A stretch of DNA of 54,063 nucleotides from a virus (lineage: Duplodnaviria > Heunggongvirae > Uroviricota > Caudoviricetes). Of this stretch, positions 1-54,063 are shown piece by piece. Positions within the stretch are counted from its first letter, which is position 1, and each line of letters starts with the position of its first letter. The DNA lies in IMG/VR virus record IMGVR_UViG_2861048470_000002; one strand, written 5' to 3'. Under the pieces are notes generated by a model. The model ran no database searches, was not told the origin of the DNA, and saw only the letters and a program-made list of their open reading frames with translations. Both the position numbers and the translations under genes were made by a program.

Positions 1-1284
1 TTACTTCTTCGCCTCTGCAACCACTTTACTACCCACGCCGCGGTTATTGTATTCCCACATGCGGTTGTAGTTAGTGTCATTCAGATTGCGCTGTATTTCG
101 TCGTTATCATCTACGCTGCCGGTATTACCCGCAAACGGACGATTAGAGATCACCGCATCGGCCCACGGTTTAGCCGTGTTAAAACCTTCGTTGATGGCGC
201 TATCACGGATCACCACCTGACCGTTGGTATTGGCATCAACATCCAGCGAGCGGCCCAGTTGCGCCACACCATCACCGAAAGCATTGAAACGGCTGTTTAC
301 GGCGAGGAAACCGTAGTAAATGTTGGACAGCGTAGCCGGTGCAAACACATACGCTTCTTGCTGAGTACGTGAGTTCACCACGCGGAATTCGGTGTTATCG
401 AACACCACTGCGCCGCGACCAGAAACGATATCCACATCCCCTTCAATGTAGCTGTTGGTCACCAGCGTACGCGGCTGACGGTTGGTTTCCAGACGGTTCT
501 GCACACCGCTGTTGGTGACAAAGAAGGTGTTCTGACGACCGAGAATGTTAACGTTGTTAATCTGTACCTGGTCACCATCAGTACGCAGTGCCACCGCCGG
601 ATGGTTACCTGCATCTACGCTATCGCCCAGCGTGTTTTCGATGGTCAGATTTTGCAGTTGCAGGCCATTGTTTTGTGACCAGAAGACCGCAGAGCAGAGA
701 ACACCGATACTGTCGCTGCGTTTGCTCTGGCAGCTATCGTACATATACCACGCTGGTTTACCTGGCATATATTTGCCGCGCGGGTTGACGTCGTGACGCC
801 AGTCGGCAGGGCTCATGCCACCATCAAGGGAAAGCCCAATCTTCACATCAATCGGTTTTTCACCTGTACCGTACAGAGTAATTCCACCCGGAGCGGCAGG
901 GACATATACCGTTCCCTGATACTCACCAGGCATCACGGCAATATACTGGCGCTTGTTGGTACGCTTGATAATTGCCGCATCTACCGCCGCCTGAATCGTG
1001 GTATGCGTTACACCTTGAGTGCCCGCCGGGCCGACAACAAAGTCAGGTTGCGCAGGCAGGGTAATCGGGGAAGGATTCCACGCTGCAGCACCTGGTGTCA
1101 GGGATGCAAAATAGTGTTGAGCATCGAAATTCTGCGCTTCTTTTGCCGACAGAATCGGGCGAGAAGAGGTACCAGGCGCGGTTTGATCAGAAGGACGTTG
1201 ATCGGGCGGGGTTGAGCTACAGGCGGTCAGCGTCACGCCAAAAGCCAATGCCAGCGCCAGACGGGAAACTGAAAATGTGTTCAC
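1..1284 (-). CDS. ybhC: Host outer-membrane lipoprotein YbhC (pectinesterase family), 427 aa
   Basis: Full ORF with N-terminal lipoprotein signal (LTACSS); recalled as the gene flanking lambda attB in E. coli; sits immediately outside attL. Confidence 0.8.
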   Translation of the reverse strand: MNTFSVSRLALALAFGVTLTACSSTPPDQRPSDQTAPGTSSRPILSAKEAQNFDAQHYFASLTPGAAAWNPSPITLPAQPDFVVGPAGTQGVTHTTIQAAVDAAIIKRTNKRQYIAVMPGEYQGTVYVPAAPGGITLYGTGEKPIDVKIGLSLDGGMSPADWRHDVNPRGKYMPGKPAWYMYDSCQSKRSDSIGVLCSAVFWSQNNGLQLQNLTIENTLGDSVDAGNHPAVALRTDGDQVQINNVNILGRQNTFFVTNSGVQNRLETNRQPRTLVTNSYIEGDVDIVSGRGAVVFDNTEFRVVNSRTQQEAYVFAPATLSNIYYGFLAVNSRFNAFGDGVAQLGRSLDVDANTNGQVVIRDSAINEGFNTAKPWADAVISNRPFAGNTGSVDDNDEIQRNLNDTNYNRMWEYNNRGVGSKVVAEAKK

Positions 1285-1299
1285 AGGTTGCTCCGGGCT

Positions 1300-1418
1300 A
1301 TGAAATAGAAAAATGAATCCGTTGAAGCCTGCTTTTTTATACTAAGTTGGCATTATAAAAAAGCATTGCTTATCAATTTGTTGCAACGAACAGGTCACTA
1401 TCAGTCAAAATAAAATCA
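1300..1418. other. attL: attL: B arm, 15-bp core GCTTTTTTATACTAA (1331-1345), then lambda P-prime arm
   Basis: Exact lambda core followed by GTTGGCATTATAAAAAAGCATTGCTTATCAATTTGTTGCAACGAACAGGTCACTATCAGTCAAAATAAAATCATTATTTGA, which matches the lambda attP right arm as I recall it. Confidence 0.9.
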
Positions 1419-2489
1419 TTATTTGATTTCAATTTTGTCCCACTCCCTGCCTCTGTCATCACGATACTGTGATGCCATGGTGTCCGACTTATGCCCGAGA
1501 AGATGTTGAGCAAACTTATCGCTTATCTGCTTCTCATAGAGTCTTGCAGACAAACTGCGCAACTCGTGAAAGGTAGGCGGATCCCCTTCGAAGGAAAGAC
1601 CTGATGCTTTTCGTGCGCGCATAAAATACCTTGATACTGTGCCGGATGAAAGCGGTTCGCGACGAGTAGATGCAATTATGGTTTCTCCGCCAAGAATCTC
1701 TTTGCATTTATCAAGTGTTTCCTTCATTGATATTCCGAGAGCATCAACATGCAATGCTGTTGGGATGGCAATTTTTACGCCTGTTTTGCTTTGCTCGACA
1801 TAAAGATATCCATCTACGATATCAGACCACTTCATTTCGCATAAATCACCAACTCGTTGCCCGGTAACAACAGCCAGTTCCATTGCAAGTCTGAGCCAAC
1901 ATGGTGATGATTCTGCTGCTTGATAAATTTTCAGGTATTCGTCAGCCGTAAGTCTTGATCTCCTTACCTCTGATTTTGCTGCGCGAGTGGCAGCGACAGG
2001 GTTTGTTGTTATATGGCCTTCAGCTATTGCCTCTCGGAATGCATCGCTCAGTGTTGATCTGATTAACTTGGCTGACGCCGCCTTGCCCTCGTCTATGTAT
2101 CCATTGAGCATTGCCGCAATTTCTTTTGTGGTGATGTCTTCAAGTGGAGCATCAGGCAGACCCCTCCTTATTGCTTTAATTTTGCTCATGTAATTTATGA
2201 GTGTCTTCTGCTTGATTCCTCTGCTGGCCAGGATTTTTTCGTAGCGATCAAGCCATGAATGTAACGTAACGGAATTATCACTGTTGATTCTCGCTGTCAG
2301 AGGCTTGTGTTTGTGTCCTGAAAATAACTCAATGTTGGCCTGTATAGCTTCAGTGATTGCGATTCGCCTGTCTCGGCCTAATCCAAACTCTTTACCCGTC
2401 CTTGGGTCCCTGTAGCAGTAATATCCATTGTTTCTTATATAAAGGTTAGGGGGTAAATCCCGGCGCTCATGACTTCGCCTTCTTCCCAT
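1419..2489 (-). CDS. int: Lambda integrase (tyrosine recombinase), 356 aa
   Basis: Translation MGRRRSHERRDLPPNLYIRNNGYYCYRDPRTGKEFGLG matches lambda Int from memory; next to attL. Confidence 0.97.
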   Translation of the reverse strand: MGRRRSHERRDLPPNLYIRNNGYYCYRDPRTGKEFGLGRDRRIAITEAIQANIELFSGHKHKPLTARINSDNSVTLHSWLDRYEKILASRGIKQKTLINYMSKIKAIRRGLPDAPLEDITTKEIAAMLNGYIDEGKAASAKLIRSTLSDAFREAIAEGHITTNPVAATRAAKSEVRRSRLTADEYLKIYQAAESSPCWLRLAMELAVVTGQRVGDLCEMKWSDIVDGYLYVEQSKTGVKIAIPTALHVDALGISMKETLDKCKEILGGETIIASTRREPLSSGTVSRYFMRARKASGLSFEGDPPTFHELRSLSARLYEKQISDKFAQHLLGHKSDTMASQYRDDRGREWDKIEIK

Positions 2490-2685
2490 TTCTGATCCTC
2501 TTCAAAAGGCTACCTGTTACTGGTCGATTTAAGTCAACCTTTACCGCTGATTCGTGGAACAGATATTCTCTTCCATCCTTAACCGGAGGAGGGAATATCC
2601 TGCATTCGCGCACCCATCGACGAACTGTTTCAAGGCTTCTTGGGCGTCGCTGGCGAGCGTTCCACTCCTGAAGTGTCAAGTACAT
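2467..2685 (-). CDS. xis: Lambda excisionase, 72 aa
   Basis: MYLTLQEWNARQRRPRSLETVRRWVRECRIFPPPVKDGREYLF; 3-prime end overlaps the int start as in lambda. Confidence 0.97.
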   Translation of the reverse strand: MYLTLQEWNARQRRPRSLETVRRWVRECRIFPPPVKDGREYLFHESAVKVDLNRPVTGSLLKRIRNGKKAKS

Positions 2686-2711
2686 CGCAAAGTCTCCGCA
2701 ATTACACGCAA

Positions 2712-2745
2712 GAAAAAACCGCCATCAGGCGGCTTGGTGTTCTTT
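2712..2745 (-). terminator. Hairpin plus T-run (GCCGCCTGATGGCGG TTTTTT on minus strand) overlapping the stop of the upstream small ORF
   Basis: Perfect short stem with a U-run, read directly from the sequence. Confidence 0.5.
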
Positions 2746-2892
2746 CAGTTCTTCAATTCGAATATTGGTTACGTCTGCATGTGCTATCTGCGCCCACAGC
2801 ATCCAGTGGTCATAGCAGTCGCTGATGTTCTCGGCTTCGATAACTCTGTTGAATGGTTCTCCATTCCATTCACCTGTGACTCGGAAGTGCAT
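2725..2892 (-). CDS. Small hypothetical protein, 55 aa (lambda orf55-like)
   Basis: ATG-initiated 55-codon ORF MHFRVTGEWNGEPFNRVIEAENISDCYDHWMLWAQIAHADVTNIRIEELKEHQAA just downstream of xis in the pL operon direction; below the 60-aa ORF-track cutoff. Confidence 0.5.
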   Translation of the reverse strand: MHFRVTGEWNGEPFNRVIEAENISDCYDHWMLWAQIAHADVTNIRIEELKEHQAA

Positions 2893-3134
2893 TTATCATC
2901 TCCATAAAACAAAACCCGCCGTAGCGAGTTCAGATAAAAGAAATCCTCGTCAGTGCGAGGATGCTGTTCATTGCTGCTATACACTTTTTTGCTCTCAACG
3001 TAAGCGGTAGCCCATTCTGTTGGGTTGGTGCAGTTGCTTTTAGGAAATGCTATTTACCCCTTAAATGTCGGCTGAAAGAGCTAAAATCCATGCAAAAAAT
3101 TTACGCAATTTTGTGTATTATTGTGCAGTAAGTA

Positions 3135-3737
3135 ATGAGCTATTTTCTGCGCAAAAAATGGATGGTAAATTTGTCCGGGTCAGGAAAAATTTTATGGGCG
3201 CTAAACATGAAAAAAGATTCGTATCCTTATTTGATTTGCATGACAGTTTCAGGGCTGATCTTTATTTTCCTTTTCTTCTGGTGGCGGGCAGATATCTACA
3301 GGGTCACGTTTCTTAATCAGAGTATATCCCACTATTACATTCTGTTTAGCATGGGAATAGCTTTTCTGTTATCTCTGTTTTGGGTTAAGAAGGGGATAGT
3401 AAAACAAAGCGGCTGGAAGAGTCTGTCAGCATACCTTAAGGTTTATGCAGGGATGTGCATATTTGCTGGATTTTTTCTGATTATACCCCTTACGACACTA
3501 ACTTATTTTTTGCCTGGAGAGACATCGTCTTATGTTGCACCGTATCGGTATACTTCCGGTAGTTCAAAAAGTTGTTCTGGAGCTGAGGTGGATGACCCCG
3601 ATCTACATGAGAATATTCGCATTTGCTATCCGTATGGCAATTATGAGTACGATAATATTATCTATGTTGAAAAGAAAATTAATATATTAGGTGCGGTAGT
3701 GACATATGCACAGACCGCGCGTGATGATACTGAATGA
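3135..3737 (+). CDS. Hypothetical integral membrane protein, about 3 predicted TM helices plus a ~75-aa C-terminal soluble domain; start codon uncertain (3135, 3207 or 3252)
   Basis: 200-aa ORF in an AT-rich island, opposite in orientation to the pL operon; hydrophobic segments LICMTVSGLIFIFLFFWW, YYILFSMGIAFLLSLFWV, AGMCIFAGFFLIIPLTTL; no recognisable family. Confidence 0.55.
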   Translation: MSYFLRKKWMVNLSGSGKILWALNMKKDSYPYLICMTVSGLIFIFLFFWWRADIYRVTFLNQSISHYYILFSMGIAFLLSLFWVKKGIVKQSGWKSLSAYLKVYAGMCIFAGFFLIIPLTTLTYFLPGETSSYVAPYRYTSGSSKSCSGAEVDDPDLHENIRICYPYGNYEYDNIIYVEKKINILGAVVTYAQTARDDTE

Positions 3738-3771
3738 TATAGTATATAGCGGGCAAGTTTTAGTTAATTTA

Positions 3772-3796
3772 TCGAGGTAATATAATTTACCTCGAC
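3772..3796. terminator. Bidirectional hairpin (TCGAGGTAAA TATAA TTTACCTCGA) between two convergent genes
   Basis: 10-bp perfect inverted repeat between the stop of the 3135-3737 gene and the stop of the 3948-4169 gene. Confidence 0.5.
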
Positions 3797-3947
3797 TCGT
3801 TTGTTCTGGTATTAATATTTCGCTTTACGACCGATTTTTATCTGATGATATCATGCGGTTTTCATATACTGACTTACTGTCTTTTCTCCGTTAGCGATTT
3901 TCTCCTGCTCAGCGATGATTTTATCTTTGGCTTCTAGTTAATTTCGC

Positions 3948-4169
3948 TCACTTCGAACCTCTCTGTTTACTGATAAGCTCCAGATCTTGCTGGCAACTGG
4001 CACAAGTCCGACAACCCTGAACGGCCAGTCGTCTTCGTTCATCTATCGGATCGCCACACTCACAACAATGAGTGGCAGATATAGCCTGGTGGTTCAGGCG
4101 GCGCATTTTTATTGCTGTGTTGCGCTGTAATTCTTCAATTTCTGATGCTGAATCAATTATGTCTGCCAT
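3948..4169 (-). CDS. TraR/DksA-family C4 zinc-finger protein, 73 aa
   Basis: CCECGDPIDERRRLAVQGCRTCASCQ four-cysteine motif typical of phage TraR/DksA-like proteins. Confidence 0.75.
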   Translation of the reverse strand: MADIIDSASEIEELQRNTAIKMRRLNHQAISATHCCECGDPIDERRRLAVQGCRTCASCQQDLELISKQRGSK

Positions 4170-4267
4170 CTTTCATTAATCCCTGAATTGTTGGTTAATA
4201 CGCTTGAGGGTGAATGCGAATAATAAAAAAGGAGCCTGTAGCTCCCTGATGATTTTGCTTTTCATGT

Positions 4268-4483
4268 TCACCGTTCCTTAAAGACGCCGTTCAACATGCC
4301 GATCGCCAGGCTTAAATGAGTCGGTGTGAATCCCATCAGCGTTACCGTTTCGCGGTGCTTCTTTAGTACGCTACGGCAAATGTCATCGACGTTTTTATCC
4401 GGAAACTGCTGTCTGGCTTTTTTGATTTCAGAATTAGCCTGACGGGCAATGCTGCGAAGGGCGTTTTCTTGCTGAGGTGTCAT
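4268..4483 (-). CDS. Small hypothetical early protein, about 71 aa (start taken at MTPQQENAL; the ORF could extend to 4549)
   Basis: ORF in the pL operon direction between the TraR-like gene and the orf63-like gene. Confidence 0.45.
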   Translation of the reverse strand: MTPQQENALRSIARQANSEIKKARQQFPDKNVDDICRSVLKKHRETVTLMGFTPTHLSLAIGMLNGVFKER

Positions 4484-4559
4484 TGAACAAGCCCCATGTC
4501 GGCAAGCATAAGCACACAGAATATGAAGCCCGCTGCCAGAAAAATGCATTCAGTGGTTG

Positions 4560-4751
4560 TCATACCTGGTCTCTCTCATCTGCTTCTGCTTTCGCCACCA
4601 TCATTTCCAGCTTTTGTGAAAGGGATGCGGCTAACGTATGAAATTCTTCGTCTGTTTCTACTGGTATTGGCACAAACCTGACTCCAATTTGAGCGAGGCT
4701 ATGTGCCATCTCGATACTCGTTCTTAACTCAACGGGAGATGCTTTGTGCAT
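4560..4751 (-). CDS. Lambda orf63-like small protein, 63 aa
   Basis: Position and size match lambda orf63 immediately upstream of orf60a/exo; sequence identity is from memory only. Confidence 0.55.
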   Translation of the reverse strand: MHKASPVELRTSIEMAHSLAQIGVRFVPIPVETDEEFHTLAASLSQKLEMMVAKAEADERDQV

Positions 4752-4912
4752 ACAGCTCCCCGTTTATTATTTATCTCCTCAGCCAGCCGCTGTGCTTTCA
4801 GGGGATTTCTGATAACAGAAAGGCCGGGAAATACCCAGCCTCGCTTTGTAACGGAGTAGACGAAAGTGATCGCACCTACCCGGATATTATCGTGAGGATG
4901 CTTCATCGCCAT
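4724..4912 (-). CDS. Lambda orf60a-like small protein, 62 aa
   Basis: [55 protein letters not shown]; overlaps the exo start as lambda orf60a does. Confidence 0.6.
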
Positions 4913-5583
4913 TGCTCCCCAAATACAAAACCAATTTCAGCCAGTGCCTCGTCCATTTTTTCGATGAACTCCGGCACCATCTCGTCAAAACTCGCCATGT
5001 ACTTTTCATCCCGCTCAACCACGACATAATGCAGGCCTTCACGCTTCATACGCGGGTCATAGTTGGCAAAGTACCAGGCATCTTTTCGCGTCACCCACAT
5101 GCTGTACTGCACCTGGGCCATGTAAGCCGACTTTATGGCCTCGAAACCACCGAGCCGGAACTTCATGAAATCCCGGGAGGTAAACGGGCATTTCAGCTCA
5201 AGGCCATTGCCGTCACTGCATAAACCATCGGGAGAGCAGGCGGTACGCATACTTTCGTCGCGATAGATGATCGGGGATTCAGTAACATTCACGCCGGAAG
5301 TGAATTCAAACAGAGTTCTGGCGTCGTTCTCGTACTGTTTTCCCCATGCCAGCGCCTTAGCATTAACTTCCGGAGCCACACCGGTGCAAACCTCAGCCAG
5401 CAGGGTGTGGAAGTAGGACATTTTCATGTCAGGCCACTTTTTTCCGGAGCGGGGTTTTGCTATCACATTGTGAACTTCTGAAGCGGTGATGACGCCGAGC
5501 CGTAATTTGTGCCACGCATCATCCCCCTGTTCGACAGCTCTCACGTCGATTCCGGTACGCTGCAGGATAATGTCCGGTGTCAT
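4903..5583 (-). CDS. exo: Lambda exonuclease (Red alpha), 226 aa
   Basis: [65 protein letters not shown] is lambda Exo. Confidence 0.97.
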
Positions 5584-6365
5584 GCAGCCACCTTCTGCTC
5601 AGTGGCTTTCTGTTTCAGGAATCCAAGAGCTTTCACTGCTTCGGCCTGTGTCAGTTCTGACGATGCGCGAATGTCGCGGCGAAATATCTGGGAACAGAGC
5701 GGCAATAAGTCGTCATCCCATGTTTTATCCAGGGCAATCAGCAGAGTGTTAATCTCCTGCATGGTTTCATCGTTAACCGGAGTGATGTCGCGTTCCGGCT
5801 GACGTTCTGCAGTGTATGCGGTATTTTCGACAATGCGCTCGGCTTCATCCTTGTCATAGATACCCGCAAATCCGAAGGCGAGACGGGCACACTGAATCAT
5901 GGCTTTATGCCGTAACATCCGTTTGGGATGCGACTGCCACGGTCCGGTGATTTCTCTGCCTTCGCGGGTTTTGAATGGTTCGCGGCGGCATTCATCCATC
6001 CACTCGGTAACGCAGATCGGATGATTGCGGTCCTTGCGGTAAATCCGGCATGTGCAGGATTCATTGTCCTGCTCAAAGTCCATGCCATCAAACTGCTGGT
6101 TTTCATTGATGATACGGGACCAGCCATCAACGCCCACCACCGGAACGATGCCGTTCTGCTTGTCAGGGAAGGCGTAAATTTCTTTCGTCCACGGATTAAG
6201 GCCGTACTGGTTGGCGACGATCAGCAATGCGATGAACTGCGCATCGCTGGCATCACCTTTAAATGCCGTCTGGCGAAGAGTGGTGATCAGTTCCTGTGGG
6301 TCGACAGAATCCATGCCGACGCGTTCAGCCAGCTTCCCAGCCAGCGTTGCGAGTGCTGTACTCAT
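5580..6365 (-). CDS. bet: Lambda Bet single-strand annealing protein (Red beta), 261 aa
   Basis: [66 protein letters not shown] is lambda Bet. Confidence 0.97.
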
Positions 6366-6370
6366 CCGTT

Positions 6371-6787
6371 TTATACCTCTGAATCAATATCAACCTGGTG
6401 GTGAGCAATGGTTTCAACCATGTACCGGATGTGTTCTGCCATGCGCTCCTGAAACTCAACATCGTCATCAAACGCACGGGTAATGGCTTTTTTGCTGGCC
6501 CCGTGGCGTTGTAAATGATCGATGCAGAGTGATTCAAACAGGTGCTGGGGCAGACCTTTTTCCATGTCGTCTGCCAGTTCTGCCTCTTTCTCTTCACGGG
6601 CGATCTGCTGGTAGTGACGCGTCCAGCTCTGAGCCTCAAGACGATCCTGAATGTAATAAGCGTTCATGGCTGAACTCCTGAAATAGCTGTGAAAATATCG
6701 CCCGCGAAATGCCGGGCTGATTAGGAAAACAGGAAAGGGGGTTAGTGAATGCTTTTGCTTGATCTCAGTTTCAGTATTAATATCCAT
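6371..6787 (-). CDS. gam: Lambda Gam, RecBCD inhibitor, 138 aa
   Basis: [55 protein letters not shown] is lambda Gam. Confidence 0.97.
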
Positions 6788-6885
6788 TTTTTATAAGCGT
6801 CGACGGCCTCACGAAACATCTTTTCATCGCCAATAAAAGTGGCGATAGTGAATTTAGTCTGGATAGCCATAAGTGTTTGATCCAT
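6742..6885 (-). CDS. kil: Lambda Kil host-killing protein, 47 aa
   Basis: [47 protein letters not shown], the internal start within the 89-aa track ORF; overlaps cIII by 32 nt as in lambda. Confidence 0.9.
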
Positions 6886-7018
6886 TTTTTGGGACTCCTG
6901 GCTGATTAAGTATGTCGATAAGGCGTTTCCATCCGTCACGTAATTTACGGGTGATTCGTTCAAGTAAAGATTCGGAAGGGCAGCCAGCAACAGGCCACCC
7001 TGCAATGGCATATTGCAT
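6854..7018 (-). CDS. cIII: Lambda CIII (FtsH inhibitor), 54 aa
   Basis: Hand translation of the reverse strand gives [54 protein letters not shown]; below the ORF-track cutoff. Confidence 0.9.
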   Translation of the reverse strand: MQYAIAGWPVAGCPSESLLERITRKLRDGWKRLIDILNQPGVPKNGSNTYGYPD

Positions 7019-7090
7019 GGTGTGCTCCTTATTTATACATAACGAAAAACGCCTCGAGTGAAGCGTTATTGGTATGCGGTAACGCCGCGC

Positions 7091-7459
7091 TCAGGCGGCT
7101 TTGATAGTCATATCATCTGAATCAAATATTCCTGATGTATCGATATCGGTAATTCTTATTCCTTCGCTACCATCCATTGGAGGCCATCCTTCCTGACCAT
7201 TTCCATCATTCCAGTCGAACTCACACACAACACCATATGCATTTAAGTCGCTTGAAATTGCTATAAGCAGAGCATGTTGCGCCAGCATGATTAATACAGC
7301 ATTTAATACAGAGCCGTGTTTATTGAGTCGGTATTCAGAGTCTGACCAGAAATTATTAATCTGGTGAAGTTTTTCCTCTGTCATTACGTCATGGTCGATT
7401 TCAATTTCTATTGATGCTTTCCAGTCGTAATCAATGATATATTTTTTGATGTTTGACAT
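7091..7459 (-). CDS. ea10: Lambda Ea10, 122 aa
   Basis: MSNIKKYIIDYDWKASIEIEIDHDVMTEEKLHQINNFWSDSEYRLNKHG matches lambda Ea10 from memory. Confidence 0.9.
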   Translation of the reverse strand: MSNIKKYIIDYDWKASIEIEIDHDVMTEEKLHQINNFWSDSEYRLNKHGSVLNAVLIMLAQHALLIAISSDLNAYGVVCEFDWNDGNGQEGWPPMDGSEGIRITDIDTSGIFDSDDMTIKAA

Positions 7460-7479
7460 CTATTCATATCCTCACAGAT

Positions 7480-7505
7480 AAAAAATCGCCCTCACATTGG
7501 AGGGC
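7480..7505 (-). terminator. Rho-independent terminator (GCCCTC ACATT GAGGGC then U-run on the minus strand) upstream of ea10
   Basis: Perfect 6-bp GC stem followed by a T-run in the leftward transcript direction. Confidence 0.5.
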
Positions 7506-7719
7506 AAAGAAGATTTCCAATAATCAGAACAAGTCGGCTCCTGTTTAGTTACGAGCGACATTGCTCAGTGTATTCACTCGTTGGAATGAATACACAGTGC
7601 AGTGTTTATTAGTATGCCTGTCTTTTAACCACATCAGGCTCGGTGGTTCTCGTGTACCCCTACAGCGAGAAATCGGATAAACTCTATTCACCCCTACAGA
7701 GAGCAAAAGAGAAACGCCG

Positions 7720-8301
7720 ATGAACAACTCATGGTGGCAGGAACTAATGCATTTTTTCCTGCAAGGAATGACACTTAAACAGTTGATTCATATGCTAATC
7801 ATCCTGATCATATTGATTATTGTTATGCCTGTAAGCGTAAAAGAATGGATAAACCTGCATAATCCAGAAATCCTTCCTCATTACTGGATGTATTACATCC
7901 TGTTGTTTTGCGTTAGCTATGTGCTTAACGGCGTTGTTAATTCCGCTTATCACGCTGTGACTGAAAGAATTGAGATATTCGCTGCTCAGAAGCGCAAATC
8001 TAAAGAAGAGAAATACGTGCAAGATTTGTTTGATTCGTTAACTCTTGGAGAAAGAGCGTATTTGGCATTCGCTGTAGCCGCTAATAACCAGCTAAAGACA
8101 GAAAAGGGAAGCCCTGAAGCAATCTCATTGCTCGAAAAAGGGCTTCTTATTCGGGTACCTTCTGCTACTGGATATCCTGAAATCGACCGTTTTGTTATCC
8201 CGGAACGCTATAGAAATGAGTGCTACATTAGGTTTGCTGGGAAGAAAGACAGTCTTATGGATGAACTTATCGCTCAGGATAAGCATGGCAAAAACAAGTA
8301 A
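7720..8301 (+). CDS. Membrane protein, possibly SieB-like superinfection exclusion, 193 aa
   Basis: N-terminal hydrophobic segments (LIHMLIILIILIIVMPV, YILLFCVSYVLNGVV); sits where sieB lies in lambdoid pL operons but on the opposite strand to N; family assignment from memory only. Confidence 0.45.
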   Translation: MNNSWWQELMHFFLQGMTLKQLIHMLIILIILIIVMPVSVKEWINLHNPEILPHYWMYYILLFCVSYVLNGVVNSAYHAVTERIEIFAAQKRKSKEEKYVQDLFDSLTLGERAYLAFAVAANNQLKTEKGSPEAISLLEKGLLIRVPSATGYPEIDRFVIPERYRNECYIRFAGKKDSLMDELIAQDKHGKNK

Positions 8302-8317
8302 TTAGCAAATTAATTTA

Positions 8318-8590
8318 TCATCTCGCCGTCAGTTGTTTTGATTTCCGGTAGCCTGCCGCGTAAATGGCTACGTTTGGCAGGCAAATACTTCCACTGCATT
8401 CATCTGCCTTCTTGCAGCGAAGGCTTCCGAGTGATGCTGCTTTGTCTGCTCTGACGCAACCAGAGAGCTTTAGCGCAATTTTTCGCGCCAGTCGCTGTTC
8501 TTGCATTGCCTGCTCACGTTGAGCCTGTCTGCGTGCTCTGCGGCGATTTCTGGCGTTATTGTCAGCCAGATATGTAATGACTACTGCCAT
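8318..8590 (-). CDS. N: N-like transcription antiterminator, 90 aa
   Basis: Arginine-rich motif NARNRRRARRQAQREQ near the N-terminus; C-terminus LPNVAIYAAGYRKSKQLTAR resembles P22 gp24; first gene downstream of pL/nutL. Confidence 0.8.
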   Translation of the reverse strand: MAVVITYLADNNARNRRRARRQAQREQAMQEQRLARKIALKLSGCVRADKAASLGSLRCKKADECSGSICLPNVAIYAAGYRKSKQLTAR

Positions 8591-8697
8591 GTTGACCTCC
8601 GATGATTAACTTTGGCGGTGACGCGCCGGGTGCTTATCTTCCGGTTGCCGTCGTGCAGCTGCACTTCACGTCACCCCAAAGCCAACTACTCTTTGGT

Positions 8698-8738
8698 TCC
8701 CGCATTTCGGCGGGACAATCCCATCAATGTTAAAGAGC
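8698..8738 (-). promoter_or_regulatory. nutL: nutL: boxA (GCTCTTTAACA) and boxB hairpin (TCCCGC CGAAAT GCGGGA)
   Basis: boxA consensus followed by a hairpin identical to the one at nutR (9849-9872); between pL and N. Confidence 0.75.
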
Positions 8739-8774
8739 CTGCCAATCTGTTCCGTTTGGCTACCAGCGTCCTGC

Positions 8775-8870
8775 CGATGACTTAAATTTAAGATTTCTTT
8801 AACTATTGGTCAAGAGTGTTTTTGAAGAAAACTTAAATTTTGTTGCGAAGCTTAAGTTTTGCTTTGATTT
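8775..8870 (-). promoter_or_regulatory. pL/oL region with P22-type operator half-sites
   Basis: ATTTAAGATTTCTTTAAC and related TTAAG...CTTAA palindromes; TTGACC -35-like hexamer on the minus strand. Confidence 0.55.
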
Positions 8871-8881
8871 TTAAAGGAAAG

Positions 8882-8902
8882 AAAAAAAGGGGCGAATGCC
8901 CC
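8882..8902 (-). terminator. Hairpin (GGGGC GAAT GCCCC) with U-run at the c2 stop
   Basis: GC stem followed by a T7 run on the minus strand. Confidence 0.5.
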
Positions 8903-9553
8903 TTATGGAAGGTTTGCTATTTTTGCATCGACAACTACACCGATGATTTTGCAGTTCCCGTTGATCTCAATCATCGGATATTGTGGGTTAAGTGGTTTTA
9001 GAAACCTTCTGCCAGCATCAATAACTAACTTCTTGAAAGTTGCCTCGTTTTCTCCTTCGAGCTTTGCCACTACCAGCTTCCCATTACGAGGTTCTACTTC
9101 AGGATCGACTAGTATTATCATCCCTTCCGGGATGCTAAGACCGGCTGGAGCCGTCATCGAATCACCCTTTACGTCCAGCCAAAACGAATCTTCTGAACAA
9201 TCTACGGTTGTATCGTACCAGTTATCTATTGCACGCTTATGATATGGCTCTACAGCTTCCATCCAACATCCTGCGCTTACCCAACTAATTAGAGGATACG
9301 AACCTCTTGGATCATGCCTGCTGTGATAGGCAATGTTTGAAAGACTATCTTCTCCTTTCAACAAGTAATCAGGGGAGCACTGTAAAGCCTTGGCTAAAGC
9401 CAATAGGTTTTCGCCATTGGGCTCAGTTTCAGAACGCTCCCATTGGGAAATAGCAACATTAGACACGCCAACCATCTTGCCGAGGGCAGCCTGCCTAATC
9501 TTAAGTTCTTTTCTGCGAGCGCGAATACGCTCACCCATCAGTTGTGTATTCAT
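8903..9553 (-). CDS. c2: P22 C2-type repressor (LexA/S24-like C-terminal domain), 216 aa
   Basis: MNTQLMGERIRARRKELKIRQAALGKMVGVSNVAISQWERSETEPNGENLLALAKALQCSPDYLL with near-identity to P22 C2 from memory. Confidence 0.93.
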   Translation of the reverse strand: MNTQLMGERIRARRKELKIRQAALGKMVGVSNVAISQWERSETEPNGENLLALAKALQCSPDYLLKGEDSLSNIAYHSRHDPRGSYPLISWVSAGCWMEAVEPYHKRAIDNWYDTTVDCSEDSFWLDVKGDSMTAPAGLSIPEGMIILVDPEVEPRNGKLVVAKLEGENEATFKKLVIDAGRRFLKPLNPQYPMIEINGNCKIIGVVVDAKIANLP

Positions 9554-9633
9554 AGTTAAGACATCTTAAATAAACTTGACTTAAGATTCCTTTGATAGAT
9601 AATTTAAGTGTTCTTTAATTTCGGGGCGAGTCT
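9554..9633 (+). promoter_or_regulatory. oR/pR/pRM region: P22-type operators and pR (-35 TTGACT 9576-9581, -10 ATAATT 9599-9604)
   Basis: ATTTAAGTGTTCTTTAAT at 9602-9619 matches P22 OR1 as I recall it; 17-bp spacing between the hexamers. Confidence 0.7.
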
Positions 9634-9819
9634 ATGTACAAGAAAGATGTTATCGACCACTTCGGAACCCAGCGTGCGGTAGCTAAAGCGTTAGGCATTA
9701 GCGATGCAGCAGTCTCTCAGTGGAAGGAAGTCATCCCAGAGAAAGACGCCTATCGACTGGAAGTCGTTACAGCTGGCGCCCTGAAGTATCAAGAAAGTGC
9801 TTATCGCAAAGCGGCATAA
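9634..9819 (+). CDS. cro: P22-type Cro, 61 aa
   Basis: MYKKDVIDHFGTQRAVAKALGISDAAVSQWKEVIPEKDAYRLEVVTAGALKYQESAYRKAA. Confidence 0.93.
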   Translation: MYKKDVIDHFGTQRAVAKALGISDAAVSQWKEVIPEKDAYRLEVVTAGALKYQESAYRKAA

Positions 9820-9825
9820 GCAAAT

Positions 9826-9872
9826 TGCTCTTTAACAGTCATGGTCCTTATTCCCGCCGAAATGCGGGAATA
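9826..9872 (+). promoter_or_regulatory. nutR: nutR: boxA (GCTCTTTAACA 9827-9837) and boxB hairpin (9849-9872)
   Basis: Same boxA and boxB as nutL, placed between cro and the cII-like gene. Confidence 0.75.
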
Positions 9873-9927
9873 CAACGCGCATCAGTTGGTGCGTATAACT
9901 TCTTATTTGTTAAGGAAATACTTACAT

Positions 9928-12397
<2,470 letters not shown>

Positions 12398-12546
12398 ATT
12401 GACAGAATCACCGATTCTCAACTTAGCGAGATTACAAAGTTACCTGTCAAACGGTGCAATGAAGCCAAGTTAGAACTCGTCAGAATGAATATTATCAAGC
12501 AGCAAGGCGGCATGTTTGGACCAAATAAAAACATCTCAGAATGGTG

Positions 12547-12680
12547 TATCCCTCAAAACGAGGGAAAATCCCCTAAAACGAGGGATAAAACATCCCTCAA
12601 ATTGGGGGATTGCTATCCCTCAAAACAGGGGGACACAAAAGACACTATTACAAAAGAAAAAAGAAAAGATTATTCGTCCG
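12547..12680 (+). repeat. ori-lambda: four iterons (ATCCCTCAAAACGAGGGA-type) plus adjacent AT-rich segment, inside the O C-terminal fragment
   Basis: Four tandem 18-19-bp palindromic repeats at 12547-12632 followed by an A-rich stretch. Confidence 0.85.
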
Positions 12681-13095
12681 AGAATTCTGGCGAATCCTCT
12701 GACCAGCCAGAAAACGATCTTTCTGTGGTTAAACCGGATGCTGCAATTCAGAGCGGCAGTAAGTGGGGAACAGCAGAAGACCTGACCGCCGCAGAGTGGA
12801 TGTTTGACATGGTGAAGACCATCGCGCCATCAGCCAGAAAACCGAATTTTGCTGGGTGGGCTAACGATATCCGCCTGATGCGTGAACGTGACGGACGTAA
12901 CCACCGCGATATGTGTGTGCTTTTCCGCTGGGCCTGCCAGGACAACTTCTGGTCCGGTAACGTGCTGAGTCCGGCCAAACTCCGCGACAAGTGGACCCAG
13001 CTCGAAATCAACCGTAACAAGCAACAGGCTGGCGTGACAGCCGGAAAACCAAAACTCGACCTGACAAACACTGACTGGATTTACGGGGTGGATCT

Positions 13096-13797
13096 ATGAA
13101 AAACATCGCCGCACAGATGGTTAACTTTGACCGTGAGCAGATGCGTCGGATCGCCAACAACATGCCGGAACAGTACGACGAAAAGCCACAGGTACAGCAG
13201 GTAGCGCAGATCATCAACGGTGTGTTCAGCCAGTTACTGGCAACTTTCCCGGCGAGTCTGGCTAACCGTGACCAGAACGAACTGAACGAAATCCGCCGCC
13301 AGTGGGTTCTGGCTTTCCGGGAAAACGGGATCACCACAATGGAACAGGTTAACGCAGGAATGCGCGTAGCCCGTCGGCAGAACCGACCATTCCTGCCATC
13401 ACCCGGGCAGTTTGTTGCATGGTGCCGGGAAGAAGCATCCGTTATCGCCGGACTGCCAAACGTCAGCGAGCTGGTTGATATGGTTTACGAGTATTGCCGG
13501 AAGCGAGGCCTGTATCCGGATGCGGAGTCTTATCCGTGGAAATCAAACGCGCACTACTGGCTGGTTACCAACCTGTATCAGAACATGCGGGCCAATGCGC
13601 TTACTGATGCGGAATTACGCCGTAAGGCCGCAGATGAGCTTGTCCATATGACTGCGAGAATTAACCGTGGTGAGGCGATCCCTGAACCAGTAAAACAACT
13701 TCCTGTCATGGGCGGTAGACCTCTAAATCGTGCACAGGCTCTGGCGAAGATCGCAGAAATTAAAGCTAAGTTCGGACTGAAAGGAGCAAGTGTATGA
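13096..13797 (+). CDS. P: Lambda P, DnaB helicase loader, 233 aa
   Basis: MKNIAAQMVNFDREQMRRIANNMPEQYDEKPQVQQVAQIINGVFSQLLATFPASLANRDQNELNEIRRQW is lambda P. Confidence 0.96.
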   Translation: MKNIAAQMVNFDREQMRRIANNMPEQYDEKPQVQQVAQIINGVFSQLLATFPASLANRDQNELNEIRRQWVLAFRENGITTMEQVNAGMRVARRQNRPFLPSPGQFVAWCREEASVIAGLPNVSELVDMVYEYCRKRGLYPDAESYPWKSNAHYWLVTNLYQNMRANALTDAELRRKAADELVHMTARINRGEAIPEPVKQLPVMGGRPLNRAQALAKIAEIKAKFGLKGASV

Positions 13798-13967
13798 TGG
13801 GCAAAGAGGCAATTATTCATTACCTGGGGACGCACAAGAGCTTCTGTGCGCCGGACGTTGCTGCGACAACAGGTGTGACATTAACCAGCATAAATCAGGC
13901 TGCGGCAAAAATGGCGCGGGCAGGAATCCTGGTCATTGATGGTAAGGTCTGGCGAACGTTTGTTTAA
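13794..13967 (+). pseudogene. ren: Truncated ren, 57 codons versus about 96 in lambda
   Basis: MMGKEAIIHYLGTHKSFCAPDVAATTGVTLTSINQAAAKMARAGILVIDGKVWRTFV then stop; homology to lambda Ren ends where the low-GC island begins. Confidence 0.75.
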
Positions 13968-14113
13968 CGGTTAGCTACTCAGGATGATAGGGCGGGGCAA
14001 GTGAGTATGAAGCGGATTTTCAGGAATGCCATCAGAGTTTGGAAATAAAGTGGGTTTTCTAGTGGCAAGAGACTTGATAATATTTAGTTCTTTGAATCCA
14101 AGGAGATAGGGTT

Positions 14114-14608
14114 ATGAGAAAATTTATTTTAGCCTTTGTTATAAGTGCCTCGTTTACAGCAAATGCTGGTGTAGAGAAGTTAGGGCCGTGGATAACAAAG
14201 TCTGAGATAAATAAAATGACTGACCAGACTGACTTTGTGGCCCTTAATTTATCACCAGATTCATATAACAAAGCAGGTACTGATCGTGCAACTTCACTGG
14301 TGTTGCGTTGTAGTGATAACAAAACAGATGCCTATTTATCATTCAATGATTATATGGGTTCGGACAACCCAAGAATTACAGTGCGGTTAGATGGCGGAAA
14401 GCCGGTCAAGAGTGTTTGGGGAGGTGGGGAAGGCGGTGATTCTGCATTTGCTCCACAACCAATACAATTTATAAAGACCTTGGCTAAGCATAAAAAAGCT
14501 ATTTTTGGGTTTGAACCTTATGGATCAACTATGCAAGTAGTTGAGTTTGACTTGTCTGAGATTGATAAGGTTGTGGAAAAAATTTCACAGTCTTGCAATT
14601 GGAAATGA
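14114..14608 (+). CDS. Hypothetical secreted/periplasmic protein with a cleavable signal peptide, 164 aa
   Basis: MRKFILAFVISASFTANA signal then a mature domain with two Cys; AGGAGA-like RBS (GGAGATAGGG) upstream; no family recognised. Confidence 0.7.
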   Translation: MRKFILAFVISASFTANAGVEKLGPWITKSEINKMTDQTDFVALNLSPDSYNKAGTDRATSLVLRCSDNKTDAYLSFNDYMGSDNPRITVRLDGGKPVKSVWGGGEGGDSAFAPQPIQFIKTLAKHKKAIFGFEPYGSTMQVVEFDLSEIDKVVEKISQSCNWK

Positions 14609-14625
14609 CAAAAAAATTTCATATG

Positions 14626-14650
14626 AACCCAGTTTGCGCTGGGTTTTTTA
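14626..14650 (+). terminator. Rho-independent terminator (ACCCAG TTTGCG CTGGGT then TTTTTT) after the 164-aa gene
   Basis: Perfect stem plus T-run 18 nt after the stop codon. Confidence 0.8.
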
Positions 14651-15237
14651 TTTCAGTAGCCAATAATGCATTCAAAATCTCTTACTTGAGAAACGGCCTA
14701 TTTGAGATTTCAGTCGTGGCAGGATGATCAGTTGATTCGAGTATTGACGCATTTGCGTTCGGAGCGATTACAGTAGATTGTAAATAATAATGAGAAACAC
14801 ATAGCCACCCCGTGGTATTGAAACCATATAATGTTGGATTTGAAAACAGATCTTTTCCCATGTATTAATAACTACATCCCCGCGAGTGATTCAAAAAGGA
14901 GGGCCCAATTTTGTCCGAGTTTTTGTATTCCCCCGCATGCCGCTGCGGAGCACTACATCTGAGTGTCTGACTAGGGGATAAAATTAGACTGGATAGTGAG
15001 AAGAAAGTGGCGCGCTAGGCTGTGCCGAGTGCTACCAGTACACCTTGGGGGTGTGCAGCTTTCGCCGAGACTGTAGTGGGTATCGGTTAATGCACGAAAA
15101 ACCGAGAGGTCAGACAACCAATTTGCCGTAGGATTGTTTCCGGTGCGATACCGGTCTACTAACTGAAAGCAATGCGAAAAAGCATAAACTCGGTCCTTCA
15201 GTCGCCCTACACACTATTTACTAAGAAGGGCTGAAGC

Positions 15238-15437
15238 ATGGATACAATTATTACATGGATGGGAGATCGTCTGTTGGGGGGACACAAAAATCCGATCTGC
15301 GGCAGATGGCGATCACTGGATTAACTTCCGCGATTTGTTCAACAATTTTGTACACTGAAAAATTAAAACATGGTGAGCCTATTAACCCAAACGAAGAAGA
15401 AAAACTTTATAGGCTTTGGTATGAAGGAAACGCTTGA
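15238..15437 (+). pseudogene. Small ORF (about 66 codons if restored) frameshifted at a G6 homopolymer (15283-15288)
   Basis: ATG at 15238 preceded by GAAGGG; that frame stops after 28 codons; inserting one G in the G6 tract joins it to the 15255-15437 frame. Confidence 0.3.
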
Positions 15438-15926
15438 AAGAATAAAGCACAATTAAAACCTTTGATTTGCGATAATCAACTTGCCATAATTAAGTAATCG
15501 GAGTCTGAACAACTCCGGTGACTTCTGCGCTAAACGGGGACGTTTATGCGCACATACAATCCAAACTATCTTCTCCTTTCACAGATGCAGAAATGCACCT
15601 GCAATTCTTTGCATCTAGCGTTTGACCTCTGCGGAGGTGAAGCGTGAACCTCCCACAAGACGGCATCAAATTACATCGCGGCAACTTCACCGCTATCGGC
15701 CAGCAGATCCAGCCTTATCTGGAGGAAGGCAAATGCTTTCGCATGGTGCTTAAACCGTGGTGCGAGAGACGCAGTCTTTCCCAGAATGCACTCAGCCACA
15801 TGTGGTACAGCGAAATCAGTGAATACCTCATCAGCAGGGGTAAAACGTTCGCCACTCCAGCTTGGGTAAAAGATGCTCTCAAACACACATATCTCGGTAA
15901 GCGTCAACGGAGCACCGTATTGACGC

Positions 15927-17540
15927 TTATTTATTGGTGAGTACTACGTTCCATGGCAGGAGTTCGTCAACACGGTTGGAGGGCCATTCCGGCAGTACGC
16001 TCAGAATATGGCGCAGATACGCTTCCGGATCGATACCGTTCAGTCGGCAGGTGCCGATCAGCCCGTACAGCAGTGCTCCACGCTCGCCGCCGTGATCGCT
16101 ACCGAAGAACACGTAATTTTTCTTTCCGAGACAGACTGCACGAAGCGCTCTTTCCGCTGTGTTATTGTCCACCTCCGCCAGACCGTCATCACTGTAATAA
16201 CAGAGGGCGTCCCACTGATTCAGTACATAGCTGAACGCTTCGCCCAGTCTGGATTTTTTCGACAGCGTGCCATTCTTCTCCACCATCCATTCATGCAGCG
16301 ACGTCAGTAACGCTTTGCTTCGCTGCTGCCTGGCTGCAAGACGCTCTGACTCTGGTAATCCCCGTATTTCATTCTCGATGGCGTACAGTTCACTGATTCG
16401 CTTCAGGGCTTCTTCTGCCGTCGCACTTTTGCTGCTGATGTATACATCGTGGATTTTTCTCCGGGCATGAGCCCAGCACGCAACTTCTGTCAGCGCACTA
16501 CCTTCACGTTCTGCACTGAACAGCCTGTCATAACCTGTGAACGCATCCGCCTGCAGGATACCCCGGAAGGGGCGGAGGTGTTGCTCCGGGTGTTTCCCCT
16601 GCCGGTTCGATGAGTACGCGAACCAGACCGCCGGAGGAGATGACGAACCCGCATTGCGATCATCCCGGACATACGTCCAGATGCGCCCTGTTTTCGTCTT
16701 TTTCAGGCCCGGTGCCAGTACCTTTACCGGTGTGTCGTCAGTGTGAAGCTTGCGGGTATTCATCACATAACGGTACAGGGCATCATTCAGCGGCGTCATT
16801 AACTGGCAGCACGCGTCAACCCAGTTGGAGAGTAATGCACGGCTCAGTTCGACACCCTGTCGGGCAAAGATTTCACTCTGACGATACAGTGGCAGGTGTT
16901 CGCAGTATTTTCCCGTTAACACGCGGGCAAGTAATCCGGGGCCCGCGATACCACGCTCTATCGGGCGGGACGGCGCCGGTGCTTCAACGATGCAGTCACA
17001 TTTTGTACAGGCTTTTTTTACCCGTTCTGTGCGGATCACTTTCAGGGCGCTGCTCACCAGTTCCAGTTGTTCTGCGCTGACTTCCCCCAGATAATCCAGC
17101 TCACCGCCACACTCCGGGCAACAGCTTTCTTCAGGCTCCAGGCGGTATATTTCACGGGGGAGATGTGCCGGTAACGGACGACGATGGCGCGACTGTCGCA
17201 ACTGGCGGGGAACCAGTGGGTCATCCTCACGCCCACTGTAACGATCGCTTTCCTGCTCGCGTTGTTTCAGCAGGGCTTCAGCCTGTTCAACCTCACGACG
17301 CAGTTTTTCAGAACGGGTTCCGAACAGCATCCGGCGCAGTTTTTCTATCTGAGCCCGCAGATGCTCTATTTCTCGCTCATCTTCTTCGATCTTTTCTTCG
17401 GCACGTGCCAGTGCAGAGCGCAGGAAGGCCTCCGTCTCTTCAACCAGACTCAGTTGCTGGTCTTTCTGACGGAGGGCTTCAGCCTGCTCAGAGAGCAGCC
17501 TTTCCAGCTCAGCGATGCGAATGAGGTATTTCTGACTCAT
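15927..17540 (-). CDS. IS66-family transposase TnpC, 537 aa
   Basis: Coiled-coil N-terminus, CxxC...CxxC zinc motif, and conserved core typical of IS66 TnpC. Confidence 0.9.
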   Translation of the reverse strand: MSQKYLIRIAELERLLSEQAEALRQKDQQLSLVEETEAFLRSALARAEEKIEEDEREIEHLRAQIEKLRRMLFGTRSEKLRREVEQAEALLKQREQESDRYSGREDDPLVPRQLRQSRHRRPLPAHLPREIYRLEPEESCCPECGGELDYLGEVSAEQLELVSSALKVIRTERVKKACTKCDCIVEAPAPSRPIERGIAGPGLLARVLTGKYCEHLPLYRQSEIFARQGVELSRALLSNWVDACCQLMTPLNDALYRYVMNTRKLHTDDTPVKVLAPGLKKTKTGRIWTYVRDDRNAGSSSPPAVWFAYSSNRQGKHPEQHLRPFRGILQADAFTGYDRLFSAEREGSALTEVACWAHARRKIHDVYISSKSATAEEALKRISELYAIENEIRGLPESERLAARQQRSKALLTSLHEWMVEKNGTLSKKSRLGEAFSYVLNQWDALCYYSDDGLAEVDNNTAERALRAVCLGKKNYVFFGSDHGGERGALLYGLIGTCRLNGIDPEAYLRHILSVLPEWPSNRVDELLPWNVVLTNK

Positions 17541-17570
17541 GGCCGTTTTTATAATCCGGCCCGGCGTTTT

Positions 17571-17921
17571 TTACAACATTGTCAGTGCGTTAAGGCGGGA
17601 TGTTTTTGGCTGACGCCAGTCCAGCTTATCGAGGAGCATTGCCAGTTGCGAGCGGGTAATGGATATCTTACCGTCACGCACCGCAGGCCAGATAAACTGA
17701 CCTTCCTCAAGGCGTTTGGTGAACAGGCACAGACCATCAGCATCAGCCCACAGGATTTTAATCGTGTCTCCCCGTCGGCCACGGAAGATAAACAGGTGAC
17801 CGGAGAAGGGGTTATCATCCAGCACATGCTGTATCTGCTCCCCCAGACCGTTGAAGGATTTACGCATATCAGTAACGCCGGCAACGAGCCAGATACGGGT
17901 ACCTGATGGGAGTGAAATCAT
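17571..17921 (-). CDS. IS66-family Orf2 (TnpB), 116 aa
   Basis: MISLPSGTRIWLVAGVTDMRKSFNGL, the conserved IS66 Orf2 family. Confidence 0.9.
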   Translation of the reverse strand: MISLPSGTRIWLVAGVTDMRKSFNGLGEQIQHVLDDNPFSGHLFIFRGRRGDTIKILWADADGLCLFTKRLEEGQFIWPAVRDGKISITRSQLAMLLDKLDWRQPKTSRLNALTML

Positions 17922-18355
17922 CGTCCCCTCCCGGTCAGCTCACGGATCAACACCGTGAGCAGCTCTGGTGAAGGATTTTCCAGCATCATTTTACCGTAAT
18001 GGAATTCCACATGGCAGGAAGCTGCACAAGCAACTGATAATGCCTCCGGAGCAGGAGCATCTGTAGCACAGCGCGGGGGGTCGATAAGTTCCACTGGAAC
18101 CAGAGTCGGAGAGGCCGGAAAAGATTGTGATACTGTAGGGCCTACAATAGTTGGAGGCATTCTACGAGAAATACGTCCTTCTCTTTGCCAGAGGCGTAGC
18201 CATTTAAAAATCAGGTTGTTATCAACGCCATGTTCCCGGGCCAGTTGTGCAACATTGGCATTTGGTTTCGAAGCCAGTTCAACCATATGAAGTTTAAATT
18301 CATTAGAAAATATCCGGCGGGTTCCGGAGCGCCAGTCTGTAGGTTTATCCATCAA
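17918..18355 (-). CDS. IS66-family Orf1 (TnpA), 145 aa
   Basis: HTH-like N-terminal region; first gene of the IS66 three-gene set. Confidence 0.85.
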   Translation of the reverse strand: MMDKPTDWRSGTRRIFSNEFKLHMVELASKPNANVAQLAREHGVDNNLIFKWLRLWQREGRISRRMPPTIVGPTVSQSFPASPTLVPVELIDPPRCATDAPAPEALSVACAASCHVEFHYGKMMLENPSPELLTVLIRELTGRGR

Positions 18356-18647
18356 TAGAACTCCGTCTAATTTAGAAGGAGCTCTAATTTAGTCTGCAAG
18401 GAGCAGGTGTTACAGACGGCATTGGCTTTACGCTTACATATCTCGGTTATGAAACCAAAGACCTGGTTGATGTCGTAACCGGTGATATCACCACTATCCA
18501 GTCGTTACGCCATACCTCCGATCTTGATACCGGAGAGATGTATGTCTTCCTGTGTAAGGTTGAAGCCTGGGCGATGAATATTGGTTGCCACCTGACTATT
18601 CCACAGAGCTGCGAGTTCCAGCTGCTGCGCGACAAGCAGGAGGCGTA

Positions 18648-18818
18648 ATGGCTACACCGCTTATTCGTGTCATGAACGGACACATCTACAGAGTACCAAA
18701 TCGTCGTAAGCGTAAACCTGAGCTGAAGCCATCCGAAATACCAACACTGCTCGGATATACCGCCAGCCTGGTTGATAAAAAATGGTTGCGACTGGCAGCA
18801 AGGAGGAGTCATGGCTGA
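18648..18818 (+). CDS. ninE: NinE-family protein, 56 aa
   Basis: MATPLIRVMNGHIYRVPNRRKRKPELKPSEIPTLLGYTASLVDKKWLRLAARR resembles lambda NinE; start overlaps the ninB stop (TAATG). Confidence 0.7.
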   Translation: MATPLIRVMNGHIYRVPNRRKRKPELKPSEIPTLLGYTASLVDKKWLRLAARRSHG

Positions 18819-19101
18819 TTTGAGAAAAGCAGCGCGTGGTCGGGAATGCCAGGTAAGAATCCCTGGCGTATGTAATGGCAACCCTGAAACGTCTGTACTG
18901 GCACATATCCGGCTGACTGGATTGTGCGGCACCGGTACGAAACCGCCAGACCTGATTGCCACCATTGCATGTTCTGCCTGCCACGACGAAATCGACCGCC
19001 GCACTCATTTTGTCGATGCTGCATATGCAAAAGAATGCGCGCTGGAAGGTATGGCGAGAACACAGGTTATCTGGCTGAAAGAGGGGGTTATTAAGGCGTG
19101 A
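18811..19101 (+). CDS. DUF1364-family protein (DLP12 YbcO-like), 96 aa
   Basis: [35 protein letters not shown] with conserved Cys/His; lies directly upstream of rusA as in DLP12. Confidence 0.7.
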
Positions 19102-19460
19102 ATACCTACAGCATCACATTACCCTGGCCTCCGAGCAATAATCGCTATTACCGCCATAATCGCGGGCGCACGCACGTCAGCGCAGAGGGGCAGGCATACC
19201 GCGATAACGTCGCCCGAATCATTAAAAACGCAATGCTGGATATCGGCCTGGCTATGCCTGTGAAAATCCGCATTGAGTGCCACATGCCGGATCGCCGTCG
19301 CCGTGACCTGGATAATCTGCAAAAAGCCGCTTTTGACGCACTCACTAAAGCAGGTTTCTGGCTGGATGATGCTCAGGTCGTTGATTACCGCGTTGTGAAG
19401 ATGCCTGTTACCAAAGGTGGGAGGCTGGAACTGACCATCACCGAAATGGGGAATGAATGA
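19098..19460 (+). CDS. rusA: RusA Holliday-junction resolvase, 120 aa
   Basis: [41 protein letters not shown] matches DLP12 RusA from memory. Confidence 0.93.
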
Positions 19461-19597
19461 TGTTTGAGTTTTATATGGCAGAACGTCTTCGCCACCGCTG
19501 GGGGCGTCTGCGCTTATATCGTTTCCCCGGTTCTGTTTTGACCGATTACCGAATACTGAAGAATTACGCCAAAACCCTGACAGGAGCAGGAGTATGA
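19457..19597 (+). CDS. Small protein YlcG-like, 46 aa
   Basis: Hand-translated [46 protein letters not shown]; overlaps the rusA stop. Confidence 0.55.
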
Positions 19598-19682
19598 AGT
19601 CAGAGATAACAATCAACTAATACTGTTTTGTTGATTTTTGCTTGTAATTGGCGTTCTGGTCTGATTTTTGTGGAGTAAGTTG

Positions 19683-20066
19683 ATGCGTGATATTCAGATG
19701 GTTCTTGAGCGTTGGGGAGCGTGGGCGGCTAATAATCATGAAGATGTGACCTGGTCGTCCATTGCCGCCGGTTTTAAGGGATTAATTACTTCAAAAGTAA
19801 AATCTCGCCCGCAATGTTGTGACGATGACGCGATGATCATTTGCGGGTGCATGGCCCGTCTGAAAAAGAACAACAGCGATTTGCACGATTTATTAGTAGA
19901 TTATTATGTAGTCGGTATGACATTCATGTCACTGGCAGGTAAGCATTGCTGCTCTGATGGTTATATCGGGAAAAGGTTACAGAAGGCTGAGGGCATAATT
20001 GAAGGGATGTTAATGGCATTAGATATCCGGTTAGAGATGGATATCGTTGTTAATAACTCTAATTAA
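19683..20066 (+). CDS. Q: Late-gene antiterminator Q (phage 21 / DLP12 QuuD type), about 127 aa
   Basis: [35 protein letters not shown] and a cysteine cluster ([12 protein letters not shown]); immediately upstream of the late promoter region. Confidence 0.85.
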
Positions 20067-20093
20067 TACGCCAATTATTTACTAAAAGTTATT

Positions 20094-20254
20094 AAAAATG
20101 GGGCGTTGAAACGCCCCCAAAAATAAAGGGTAATATATAACAGAAGGTTTGTATAGTTAGAAGCAAGGTTGTGCTTCTAAAGGAAGTGGCTTGAGGGAGC
20201 CACTTATATGTTGGGGAGGCAAAGCCTCCCACAACATATCTTTTAGTAATCAAA
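20094..20254 (-). ncRNA. Candidate small RNA in the nmpC 3-prime region (IpeX-like), several stem-loops ending in a terminator at 20094-20117
   Basis: Hairpins GGGAGGC AAA GCCTCCC (20213-20229), GAAGCAAGGTTGTGCTTC, and GGGGCG TTTCAA CGCCCC followed by a U-run on the minus strand; IpeX is described as lying 3-prime of nmpC in DLP12. Confidence 0.35.
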
Positions 20255-21337
20255 TTAGAACTGGTAAACCATACCTACAGCAACGATATCATCGGTAGCA
20301 ACGCCAGATGCTTTCGTGAAATCGCTCTTATCAATCAGGTTGATTTTGTAGTCAACAAAAGTGGACATATTTTTGTTGAAGTAATAGGTTGCACCTACAT
20401 CAACATATTCAACCAGGTCCTGATCACCCCAAACACCCAAGTCTTTTCCTTTAGAATGCAGGTAAGCAACGGATGGACGCAGGCCGAAGTCGAACTGATA
20501 TTGTGCAACAGCTTCGAAGTTTTGTGCTTTGTTGGCAATATGGTTATTACCAAAAACAGTCATGTTCTGGGTTTCAGAATAGGTGGTAGCCAGATAGATG
20601 TTGTTCGCATCATATTTCAGACCAGCTGCCCATACTTCAGCATTTTGACCAGATGCATTCAGGCTGTTGTTACCGTAGATAACCTGATTATTAGTGCGGT
20701 CAGATTTAGCATAGGTTACACCTACACCGAATCCTTCATACTCATAAGTAGTGGAGAAACCGAAACCATCACCATTAGCTTCAGTTACGTCAGTGCGGTC
20801 ATTTTTACCCTGATACTGAGCAGCAAAGTTCAGACCATCAACCAGACCAAAGAAGTCATTGTTACGATAAGTTGCAACACCTGTGGTGCGACCAGTCATG
20901 AATACATCTGTTTGGGTCCAGGTATCGCCACCGAATTCTGGCAGAACGTCGGTCCATGCACCAATATCGTATGCTACACCGTAGTTACGGCCATAATCGA
21001 TGGAGCCGTAGTCACCGAATTTCAGGCCAGCGAAGGCAAGACGGGTTTTATCTTTGGAGGAACCTTGAGATTCAGCGCGGTTGCCTTTGAATTCATATTC
21101 CCACTGACCGAAACCAGTCAGTTGATCGTTGATTTGGGTTTCACCTTTGAAGCCAAGACGGGCATAAGTAGTATCACCATCATCTGCATCATTAGAGGAG
21201 AAGTAGTGCTTAGCATTAACTTTCCCGTACAGATCCAGCTTGTTACTGTCTTTATTATAAATTTCAGCTGCCTGAGCAGACATCGCCATCAGTACTGATG
21301 CAGCTACAGCAGAAATTGCCACTGTTAATTTTTTCAT
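20255..21337 (-). CDS. nmpC: Outer-membrane porin (OmpC/PhoE family; NmpC/OmpD-like), 360 aa, intact
   Basis: Signal peptide [23 protein letters not shown], porin body, C-terminal ...VAVGMVYQF; opposite strand between Q and the lysis genes. Confidence 0.93.
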
Positions 21338-21622
21338 CGTGAGCCCTTTTTTTGAACTATTATTAAAAAATGATGTCACTGCGCGATAAATATTCATCTA
21401 ATCAATGTGATTATTTCAAGATGTAAGTTTTGGTTTCTCATTTGATTTGTGAAGTAGATCTCTATTTTTATCTGAACTTTTTCTATCGAATCCTATTCAT
21501 GGCTCTTGGCTGAATAAAAATAAATCTATTAGCCAATTTATATTAATGGCTGTTATTTATAAGTGCTCTATAATTTGAAGATTCAATTTAAACCAGCTAA
21601 AAATAACGCTGGAAATTATTTG

Positions 21623-21651
21623 TTGGTTATTTGTTGAGATTTGCTTATGTA
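21623..21651 (+). promoter_or_regulatory. Putative late promoter pR-prime (-35 TTGGTT, 17-bp spacer, -10 TATGTA)
   Basis: Hexamers read from sequence upstream of the tR-prime terminator; the divergent nmpC promoter is in the same AT-rich region, so assignment is tentative. Confidence 0.3.
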
Positions 21652-21763
21652 TTTGTAGTGGTGTTTTCAATACTCGGTAGCATTCTCGCAAATATCATTT
21701 AGTGGTTTACGTACGTAAAAAATTGGTTATGCTGTTAAGAGTGGTTACTTCGTCACACAGCTT

Positions 21764-21796
21764 AAACCCGCCGTCGAGCGGGTTTTTCCATTTTTT
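21764..21796 (+). terminator. tR-prime-like intrinsic terminator (AAACCCGC CGTCGA GCGGGTTT then T-run) upstream of the lysis cassette
   Basis: Strong hairpin plus T-run about 130 nt upstream of the holin start, the classic target position for Q antitermination. Confidence 0.7.
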
Positions 21797-21924
21797 GAGT
21801 CTCGATATTAGCTGATAACCCAATACCTGAGTTATTCACTGACTCCGAGTCTGTTACGTTTCTGCTTTTTTGCGATACGTTGTATTCCCTCAATTTACAC
21901 CCGCTTTGTCTGCGAGGTGGGGTT

Positions 21925-22140
21925 ATGAAATCCATGGATAAGTTAACAACGGGTGTCGCCTATGGCACCTCAGCAGGTAGTGCCGGTTACTGGTTTTTAC
22001 AGCTGCTCGATAAAGTCACGCCCTCACAGTGGGCAGCAATAGGTGTGCTGGGTAGCCTGGTATTTGGCCTGCTGACGTACCTGACAAACCTTTATTTCAA
22101 GATTAAAGAAGATAAGCGCAAGGCTGCGAGAGGTGAATAA
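21925..22140 (+). CDS. S: Holin (phage 21 S / DLP12 EssD type), 71 aa
   Basis: [71 protein letters not shown]. Confidence 0.9.
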
Positions 22141-22637
22141 TGCCTCCATCATTACGAAAAGCCGTTGCTGCTGCTATTGGTGGCGGAGCAATTGCTATAG
22201 CATCAGTGTTAATTACTGGCCCAAGTGGTAACGATGGTCTGGAAGGTGTCAGCTACATACCATACAAAGATATTGTTGGTGTATGGACTGTATGTCACGG
22301 GCATACAGGAAAAGACATCATGCTCGGTAAAACGTATACCAAAGCAGAATGCAAAGCCCTCCTGAATAAAGACCTTGCCACGGTCGCCAGACAAATTAAC
22401 CCGTACATCAAAGTCGATATACCGGAAACAATGCGCGGCGCTCTTTACTCATTCGTTTACAACGTGGGTGCTGGCAATTTCAGAACATCGACGCTTCTTC
22501 GCAAAATAAACCAGGGCGATATCAAAGGCGCATGTGATCAGCTACGTCGCTGGACATATGCTGGCGGTAAGCAATGGAAAGGTCTCATGACTCGTCGTGA
22601 GATTGAGCGTGAAATCTGTTTGTGGGGTCAGCAATGA
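22140..22637 (+). CDS. R: SAR-type endolysin (lysozyme; phage 21 R / DLP12 RrrD type), 165 aa
   Basis: N-terminal signal-anchor ([15 protein letters not shown]) followed by a lysozyme domain; overlaps the holin stop. Confidence 0.9.
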
Positions 22638-23101
22638 ACAGAGTAACCGCGATTATCTCCGCTCTGGTTATCTGCATCATCGTCTGCCTGTCATGGGCTG
22701 TTAATCATTACCGTGATAACGCCATTACCTACAAAGCCCAGCGCGACAAAAATGTCAGAGAACTGAAGCTGGCGAACGCGGCAATTACTGACATGCAGAT
22801 GCGTCAGCGTGATGTTGCTGCGCTCGATGCAAAATACACGAAGGAGTTAGCTGATGCGAAAGCTGAAAATGATGCTCTTCTGCGGAAGCTTGATAATGGT
22901 GGCAGGGTGCTCGTCAAAGGAAAATGCCCTGTGCCATCCTCTGCCGAAACCTCCAGCGCCTCCGGCATGGGCAATGATGCCACCGTCGAACTCTCTCCAG
23001 TTGCTGGACGAAACGTTCTCGATATCCGGGACGGAATTATCCGCGACCAAACAGCACTGAGAACGCTTCAGGAATACATTAGGACGCAATGCCTTCGATG
23101 A
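22634..23101 (+). CDS. Rz: Rz spanin inner-membrane subunit, about 155 aa
   Basis: N-terminal TM segment then coiled-coil; start overlaps the endolysin stop; contains the embedded Rz1 frame. Confidence 0.85.
22854..23060 (+). CDS. Rz1: Rz1 spanin outer-membrane lipoprotein, 68 aa, embedded in the +1 frame of Rz
   Basis: Lipobox LIMVAGCSS and proline-rich [16 protein letters not shown]. Confidence 0.85.
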
Positions 23102-23276
23102 TAGCGATAATTTTACTCATCATCCTTCACATCTGGCTCTGTAGACAGGGTGGTGATCACTTCTGGAGTAAATCCAGATTAAACATCTCATTGCTGATGC
23201 TTGATATTGAGCATCTGGCGCGCAGTAAGGGGCTGCGTTGAGATAAGAGCCAGTTCATTACAAATACCAGGATTTA

Positions 23277-23300
23277 GCCTCGCATTCGCGGGGCTTTTTA
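23277..23300 (+). terminator. Hairpin with T-run (CCTCGC ATTC GCGGGG CTTTTTA) downstream of Rz/Rz1
   Basis: Stem with one G-U pair followed by a T-run. Confidence 0.45.
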
Positions 23301-23864
23301 TATCTGAATTTCACAGCGCATCTCACGCGCATATTAACGAGAGCCTTTCAGTAAGCGAGCCTGAGAAATGCCGTTATAGGTGGCGACCTCTCTCGGGCGG
23401 CTTTTCTGTGAGACAGGCTCACTTTCTAAAAGGTAAAGACGCTATGAATAATCATTCAGTTATTCCAGCCTTCGACTTCCGAGAAATGGTGCAAGCCAAA
23501 AACGGAGAGGTCGTTACCACATCCAGAAAAATTGCCAAGTACTTCGGCAAGCGACACGGTGATGTTCTCAGGAAAATCGAGCAGGTTAAGGCTGATTGCT
23601 CGCGTGAGTTTAGCCAACGCAATTTTGCGTCGGCTGATTATATCGATGAGCAGGGCAAGGTTCGCCCGATGTACAGCCTGACGAAAGATGGCTGGATCAT
23701 GGTTGTGATGGGGTTCACCGGGAAAGCTGCTGCGGCAATCAAGGAGAGCTATATCGCAGCATTCAACTGGATGGCAGAACAACTGAGCCGCCGCATGGCA
23801 ATTGGCGAAGAAATGCAGCACCGCTACGCCATCAGTAAGCGACTCGTCAGAACCGTATTGATAT

Positions 23865-25436
23865 TTACTGAGAGCTCAGATCAACTTTCCAGGGCAACAG
23901 ATCGCGTACCCGGTTTGCCGGCCAGTCCTGGATATGTTCAATGACGTAACGCAGCCACTTTTCTGGCTCCACATTGTTCAGACGGCATGTGCCGATCAGC
24001 GAGTACAACACCGCCGCATGTTCACCACCGCTGTCGGAACCCGCGAACATCCAGTTTTTCCGGCCTACGGCCACTCCCCGTAAGGCGTTCTCTGCGATGT
24101 TGTTGTCGATTTCCACCCAGCCATTACTGCAGTACACGTTCAGTGCATCCCACTGTTTCAGCAGGTATGCGAACGCTTTTGCCGTATCTGAGTGACGCGA
24201 CAGTGTTTTCATCTGTTGCTGTATCCAGTCATACAGTGACTGCATCAGTGGCGCGGCTCTGGCTTTTCTTGCCGCCAGACGCTGTTCTGCTGAACAGCCC
24301 CGGACCTCTGCCTCGATGGCATACAGTTCACCGATACGCTGCAGGGCTTCCGTGGTGATGTAGGTGGGCGCTCTTGCATGCACATCGTGGATTTTTCTCC
24401 GGGCATGAGCCATACACGCGGCTTCCGTTATTCTGCCGGATTCGTATAACGCCCGGTAACCACCGTAAGCATCGGCCTGAAGCACACCGCTGTAACCGGC
24501 CAGGTGATTTTGTGGATGGATACCTTTCCGGTCCGGACTGTACGCGAACCAGACCGCCGGGGGCATCTGTGAACCGGCGTTACGGTCATCACGGACGTAG
24601 ACCCACAGCCGGGCTGTCCGGGTTTTACCGCTGCCCGGCTCCTGGACCGGGACGGGGATATCATCAGCATGGACTTTACCGGGCATCAGCACATACTGGC
24701 GCAGGACGTCATACAGCGGCTCCAGCAGTTCAGCAACAGCACCTGTCCAGCGCCCCAGTGTGGCACGGCTCAGCTCCACTCCCTGACGACGGTATATTTC
24801 TGACTGGCGGTATAACGGCAGATGGTCTGCATATTTCCCGGTGACAACATGGGCCAGAAGCCCCGCTCCGGCATAACTGCGTGCAATGGGTTTTGAAGGT
24901 ACTGGTGCCTGCACGATATGGTCGCACCGGCAACAGGCCTGTTTCGGACGTTGTGTTTCGATAACCTTAAAGGCGCTGCTGATAAGCTCCAGTTGCTCTG
25001 ACACATCACATCCCAGAGAACTGAGTTCACCACCACAGGCAGGACAGCATTCCTCTTCCGGCCGGATAACCCGGGTTTCACGGGGAAGTGAGGCCGGTAA
25101 CGGTTTACGGGCTGAAGACTGGCGCAGGGCGGATGGCAGTACCGGGTCATATTGCTCACCCAGCGTTTCCGCCATTTCTTCCTGAAGTGCGCTGATTCGC
25201 TCCTGTGCTTCCTGTATCTGCCGTTCGGTTTTTGCACGAAGTTTTTCTGAGCTTTTACCGAACTGCATACGTTGCAGTTTCGCAACCAGCGCCTTCAGCC
25301 GGTTGATTTCGGAAGCATAAGCCGCCACCCGCTGTGAGAGCAGGCGGTTGTATTCAGCCATCTGGCGGATGGTGTCCTGTTGCGTCTGCAACAGTGCCCG
25401 CAGGCGGGCGTTCTCATGAGCAAGTGAGGTGTCCAT
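23865..25436 (-). CDS. IS66-family transposase TnpC, 523 aa
   Basis: Homologous in layout and motifs to the other two TnpC copies but clearly a distinct sequence. Confidence 0.9.
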
Positions 25437-25455
25437 ATCCTCACTTTACAACGGG

Positions 25456-25803
25456 TTATATGCGGATTCCAGCGCGTTCCGTTCGTTTCGGGTGCTTCCA
25501 GTTGATACCTTCAAGAAGCATGGATAACTGAGCCGGAGTAAGGTGCACCTTGCCGTCACGGGTGACTGGCCAGACGAAGCGGCCCCGCTCCAGGCGTTTG
25601 GTGAAGAGGCACAGTCCGTCACTGTCAGCCCACAACACTTTTATCTGGTCACCCCGGCGTCCGCGGAAGATGAACAGGTGTCCGGAGAACGGGTCATCCT
25701 TCAGGACGTTCTGAACTTTTGATGCCAGGCCGTTAAAGCCATTTCGCATATCGGTGATACCTGCAACCAGCCAGATACGCGAACCTGCAGGGAGAGATAT
25801 CAT
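25456..25803 (-). CDS. IS66-family Orf2 (TnpB), 115 aa
   Basis: [26 protein letters not shown]. Confidence 0.9.
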   Translation of the reverse strand: MISLPAGSRIWLVAGITDMRNGFNGLASKVQNVLKDDPFSGHLFIFRGRRGDQIKVLWADSDGLCLFTKRLERGRFVWPVTRDGKVHLTPAQLSMLLEGINWKHPKRTERAGIRI

Positions 25804-26450
25804 CAGTGGCTGCTCCCTTTTATTTCGCGGATAAGTGTCTGTAATAACGCCGGCGTCAGTTTACCTTTAAGCCTGAGAGTTCCGGCCGGCAGAACCAGCT
25901 CACAACACAGACTGTCGGGCGGTGTATTTATCTGCTCTGGTTCCTGTGCGGGGGCCGGGATTTTATTATCCGGCTCCGGCGTTAACGTCACGGGAAGCAG
26001 TGCCGGCATATTTTTTCCGGAAGGCAGCAGGCCACCTTTCCGGTATTGATGGCGCCAGTTGAAGAGCAGGTTATCGTTGATTCCGTTTTCCCGGGCGATC
26101 TGCGCCACACAGGCTCCGGGCTGCAGTGACTGCTCCACTAAGGCGATTTTAAACTCATAAGGGAAGTTGGGCCGCCGGGGACGTTTTTTTACCACGGGGG
26201 CTTCGGATATAACGGTGCTTTCAGGACGTACGACTGGTACCGTGGAAAATTGTCCGTAAAGGCAGGCATCAAGTTCCTGCTCCGACATGCCTGCGGGCAA
26301 AGGCCACGAAAGGCCAGCTCTCCGAAAGCGCACGAACATACTACAAACAGTTGATTTTGGTACACCCAGGCGACGCCCGGCCACAACCCGGGGTAAATGT
26401 TCTTCAAAGTGAAGACGTAAAGCTTCAGTGATCCAGGTCCGGTGTTTCAT
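25803..26450 (-). CDS. IS66-family Orf1 (TnpA) with an extended N-terminal HTH-like region, 215 aa
   Basis: True start is the ATG at 26450 (MKHRTWITEALRL...); the 249-aa track ORF is an artefact that reads on into the nested IS. Confidence 0.7.
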   Translation of the reverse strand: MKHRTWITEALRLHFEEHLPRVVAGRRLGVPKSTVCSMFVRFRRAGLSWPLPAGMSEQELDACLYGQFSTVPVVRPESTVISEAPVVKKRPRRPNFPYEFKIALVEQSLQPGACVAQIARENGINDNLLFNWRHQYRKGGLLPSGKNMPALLPVTLTPEPDNKIPAPAQEPEQINTPPDSLCCELVLPAGTLRLKGKLTPALLQTLIREIKGSSH

Positions 26451-26541
26451 ACGATAGTGTCCATTAAAAAGTAAGCGTACAGCCTGAACCGTCTGGTCAG
26501 AATCTGACAAATTAGACAAAGTGGTGTCCACCAAATAAGTA

Positions 26542-26943
26542 GTGGGAACCAAAGTGTCAGATATGCAGAAAAATGTGACTCCCGGCAGGCGAAAAGGCTG
26601 CCCTAATTATCCTCCCGAATTTAAACAGCAGCTCGTTGCTGCCTCCTGTGAACCCGGGATATCCATCTCAAAACTTGCTCTTGAAAATGGCATTAACGCC
26701 AATCTGTTGTTCAAATGGCGACAACAATGGCGCGAGGGAAAGCTGCTATTACCTTCTTCAGAGAGCCCCCAGCTACTTCCTGTGACTCTCGATGCAGCTG
26801 CCGAACAGCCAGAATCGCTCGCAGAGGACCCGGAAACCCTCAGTATCAGCTGTGAGGTAACGTTCCGGCACGGGACGCTCCGCTTCAATGGCAATGTCAG
26901 CGAAAAGCTCCTGACTCTGCTGATACAGGAACTGAAGCGATGA
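26542..26943 (+). CDS. IS66-family Orf1 (TnpA), 133 aa
   Basis: First gene of the three-gene IS66 set. Confidence 0.9.
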   Translation: MGTKVSDMQKNVTPGRRKGCPNYPPEFKQQLVAASCEPGISISKLALENGINANLLFKWRQQWREGKLLLPSSESPQLLPVTLDAAAEQPESLAEDPETLSISCEVTFRHGTLRFNGNVSEKLLTLLIQELKR

Positions 26944-27287
26944 TCCCGTTACCTTCCGGGACCAAAATTTGGCTGGTTGCCGGTATCACCGATATGAGAA
27001 ATGGCTTCAACGGCCTGGCTGCGAAAGTACAAACGGCGCTGAAAGACGATCCCATGTCCGGCCATGTTTTCATTTTCCGGGGCCGCAGCGGCAGTCAGGT
27101 TAAACTGCTGTGGTCCACCGGTGACGGACTGTGCCTCCTGACCAAACGGCTGGAGCGTGGGCGCTTCGCCTGGCCGTCAGCCCGTGATGGCAAAGTGTTC
27201 CTTACGCAGGCGCAGCTGGCGATGCTGCTGGAAGGTATCGACTGGCGACAGCCCAAGCGGTTGCTGACCTCCCTGACCATGCTGTAA
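26940..27287 (+). CDS. IS66-family Orf2 (TnpB), 115 aa
   Basis: [26 protein letters not shown]. Confidence 0.9.
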
Positions 27288-27336
27288 ATCTCTTTATCCT
27301 GGTTGTCACAGAATAAGCCCGGTAAAATACGGGCTT

Positions 27337-28875
27337 ATGAACGACATCTCTTCTGACGACATCTTCCTGCTGAAACAGCGCCTGGCCGAACAGGAAGCGC
27401 TGATCCACGCCCTGCAGGAAAAGCTGAGCAACCGGGAGCGCGAAATAGACCATCTGCAGGCGCAGCTGGATAAACTCCGCCGGATGAACTTCGGCAGTCG
27501 TTCCGAAAAAGTCTCCCGCCGTATCGCACAAATGGAAGCCGATCTGAACCGGCTTCAGAAAGAGAGCGATACGCTGACTGGTAGGGTGTATGACCCGGCT
27601 GTACAGCGTCCGTTGCGTCAGACCCGCACCCGTAAGCCGTTCCCTGAATCACTACCCCGTGACGAAAAGCGACTGTTGCCTGCGGCGCCGTGCTGCCCGA
27701 ACTGCGGCGGTTCACTGAGCTATCTGGGCGAGGATACCGCCGAACAGCTGGAGTTGATGCGTAGTGCCTTCCGGGTTATCCGGACGGTACGGGAAAAACA
27801 TGCCTGTACTCAGTGCGATGCCATCGTGCAGGCACCTGCACCTTCGCGGCCCATCGAGCGGGGTATCGCCGGACCGGGGCTGCTGGCCCGCGTGCTGACC
27901 TCGAAGTATGCAGAGCACACCCCGCTGTATCGCCAGTCAGAAATATACGGCCGGCAAGGTGTGGAGCTGAGCCGTTCACTGCTGTCGGGCTGGGTGGATG
28001 CATGCTGCCGGCTGCTGTCTCCGCTGGAAGAGGCGCTTCATGGCTATGTCATGACTGACGGCAAACTCCATGCCGATGATACCCCGGTCCAGGTACTGCT
28101 GCCGGGTAATAAGAAGACGAAGACCGGGCGGTTGTGGGCGTATGTTCGTGATGACCGCAATGCCGGGTCAGCGTTGGCACCTGCAGTGTGGTTCGCTTAC
28201 AGCCCGGACAGAAAAGGCATCCATCCGCAGACTCATCTTGCCTGCTTCAGCGGTGTGCTGCAAGCGGATGCGTACGCCGGGTTCAACGAGCTGTATCGCA
28301 ATGGTGGGATAACGGAAGCTGCCTGCTGGGCTCATGCCCGCCGAAAGATCCACGATGTGCACGTCCGCATCCCGTCAGCACTGACGGAAGAAGCCCTGGA
28401 GCAGATCGGTCAGTTGTACGCCATAGAGGCGGATATAAGGGGAATGCCGGCAGAGCAGCGGCTTGCTGAACGTCAGCGAAAAACGAAACCGCTGTTGAAA
28501 TCCCTGGAAAGCTGGTTGCGTGAAAAGATGAAAACCCTGTCGCGACACTCAGAACTGGCGAAAGCGTTCGCATACGCCCTGAACCAGTGGCCGGCGCTGA
28601 CGTACTATGCAGATGATGGCTGGGCTGAGGCGGACAATAACATCGCTGAAAATGCGTTGCGGATGGTCAGTCTGGGCCGCAAAAACTACCTGTTCTTCGG
28701 TTCGGATCATGGAGGAGAGCGGGGAGCGCTGCTGTACAGCCTGATCGGGACGTGCAAACTGAACGGAGTGGAGCCAGAAAGCTACCTCCGCTATGTCCTT
28801 GACGTCATAGCCGACTGGTCGATAAACCGGGTCGGCGAACTGCTCCCCTGGCGCGTAGCACTGCCGACTGAATAA
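27337..28875 (+). CDS. IS66-family transposase TnpC, 512 aa
   Basis: Coiled-coil N-terminus, zinc motif CPNCGG...CTQCD, conserved core. Confidence 0.9.
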
Positions 28876-29427
28876 CACATCCCCGTCAATACGGTTCTTG
28901 CTGCACGCTTACATTAAAAATGATGGACATTATTTTTGTAGAGCCGGAGGAAACAGACCAGACGGTTTAAATGAGCCGGTTACCGCCATCAAAGAAACAC
29001 GCTCAAAGCTGAAAGGTACGATCGGCAGTCGGTTAATGAACGAACGGAAGAAAGAGAAGCGTGTCCTGGCTGTCGAGCATGAATACATCTTGCAGGTGAC
29101 ACAGCCTGAACTGCTGATTAATTGAAGATGTCATTACAAAGCCTATCTACGGGGGGCTTGATAATGGCTTATACCCTGCACGGGATAACTTAACTGATAT
29201 CCCTTTTAACGGATAAAGGTATTCAAGCCTGACACATCATGCGCTGTATCGTCGCCGTATTCCCGCATTAACCATGACCGTAGCCCGACGGGGAATTCCT
29301 TCTGCGTGAGTGTGCGGGAATAATCAAAAACGATGCACACCGGGTTATTAACGCGTCAACTGAACGCGGGGTTGCTCTTCATGTCAGCCAGTCCGGTGCA
29401 GGGGTAGAAGAAACCGGACGTTATGGT

Positions 29428-29838
29428 TTAGTGTGGAAACATTTGTGATGTGCTCTGTATGTTTTCAGTAAAGAGTAATGAATTATCAAAGGCATAGTAA
29501 TATCTTTTTTGTTCGTGGATATTTGTAACCCACCGAAAAACTCCTGCTTTAGCAAGGTTTCTTCTGTATTCCTGAAATGTGATCTCTCTGGATTTCAGCT
29601 TATTAGAGGTCGTTTCTATAAGATGCCTATCCTTTGAAAATTTGACAGACACAATGTTTTTTAGGCCCTTTAATAACACTGTATTATCATTTTTTAATAC
29701 AATATGAACATTCTCTGTGGCTAAATAGTAAATGTAATGTGAGACATTATGACGTTTTAGCTCAGAATAAAACCATTGATAGTTTAAATCGTTTCGAACT
29801 TTATCAAATATTTGTTTAAAAATGACTACCTGATCCAT
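29428..29838 (-). CDS. DUF1398-like protein (DLP12 YbcV-like), 136 aa from the MDQVVIF start
   Basis: ORF with internal start [51 protein letters not shown]; family name from memory. Confidence 0.55.
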
Positions 29839-29896
29839 AGATAAACCTTCCATGTGATATGAGGGGGGCGTAGTCTGCACGATTATCTAAATTGCT

Positions 29897-30130
29897 TCAA
29901 TCTGGTCTGATCTGTTTTCTGAGCAATTCAGTAATGTCACTCTTTTCTTTGTTTGCTTCAGGAGAAACTCTTTTTTCTGAGCACAGTCTCCGGCGGCAGG
30001 CTTCAATGACCCAGGCTGAGAAATTCCCGGACCCTTTTTGATCAAGAGCGATGTTAATTTGTTCAATCATTTGGTTAGGAAAGCGGATGTTGCGGGTTGT
30101 TGTTCTGCGGGTTCTGTTCTTCGTTGACAT
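29897..30130 (-). CDS. Small protein with a ribbon-helix-helix-like N-terminus, 77 aa (start uncertain)
   Basis: RNIRFPNQMIEQINIALDQKGSGNFSAWVIEACRRRL fits an Arc/CopG-type beta-alpha-alpha pattern. Confidence 0.45.
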   Translation of the reverse strand: MSTKNRTRRTTTRNIRFPNQMIEQINIALDQKGSGNFSAWVIEACRRRLCSEKRVSPEANKEKSDITELLRKQIRPD

Positions 30131-30329
30131 GAGGTTGCCCTGTATTCAGTGTCACTGATTTGTATTGTCTGAAGTTGTTTTTACGTTAAGTTGATGCAGA
30201 TCAATTAATACGATACCTGCGTCATAATTGATTATTTGACGTGGTTTGATGGCGTAGATGCACGTTGTGACATGCAGATGATAATTATTATCATTTTGCG
30301 GGTCCTTTCCGGCGATCCGACAGGTTACG

Positions 30330-30500
30330 GGGCGGCGACCTCGCGGGTTTTCGCTATTTATGAAAATTTTCCGGTTTAAGGTGTTTCCGTTCTTCTTCGT
30401 CGTAACTTAATGTTTTTATTTAAAATACCCCCTGAAAAGAAAGGAAACGACAGGTGCTGAAAGCGAGCTTTTTGGCCTCTGTCGTTTCCTTTCTCTGTTT
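30330..30500 (+). other. cos: Lambda cos: cosN 12-nt cohesive end GGGCGGCGACCT at 30330-30341, followed by cosB
   Basis: GGGCGGCGACCTCGCGGGTTTTCGCTATTTATGAAAATTTTCCGGTTTAAGG matches the lambda left end as I recall it. Confidence 0.93.
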
Positions 30501-30518
30501 TTGTCCGTGGAATGAACA

Positions 30519-31038
30519 ATGGAAGTCAACAAAAAGCAGCTGGCTGACATTTTCGGTGCGAGTATCCGTACCATTCAGAACTGGCAGGAACAGGGAATGC
30601 CCGTTCTGCGAGGCGGTGGCAAGGGTAATGAGGTGCTTTATGACTCTGCCGCCGTCATAAAATGGTATGCCGAAAGGGATGCTGAAATTGAGAACGAAAA
30701 GCTGCGCCGGGAGGTTGAAGAACTGCGGCAGGCCAGCGAGGCAGATCTCCAGCCAGGGACTATTGAGTACGAACGCCATCGACTTACGCGTGCGCAGGCC
30801 GACGCACAGGAACTGAAGAATGCCAGAGACTCCGCTGAAGTGGTGGAAACCGCATTCTGTACTTTCGTGTTGTCGCGGATCGCAGGTGAAATTGCCAGTA
30901 TTCTCGACGGGATCCCCCTGTCGGTGCAGCGGCGTTTTCCGGAACTGGAAAACCGACATGTTGATTTCCTGAAACGGGATATCATCAAAGCCATGAACAA
31001 AGCAGCCGCGCTGGATGAACTGATACCGGGGTTGCTGA

Positions 31039-31064
<26 letters not shown>
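30519..31064 (+). CDS. nu1: Terminase small subunit Nu1, 181 aa
   Basis: MEVNKKQLADIFGASIRTIQNWQEQGMPVLRGGGKGNEVLYDSAAVIKWYAERDAEIENEKLRREVEE is lambda Nu1. Confidence 0.97.
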
Positions 31065-34745
<3,681 letters not shown>

Positions 34746-34765
<20 letters not shown>

Positions 34766-36065
34766 TCTCCCGCATATTGCCAGCATGGCCTTTAATGAGC
34801 CGCTGATGCTTGAACCCGCCTATGCGCGGGTTTTCTTTTGTGCGCTTGCAGGCCAGCTTGGGATCAGCCGCCTGACGGATGCGGTGTCCGGCGACAGCCT
34901 GACTGCCCAGGAGGCACTCGCGACGCTGGCATTATCCGGTGATGATGACGGACCACGACAGGCCCGCAGTTATCAGGTCATGAACGGCATCGCCGTGCTG
35001 CCGGTGTCCGGCACGCTGGTCAGCCGGACGCGGGCGCTGCAGCCGTACTCGGGGATGACCGGTTACAACGGCATTATCGCCCGTCTGCAACAGGCTGCCA
35101 GCGACCCGATGGTGGACGGCATTCTGCTCGATATGGACACGCCAGGCGGAATGGTGGCGGGGGCATTTGACTGCGCTGACATCATCGCCCGTGTGCGAGA
35201 CATAAAACCGGTATGGGCGCTGGCCAACGACATGAACTGCAGTGCAGGTCAGCTGCTTGCCAGTGCCGCCTCCCGGCGTCTGGTCACGCAGACCGCCCGG
35301 ACAGGCTCCATCGGCGTCATGATGGCTCACAGTAATTACGGTGCTGCCCTGGAGAAACAGGGTGTGGAAATCACGCTGATTTACAGCGGCAGCCATAAGG
35401 TGGATGGCAATCCCTACAGCCATCTTCCGGATGACGTCCGGGAGACACTGCAGTCCCGGATGGACGCAACCCGCCAGATGTTTGCGCAGAAGGTGTCGGC
35501 ATATACCGGCCTGTCTGTGCAGGCTGTGCTGGATACCGAGGCTGCAGTGTACAGCGGTCAGGAGGCCATTGATGCCGGACTGGCTGATGAACTTGTTAAC
35601 AGCACCGATGCGATCACCGTCATGCGTGATGCACTGGATGCGCGTAAATCCCGTCTCTCAGGAGGGCGAATGACCAAAGAGACTCAATCAACAACTGTTT
35701 CAGCCACTGCTTCGCAGACTGACGTTACTGACGTGGTGCCAGCGACGGAGGGCGAAAACGCCAGCGCGGCGCAGCCGGACGTGAACGCGCAGATCACCGC
35801 TGCGGTTGCGGCAGAAAACAGCCGCATTATGGGGATCCTCAACTGTGAGGAGGCTCACGGACGCGAAGAACAGGCCCGCGTGCTGGCAGAAACCCCCGGT
35901 ATGACCGTGGAAACGGCCCGCCGCATTCTGGCAGCTGCACCACAGAGTGCACAGGCGCGCAGTGACACTGCGCTGGATCGTCTGATGCAGGGGGCACCGG
36001 CACCGCTGGCTACAGGTAACCCGGCATCTGATGCCGTTAACGATTTGCTGAACACACCAGTGTAA
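34746..36065 (+). CDS. C: Capsid protease/scaffold C (with in-frame Nu3), 439 aa, GTG start
   Basis: VTAELRNLPHIASMAFNEPLMLEPAYARVFFCALAGQLGIS matches lambda C; 1320 nt as in lambda; the in-frame ATG at 34599 is upstream, inside B. Confidence 0.85.
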
Positions 36066-36074
36066 GGGATGTTT

Positions 36075-36407
36075 ATGACGAGCAAAGAAACCTTTACCCA
36101 TTACCAGCCGCTGGGCAACAGTGACCCGGCACATACGGCAACCGCGCCCGGCGGATTGAGTGCGAAAGCGCCTGCAATGACCCCGCTGATGCTGGACACC
36201 TCCACCCGTAAGCTGGTTGCGTGGGATGGCACCACCGACGGTACTGCCGTTGGCATTCTGGCGGTTGATGCTGACCAGACCAGCACCACGCTGACGTTCT
36301 ACAAGTCCGGCACGTTCCGTTATGAGGATGTGCTCTGGCCGGAGGCTGCCAGCGACGAGACGAAAAAACGGACCGCGTTTGCCGGAACGGCAATCAGCAT
36401 CGTTTAA
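36075..36407 (+). CDS. D: Capsid decoration protein D, 110 aa
   Basis: [43 protein letters not shown] is lambda D. Confidence 0.95.
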
Positions 36408-36428
36408 CCTTACCCTTCATCACTAAAG

Positions 36429-36449
36429 GCCGCCTGTGCGGCTTTTTTT
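36429..36449 (+). terminator. Hairpin GCCGC CTGT GCGGC plus T-run between D and E
   Basis: Perfect stem and T7 run. Confidence 0.5.
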
Positions 36450-36462
36450 ACGGGATTTTTTT

Positions 36463-37488
36463 ATGTCGATGTACACAACCGCCCAGCTGCTGGCGGCAAA
36501 TGAGAAGAAATTTAAGTTTGATCCGCTGTTTCTGCGTCTCTTTTTCCGTGAGAGCTATCCCTTCACCACGGAGAAAGTCTATCTCTCACAAATTCCGGGA
36601 CTGGTAAACATGGCGCTGTACGTTTCGCCGATTGTTTCCGGTGAGGTTATCCGCTCCCGTGGCGGCTCCACCTCTGAATTTACACCGGGATATGTCAAGC
36701 CGAAGCATGAGGTGAATCCGCAGATGACCCTGCGTCGCCTGCCGGATGAAGATCCGCAGAATCTGGCGGACCCGGCTTACCGCCGCCGTCGCATCATCAT
36801 GCAGAACATGCGAGACGAAGAGCTGGCCATTGCTCAGGTCGAAGAGATGCAGGCAGTTTCTGCTGTGCTTAAGGGCAAATACACCATGACCGGTGAAGCC
36901 TTCGATCCGGTTGAGGTGGATATGGGCCGCAGTGCGGCGAACAACATCACACAGTCCGGTGGTACGGAGTGGAGCAAGCGTGACAAGTCCACGTATGACC
37001 CGACCGACGATATCGAAGCCTATGCGCTGAACGCCAGCGGAGTGGTGAATATCATCGTGTTTGATCCGAAAGGCTGGGCGCTGTTCCGTTCCTTCAAAGC
37101 CGTCAAGGAGAAGCTGGATACCCGTCGCGGCTCTAATTCCGAGCTGGAGACAGCGGTAAAAGACCTGGGCGAAGCGGTGTCCTATAAGGGGATGTATGGC
37201 GATACGGCGATCGTCGTGTATTCCGGACAGTACGTGGAAAACGACGTCAAAAAGAACTTCCTTCCGGACAACACGATGGTGCTGGGGAACACTCAGGCAC
37301 GCGGTCTGCGCACCTATGGCTGCATTCAGGATGCGGACGCACAGCGCGAAGGTATTAACGCCTCTGCCCGCTACCCGAAAAACTGGGTGACCACCGGCGA
37401 TCCGGCGCGTGAGTTCACCATGATTCAGTCAGCACCGCTGATGCTGCTGGCTGACCCTGATGCGTTCGTGTCCGTACAACTGGCGTAA
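36463..37488 (+). CDS. E: Major capsid protein E, 341 aa
   Basis: MSMYTTAQLLAANEKKFKFDPLFLRLFFRESYPFTTEKVYLSQIPGLVNMALYVSPIVSGEV is lambda E. Confidence 0.97.
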   Translation: MSMYTTAQLLAANEKKFKFDPLFLRLFFRESYPFTTEKVYLSQIPGLVNMALYVSPIVSGEVIRSRGGSTSEFTPGYVKPKHEVNPQMTLRRLPDEDPQNLADPAYRRRRIIMQNMRDEELAIAQVEEMQAVSAVLKGKYTMTGEAFDPVEVDMGRSAANNITQSGGTEWSKRDKSTYDPTDDIEAYALNASGVVNIIVFDPKGWALFRSFKAVKEKLDTRRGSNSELETAVKDLGEAVSYKGMYGDTAIVVYSGQYVENDVKKNFLPDNTMVLGNTQARGLRTYGCIQDADAQREGINASARYPKNWVTTGDPAREFTMIQSAPLMLLADPDAFVSVQLA

Positions 37489-37529
37489 TCATGGCCCTTC
37501 GGGGCCATTTTCTCTCTGTGGAGGAGTCT

Positions 37530-37925
37530 ATGACGAAAGATGAACTGATTGCCCGTCTTCAGGTGCTGGGTGAGCAACTGAACCGTGATGTCAGCCTGAC
37601 GGGGACGAAAGAAGAACTGGTGCTCCGTGTGGCAGAGCTGGAAGAGGAGCTTGATGACACGGATGACGCTGCCGGTCAGGACACATCTGTCAGCCCGGAA
37701 AATGCGCTGACCGGACATGAAAATGAGGTGGTATCAGCGCAGCCGGATACCGTGATTGATACGGCTGCTCTGGTCACGGTCGTGGCACTGGTGACGCTGC
37801 ATACTGATGCACTTCACGCCACGCGGGATGAGCCTGTGGCATTTGTGCTGCCGGGAACGGCGTTTCGTGTCTCTGCCGGTGTGGCAGCCGAAATGACAGA
37901 ACATGGCCTGGCCAGAATGCAATAA
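37530..37925 (+). CDS. FI: DNA-packaging protein FI, 131 aa
   Basis: MTKDELIARLQVLGEQLNRDVSLTGTKEELVLRVAELEEELDDTDD matches lambda FI. Confidence 0.92.
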   Translation: MTKDELIARLQVLGEQLNRDVSLTGTKEELVLRVAELEEELDDTDDAAGQDTSVSPENALTGHENEVVSAQPDTVIDTAALVTVVALVTLHTDALHATRDEPVAFVLPGTAFRVSAGVAAEMTEHGLARMQ

Positions 37926-37936
37926 CGGGAGGCGCT

Positions 37937-38290
37937 GTGGCTGATTCCGATAACCTGTTCGATGCTGCCATTGCCCGCGCCGATGAAACGATACGCGGGT
38001 ACATGGGAACGTCAGCCACCATGACATCCGGTGAGCTGTCCGGTGCTGTGATACGTGGTGTTTTTGATGACCCTGAAAATATCAGCTATGCCGGACAGGG
38101 GGTGCGCGTTGAAGGCTCCAGCCCGTCCCTGTTTGTCCGGACTGATGATGTGCGGCAGCTGCGGCGTGGAGACACACTGACCATCGGCGAGGAAAACTTC
38201 TGGGTGGACCGGATTTCGCCGGATGATGGCGGAAGCTGTCATCTCTGGCTTGGGCGTGGCGTGCCGCCTGCCGTTAACCGTCGCCGCTGA
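37937..38290 (+). CDS. FII: Head-tail joining protein FII, 117 aa
   Basis: MADSDNLFDAAIARADETIRGYMGTSATMTSGELSGAVIRGVFDDPENISYAGQGVRVEG matches lambda FII. Confidence 0.95.
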   Translation: MADSDNLFDAAIARADETIRGYMGTSATMTSGELSGAVIRGVFDDPENISYAGQGVRVEGSSPSLFVRTDDVRQLRRGDTLTIGEENFWVDRISPDDGGSCHLWLGRGVPPAVNRRR

Positions 38291-38301
38291 AAGGGGGATG
38301 T

Positions 38302-38880
38302 ATGGCCATAAAAGGTCTTGAGCAGGCCGTTGAAAACCTCAGCCGTATCAGCAAAACGGCGGTGCCTGGTGCCGCCGCAATGACCATTAACCGCGTTGCG
38401 TCATCCGCGATATCGCAGTCTGCGTCACAGGTTGCCCGTGAGACAAAGGTACGCCGGAAACTGGTAAAGGAAAGGGCCAGGCTGAAAAGGGCCACGGTCA
38501 AAAATCCGCAGGCCAGAATCAGGGTTAACCGGGGGGATTTGCCCGTAATCAAGCTGGGTAACGCGCGGGTTGTCCTTTCCCGCCGCAGACGTCGTAAAAA
38601 GGGGCAGCGTTCATCCCTGAAAGGTGGCGGCAGCGTGCTTGTGGTGGGAAACCGTCGTATTCCCGGCGCGTTTATTCAGCAACTGAAAAATGGCCGGTGG
38701 CATGTCATGCAGCGTGTGGCCGGGAAAAACCGTTACCCCATTGATGTGGTGAAAATCCCGATGGCGGTGCCGCTTACCACGGCGTTTAAACAGAATATTG
38801 AACGGATACGGCGTGAATGTCTTCCGAAAGAGCTGGGCTATGCGCTGCAGCATCAACTGAGAATGGTAATAAAGCGATGA
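38302..38880 (+). CDS. Z: Tail completion protein Z, 192 aa
   Basis: Lambda gene order and size; MAIKGLEQAVENLSRISKTAVPGAAAMTINRVASSAISQSASQVARE. Confidence 0.93.
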   Translation: MAIKGLEQAVENLSRISKTAVPGAAAMTINRVASSAISQSASQVARETKVRRKLVKERARLKRATVKNPQARIRVNRGDLPVIKLGNARVVLSRRRRRKKGQRSSLKGGGSVLVVGNRRIPGAFIQQLKNGRWHVMQRVAGKNRYPIDVVKIPMAVPLTTAFKQNIERIRRECLPKELGYALQHQLRMVIKR

Positions 38881-39272
38881 AACATACTGAACTCCGTGCA
38901 GCCGTACTGGATGCACTGGAGAAGCATGACACCGGGGCGACGCTTTTTGATGGTCGCCCCGCTGTTTTTGATGAGGCGGATTTTCCGGCAATTGCCGTTT
39001 ATCTCACCGGCGCTGAATACACGGGCGAAGAGCTGGACAGTGATACCTGGCAGGCGGAGCTGCATATTGAAGTTTTCCTGCCTGCTCAGGTGCCGGATTC
39101 AGAGCTGGATTCGTGGATGGAGTCCCGGATTTATCCGGTGATGAGCGATGTCCCGGCACTGTCAGATTTGATCACCAGTATGGTGGCCAGTGGCTATGAC
39201 TACCGGCGCGACGATGATGCGGGCCTGTGGAGTTCAGCCGATCTGACTTATGTCATTACCTATGAAATGTGA
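38877..39272 (+). CDS. U: Tail terminator U, 131 aa
   Basis: [67 protein letters not shown] matches lambda U; ATGA overlap with Z. Confidence 0.95.
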
Positions 39273-39279
39273 GGACGAT

Positions 39280-40020
39280 ATGCCTGTACCAAATCCAGTA
39301 ATGCCGGTGAAAGGGGCCGGGACCACACTGTGGGTTTATAAGGGGAACGGTGACCCTTATGCGAACCCGCTTTCAGACGTTGACTGGTCGCGTCTGGCTA
39401 AAGTTAAAGACCTGACGCCCGGCGAACTGACCGCTGAGTCCTATGACGACAGCTATCTCGATGATGAAGATGCGGACTGGACTGCGACCGGGCAGGGGCA
39501 GAAATCTGCCGGAGATACCAGCTTCACGCTGGCGTGGATGCCCGGAGAGCAGGGGCAGCAGGCGCTGCTGGCGTGGTTTAATGAAGGGGATACCCGTGCC
39601 TATAAAATCCGCTTCCCGAACGGCACGGTCGATGTGTTCCGCGGCTGGGTCAGCAGTATCGGTAAGGCGGTGACGGCGAAGGAAGTGATCACCCGCACGG
39701 TGAAAGTCACCAACGTGGGACGTCCGTCGATGGCAGAAGATCGCAGCACGGTAACAGCGGCAACCGGCATGACCGTGACGCCTGCCAGCACTTCGGTGGT
39801 GAAAGGGCAGAGCACCACGCTGACCGTGGCATTCCAGCCGGAAGGCGCAACCGACAAGAGCTTCCGTGCGGTGTCTGCGGATAAAACAAAAGTCACCGTG
39901 TCGGTCAGTGGTATGACCATCACCGTGAAAGGTGTTGCTGCAGGCAAGGTCAACATTCCGGTTGTATCCGGTAATGGTGAACTTGCTGTGGTTGCAGAAA
40001 TCACCGTCACCGACAGTTAA
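39280..40020 (+). CDS. V: Major tail protein V, 246 aa
   Basis: [67 protein letters not shown] matches lambda V. Confidence 0.95.
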
Positions 40021-40035
40021 TCCGGAGAGTCAGCG

Positions 40036-40458
40036 ATGTTCCTGAAAACCGAATCATTTGAATATAACGGTGTGAGCGTCACGCTTTCTGAACTGTCAGC
40101 CCTGCAGCGAATTGAGCATCTCGCCCTGCTGAAACGACAGGCAGAACAGGCGGGATCCAGTCTCAATCGACAGGTGAGCGTGGAAGATCTCGTCAGAACC
40201 GGTGCTTTTCTGGTGGCGATGTCCCTGTGGCATAGCCATCCGCAGAAGACAAAGATGCCGTCCATGAATGAAGCCGTTAAACAAATTGAGCAGGAAGTGC
40301 TTACCACCTGGCCCACAGAGGCAATTGCTCAGGCTGAAAATGTGGTAATGCGTCTGTCCGGTATGTCTGAGTTTGTTGTGAATGATGCACCTGAACAGGC
40401 AGATGACGCCGGGCCAGCAGAGCCTGTTTCTGCGGGAAAGTGTTCGACGGTGAGCTGA
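40036..40458 (+). CDS. G: Tail assembly chaperone G, 140 aa
   Basis: MFLKTESFEYNGVSVTLSELSALQRIEHLALLKRQAEQAGSSLNRQV matches lambda G. Confidence 0.95.
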   Translation: MFLKTESFEYNGVSVTLSELSALQRIEHLALLKRQAEQAGSSLNRQVSVEDLVRTGAFLVAMSLWHSHPQKTKMPSMNEAVKQIEQEVLTTWPTEAIAQAENVVMRLSGMSEFVVNDAPEQADDAGPAEPVSAGKCSTVS

Positions 40459-40874
40459 GTTTTGCCCTGAAACTGGCGCGTGAGATGGGGCGACCCGACT
40501 GGCGCGCCATGCTTGCCGGGATGTCATCCACGGAGTATGCCGACTGGCACCGCTTTTACAGTACCCATTATTTTCATGATGTTCTGCTGGATATGCACTT
40601 TTCCGGGCTGACGTACACCGTACTCAGCCTGTTTTTCAGCGATCCGGATATGCATCCGCTGGATTTCAGTCTGCTGAACCGGCGCGAGGCTGACGAAGAG
40701 CCTGAAGATGATGTGCTGATGCAGAAAGCGGCAGGGCTTGCCGGAGGCGTCCGCTTTGGCCCGGACGGGAATGAAGTTATCCCCGCTTCCCCGGATGTGG
40801 CGGACATGACGGAGGATGACGTAATGCTGATGACAGTATCAGAAGGGATCGCAGGAGGAGTCCGGTATGGCTGA
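40440..40874 (+). CDS. T: Tail assembly protein T, made as a G-T fusion by -1 programmed frameshift at GGGAAAG (40434-40440)
   Basis: Slippery heptamer G GGA AAG near the G 3-prime end; the -1 frame continues as lambda T (ELSFALKLAREMGRPDWRAMLAGMSSTEYADWHRFYSTHYF). Confidence 0.9.
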   Translation: MFDGELSFALKLAREMGRPDWRAMLAGMSSTEYADWHRFYSTHYFHDVLLDMHFSGLTYTVLSLFFSDPDMHPLDFSLLNRREADEEPEDDVLMQKAAGLAGGVRFGPDGNEVIPASPDVADMTEDDVMLMTVSEGIAGGVRYG

Positions 40875-43446
40875 ACCGGTAGGCGATCTGGTCGTTGATT
40901 TGAGTCTGGATGCGGCCAGATTTGACGAGCAGATGGCCAGAGTCAGGCGTCATTTTTCCGATACGGAAAGTGATGCGAAAAAAACAGCGGCAGTCGTTGA
41001 ACAGTCAATGAACCGGCAGGCGCTGGCTGCACAGAAAGCGGGGATTTCCGTCGGACAGTATAAAGCCGCCATGCGTATGCTGCCTGCACAGTTCACCGAC
41101 GTGGCCACGCAGCTTGCAGGCGGGCAAAGTCCGTGGCTGATCCTGCTGCAACAGGGGGGTCAGGTTAAGGACTCCTTCGGCGGGATGATCCCCATGTTCA
41201 GGGGGCTTGCCGGTGCGATCACCCTGCCGATGGTGGGGGCCACCTCGCTGGCGGTGGCGACCGGTGCGCTGGCGTATGCCTGGTATCAGGGCAACTCAAC
41301 CCTGTCCGATTTCAACAAAACGCTGGTCCTTTCCGGCAATCAGGCGGGACTGACGGCAGATCGTATGCTGGTCCTGTCCAGAGCCGGGCAGGCGGCAGGG
41401 CTGACGTTTAACCAGACCAGCGAGTCACTGACGGCGCTGGTGAATGCCGGTGTGCGTGGTGGTGAGCAGTTTGAGGCGATCAGCCAGAGTGTGGCGCGTT
41501 TCTCCTCTGCATCCGGCGTGGAGGTGGACAAGGTCGCTGAAGCCTTCGGGAAGCTGACCACAGACCCGACGTCGGGACTGACAGCGATGGCACGTCAGTT
41601 CCATAACGTGACGGCGGAGCAGATTGCGTATGTTGCTCAGTTGCAGCGTTCCGGAGATGAAGCCGGGGCATTGCAGGCGGCGAACGAGGCCGCAACGAAA
41701 GGGTTTGATGACCAGACCCGCCGCCTGAAAGAGAACATGGGCACGCTGGAGACCTGGGCAGACAGGACAGCACGGGCATTCAAATCCATGTGGGATTCGG
41801 TGCTGGATATTGGTCGCCCGGACACTGCCCAGGGAATGCTGGAGAAAGCAGAAAAGGCTTTTGATGAGGCGGACAAAAAATGGCAGTGGTATCAGAGCCG
41901 GAGCCACCGGCGCGGTAAAACCTCAGCATTTCGTGCCAATCTCCGGGGAGCATGGGAGGACAGAGCGAATGCGCAACTTGGACTTTCAGCCGCCACGTTG
42001 CAGGCCGATCTTGAAAAGGCCAGAGAGATGGCAGCAAAGGACTGGGCCGAGTCTGAGGCATCACGGCTGAAATATACCGAAGAGGCGCAGAAGGCTTACG
42101 AACGGCTGCAGACGCCGCTGGAGAAATATACCGCCCGTCAGGAAGAACTGAACAAGGCACTGAAAGACGGGAAAATCCTGCAGGCGGATTACAACACGCT
42201 GATGGCGGCGGCGAAAAAGGATTATGAAGCGACGCTGAAAAAGCCGAAACAGTCCGGCGTGAAGGTGTCTGCGGGCGATCGTCAGGAAGACAGTGCTCAT
42301 GCTGCCCTGCTGACGCTTCAGGCAGAACTCCGGACGCTGGAGAAGCATGCCGGAGCAAATGAGAAAATCAGCCAGCAGCGCCGGGATTTGTGGAAGGCGG
42401 AGAGTCAGTTCGCGGTACTGGAGGAGGCGGCGCAACGTCGCCAGCTGTCTGCACAGGAGAAATCCCTGCTGGCGCATAAAGATGAGACGCTGGAGTACAA
42501 ACGCCAGCTGGCTGCACTTGGCGACAAGGTTACGTATCAGGAGCGCCTGAACGCGCTGGCGCAGCAGGCGGATAAATTCGCACAGCAGCAACGGGCAAAA
42601 CGGGCCGCCATTGATGCGAAAAGCCGGGGGCTGACTGACCGGCAGGCAGAACGGGAAGCCACGGAACAGCGCCTGAAGGAACAGTATGGCGATAATCCGC
42701 TGGCGCTGAATAACGTCATGTCAGAGCAGAAAAAGACCTGGGCGGCTGAAGACCAGCTTCGCGGGAACTGGATGGCAGGCCTGAAGTCCGGCTGGAGTGA
42801 GTGGGAAGAGAGCGCCACGGACAGTATGTCGCAGGTAAAAAGTGCAGCCACGCAGACCTTTGATGGTATTGCACAGAATATGGCGGCGATGCTGACCGGC
42901 AGTGAGCAGAACTGGCGCAGCTTCACCCGTTCCGTGCTGTCCATGATGACAGAAATTCTGCTTAAGCAGGCAATGGTGGGGATTGTCGGGAGTATCGGCA
43001 GCGCCATTGGCGGAGCTGTTGGTGGCGGCGCATCCGCGTCAGGCGGTACAGCCATTCAGGCCGCTGCGGCGAAATTCCATTTTGCAACCGGAGGATTTAC
43101 GGGAACCGGCGGCAAATATGAGCCAGCGGGGATTGTTCACCGTGGTGAGTTTGTCTTCACGAAGGAGGCAACCAGCCGGATTGGCGTGGGGAATCTTTAC
43201 CGGCTGATGCGCGGCTATGCCACCGGCGGTTATGTCGGTACACCGGGCGGCATGGCAGACAGCCGGTCGCAGGCGTCCGGGACGTTTGAGCAGAATAACC
43301 ATGTGGTGATTAACAACGACGGCACGAACGGGCAGATAGGTCCGGCTGCTCTGAAGGCGGTGTATGACATGGCCCGCAAGGGTGCCCGTGATGAAATTCA
43401 GACACAGATGCGTGATGGTGGCCTGTTCTCCGGAGGTGGACGATGA
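40867..43446 (+). CDS. H: Tail tape-measure protein H, 859 aa
   Basis: MAEPVGDLVVDLSLDAARFDEQMARVRRHF matches lambda H; long alpha-helical protein. Confidence 0.96.
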   Translation: MAEPVGDLVVDLSLDAARFDEQMARVRRHFSDTESDAKKTAAVVEQSMNRQALAAQKAGISVGQYKAAMRMLPAQFTDVATQLAGGQSPWLILLQQGGQVKDSFGGMIPMFRGLAGAITLPMVGATSLAVATGALAYAWYQGNSTLSDFNKTLVLSGNQAGLTADRMLVLSRAGQAAGLTFNQTSESLTALVNAGVRGGEQFEAISQSVARFSSASGVEVDKVAEAFGKLTTDPTSGLTAMARQFHNVTAEQIAYVAQLQRSGDEAGALQAANEAATKGFDDQTRRLKENMGTLETWADRTARAFKSMWDSVLDIGRPDTAQGMLEKAEKAFDEADKKWQWYQSRSHRRGKTSAFRANLRGAWEDRANAQLGLSAATLQADLEKAREMAAKDWAESEASRLKYTEEAQKAYERLQTPLEKYTARQEELNKALKDGKILQADYNTLMAAAKKDYEATLKKPKQSGVKVSAGDRQEDSAHAALLTLQAELRTLEKHAGANEKISQQRRDLWKAESQFAVLEEAAQRRQLSAQEKSLLAHKDETLEYKRQLAALGDKVTYQERLNALAQQADKFAQQQRAKRAAIDAKSRGLTDRQAEREATEQRLKEQYGDNPLALNNVMSEQKKTWAAEDQLRGNWMAGLKSGWSEWEESATDSMSQVKSAATQTFDGIAQNMAAMLTGSEQNWRSFTRSVLSMMTEILLKQAMVGIVGSIGSAIGGAVGGGASASGGTAIQAAAAKFHFATGGFTGTGGKYEPAGIVHRGEFVFTKEATSRIGVGNLYRLMRGYATGGYVGTPGGMADSRSQASGTFEQNNHVVINNDGTNGQIGPAALKAVYDMARKGARDEIQTQMRDGGLFSGGGR

Positions 43447-43772
43447 AGACCTTCCGCTGGAAAGTGAAACCCGGTATGGATGTGGCTTCGGTCCCTTCTG
43501 TAAGAAAGGTGCGCTTTGGTGATGGCTATTCTCAGCGAGCGCCTGCCGGGCTGAATGCCAACCTGAAAACGTACAGCGTGACGCTTTCTGTCCCCCGTGA
43601 GGAGGCCACGGTACTGGAGTCGTTTCTGGAAGAGTACGGGGGCTGGAAATCCTTTCTGTGGACGCCGCCTTATGAGTGGCGGCAGATAAAGGTGACCTGC
43701 GCAAAATGGTCGTCGCGGGTCAGTATGCTGCGTGTTGAGTTCAGCGCAGAGTTTGAACAGGTGGTGAACTGA
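43443..43772 (+). CDS. M: Tail tip protein M, 109 aa
   Basis: MKTFRWKVKPGMDVASVPSVRKVRFGDGYSQRAPAGLNANLKTYSVTLSVPREEATVLESFLEE matches lambda M. Confidence 0.95.
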   Translation: MKTFRWKVKPGMDVASVPSVRKVRFGDGYSQRAPAGLNANLKTYSVTLSVPREEATVLESFLEEYGGWKSFLWTPPYEWRQIKVTCAKWSSRVSMLRVEFSAEFEQVVN

Positions 43773-44470
43773 TGCAGGATATCCGGCAGGAAACACTGAA
43801 TGAATGCACCCGTGCGGAGCAGTCGGCCAGCGTGGTGCTCTGGGAAATCGACCTGACAGAGGTCGGTGGAGAACGTTATTTTTTCTGTAATGAGCAGAAC
43901 GAAAAAGGTGAGCCGGTCACCTGGCAGGGGCGACAGTATCAGCCGTATCCCATTCAGGGGAGCGGTTTTGAACTGAATGGCAAAGGCACCAGTACGCGCC
44001 CCACGCTGACGGTTTCTAACCTGTACGGCATGATCACCGGGATGGCGGAAGATCTGCAGAGTCTGGTCGGCGGAACGGTGGTCCGGCGTAAGGTTTACGC
44101 CCGCTTTCTGGATGCGGTGAACTTCGTCAACGGAAACAGCGAAGCCGATCCGGAGCAGGAGGTGATCAGCCGCTGGCGCATCGAGCAGTGCAGCGAACTG
44201 AGCGCGGTCAGTGCCTCTTTTGTACTGTCCACGCCGACTGAAACGGATGGCGCTGTTTTTCCGGGACGTATCATGCTGGCCAACACCTGCACCTGGACCT
44301 ATCGCGGCGATGAGTGCGGTTATAGCGGTCCGGCGGTCGCGGATGAATATGACCAGCCGACGTCCGATATCACGAAGGATAAATGCAGCAAATGCCTGAG
44401 TGGCTGTAAGTTTCGCAATAATGTCGGCAACTTTGGCAGCTTCCTTTCCATTAACAAACTTTCGCAGTAA
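43772..44470 (+). CDS. L: Tail tip protein L, 232 aa
   Basis: MQDIRQETLNECTRAEQSASVVLWEIDLTEVGGERYFFCNEQNEKGEPVTWQGRQYQPYPIQGSGFELNG matches lambda L. Confidence 0.95.
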   Translation: MQDIRQETLNECTRAEQSASVVLWEIDLTEVGGERYFFCNEQNEKGEPVTWQGRQYQPYPIQGSGFELNGKGTSTRPTLTVSNLYGMITGMAEDLQSLVGGTVVRRKVYARFLDAVNFVNGNSEADPEQEVISRWRIEQCSELSAVSASFVLSTPTETDGAVFPGRIMLANTCTWTYRGDECGYSGPAVADEYDQPTSDITKDKCSKCLSGCKFRNNVGNFGSFLSINKLSQ

Positions 44471-44475
44471 ATCCC

Positions 44476-45219
44476 ATGACAGAGACAGAATCAGCGATTC
44501 TGGCGCACGCCCGGCGATGTGCGCCAGCGGAGTCGTGCGGCTTCGTGGTGAGAACGCCGGAGGAGGAAAGATATTTTCCCTGCGTGAATATCTCCGGTGA
44601 GCCGGAGGCGTATTTCCGGATGTCGCCGGAGGACTGGCTGAGTGCAGAAATGCAGGGAGAGATTGTGGCGCTGGTCCACAGCCACCCCGGTGGTCTGCCC
44701 TGGCTGAGTGAGGCCGACCGGCGGCTGCAGGTACAGAGTGATTTGCCGTGGTGGCTGGTCTGCCGGGGGGCGATTCATAAATTCCGCTGTGTGCCGCATC
44801 TCACCGGGCGGCGCTTTGAGCACGGGGTGACGGACTGTTACACGCTGTTCCGGGACGCTTACCATCTGGCGGGAATTGAGATGCCGGATTTTCATCGCGG
44901 GGATAACTGGTGGCGTCACGGTCAGAATCTCTATCTGGATAATCTGGAGGCCACAGGGCTGTATCAGGTGCCGTTGTCAGCGGCGCAGCCGGGCGATGTG
45001 CTGCTGTGCTGTTTTGGTTCATCGGTGCCGAATCATGCCGCCATTTACTGTGGTGATGGCGAGCTGCTGCACCATATTCCTGAACAACTGAGCAAACGAG
45101 AGAGGTATACCGACAAATGGCAGCGACGCACACACTCCCTCTGGCGTCACCGGGCATGGCGCGCATCTGCCTTTACGGGGATTTGCAACGATTTGGCCGC
45201 CGCATCGACCTTCGTGTGA
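44476..45219 (+). CDS. K: Tail tip assembly protein K (MPN/JAMM and NlpC/P60-like regions), 247 aa
   Basis: MTETESAILAHARRCAPAESCGFVVRTPEEERYFPCVNISG...HSHPGG...; overlaps I as in lambda. Confidence 0.93.
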   Translation: MTETESAILAHARRCAPAESCGFVVRTPEEERYFPCVNISGEPEAYFRMSPEDWLSAEMQGEIVALVHSHPGGLPWLSEADRRLQVQSDLPWWLVCRGAIHKFRCVPHLTGRRFEHGVTDCYTLFRDAYHLAGIEMPDFHRGDNWWRHGQNLYLDNLEATGLYQVPLSAAQPGDVLLCCFGSSVPNHAAIYCGDGELLHHIPEQLSKRERYTDKWQRRTHSLWRHRAWRASAFTGICNDLAAASTFV

Positions 45220-45788
45220 AAACGGGGGCTGAAGCCATCCGCGCACTGGCCACACAGCTCCCGGTGTTTCGTCAGAAACTGAGCGACGGCTGGTATCAGG
45301 TACGGATTGCCGGGCGGGACGTCAGCACGTCCGGGTTAACGGCGCAGTTACATGAGACTCTGCCTGATGGCGCTGTGATTCATATTGTTCCCAGAGTCGC
45401 CGGGGCCAAGTCAGGTGGCGTATTCCAGATTGTCCTGGGGGCTGCCGCCATTGCCGGATCATTCTTTACCGCCGGAGCCACCCTTGCAGCATGGGGGGCA
45501 GCCATTGGGGCCGGTGGTATGACCGGCATCCTGTTTTCTCTCGGTGCCAGTATGGTGCTCGGTGGTGTGGCGCAGATGCTGGCACCGAAAGCCAGAACTC
45601 CCCGTACACAGACAACGGATAACGGCAAACAGAACACCTATTTCTCCTCACTGGATAACATGGTTGCCCAGGGCAATGTTCTGCCGGTTCTGTACGGTGA
45701 AATGCGCGTGGGGTCACGCGTGGTTTCTCAGGAGATCAGCACGGCAGACGAAGGGGACGGTGGTCAGGTTGTGGTGATTGGTCGCTGA
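45117..45788 (+). CDS. I: Tail tip assembly protein I, 223 aa
   Basis: MAATHTLPLASPGMARICLYGDLQRFGRRIDLRVKTGAEAIRALATQLPVFRQKLSDGWYQV matches lambda I. Confidence 0.95.
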   Translation: MAATHTLPLASPGMARICLYGDLQRFGRRIDLRVKTGAEAIRALATQLPVFRQKLSDGWYQVRIAGRDVSTSGLTAQLHETLPDGAVIHIVPRVAGAKSGGVFQIVLGAAAIAGSFFTAGATLAAWGAAIGAGGMTGILFSLGASMVLGGVAQMLAPKARTPRTQTTDNGKQNTYFSSLDNMVAQGNVLPVLYGEMRVGSRVVSQEISTADEGDGGQVVVIGR

Positions 45789-45807
45789 TGCAAAATGTTT
45801 TATGTGA

Positions 45808-45829
45808 AACCGCCTCCGGGCGGTTTTAT
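45808..45829 (+). terminator. Hairpin AACCGCC TCCG GGCGGTT plus T-run between I and J
   Basis: Perfect 7-bp stem with a short T-run. Confidence 0.4.
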
Positions 45830-45848
45830 CGTTTATGGAGCATGACGA

Positions 45849-48800
45849 ATGGGTAAAGGCAGCAGTAAGGGGCATACCCCGCGCGAAGCGAAAGATAACC
45901 TGAAGTCCACGCAGCTGCTGAGTGTGATCGATGCCATCAGCGAAGGGCCGGTTGAAGGTCCGGTGGATGGATTAAAAAGCGTGCTGCTGAACAGTACGCC
46001 GGTGCTGGACAGTGAGGGGAATACCAATATATCCGGCGTCACGGTGGTGTTCCGGGCCGGTGAGCAGGAGCAGACACCGCCGGAGGGATTTGAATCCTCC
46101 GGCTCCGAGACGGTGCTCGGTACAGAAGTGAAATATGACACGCCGATCACCCGGACCATCACGTCGGCAAACATTGACCGTCTGCGTTTTACTTTCGGCG
46201 TGCAGGCACTGGTGGAAACCACCTCAAAGGGGGACAGGAATCCATCGGAAGTCCGCCTGCTGGTTCAGATACAACGTAACGGTGGCTGGGTGACGGAAAA
46301 AGACATCACCATTAAGGGTAAAACCACTTCACAGTATCTGGCCTCGGTGGTGGTGGATAACCTGCCGCCGCGCCCGTTTAATATCCGGATGCGCAGGATG
46401 ACGCCGGACAGCACCACAGACCAGCTGCAGAACAAAACGCTCTGGTCGTCATACACCGAAATTATCGATGTGAAACAGTGCTACCCGAACACGGCACTGG
46501 TCGGCGTGCAGGTGGACTCGGAGCAGTTCGGCAGCCAGCAGGTGAGCCGTAATTATCATCTGCGCGGGCGTATTCTGCAGGTGCCGTCGAATTATAACCC
46601 GCAGACGCGGCAATACAGCGGTATCTGGGACGGAACGTTTAAACCGGCATACAGCAACAACCCGGCCTGGTGTCTGTGGGATATGCTGACCCATCCGCGC
46701 TACGGCATGGGGAAACGTCTTGGTGCGGTGGATGTGGATAAATGGGCGCTGTATCTTATCGGCCAGTACTGCGACCAGTCAGTGCCGGACGGCTTTGGCG
46801 GCACGGAGCCGCGCATCACCTGTAATGCCTGGCTGACCACACAGCGTAAGGCGTGGGATGTGCTCAGTGATTTCTGCTCTGCGATGCGCTGTATGCCGGT
46901 ATGGAACGGGCAGACGCTGACGTTCGTGCAGGACCGACCGTCGGATAAGGTGTGGACCTATAACCGCAGTAATGTGGTGATGCCGGATGATGGTGCGCCG
47001 TTCCGCTACAGCTTCAGCGCCCTGAAGGACCGCCATAATGCCGTTGAGGTGAACTGGATTGACCCGAATAACGGCTGGGAGACGGCGACAGAGCTTGTGG
47101 AGGACACGCAGGCCATTGCCCGTTACGGTCGTAACGTCACGAAGATGGATGCTTTTGGCTGTACCAGCCGGGGGCAGGCACACCGCGCCGGGCTGTGGCT
47201 GATTAAAACAGAACTGCTGGAAACGCAGACCGTGGACTTCAGCGTGGGTGCCGAAGGGCTTCGCCATGTACCGGGCGATGTCATTGAAATCTGCGATGAT
47301 GACTATGCCGGTATCCGCACCGGCGGGCGCGTGCTGGCGGTAAACAGCCAGACCCGGACGCTGACGCTCGACCGTGAAATCACGCTGCCATCTTCCGGCA
47401 CCACGCTGATAAGCCTGGTTGACGGGCAGGGGAGTCCGGTCAGCGTGGAGGTTCAGTCCGTCACCGACGGCGTGAAGGTGAAAGTGAGCCGTGTTCCTGA
47501 CGGCGTTGCTGAATACAGCGTATGGGGGCTGAAGCTGCCGACGTTGCGCCAGCGCCTGTTCCGCTGCGTGAGTATCCGTGAGAACGACGACGGCACGTAT
47601 GCCATCACCGCCGTGCAGCATGTACCGGAAAAAGAGGCCATCGTGGATAACGGGGCGCACTTTGACGGCGACCAGAGCGGCACGGTAAATGGTGTCACGC
47701 CGCCAGCGGTGCAGCACCTGACCGCAGAAGTCACCGCAGACAGCGGGGAGTATCAGGTGCTGGCGCGCTGGGACACGCCGAAGGTGGTGAAGGGCGTGAG
47801 CTTCCTGCTTCGCCTGACCGTGGCAGCGGATGACGGCCGTGAGCGGCTGGTCAGCACGGCCCGGACGACGGAAACCACTTACCGCTTCACACAACTGGCT
47901 CTGGGGAACTACAGGCTGACAGTCCGGGCAGTAAATGCGTGGGGGCAGCAGGGCGATCCGGCGTCGGTATCGTTCCGGATTGCCGCACCGGCAGCGCCGT
48001 CGCGGATTGAGCTGACGCCGGGCTATTTTCAGATAACCGCCACGCCGCATCTTGCGGTTTATGACCCGACGGTACAGTTTGAGTTCTGGTTCTCGGAAAA
48101 ACGGATTGCGGATATCAGGCAGGTTGAAACCAGCGCGCGTTATCTTGGTACGGCACTGTACTGGATAGCCGCCAGTATCAATATCAAACCGGGCCATGAT
48201 TATTATTTTTACGTTCGCAGTGTGAACACCGTTGGCAAATCGGCATTCGTGGAGGCTGTCGATCAGCCGAGTGATGATGCATCAGGCTATCTGGATTTTT
48301 TCAAAGGCGAGATAGGGAAAACCCATCTGGCTCAGGAGCTGTGGACGCAGATTGATAACGGTCAGCTTGCGCCTGACCTGACTGAAATCAGGACGTCCAT
48401 AACGGATGTCAGCAATGAAATAACACAGACCGTCAATAAGAAACTGGAAGACCAGAGTGCAGCGATCCAGCAGATACAGAAGGTTCAGGTTGATACAAAT
48501 AATAACCTGAACAGCATGTGGGCAGTGAAGCTGCAGCAGATGCAGGACGGACGCCTTTATATTGCGGGTATCGGTGCCGGTATTGAGAACACCCCTGACG
48601 GCATGCAGAGTCAGGTGCTGCTGGCAGCAGACAGGATTGCGATGATTAATCCTGCGAATGGCAACACAAAGCCGATGTTTGTTGGTCAGGGCGATCAGAT
48701 ATTCATGAATGAAGTGTTCCTGAAACGCCTGACGGCCCCCACCATTACCAGCGGCGGTAATCCTCCGGCATTTTCCCTGACATCAGACGGGAGACTGACG

Positions 48801-49346
48801 GCGAAAAATGCGGATATCAGTGGCAGTGTGAATGCGAACTCAGGAACGCTCAACAATGTCACGATTAACCAGAACTGTACGATTAAGGGCATGCTGGAGG
48901 CGACCCAGGTCAGAGGAGATTTCGTTAAAGCTGTATCAAAAGCCTTCCCGAAAAAAGTCGGTACGTGGGGTAACACGGAAACACCAAACGGTACGGTTAC
49001 AGTCACCATCAGCGATGATCATAACTTTGACCGCCAGATTATTATTCCGCCCATTATTTTTAACGGTATAGCGTATGACGATCCGGGGAGCGGAAATAAC
49101 CCAGGAGGCACGCGATACACGGGTTATGGTTTTGAAGTTCGCAAAAACGGCGTATTAATCGCATCCAGAGAAACTAAAGGGGCCATTCCCGGTAGTTACA
49201 GTGCAGTTATTGATATGCCGAGTGGCAGGGGAAGCGTCACTCTGGAGTTTAAGATTTTCCAGAAAGGCAATCAGGGGGCAGGCAATATCACCGACTGTAC
49301 GGTGATTGTGACCAAAAAAGCCGCTTCCGGCATCAGTATTCGTTGA
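45849..49346 (+). CDS. J: Central tail fibre / host-specificity protein J, 1165 aa, with a C-terminal region that differs from lambda J as I recall it
   Basis: [54 protein letters not shown] is lambda-J-like for about 950 residues, then diverges. Confidence 0.95.
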
Positions 49347-49367
49347 CATATTTATAACCCCAATAAA

Positions 49368-49393
49368 GGGCGTCAGGAATGACGCCTTTTTTA
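49368..49393 (+). terminator. Rho-independent terminator (GGCGTC AGGAAT GACGCC then TTTTTT) after J
   Basis: Perfect stem plus T-run 20 nt after the J stop. Confidence 0.8.
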
Positions 49394-49416
49394 TTGCAGA
49401 AAAGCGAGAGGTAATT

Positions 49417-50016
49417 ATGCGTAAAGTTTGTGCAGCAATTTTGTCCGCAGCCATTTGTCTGGCCGTATCCGGTGCGCCTGCATGGGCGTCTGAACATCAG
49501 TCCACGCTGAGCGCGGGGTATCTTCATGCCTCGACGAACGTTCCCGGCAGTGATGATCTGAACGGGATTAACGTGAAATACCGTTATGAGTTTACGGACA
49601 CACTGGGGCTGGAGACGTCGTTCAGCTATGCAGGAGACAAGAATCGCCAGCTGACCCGTTACAGCGATACCCGCTGGCATGAAGATTCCGTTCGTAACCG
49701 CTGGTTCAGCGTAATGGCGGGGCCGTCTGTGCGCGTGAATGAATGGTTCAGCGCGTATGCGATGGCGGGTGTGGCTTACAGCCGTGTGTCGACTTTCTCC
49801 GGGGATTATCTTCGCGTAACTGACAACAAGGGGAAAAAGCACGATGTGCTGACCGGAAGTGATGACGGTCGCCACAGCAACACGTCTCTGGCGTGGGGGG
49901 CTGGCGTGCAGTTTAACCCGACCGAATCCGTGGCCATTGATATTGCTTATGAAGGCTCCGGCAGTGGTGACTGGCGCACTGACGGGTTCATCGTGGGTGT
50001 TGGTTATAAATTCTGA
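49417..50016 (+). CDS. lom: Lom outer-membrane protein (Ail/PagC/OmpX family), 199 aa
   Basis: Signal peptide MRKVCAAILSAAICLAVSGAPAWA and C-terminal ...VAIDIAYEGSGSGDWRTDGFIVGVGYKF as in lambda Lom. Confidence 0.93.
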   Translation: MRKVCAAILSAAICLAVSGAPAWASEHQSTLSAGYLHASTNVPGSDDLNGINVKYRYEFTDTLGLETSFSYAGDKNRQLTRYSDTRWHEDSVRNRWFSVMAGPSVRVNEWFSAYAMAGVAYSRVSTFSGDYLRVTDNKGKKHDVLTGSDDGRHSNTSLAWGAGVQFNPTESVAIDIAYEGSGSGDWRTDGFIVGVGYKF

Positions 50017-50042
50017 TTAGCCAGGTAACACAGTGTTATGAC

Positions 50043-50070
50043 AGCCCGCCGGTTCAGGCGGGCTTTTTTG
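50043..50070 (+). terminator. Rho-independent terminator (AGCCCGCC GGTTCA GGCGGGCT then TTTTTT) after lom
   Basis: Perfect 8-bp stem plus T-run. Confidence 0.8.
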
Positions 50071-50074
50071 TGGG

Positions 50075-53000
50075 GTGAATATGGCAGTAAAGATTTCAGG
50101 TGTACTGAAAGACGGCACAGGAAAACCGGTACAGAACTGCACAATCCAGCTGAAAGCAAAACGTAACAGTACCACGGTGGTGGTGAACACGCTGGCCTCA
50201 GAAAATCCGGATGAAGCCGGGCGTTACAGTATGGACGTTGAGTACGGTCAGTACAGCGTTATTCTGTTGGTGGAAGGATTCCCGCCGTCACATGCCGGGA
50301 CCATCACAGTGTATGAAGATTCCCGACCCGGTACGCTGAATGATTTTCTCGGTGCCATGACGGAGGATGATGCCCGTCCGGAGGCACTGCGCCGTTTTGA
50401 GCTGATGGTGGAAGAGGTGGCGCGTAACGCGTCCGTGGTGGCACAGAACACGGCAGCCGCAAAGAAGTCAGCCAGTGATGCCGGCACATCTGCCAGTGAG
50501 GCGGCAACCCATGCGACTGATGCTGCAGGCTCAGCACGCGCAGCCAGCACGTCAGCCGGACAGGCCGCGTCGTCGGCTCAGTCAGCATCTTCCAGCGCAG
50601 GAACGGCATCAACAAAGGCCAGTGAAGCATCGAAAAGTGCTGCTGCTGCAGAGTCCTCAAAAAGCGCGGCAGCTACCAGTGCCGCTGCGGCGAAAACGTC
50701 AGAAACGAATGCGGCAGCGTCACAACAATCAGCAGCCACTTCTGCATCCGCCGCGACCACGAAGGCGTCAGAAGCAGCCACCTCAGCCCGGGATGCGGCG
50801 GTCTCAAAAGAGGCAGCGAAATCATCAGAAACGAACGCATCATCAAGCGCCAGTAGTGCCGCTTCCTCGGCAACGGCGGCAGGCAATTCCGCGAAGGCGG
50901 CAAAAACGTCTGAGACAAACGCCAGGTCTTCTGAAACGGCAGCGGGACAGAGCGCCTCGGCTGCGGCAGGCTCAAAAACAGCGGCTGCGTCGTCTGCCAG
51001 TGCCGCGTCAACAAGTGCCGGGCAGGCCTCAGCCAGTGCCACCGCCGCCGGAAAATCGGCAGAAAGTGCCGCATCGTCTGCTTCAACAGCCACAACGAAG
51101 GCTGGCGAAGCCACTGAACAGGCCAGCGCAGCAGCGAGGTCTGCTTCCGCAGCGAAGACATCCGAGACGAACGCGAAAGCGTCGGAAACCAGCGCAGAAT
51201 CCTCAAAAACGGCTGCCGCATCGTCCGCCAGTTCGGCGGCGTCATCGGCATCATCGGCGTCTGCTTCAAAAGATGAGGCGACCAGACAAGCGTCCGCAGC
51301 GAAGGGCAGCGCCACGACAGCATCCACGAAGGCGACAGAGGCAGCTGGCAGTGCGACGGCGGCAGCACAGAGCAAAAGTACGGCGGAATCCGCGGCAACG
51401 CGCGCCGAGACAGCGGCAAAACGGGCAGAGGATATTGCATCCGCCGTGGCGCTTGAGGATGCAAGTACGACGAAAAAGGGGATAGTACAGCTCAGCAGTG
51501 CGACCAACAGTACGTCTGAAACGCTGGCGGCAACGCCAAAGGCAGTAAAATCAGCCTATGACAATGCAGAGAAACGTCTGCAGAAAGACCAGAACGGCGC
51601 TGATATACCCGATAAGGGACGCTTCCTGAACAACATTAACGCGGTCAGTAAAACAGACTTTGCTGATAAGCGTGGTATGCGTTATGTGCGGGTTAACGCT
51701 CCTGCAGGTGCAACATCTGGAAAATATTACCCTGTTGTTGTTATGCGTTCTGCTGGCTCAGTAAGCGAACTGGCATCAAGGGTCATTATCACCACGGCAA
51801 CGCGAACCGCAGGCGATCCGATGAATAACTGCGAGTTTAACGGATTTGTTATGCCTGGTGGCTGGACTGACAGGGGGCGTTATGCTTATGGAATGTTCTG
51901 GCAATATCAAAACAATGAACGAGCCATCCACTCAATAATGATGAGTAATAAGGGCGATGATTTGCGCTCTGTGTTCTATGTTGATGGCGCTGCTTTCCCT
52001 GTTTTTGCGTTTATCGAAGATGGCCTGTCAATATCCGCACCTGGTGCTGATCTCGTTGTTAATGATACGACCTATAAGTTTGGGGCAACAAATCCGGCGA
52101 CTGAATGTATCGCGGCGGACGTTATCCTTGATTTTAAGAGTGGGCGTGGTTTTTATGAGTCTCATTCGTTAATCGTTAACGATAACTTGTCGTGCAAAAA
52201 ACTTTTTGCCACAGACGAAATTGTAGCGCGTGGTGGTAATCAGATTCGAATGATAGGTGGGGAGTATGGGGCATTATGGCGTAATGATGGCGCTAAAACT
52301 TACCTGCTGCTTACCAATCAAGGTGATGTTTATGGTGGCTGGAATACATTAAGACCGTTTGCTATTGATAACGCAACCGGCGAACTGGTTATTGGAACCA
52401 AACTGTCCGCAAGTCTGAACGGTAATGCATTAACAGCAACAAAGCTGCAAACGCCAAGACGGGTTTCTGGTGTTGAGTTTGATGGTTCCAAAGATATTAC
52501 TTTAACCGCCGCGCATGTGGCTGCTTTTGCCAGAAGGGCAACGGATACATATGCCGATGCGGATGGTGGCGTTCCCTGGAATGCCGAATCAGGCGCTTAT
52601 AATGTCACCCGCTCTGGCGACAGCTATATTCTGGTTAACTTCTATACCGGAGTCGGAAGTTGCCGGACCTTGCAGATGAAGGCGCATTACAGAAATGGTG
52701 GTCTGTTCTACCGTTCTTCAAGAGACGGTTATGGTTTTGAGGAAGACTGGGCAGAAGTTTATACCTCGAAAAATCTTCCACCAGAAAGCTACCCAGTCGG
52801 CGCACCAATCCCGTGGCCATCAGATACCGTTCCGTCTGGTTATGCCCTGATGCAGGGGCAGACTTTTGACAAATCTGCCTACCCGAAACTTGCAGCCGCT
52901 TATCCGTCAGGCGTGATCCCTGATATGCGTGGCTGGACGATTAAGGGCAAGCCCGCCAGTGGTCGTGCCGTATTGTCTCAGGAACAGGACGGCATAAAAT

Positions 53001-53479
53001 CGCATACCCACAGCGCCAGCGCATCCAGTACTGATTTGGGGACGAAAACCACATCGTCGTTTGATTACGGCACTAAATCCACGAATAACACTGGTGCGCA
53101 TACCCATAGTTTAAGTGGCAGCACGAATGCAGCTGGTAATCACAGCCATAGAGATGGCCGTCGATTTAACCCCAGTGTTTTTAAAGATACTTATCAATAT
53201 GGTTATACAAGCTCAGGTCAAAATACCTGGGGTGTACAAGGCTCAGTAGGTATGTCTACGGGGGCGTTAGCTAATACCAGTACAGATGGTAACCATAGCC
53301 ACTCACTGTCCGGCACAGCAGCATCTGCAGGTGCACACGCACATACTGTCGGTATTGGTGCACACACGCACTCCGTTGCGATTGGTTCACATGGACACAC
53401 CATCACCGTTAACGCTGCTGGTAACGCGGAAAACACCGTCAAAAACATCGCATTTAACTATATTGTGAGGCTTGCATAA
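50075..53479 (+). CDS. stf: Side tail fibre Stf, full length 1134 aa, with a long Ala/Ser-rich low-complexity central region and His-rich C-terminal repeats
   Basis: N-terminus [62 protein letters not shown] matches lambda Stf; uninterrupted ORF through to the tfa start. Confidence 0.93.
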
Positions 53480-54063
53480 TGGCATTCAGAATGAGTGAAC
53501 AACCACGGACCATAAAAATTTATAATCTGCTGGCCGGAACTAATGAATTTATTGGTGAAGGTGACGCATATATTCCGCCTCATACAGGTCTGCCAGCAAA
53601 CAGTACCGATATTGCACCGCCAGATATTCCGGCTGGCTTTGTGGCTGTTTTCAACAGTGATGAGGCATCGTGGCATCTCGTTGAAGATCATCGGGGAAAA
53701 ACCGTCTATGACGTGGCTTCCGGCGACGCGTTATTTATTTCTGAACTTGGCTCGTTACCGGAAAATGTCACCTGGTTATCGCCGGAAGGGGAATATCAGA
53801 AGTGGAACGGCACAGCCTGGGTGAAGGATACGGAAGCAGAAAAACTGTTCCGGATCCGGGAGGCGGAAGAAACAAAAAACAGCCTGATGCAGGTAGCCAG
53901 TGAGCATATAGCGCCACTTCAGGATGCTGTAGATCTGGAGATCGCAACGGAGGAAGAAACCTCATTGCTGGAAGCCTGGAAAAAATATCGGGTGTTGCTG
54001 AACCGTGTTAATACAACAACTGCACCGGATATTGAATGGCCAACAGTACCCATTATCGAATAG
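53479..54063 (+). CDS. tfa: Tail fibre assembly protein Tfa, 194 aa
   Basis: [73 protein letters not shown] matches lambda Tfa; stop codon is the last triplet of the window. Confidence 0.95.

Follow-up and report, generated by a model that had tools for sequence, protein, structure and literature searches.

The gene at positions 50081 to 53479 of the analysed window, a stretch of 54,063 nucleotides, can be assigned with high confidence to the StfR (Rac-prophage)-type side tail fibres of lambda-like E. coli prophages, because it is 100% identical to an ETEC prophage gene, 99% identical to stf of phage PhiR34_1 and 94% identical at the amino acid level to StfR of E. coli K-12. That the whole is explained by a side tail fibre of a lambda-like prophage located at the lambda attachment region, in its StfR variant, is in our view very probable, and nothing that contradicts the assignment as a side tail fibre was found. 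The gene is an ordinary feature, i.e. it is already annotated and very common among E. coli prophage genes.

Gene limits and genomic neighbourhood

A preliminary description of this DNA, made from the sequence alone, had reported an uninterrupted full-length Stf of 1134 amino acids; all of its points were supported, although some needed refinement. Indeed, the ORF on the + strand from 50075 to 53479 comprises 1134 codons counted from a GTG, and neither a stop codon nor a frameshift, the defects against which the description had cautioned, was detected at the base level. The in-frame ATG at 50081 is the likelier start of stf, resulting in a protein of 1132 amino acids; it lies 5 nt 3' of a GGGG Shine-Dalgarno-like run and is also where RefSeq WP_071607502.1, lambda orf-401 and the solved N-terminal chain of Stf (PDB 9E7M) begin. 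The span of 50450-53420 given previously is internal to the gene and does not mark its limits (50075 or 50081 to 53479).

50043..50069, + strand: terminator-like hairpin (8-bp stem, 7 GC pairs) followed by the T-run TTTTTGTGGG, located after lom and directly 5' of stf
50081..53479, + strand: stf, coding for the StfR-type side tail fibre, 1132 aa and a stop codon (1134 aa if translation begins at the GTG at 50075)
53479..54063, + strand: tfa, tail-fibre assembly chaperone, 194 aa (Pfam PF02413, E=1.2e-43)

The gene order is J (45849-49346), lom (49417-50016), stf and tfa, as in lambda. As is characteristic of lambdoid Stf genes, stf thus follows J and lom and precedes tfa, with 1 nt shared between the stf stop and the tfa start. 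The encoded Tfa is 94% identical to lambda Tfa and likewise to TfaR. The prophage adjoins ybhC/bioA, the lambda attachment region of the E. coli chromosome, carries a complete head and tail gene set upstream of stf and contains three IS66-family transposase genes.

Distribution and closest relatives

On the nucleotide level, stf is 100% identical to the annotated prophage gene (RefSeq CDS WP_071607502.1) in seven ETEC genomes, and matches with at least 80% coverage were found in 1230 of the 5426 E. coli genomes; an NCBIfam search returned no match. The Stf genes of PhiR34_1 and Kati are 98-99% identical across the entire gene (PhiR34_1, 99%). StfR of the K-12 Rac prophage (b1372, 1120 aa) aligns end to end (residues 1-1132 vs 1-1120, 94% amino acid identity) and shares the domain order, which consists of the PF08400 N-terminus, 51 heptads, the Phage_fiber_2 motif, gp34/Mu S-like modules and a gp37-type tip with seven HxH motifs, followed by Tfa. 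The two proteins are hence collinear over their full length, including the Mu S/gp34-like middle, but the receptor-specificity head of K-12 StfR is not shared: the cassette between the third and fourth HxH motifs is unrelated (36 aa in K-12, 48 aa here). The prophage sites also differ, with ybhC/bioA here and Rac at ttcC in K-12.

Comparison with Ur-lambda Stf, as proposed in the preliminary description, supported the kinship among side tail fibres, but the protein is of the StfR type and not simply lambda Stf made whole. The lambda gene is indeed split in the laboratory strain (orf-401 and orf-314 in lambda PaPa), as had been stated, and the intact Ur-lambda protein (774 aa) is 358 aa shorter than the Stf analysed here. 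Both have in common the coiled-coil rod, the Phage_fiber_2 motif, the position after lom and a gp37-type tip, which is 71% identical. However, the lambda rod is shorter by exactly 15 heptads (105 aa), and lambda residues ~395-545, which are shorter and unrelated, stand where the present Stf has ~410 aa of Mu gpS/gp34-like modules. The tips differ as well in the number of HxH motifs (seven here, eight in lambda) and of FDYGTK repeats (one here, two in lambda).

N-terminal domain and heptad rod

50081..50482, + strand: N-terminal tail-attachment (collar) domain, residues 1-134 (Pfam PF08400, E=1.6e-71, full length)
50381..51451, + strand: proximal rod, residues 101-457, 51 uninterrupted heptads with the pattern x-S-A-x-x-A-x

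Residues 1-94 align to the Ur-lambda StfN cryo-EM chain (PDB 9E7M) with E=2e-51 and 87 of 94 positions identical. Together with the PF08400 match, this identifies the N-terminal tail-attachment domain expected of a lambdoid Stf, the role of which in tail attachment has been described for Ur-lambda Stf (PMC12617516).

The long proximal coiled-coil rod, likewise typical of lambdoid Stf proteins, was recognised at the sequence level only. The content of A+S+T is 0.70-0.80 per 50-residue window between residues 151 and 450, confirming the Ala/Ser-rich centre noted previously; the term "low complexity", however, understates a strict repeat of 51 heptads, in which Ala occupies position 6 in 47 and position 3 in 35 of the 51 units and Pro is absent. 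Fourier analysis for Ala yielded a power of 43 at 3.5 residues and of 18 at 7.0 residues, compared with a maximum of ~9 in 2000 shuffles. The repeat-unit analysis that had been suggested for this segment thus revealed its units at the protein level. The GC content is 62% in the Ala/Ser-rich region compared with 48% in the remainder of the gene, and the spacings of nucleotide repeats in the rod are mostly multiples of 21 nt; Tandem Repeats Finder reported only one 9-nt x 2.4 repeat between 50000 and 53500. The heptad periodicity is a repeat of the protein and not a recent tandem array of the DNA. Indels relative to homologues measure 105 aa (15 heptads), 28 aa (4 heptads) or 3 aa, which is a weak test, since 102 of the 120 best homologues have an identical rod length and four variants were informative.

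The extreme composition, with A+S+T of up to 0.80, and a core of Ala/Ser instead of the Leu/Ile/Val of classical coiled coils could point to a disordered low-complexity linker without rod structure. We consider this highly improbable, given that a single heptad register runs unbroken and without Pro over 357 residues, that the 3.5-residue periodicity is preserved across indels and that both imaging and modelling show the lambda counterpart as a rigid coiled coil of three chains (PMC12617516). Even less credible, and close to negligible, is the idea that one of the long ORFs overlapping this region represents a real second gene, e.g. the antisense ORF of 309 aa at 50578-51507.

50475..51507, both strands: span of three long non-coding "shadow" ORFs, 50475-51485 (+), 50578-51507 (-) and 50673-51464 (-)

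Antisense frame -2 contains one stop compared with 7.5 predicted by synonymous-codon permutation (P ~0.0005), and similar antisense ORFs are annotated in the GenBank records of lambda (orf206b) and phi458 (Orf45). However, this deficit arises because CTA is avoided where two codons meet, a tendency general to the window: NCT followed by A at the junction has an observed/expected ratio of 0.41 in all other genes, the odds of CTA are 0.33, and CTAG occurs 7 times in the window instead of the 210 times expected. After correction, the stop expectation falls to ~3. Moreover, the differences from lambda and K-12 lie mostly at third positions of the sense strand, and synonymous change is not suppressed. 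Based on the control with the other genes and the codon-position analysis, the antisense ORF was rejected as a gene despite its significant stop deficit. The open frames follow from NCN-rich codons and the depletion of CTA/TAG across the window. The earlier attribution of spurious ORFs to the coding composition therefore holds for two of the three frames, which codon content alone explains, whereas the third additionally requires the CTA/TAG avoidance.

Modules of the middle region

51464..51586, + strand: conserved tail-fibre repeat motif, residues 462-502, common to Mu gpS and lambda Stf (Pfam PF03406, E=1.2e-21)
51644..52066, + strand: fibre segment, residues 522-662, with weak internal similarity to the next module only
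52067..52411, + strand: T4 gp34/Mu gpS-like trimerisation module, residues 663-777 (Pfam PF21446, E=3.4e-27)
52517..52801, + strand: Mu gpS'-like/gp37_C-like module, residues 813-907 (PDB 8JU3 residues 322-415; Pfam PF12604, E=7e-6)

Residues 460-907 comprise Mu gpS-like and T4 gp34-like fibre modules that are absent from lambda. Residues 91-172 of Mu gpS (PDB 5YVQ/8JU3) align to Stf residues 441-521, and T4 gp34 (PDB 4UXE/5NXF) as well as Mu S (5YVQ) align to residues 706-778. The likeness to Mu gpS/gpS' (5YVQ, 8JU3) and T4 gp34 (4UXE, 5NXF) is confined to residues 441-521, 706-778 and 813-907, with the N-terminus, rod and tip being unrelated. For residues 522-662, no confident family or structure match was found in Pfam and PDB sequence searches, and a PDB sequence search with residues 499-710 returned the short Mu S motif alone. 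An AlphaFold2 single-sequence model of residues 520-905 was unusable (pLDDT 37, pTM 0.24).

The gp37-type tip and its head cassette

52799..52942, + strand: collar domain opening the gp37-type tip, residues 907-954 (Pfam PF07484, E=6.9e-12; aligned to 2XGF)
53003..53149, + strand: ascending needle strand with HxH motifs H975/977, H1007/1009 and H1021/1023 and one FDYGTK repeat
53150..53293, + strand: variable head cassette of 48 aa (residues 1024-1071), flanked by the two needle strands
53294..53476, + strand: descending needle strand with HxH motifs at 1072, 1086, 1095 and 1104, 27-nt GIGAHxHxV repeat units and the conserved C-terminus

The alignment with T4 gp37 recommended in the preliminary description was clear, in that residues 902-1132 match the receptor-binding tip of gp37 (PDB 2XGF) with E=5e-85. 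Collar, HxH motifs and C-terminus are shared, whereas the rest of gp37 is not homologous. The C-terminus had been described as rich in HxH repeats of a metal-binding type, which is correct: there are seven motifs (residues 975, 1007, 1021, 1072, 1086, 1095 and 1104), the four quoted before being the last four. They contain 14 of the 20 His of the protein, follow the collar as is typical of this tip family, and all seven align with the metal-binding motifs of 2XGF. In T4, these motifs coordinate iron (PMC11705849); by homology, an octahedral coordination of Fe(II) by six His per site is predicted for the present tip.

The 48-aa head cassette is unlike its counterparts in K-12, lambda and T4 (34 aa in T4 gp37, unrelated), and it is here that fibres which are nearly identical elsewhere vary. 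Five different cassettes were found among nine tips with conserved flanks, in accordance with the variable specificity region described for this family of receptor-binding proteins (PMC9659904), and the cassette is presumed to be the determinant of receptor specificity. Since the lambda cassette differs from the one here, specificity for OmpC cannot be assumed. The same 48-aa cassette (87-99%) is present in Stf of PhiR26_1 and mEp460 and in gp37 of the T-even phage P896, the latter having the tip alone in common and carrying eight HxH motifs. A literature search on the PhiR and mEp phages with the same fibre did not retrieve receptor data.

Proposed function of the fibre

The integrity of the ORF, the sequence homologies, the heptad periodicity and the conservation of the HxH motifs are shown by the analysis, whereas the trimeric state of the fibre, its binding of metal, the length of its rod and the nature of its receptor are inferred. 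Judged by its homologues, each fibre would consist of three chains; its N-terminal domain (residues 1-94) may clamp the junction of tail tube and tip, and the 51-heptad Ala/Ser coiled coil probably serves as a thin, rigid proximal rod. With 357 residues, this rod would be expected to extend over ~53 nm, roughly 15 nm beyond that of lambda. The distal shaft would be built of the Mu gpS/T4 gp34-like modules, and the last 230 residues are predicted to form the T4 gp37-type tip of collar, six-stranded needle and small head. The needle would be held together by metal ions, with six His of three HxH motifs ligating each ion, while the 48-aa cassette of the head may contact the receptor on the host surface. 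Folding of the tip is likely to depend on the downstream chaperone Tfa; T4 uses gp38, assisted by gp57A, in its place (PMC9659904). Ur-lambda Stf forms trimers, is present in four copies per virion and accelerates adsorption (PMC12617516), and the fibre described here might similarly make the initial contact with the cell, rapidly and reversibly, ahead of the binding of J to its own receptor.

The prophage may be defective, given its three IS66-family transposase genes, and the fibre perhaps never assembles in this strain. On these grounds the gene could be an inert remnant, like stfR in the K-12 Rac prophage, that is intact by chance or recent descent and serves only as a reservoir of tail-fibre modules for recombination with infecting lambdoid phages. 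The location of K-12 StfR in the cryptic Rac prophage and the recombination of lambda with Rac stfR/tfaR at ~2e-6 (PMC3945230) fit such a scenario, which we regard as unlikely but worth bearing in mind. It is opposed by the complete ORF and the full head and tail gene set upstream. Furthermore, substitutions fall on third codon positions in 33 of 45 cases relative to K-12 and in 52 of 91 relative to lambda, which indicates purifying selection, and PhiR34_1, an isolated and plaque-forming phage, carries a Stf that is 99% identical.

For a side tail fibre gene that is this common in E. coli prophages and whose modules have solved or modelled homologues, the value of the analysis lies mostly in a correct annotation. 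It fixes the start codon and the limits of the gene, recognises the allegedly low-complexity centre as a heptad rod that changes its length in whole heptads, and identifies the antisense ORFs annotated in the rod region of some GenBank records as artefacts of codon composition. Questions of host range should focus on the head cassette (53150-53293), which is useful for the engineering of chimeric lambda Stf fibres.

Within this cassette, residue 1062 is Ala, compared with Trp in every sampled phage with the same cassette, among them PhiR34_1, Kati, PhiR26_1, mEp460 and P896; the change corresponds to a two-base substitution (TGG to GCG). Among the complete E. coli genomes that were searched, up to ~130 apparently carry the Ala1062 allele. 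It could weaken or change binding; that it marks a switch in receptor specificity or a loss of binding in a very common type of E. coli prophage tip is conceivable, yet improbable. Since the prophage that carries stf also encodes a porin of its own, the porin and the allele might both have a part in remodelling the receptor or in superinfection exclusion.

The side tail fibre gene

The side tail fibre gene stf is an unbroken open reading frame at 50075..53479 (+), with 1134 codons counted from GTG in the ORF listing of the window. This confirms the uninterrupted, full-length Stf reported in the preliminary description, whose interpretation is supported with the refinements described below; the interval 50450-53420 lies inside the gene and does not mark its ends. 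Read from the ATG at 50081, which is in frame and from which we number the residues, the gene encodes 1132 residues followed by a single stop. On sequence grounds this ATG appears to be a better start than the GTG at 50075, since it lies 5 nt 3' of a GGGG run within which the GTG itself falls, since the RefSeq protein WP_071607502.1 (3399-nt CDS) begins at ATG, since lambda orf-401 opens with the identical MAVKISG, and since the solved N-terminal chain of Ur-lambda Stf starts at the ATG position. The stf stop shares one base with the start of tfa, at 53479.

As judged from the alignments, the product is of the StfR type, named after the side tail fibre of the K-12 Rac prophage, to which it is 94% identical over the full length (1132 aa compared to 1120 aa), the only substantial difference being the head cassette at residues 1024-1071. 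The contrast with the split gene of laboratory lambda had been drawn correctly, but the window stf is not simply an unbroken lambda gene. After Ur-lambda Stf (774 aa) had been reconstructed from orf-401 and orf-314, fused across the known frameshift, the only alignable portions of the window protein, which is 358 aa longer, were residues 1-303 and 409-490 (orf-401, ~71% identity) and residues 903-1132 (orf-314, 71% identity; BLASTP).

Features in and around stf
50043-50064, terminator-like hairpin closing lom, just 5' of stf
Residues 441-521, Mu gpS-like, aligning with 5YVQ and 8JU3
Residues 462-502, conserved tail-fibre repeat [26 protein letters not shown], PF03406
Residues 663-777, match to the T4 gp34 trimerisation domain and Mu gpS, PF21446; 4UXE, 5NXF
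Residues 813-907, match to Mu gpS' (8JU3) and gp37_C
Residues 907-954, Collar domain
Tfa, 194 aa, PF02413, 94% identical to lambda Tfa

A search of PDB sequences returned no confident match for residues 522-662, and for residues 520-905 AlphaFold2 run on the single sequence reached a pLDDT of just 37, too low to be of use, as expected for an obligate trimer. The gene as such is already known, because RefSeq contains identical proteins, the family has been described in detail and structures have been solved for its modules.

The Ala/Ser-rich centre, a probable heptad rod

The centre of Stf had been described as low-complexity sequence. This holds for its composition, with Ala, Ser and Thr together making up 0.70-0.80 across residues 151-450, but the region is highly ordered: when residues 101 to 457 (window 50381-51451) are written in sevens, 51 heptads fall into a single register. 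Of the 51 heptads, 47 have Ala at position 6 (the others Val or Phe), 35 have Ala at position 3 and 37 have Ser at position 2; the region lacks Pro, Trp, Tyr and Cys. A Fourier analysis of the Ala positions in residues 105-462 showed peaks of power 43 at exactly 3.5 residues and of power 18 at 7.0 residues, compared to maxima of 8.7 and 7.2, respectively, in 2000 shuffles. Positions 3 and 6 are spaced like a and d in a coiled coil. In the cryo-EM/cryo-ET study of Ur-lambda (PMC12617516), the homologous lambda segment (residues 102-393), which follows a collar domain (1-91) and then a linker, is described as a trimeric coiled coil forming the proximal part of the side fibre. In the alignment with lambda the gap in the rod is exactly 105 residues, i.e. 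15 heptads. Among 120 close database homologues, a small sample of indels comprised one 28-residue (4-heptad) deletion and three of 3 residues, the latter exchanging a and d while retaining the 3.5-residue periodicity. At 0.148 nm per residue, the predicted rod of 357 residues would measure ~53 nm, about 15 nm longer than the lambda equivalent. The DNA of stf contains no tandem array, only short diverged repeats with spacings that are mostly multiples of 21 nt.

Open reading frames overlapping the rod

The long ORFs that overlap the rod in other frames had been called spurious. NCN codons (Ala GCN, Ser TCN, Thr ACN) make up 65% of the heptad region, and frames +1, -1 and -2 contain one stop each, whereas base composition would predict about 8-10. 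Shuffling the codon order or permuting synonymous codons reproduced the open frames +1 and -1, but predicted 7.5-8.6 stops in frame -2 (P about 0.0005), which could speak for a genuine antisense gene. However, the deficit in frame -2 arises because NCT codons almost never precede A (1/29), and all the window's other genes, taken together, show the same avoidance (67 observed, 163 expected, ratio 0.41). CTA and TAG are depleted throughout the window (odds 0.33 and 0.25, respectively), and CTAG occurs 7 times instead of the 210 expected from base composition; the antisense frame is thus open beyond the prediction from codon content. Furthermore, 52 of 91 differences to lambda and 33 of 45 to K-12 fall on sense third codon positions, and the synonymous rate is not reduced. 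From this we reject real genes and conclude that the overlapping ORFs are indeed artefacts. Antisense ORFs are annotated in GenBank for lambda J02459 (orf206b, 1998-2618 of this locus, -) and for phi458 (Orf45, 'hypothetical protein', 3998-4735 of this locus, -), where no single stf CDS is annotated across the heptad region. Both ORFs lie inside that region of stf and are probably composition artefacts.

The tip and its head cassette

Residues 902-1132 align to the crystallised receptor-binding tip of T4 gp37 (2XGF, E=5e-85). The repeated His-x-His (HxH) motifs previously likened to metal-binding tail-fibre tips number seven (residues 975, 1007, 1021, 1072, 1086, 1095 and 1104) and pair one-to-one with the seven of T4, in which each motif from three chains coordinates one iron ion (summarised in PMC11705849). 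Three are located on the ascending and four on the descending strand, separated by the 48-residue cassette 1024-1071 (window 53150-53293). This variable cassette, one of five unrelated cassettes among the nine tips compared, fits the 30-70-aa specificity insert described for the T4/lambda receptor-binding-protein family (PMC9659904); OmpC is established as receptor only for the lambda and T4 cassettes (PMC12617516).

The same cassette is found in the lambdoid phages PhiR26_1, PhiR42_1, mEp460 and Kati, in 1142 of 5426 complete E. coli genomes and, with 87% identity, in gp37 of the T-even phage P896. Its presence on a lambdoid siphophage Stf and a T-even myophage gp37 clearly shows that phages of unrelated types have exchanged tips. 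P896 is a Gaprivervirus with a 170-kb genome, and its tip (gene at 711-3899 of the P896 locus) is 75% identical overall.

Lambda and P896 carry eight HxH motifs and, on the ascending strand, two FDYGTK repeats, whereas the window, K-12 StfR and T4 carry seven and one. Across the nine tips (window 53003-53476), the descending-strand HxH count (4 or 5) co-varies with the ascending-strand FDYGTK count (1 or 2). This is consistent with a needle whose length shifts by one matched 'rung', the longer form being present in only two of the nine.

One loose end is residue 1062 in the receptor-binding head, which is Ala (GCG, 53264-53266) here but Trp in PhiR34_1 and PhiR26_1 (TGG, a change of two adjacent bases) and in P896. 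A 160-nt cassette query matched 134 E. coli genome records at 99% or more, up to about that number of which appear to carry the Ala allele, and about 1008 at 95-99%.

Homology, periodicity and motif conservation of Stf are direct observations; its stoichiometry, metals, dimensions and receptor we infer. Stf trimers would dock by their N-terminal domain at the tube-tip junction, from which the long thin coiled-coil rod would extend. Beyond a hinge, a β-structured distal shaft would lead to the metal-stapled needle and the head, whose fast and reversible contact with an outer-membrane receptor may improve the odds of J finding its own receptor.

Prophage context and distribution

The gene order opens with a ybhC-like host gene (a pectinesterase gene) followed by a lambda-type integrase (1-2489), and the lambda-like late genes finish with J, lom, stf and tfa. 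The window also encodes a CI-like repressor, three IS66-family transposase genes and a porin gene.

Features of the prophage
6973-7031 (-), Lambda_thermo (cIII thermoregulator), Rfam, 88.5 bits
10537-11559, rve-integrase ORF
15927-17540 (-), IS66-family transposase ORF, 537 aa
20255-21397 (-), Gram-negative porin gene, 380 aa, Porin_1 E=3e-152
23865-25436 (-), IS66-family transposase ORF, 523 aa
27337-28875 (+), IS66-family transposase ORF, 512 aa
45849-49346 (+), J tail-tip protein, 1165 aa (1132 aa in lambda)
53822-54020 (+), IS009 (RF02111), full-length Rfam match, 225 bits (gathering score 117)

Seven complete E. coli genomes, most of them from human ETEC isolates, contain a prophage gene with 100% identity to stf; the prophage of strain 120899 adjoins bioA, i.e. 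the lambda attachment region. At a coverage of 80% or more, stf has matches in 1230 of the 5426 complete E. coli genomes, and essentially the same gene is annotated as side tail fibre in the isolated phages PhiR34_1 (99.0%) and Kati (98.4%). A large protein search with the N-terminal 500 residues retrieved 5318 relatives at E <= 1e-20, most of them named 'prophage tail fiber N-terminal domain-containing protein'.

Given the transposase and rve-integrase ORFs inside it, the prophage may be disrupted or defective. For J, LamB specificity should not be assumed. The porin gene is borne by a phage whose tip family targets porins in lambda and T4, and a link with receptor remodelling or exclusion is possible. 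The Lambda_thermo match is expected in a lambda-like early region. The window ends at 54063, exactly with the tfa stop codon, and in the identical ETEC locus tfa is followed by a diguanylate cyclase gene, a ybhB-family gene and bioA. The IS009 match sits wholly within the tfa coding sequence.
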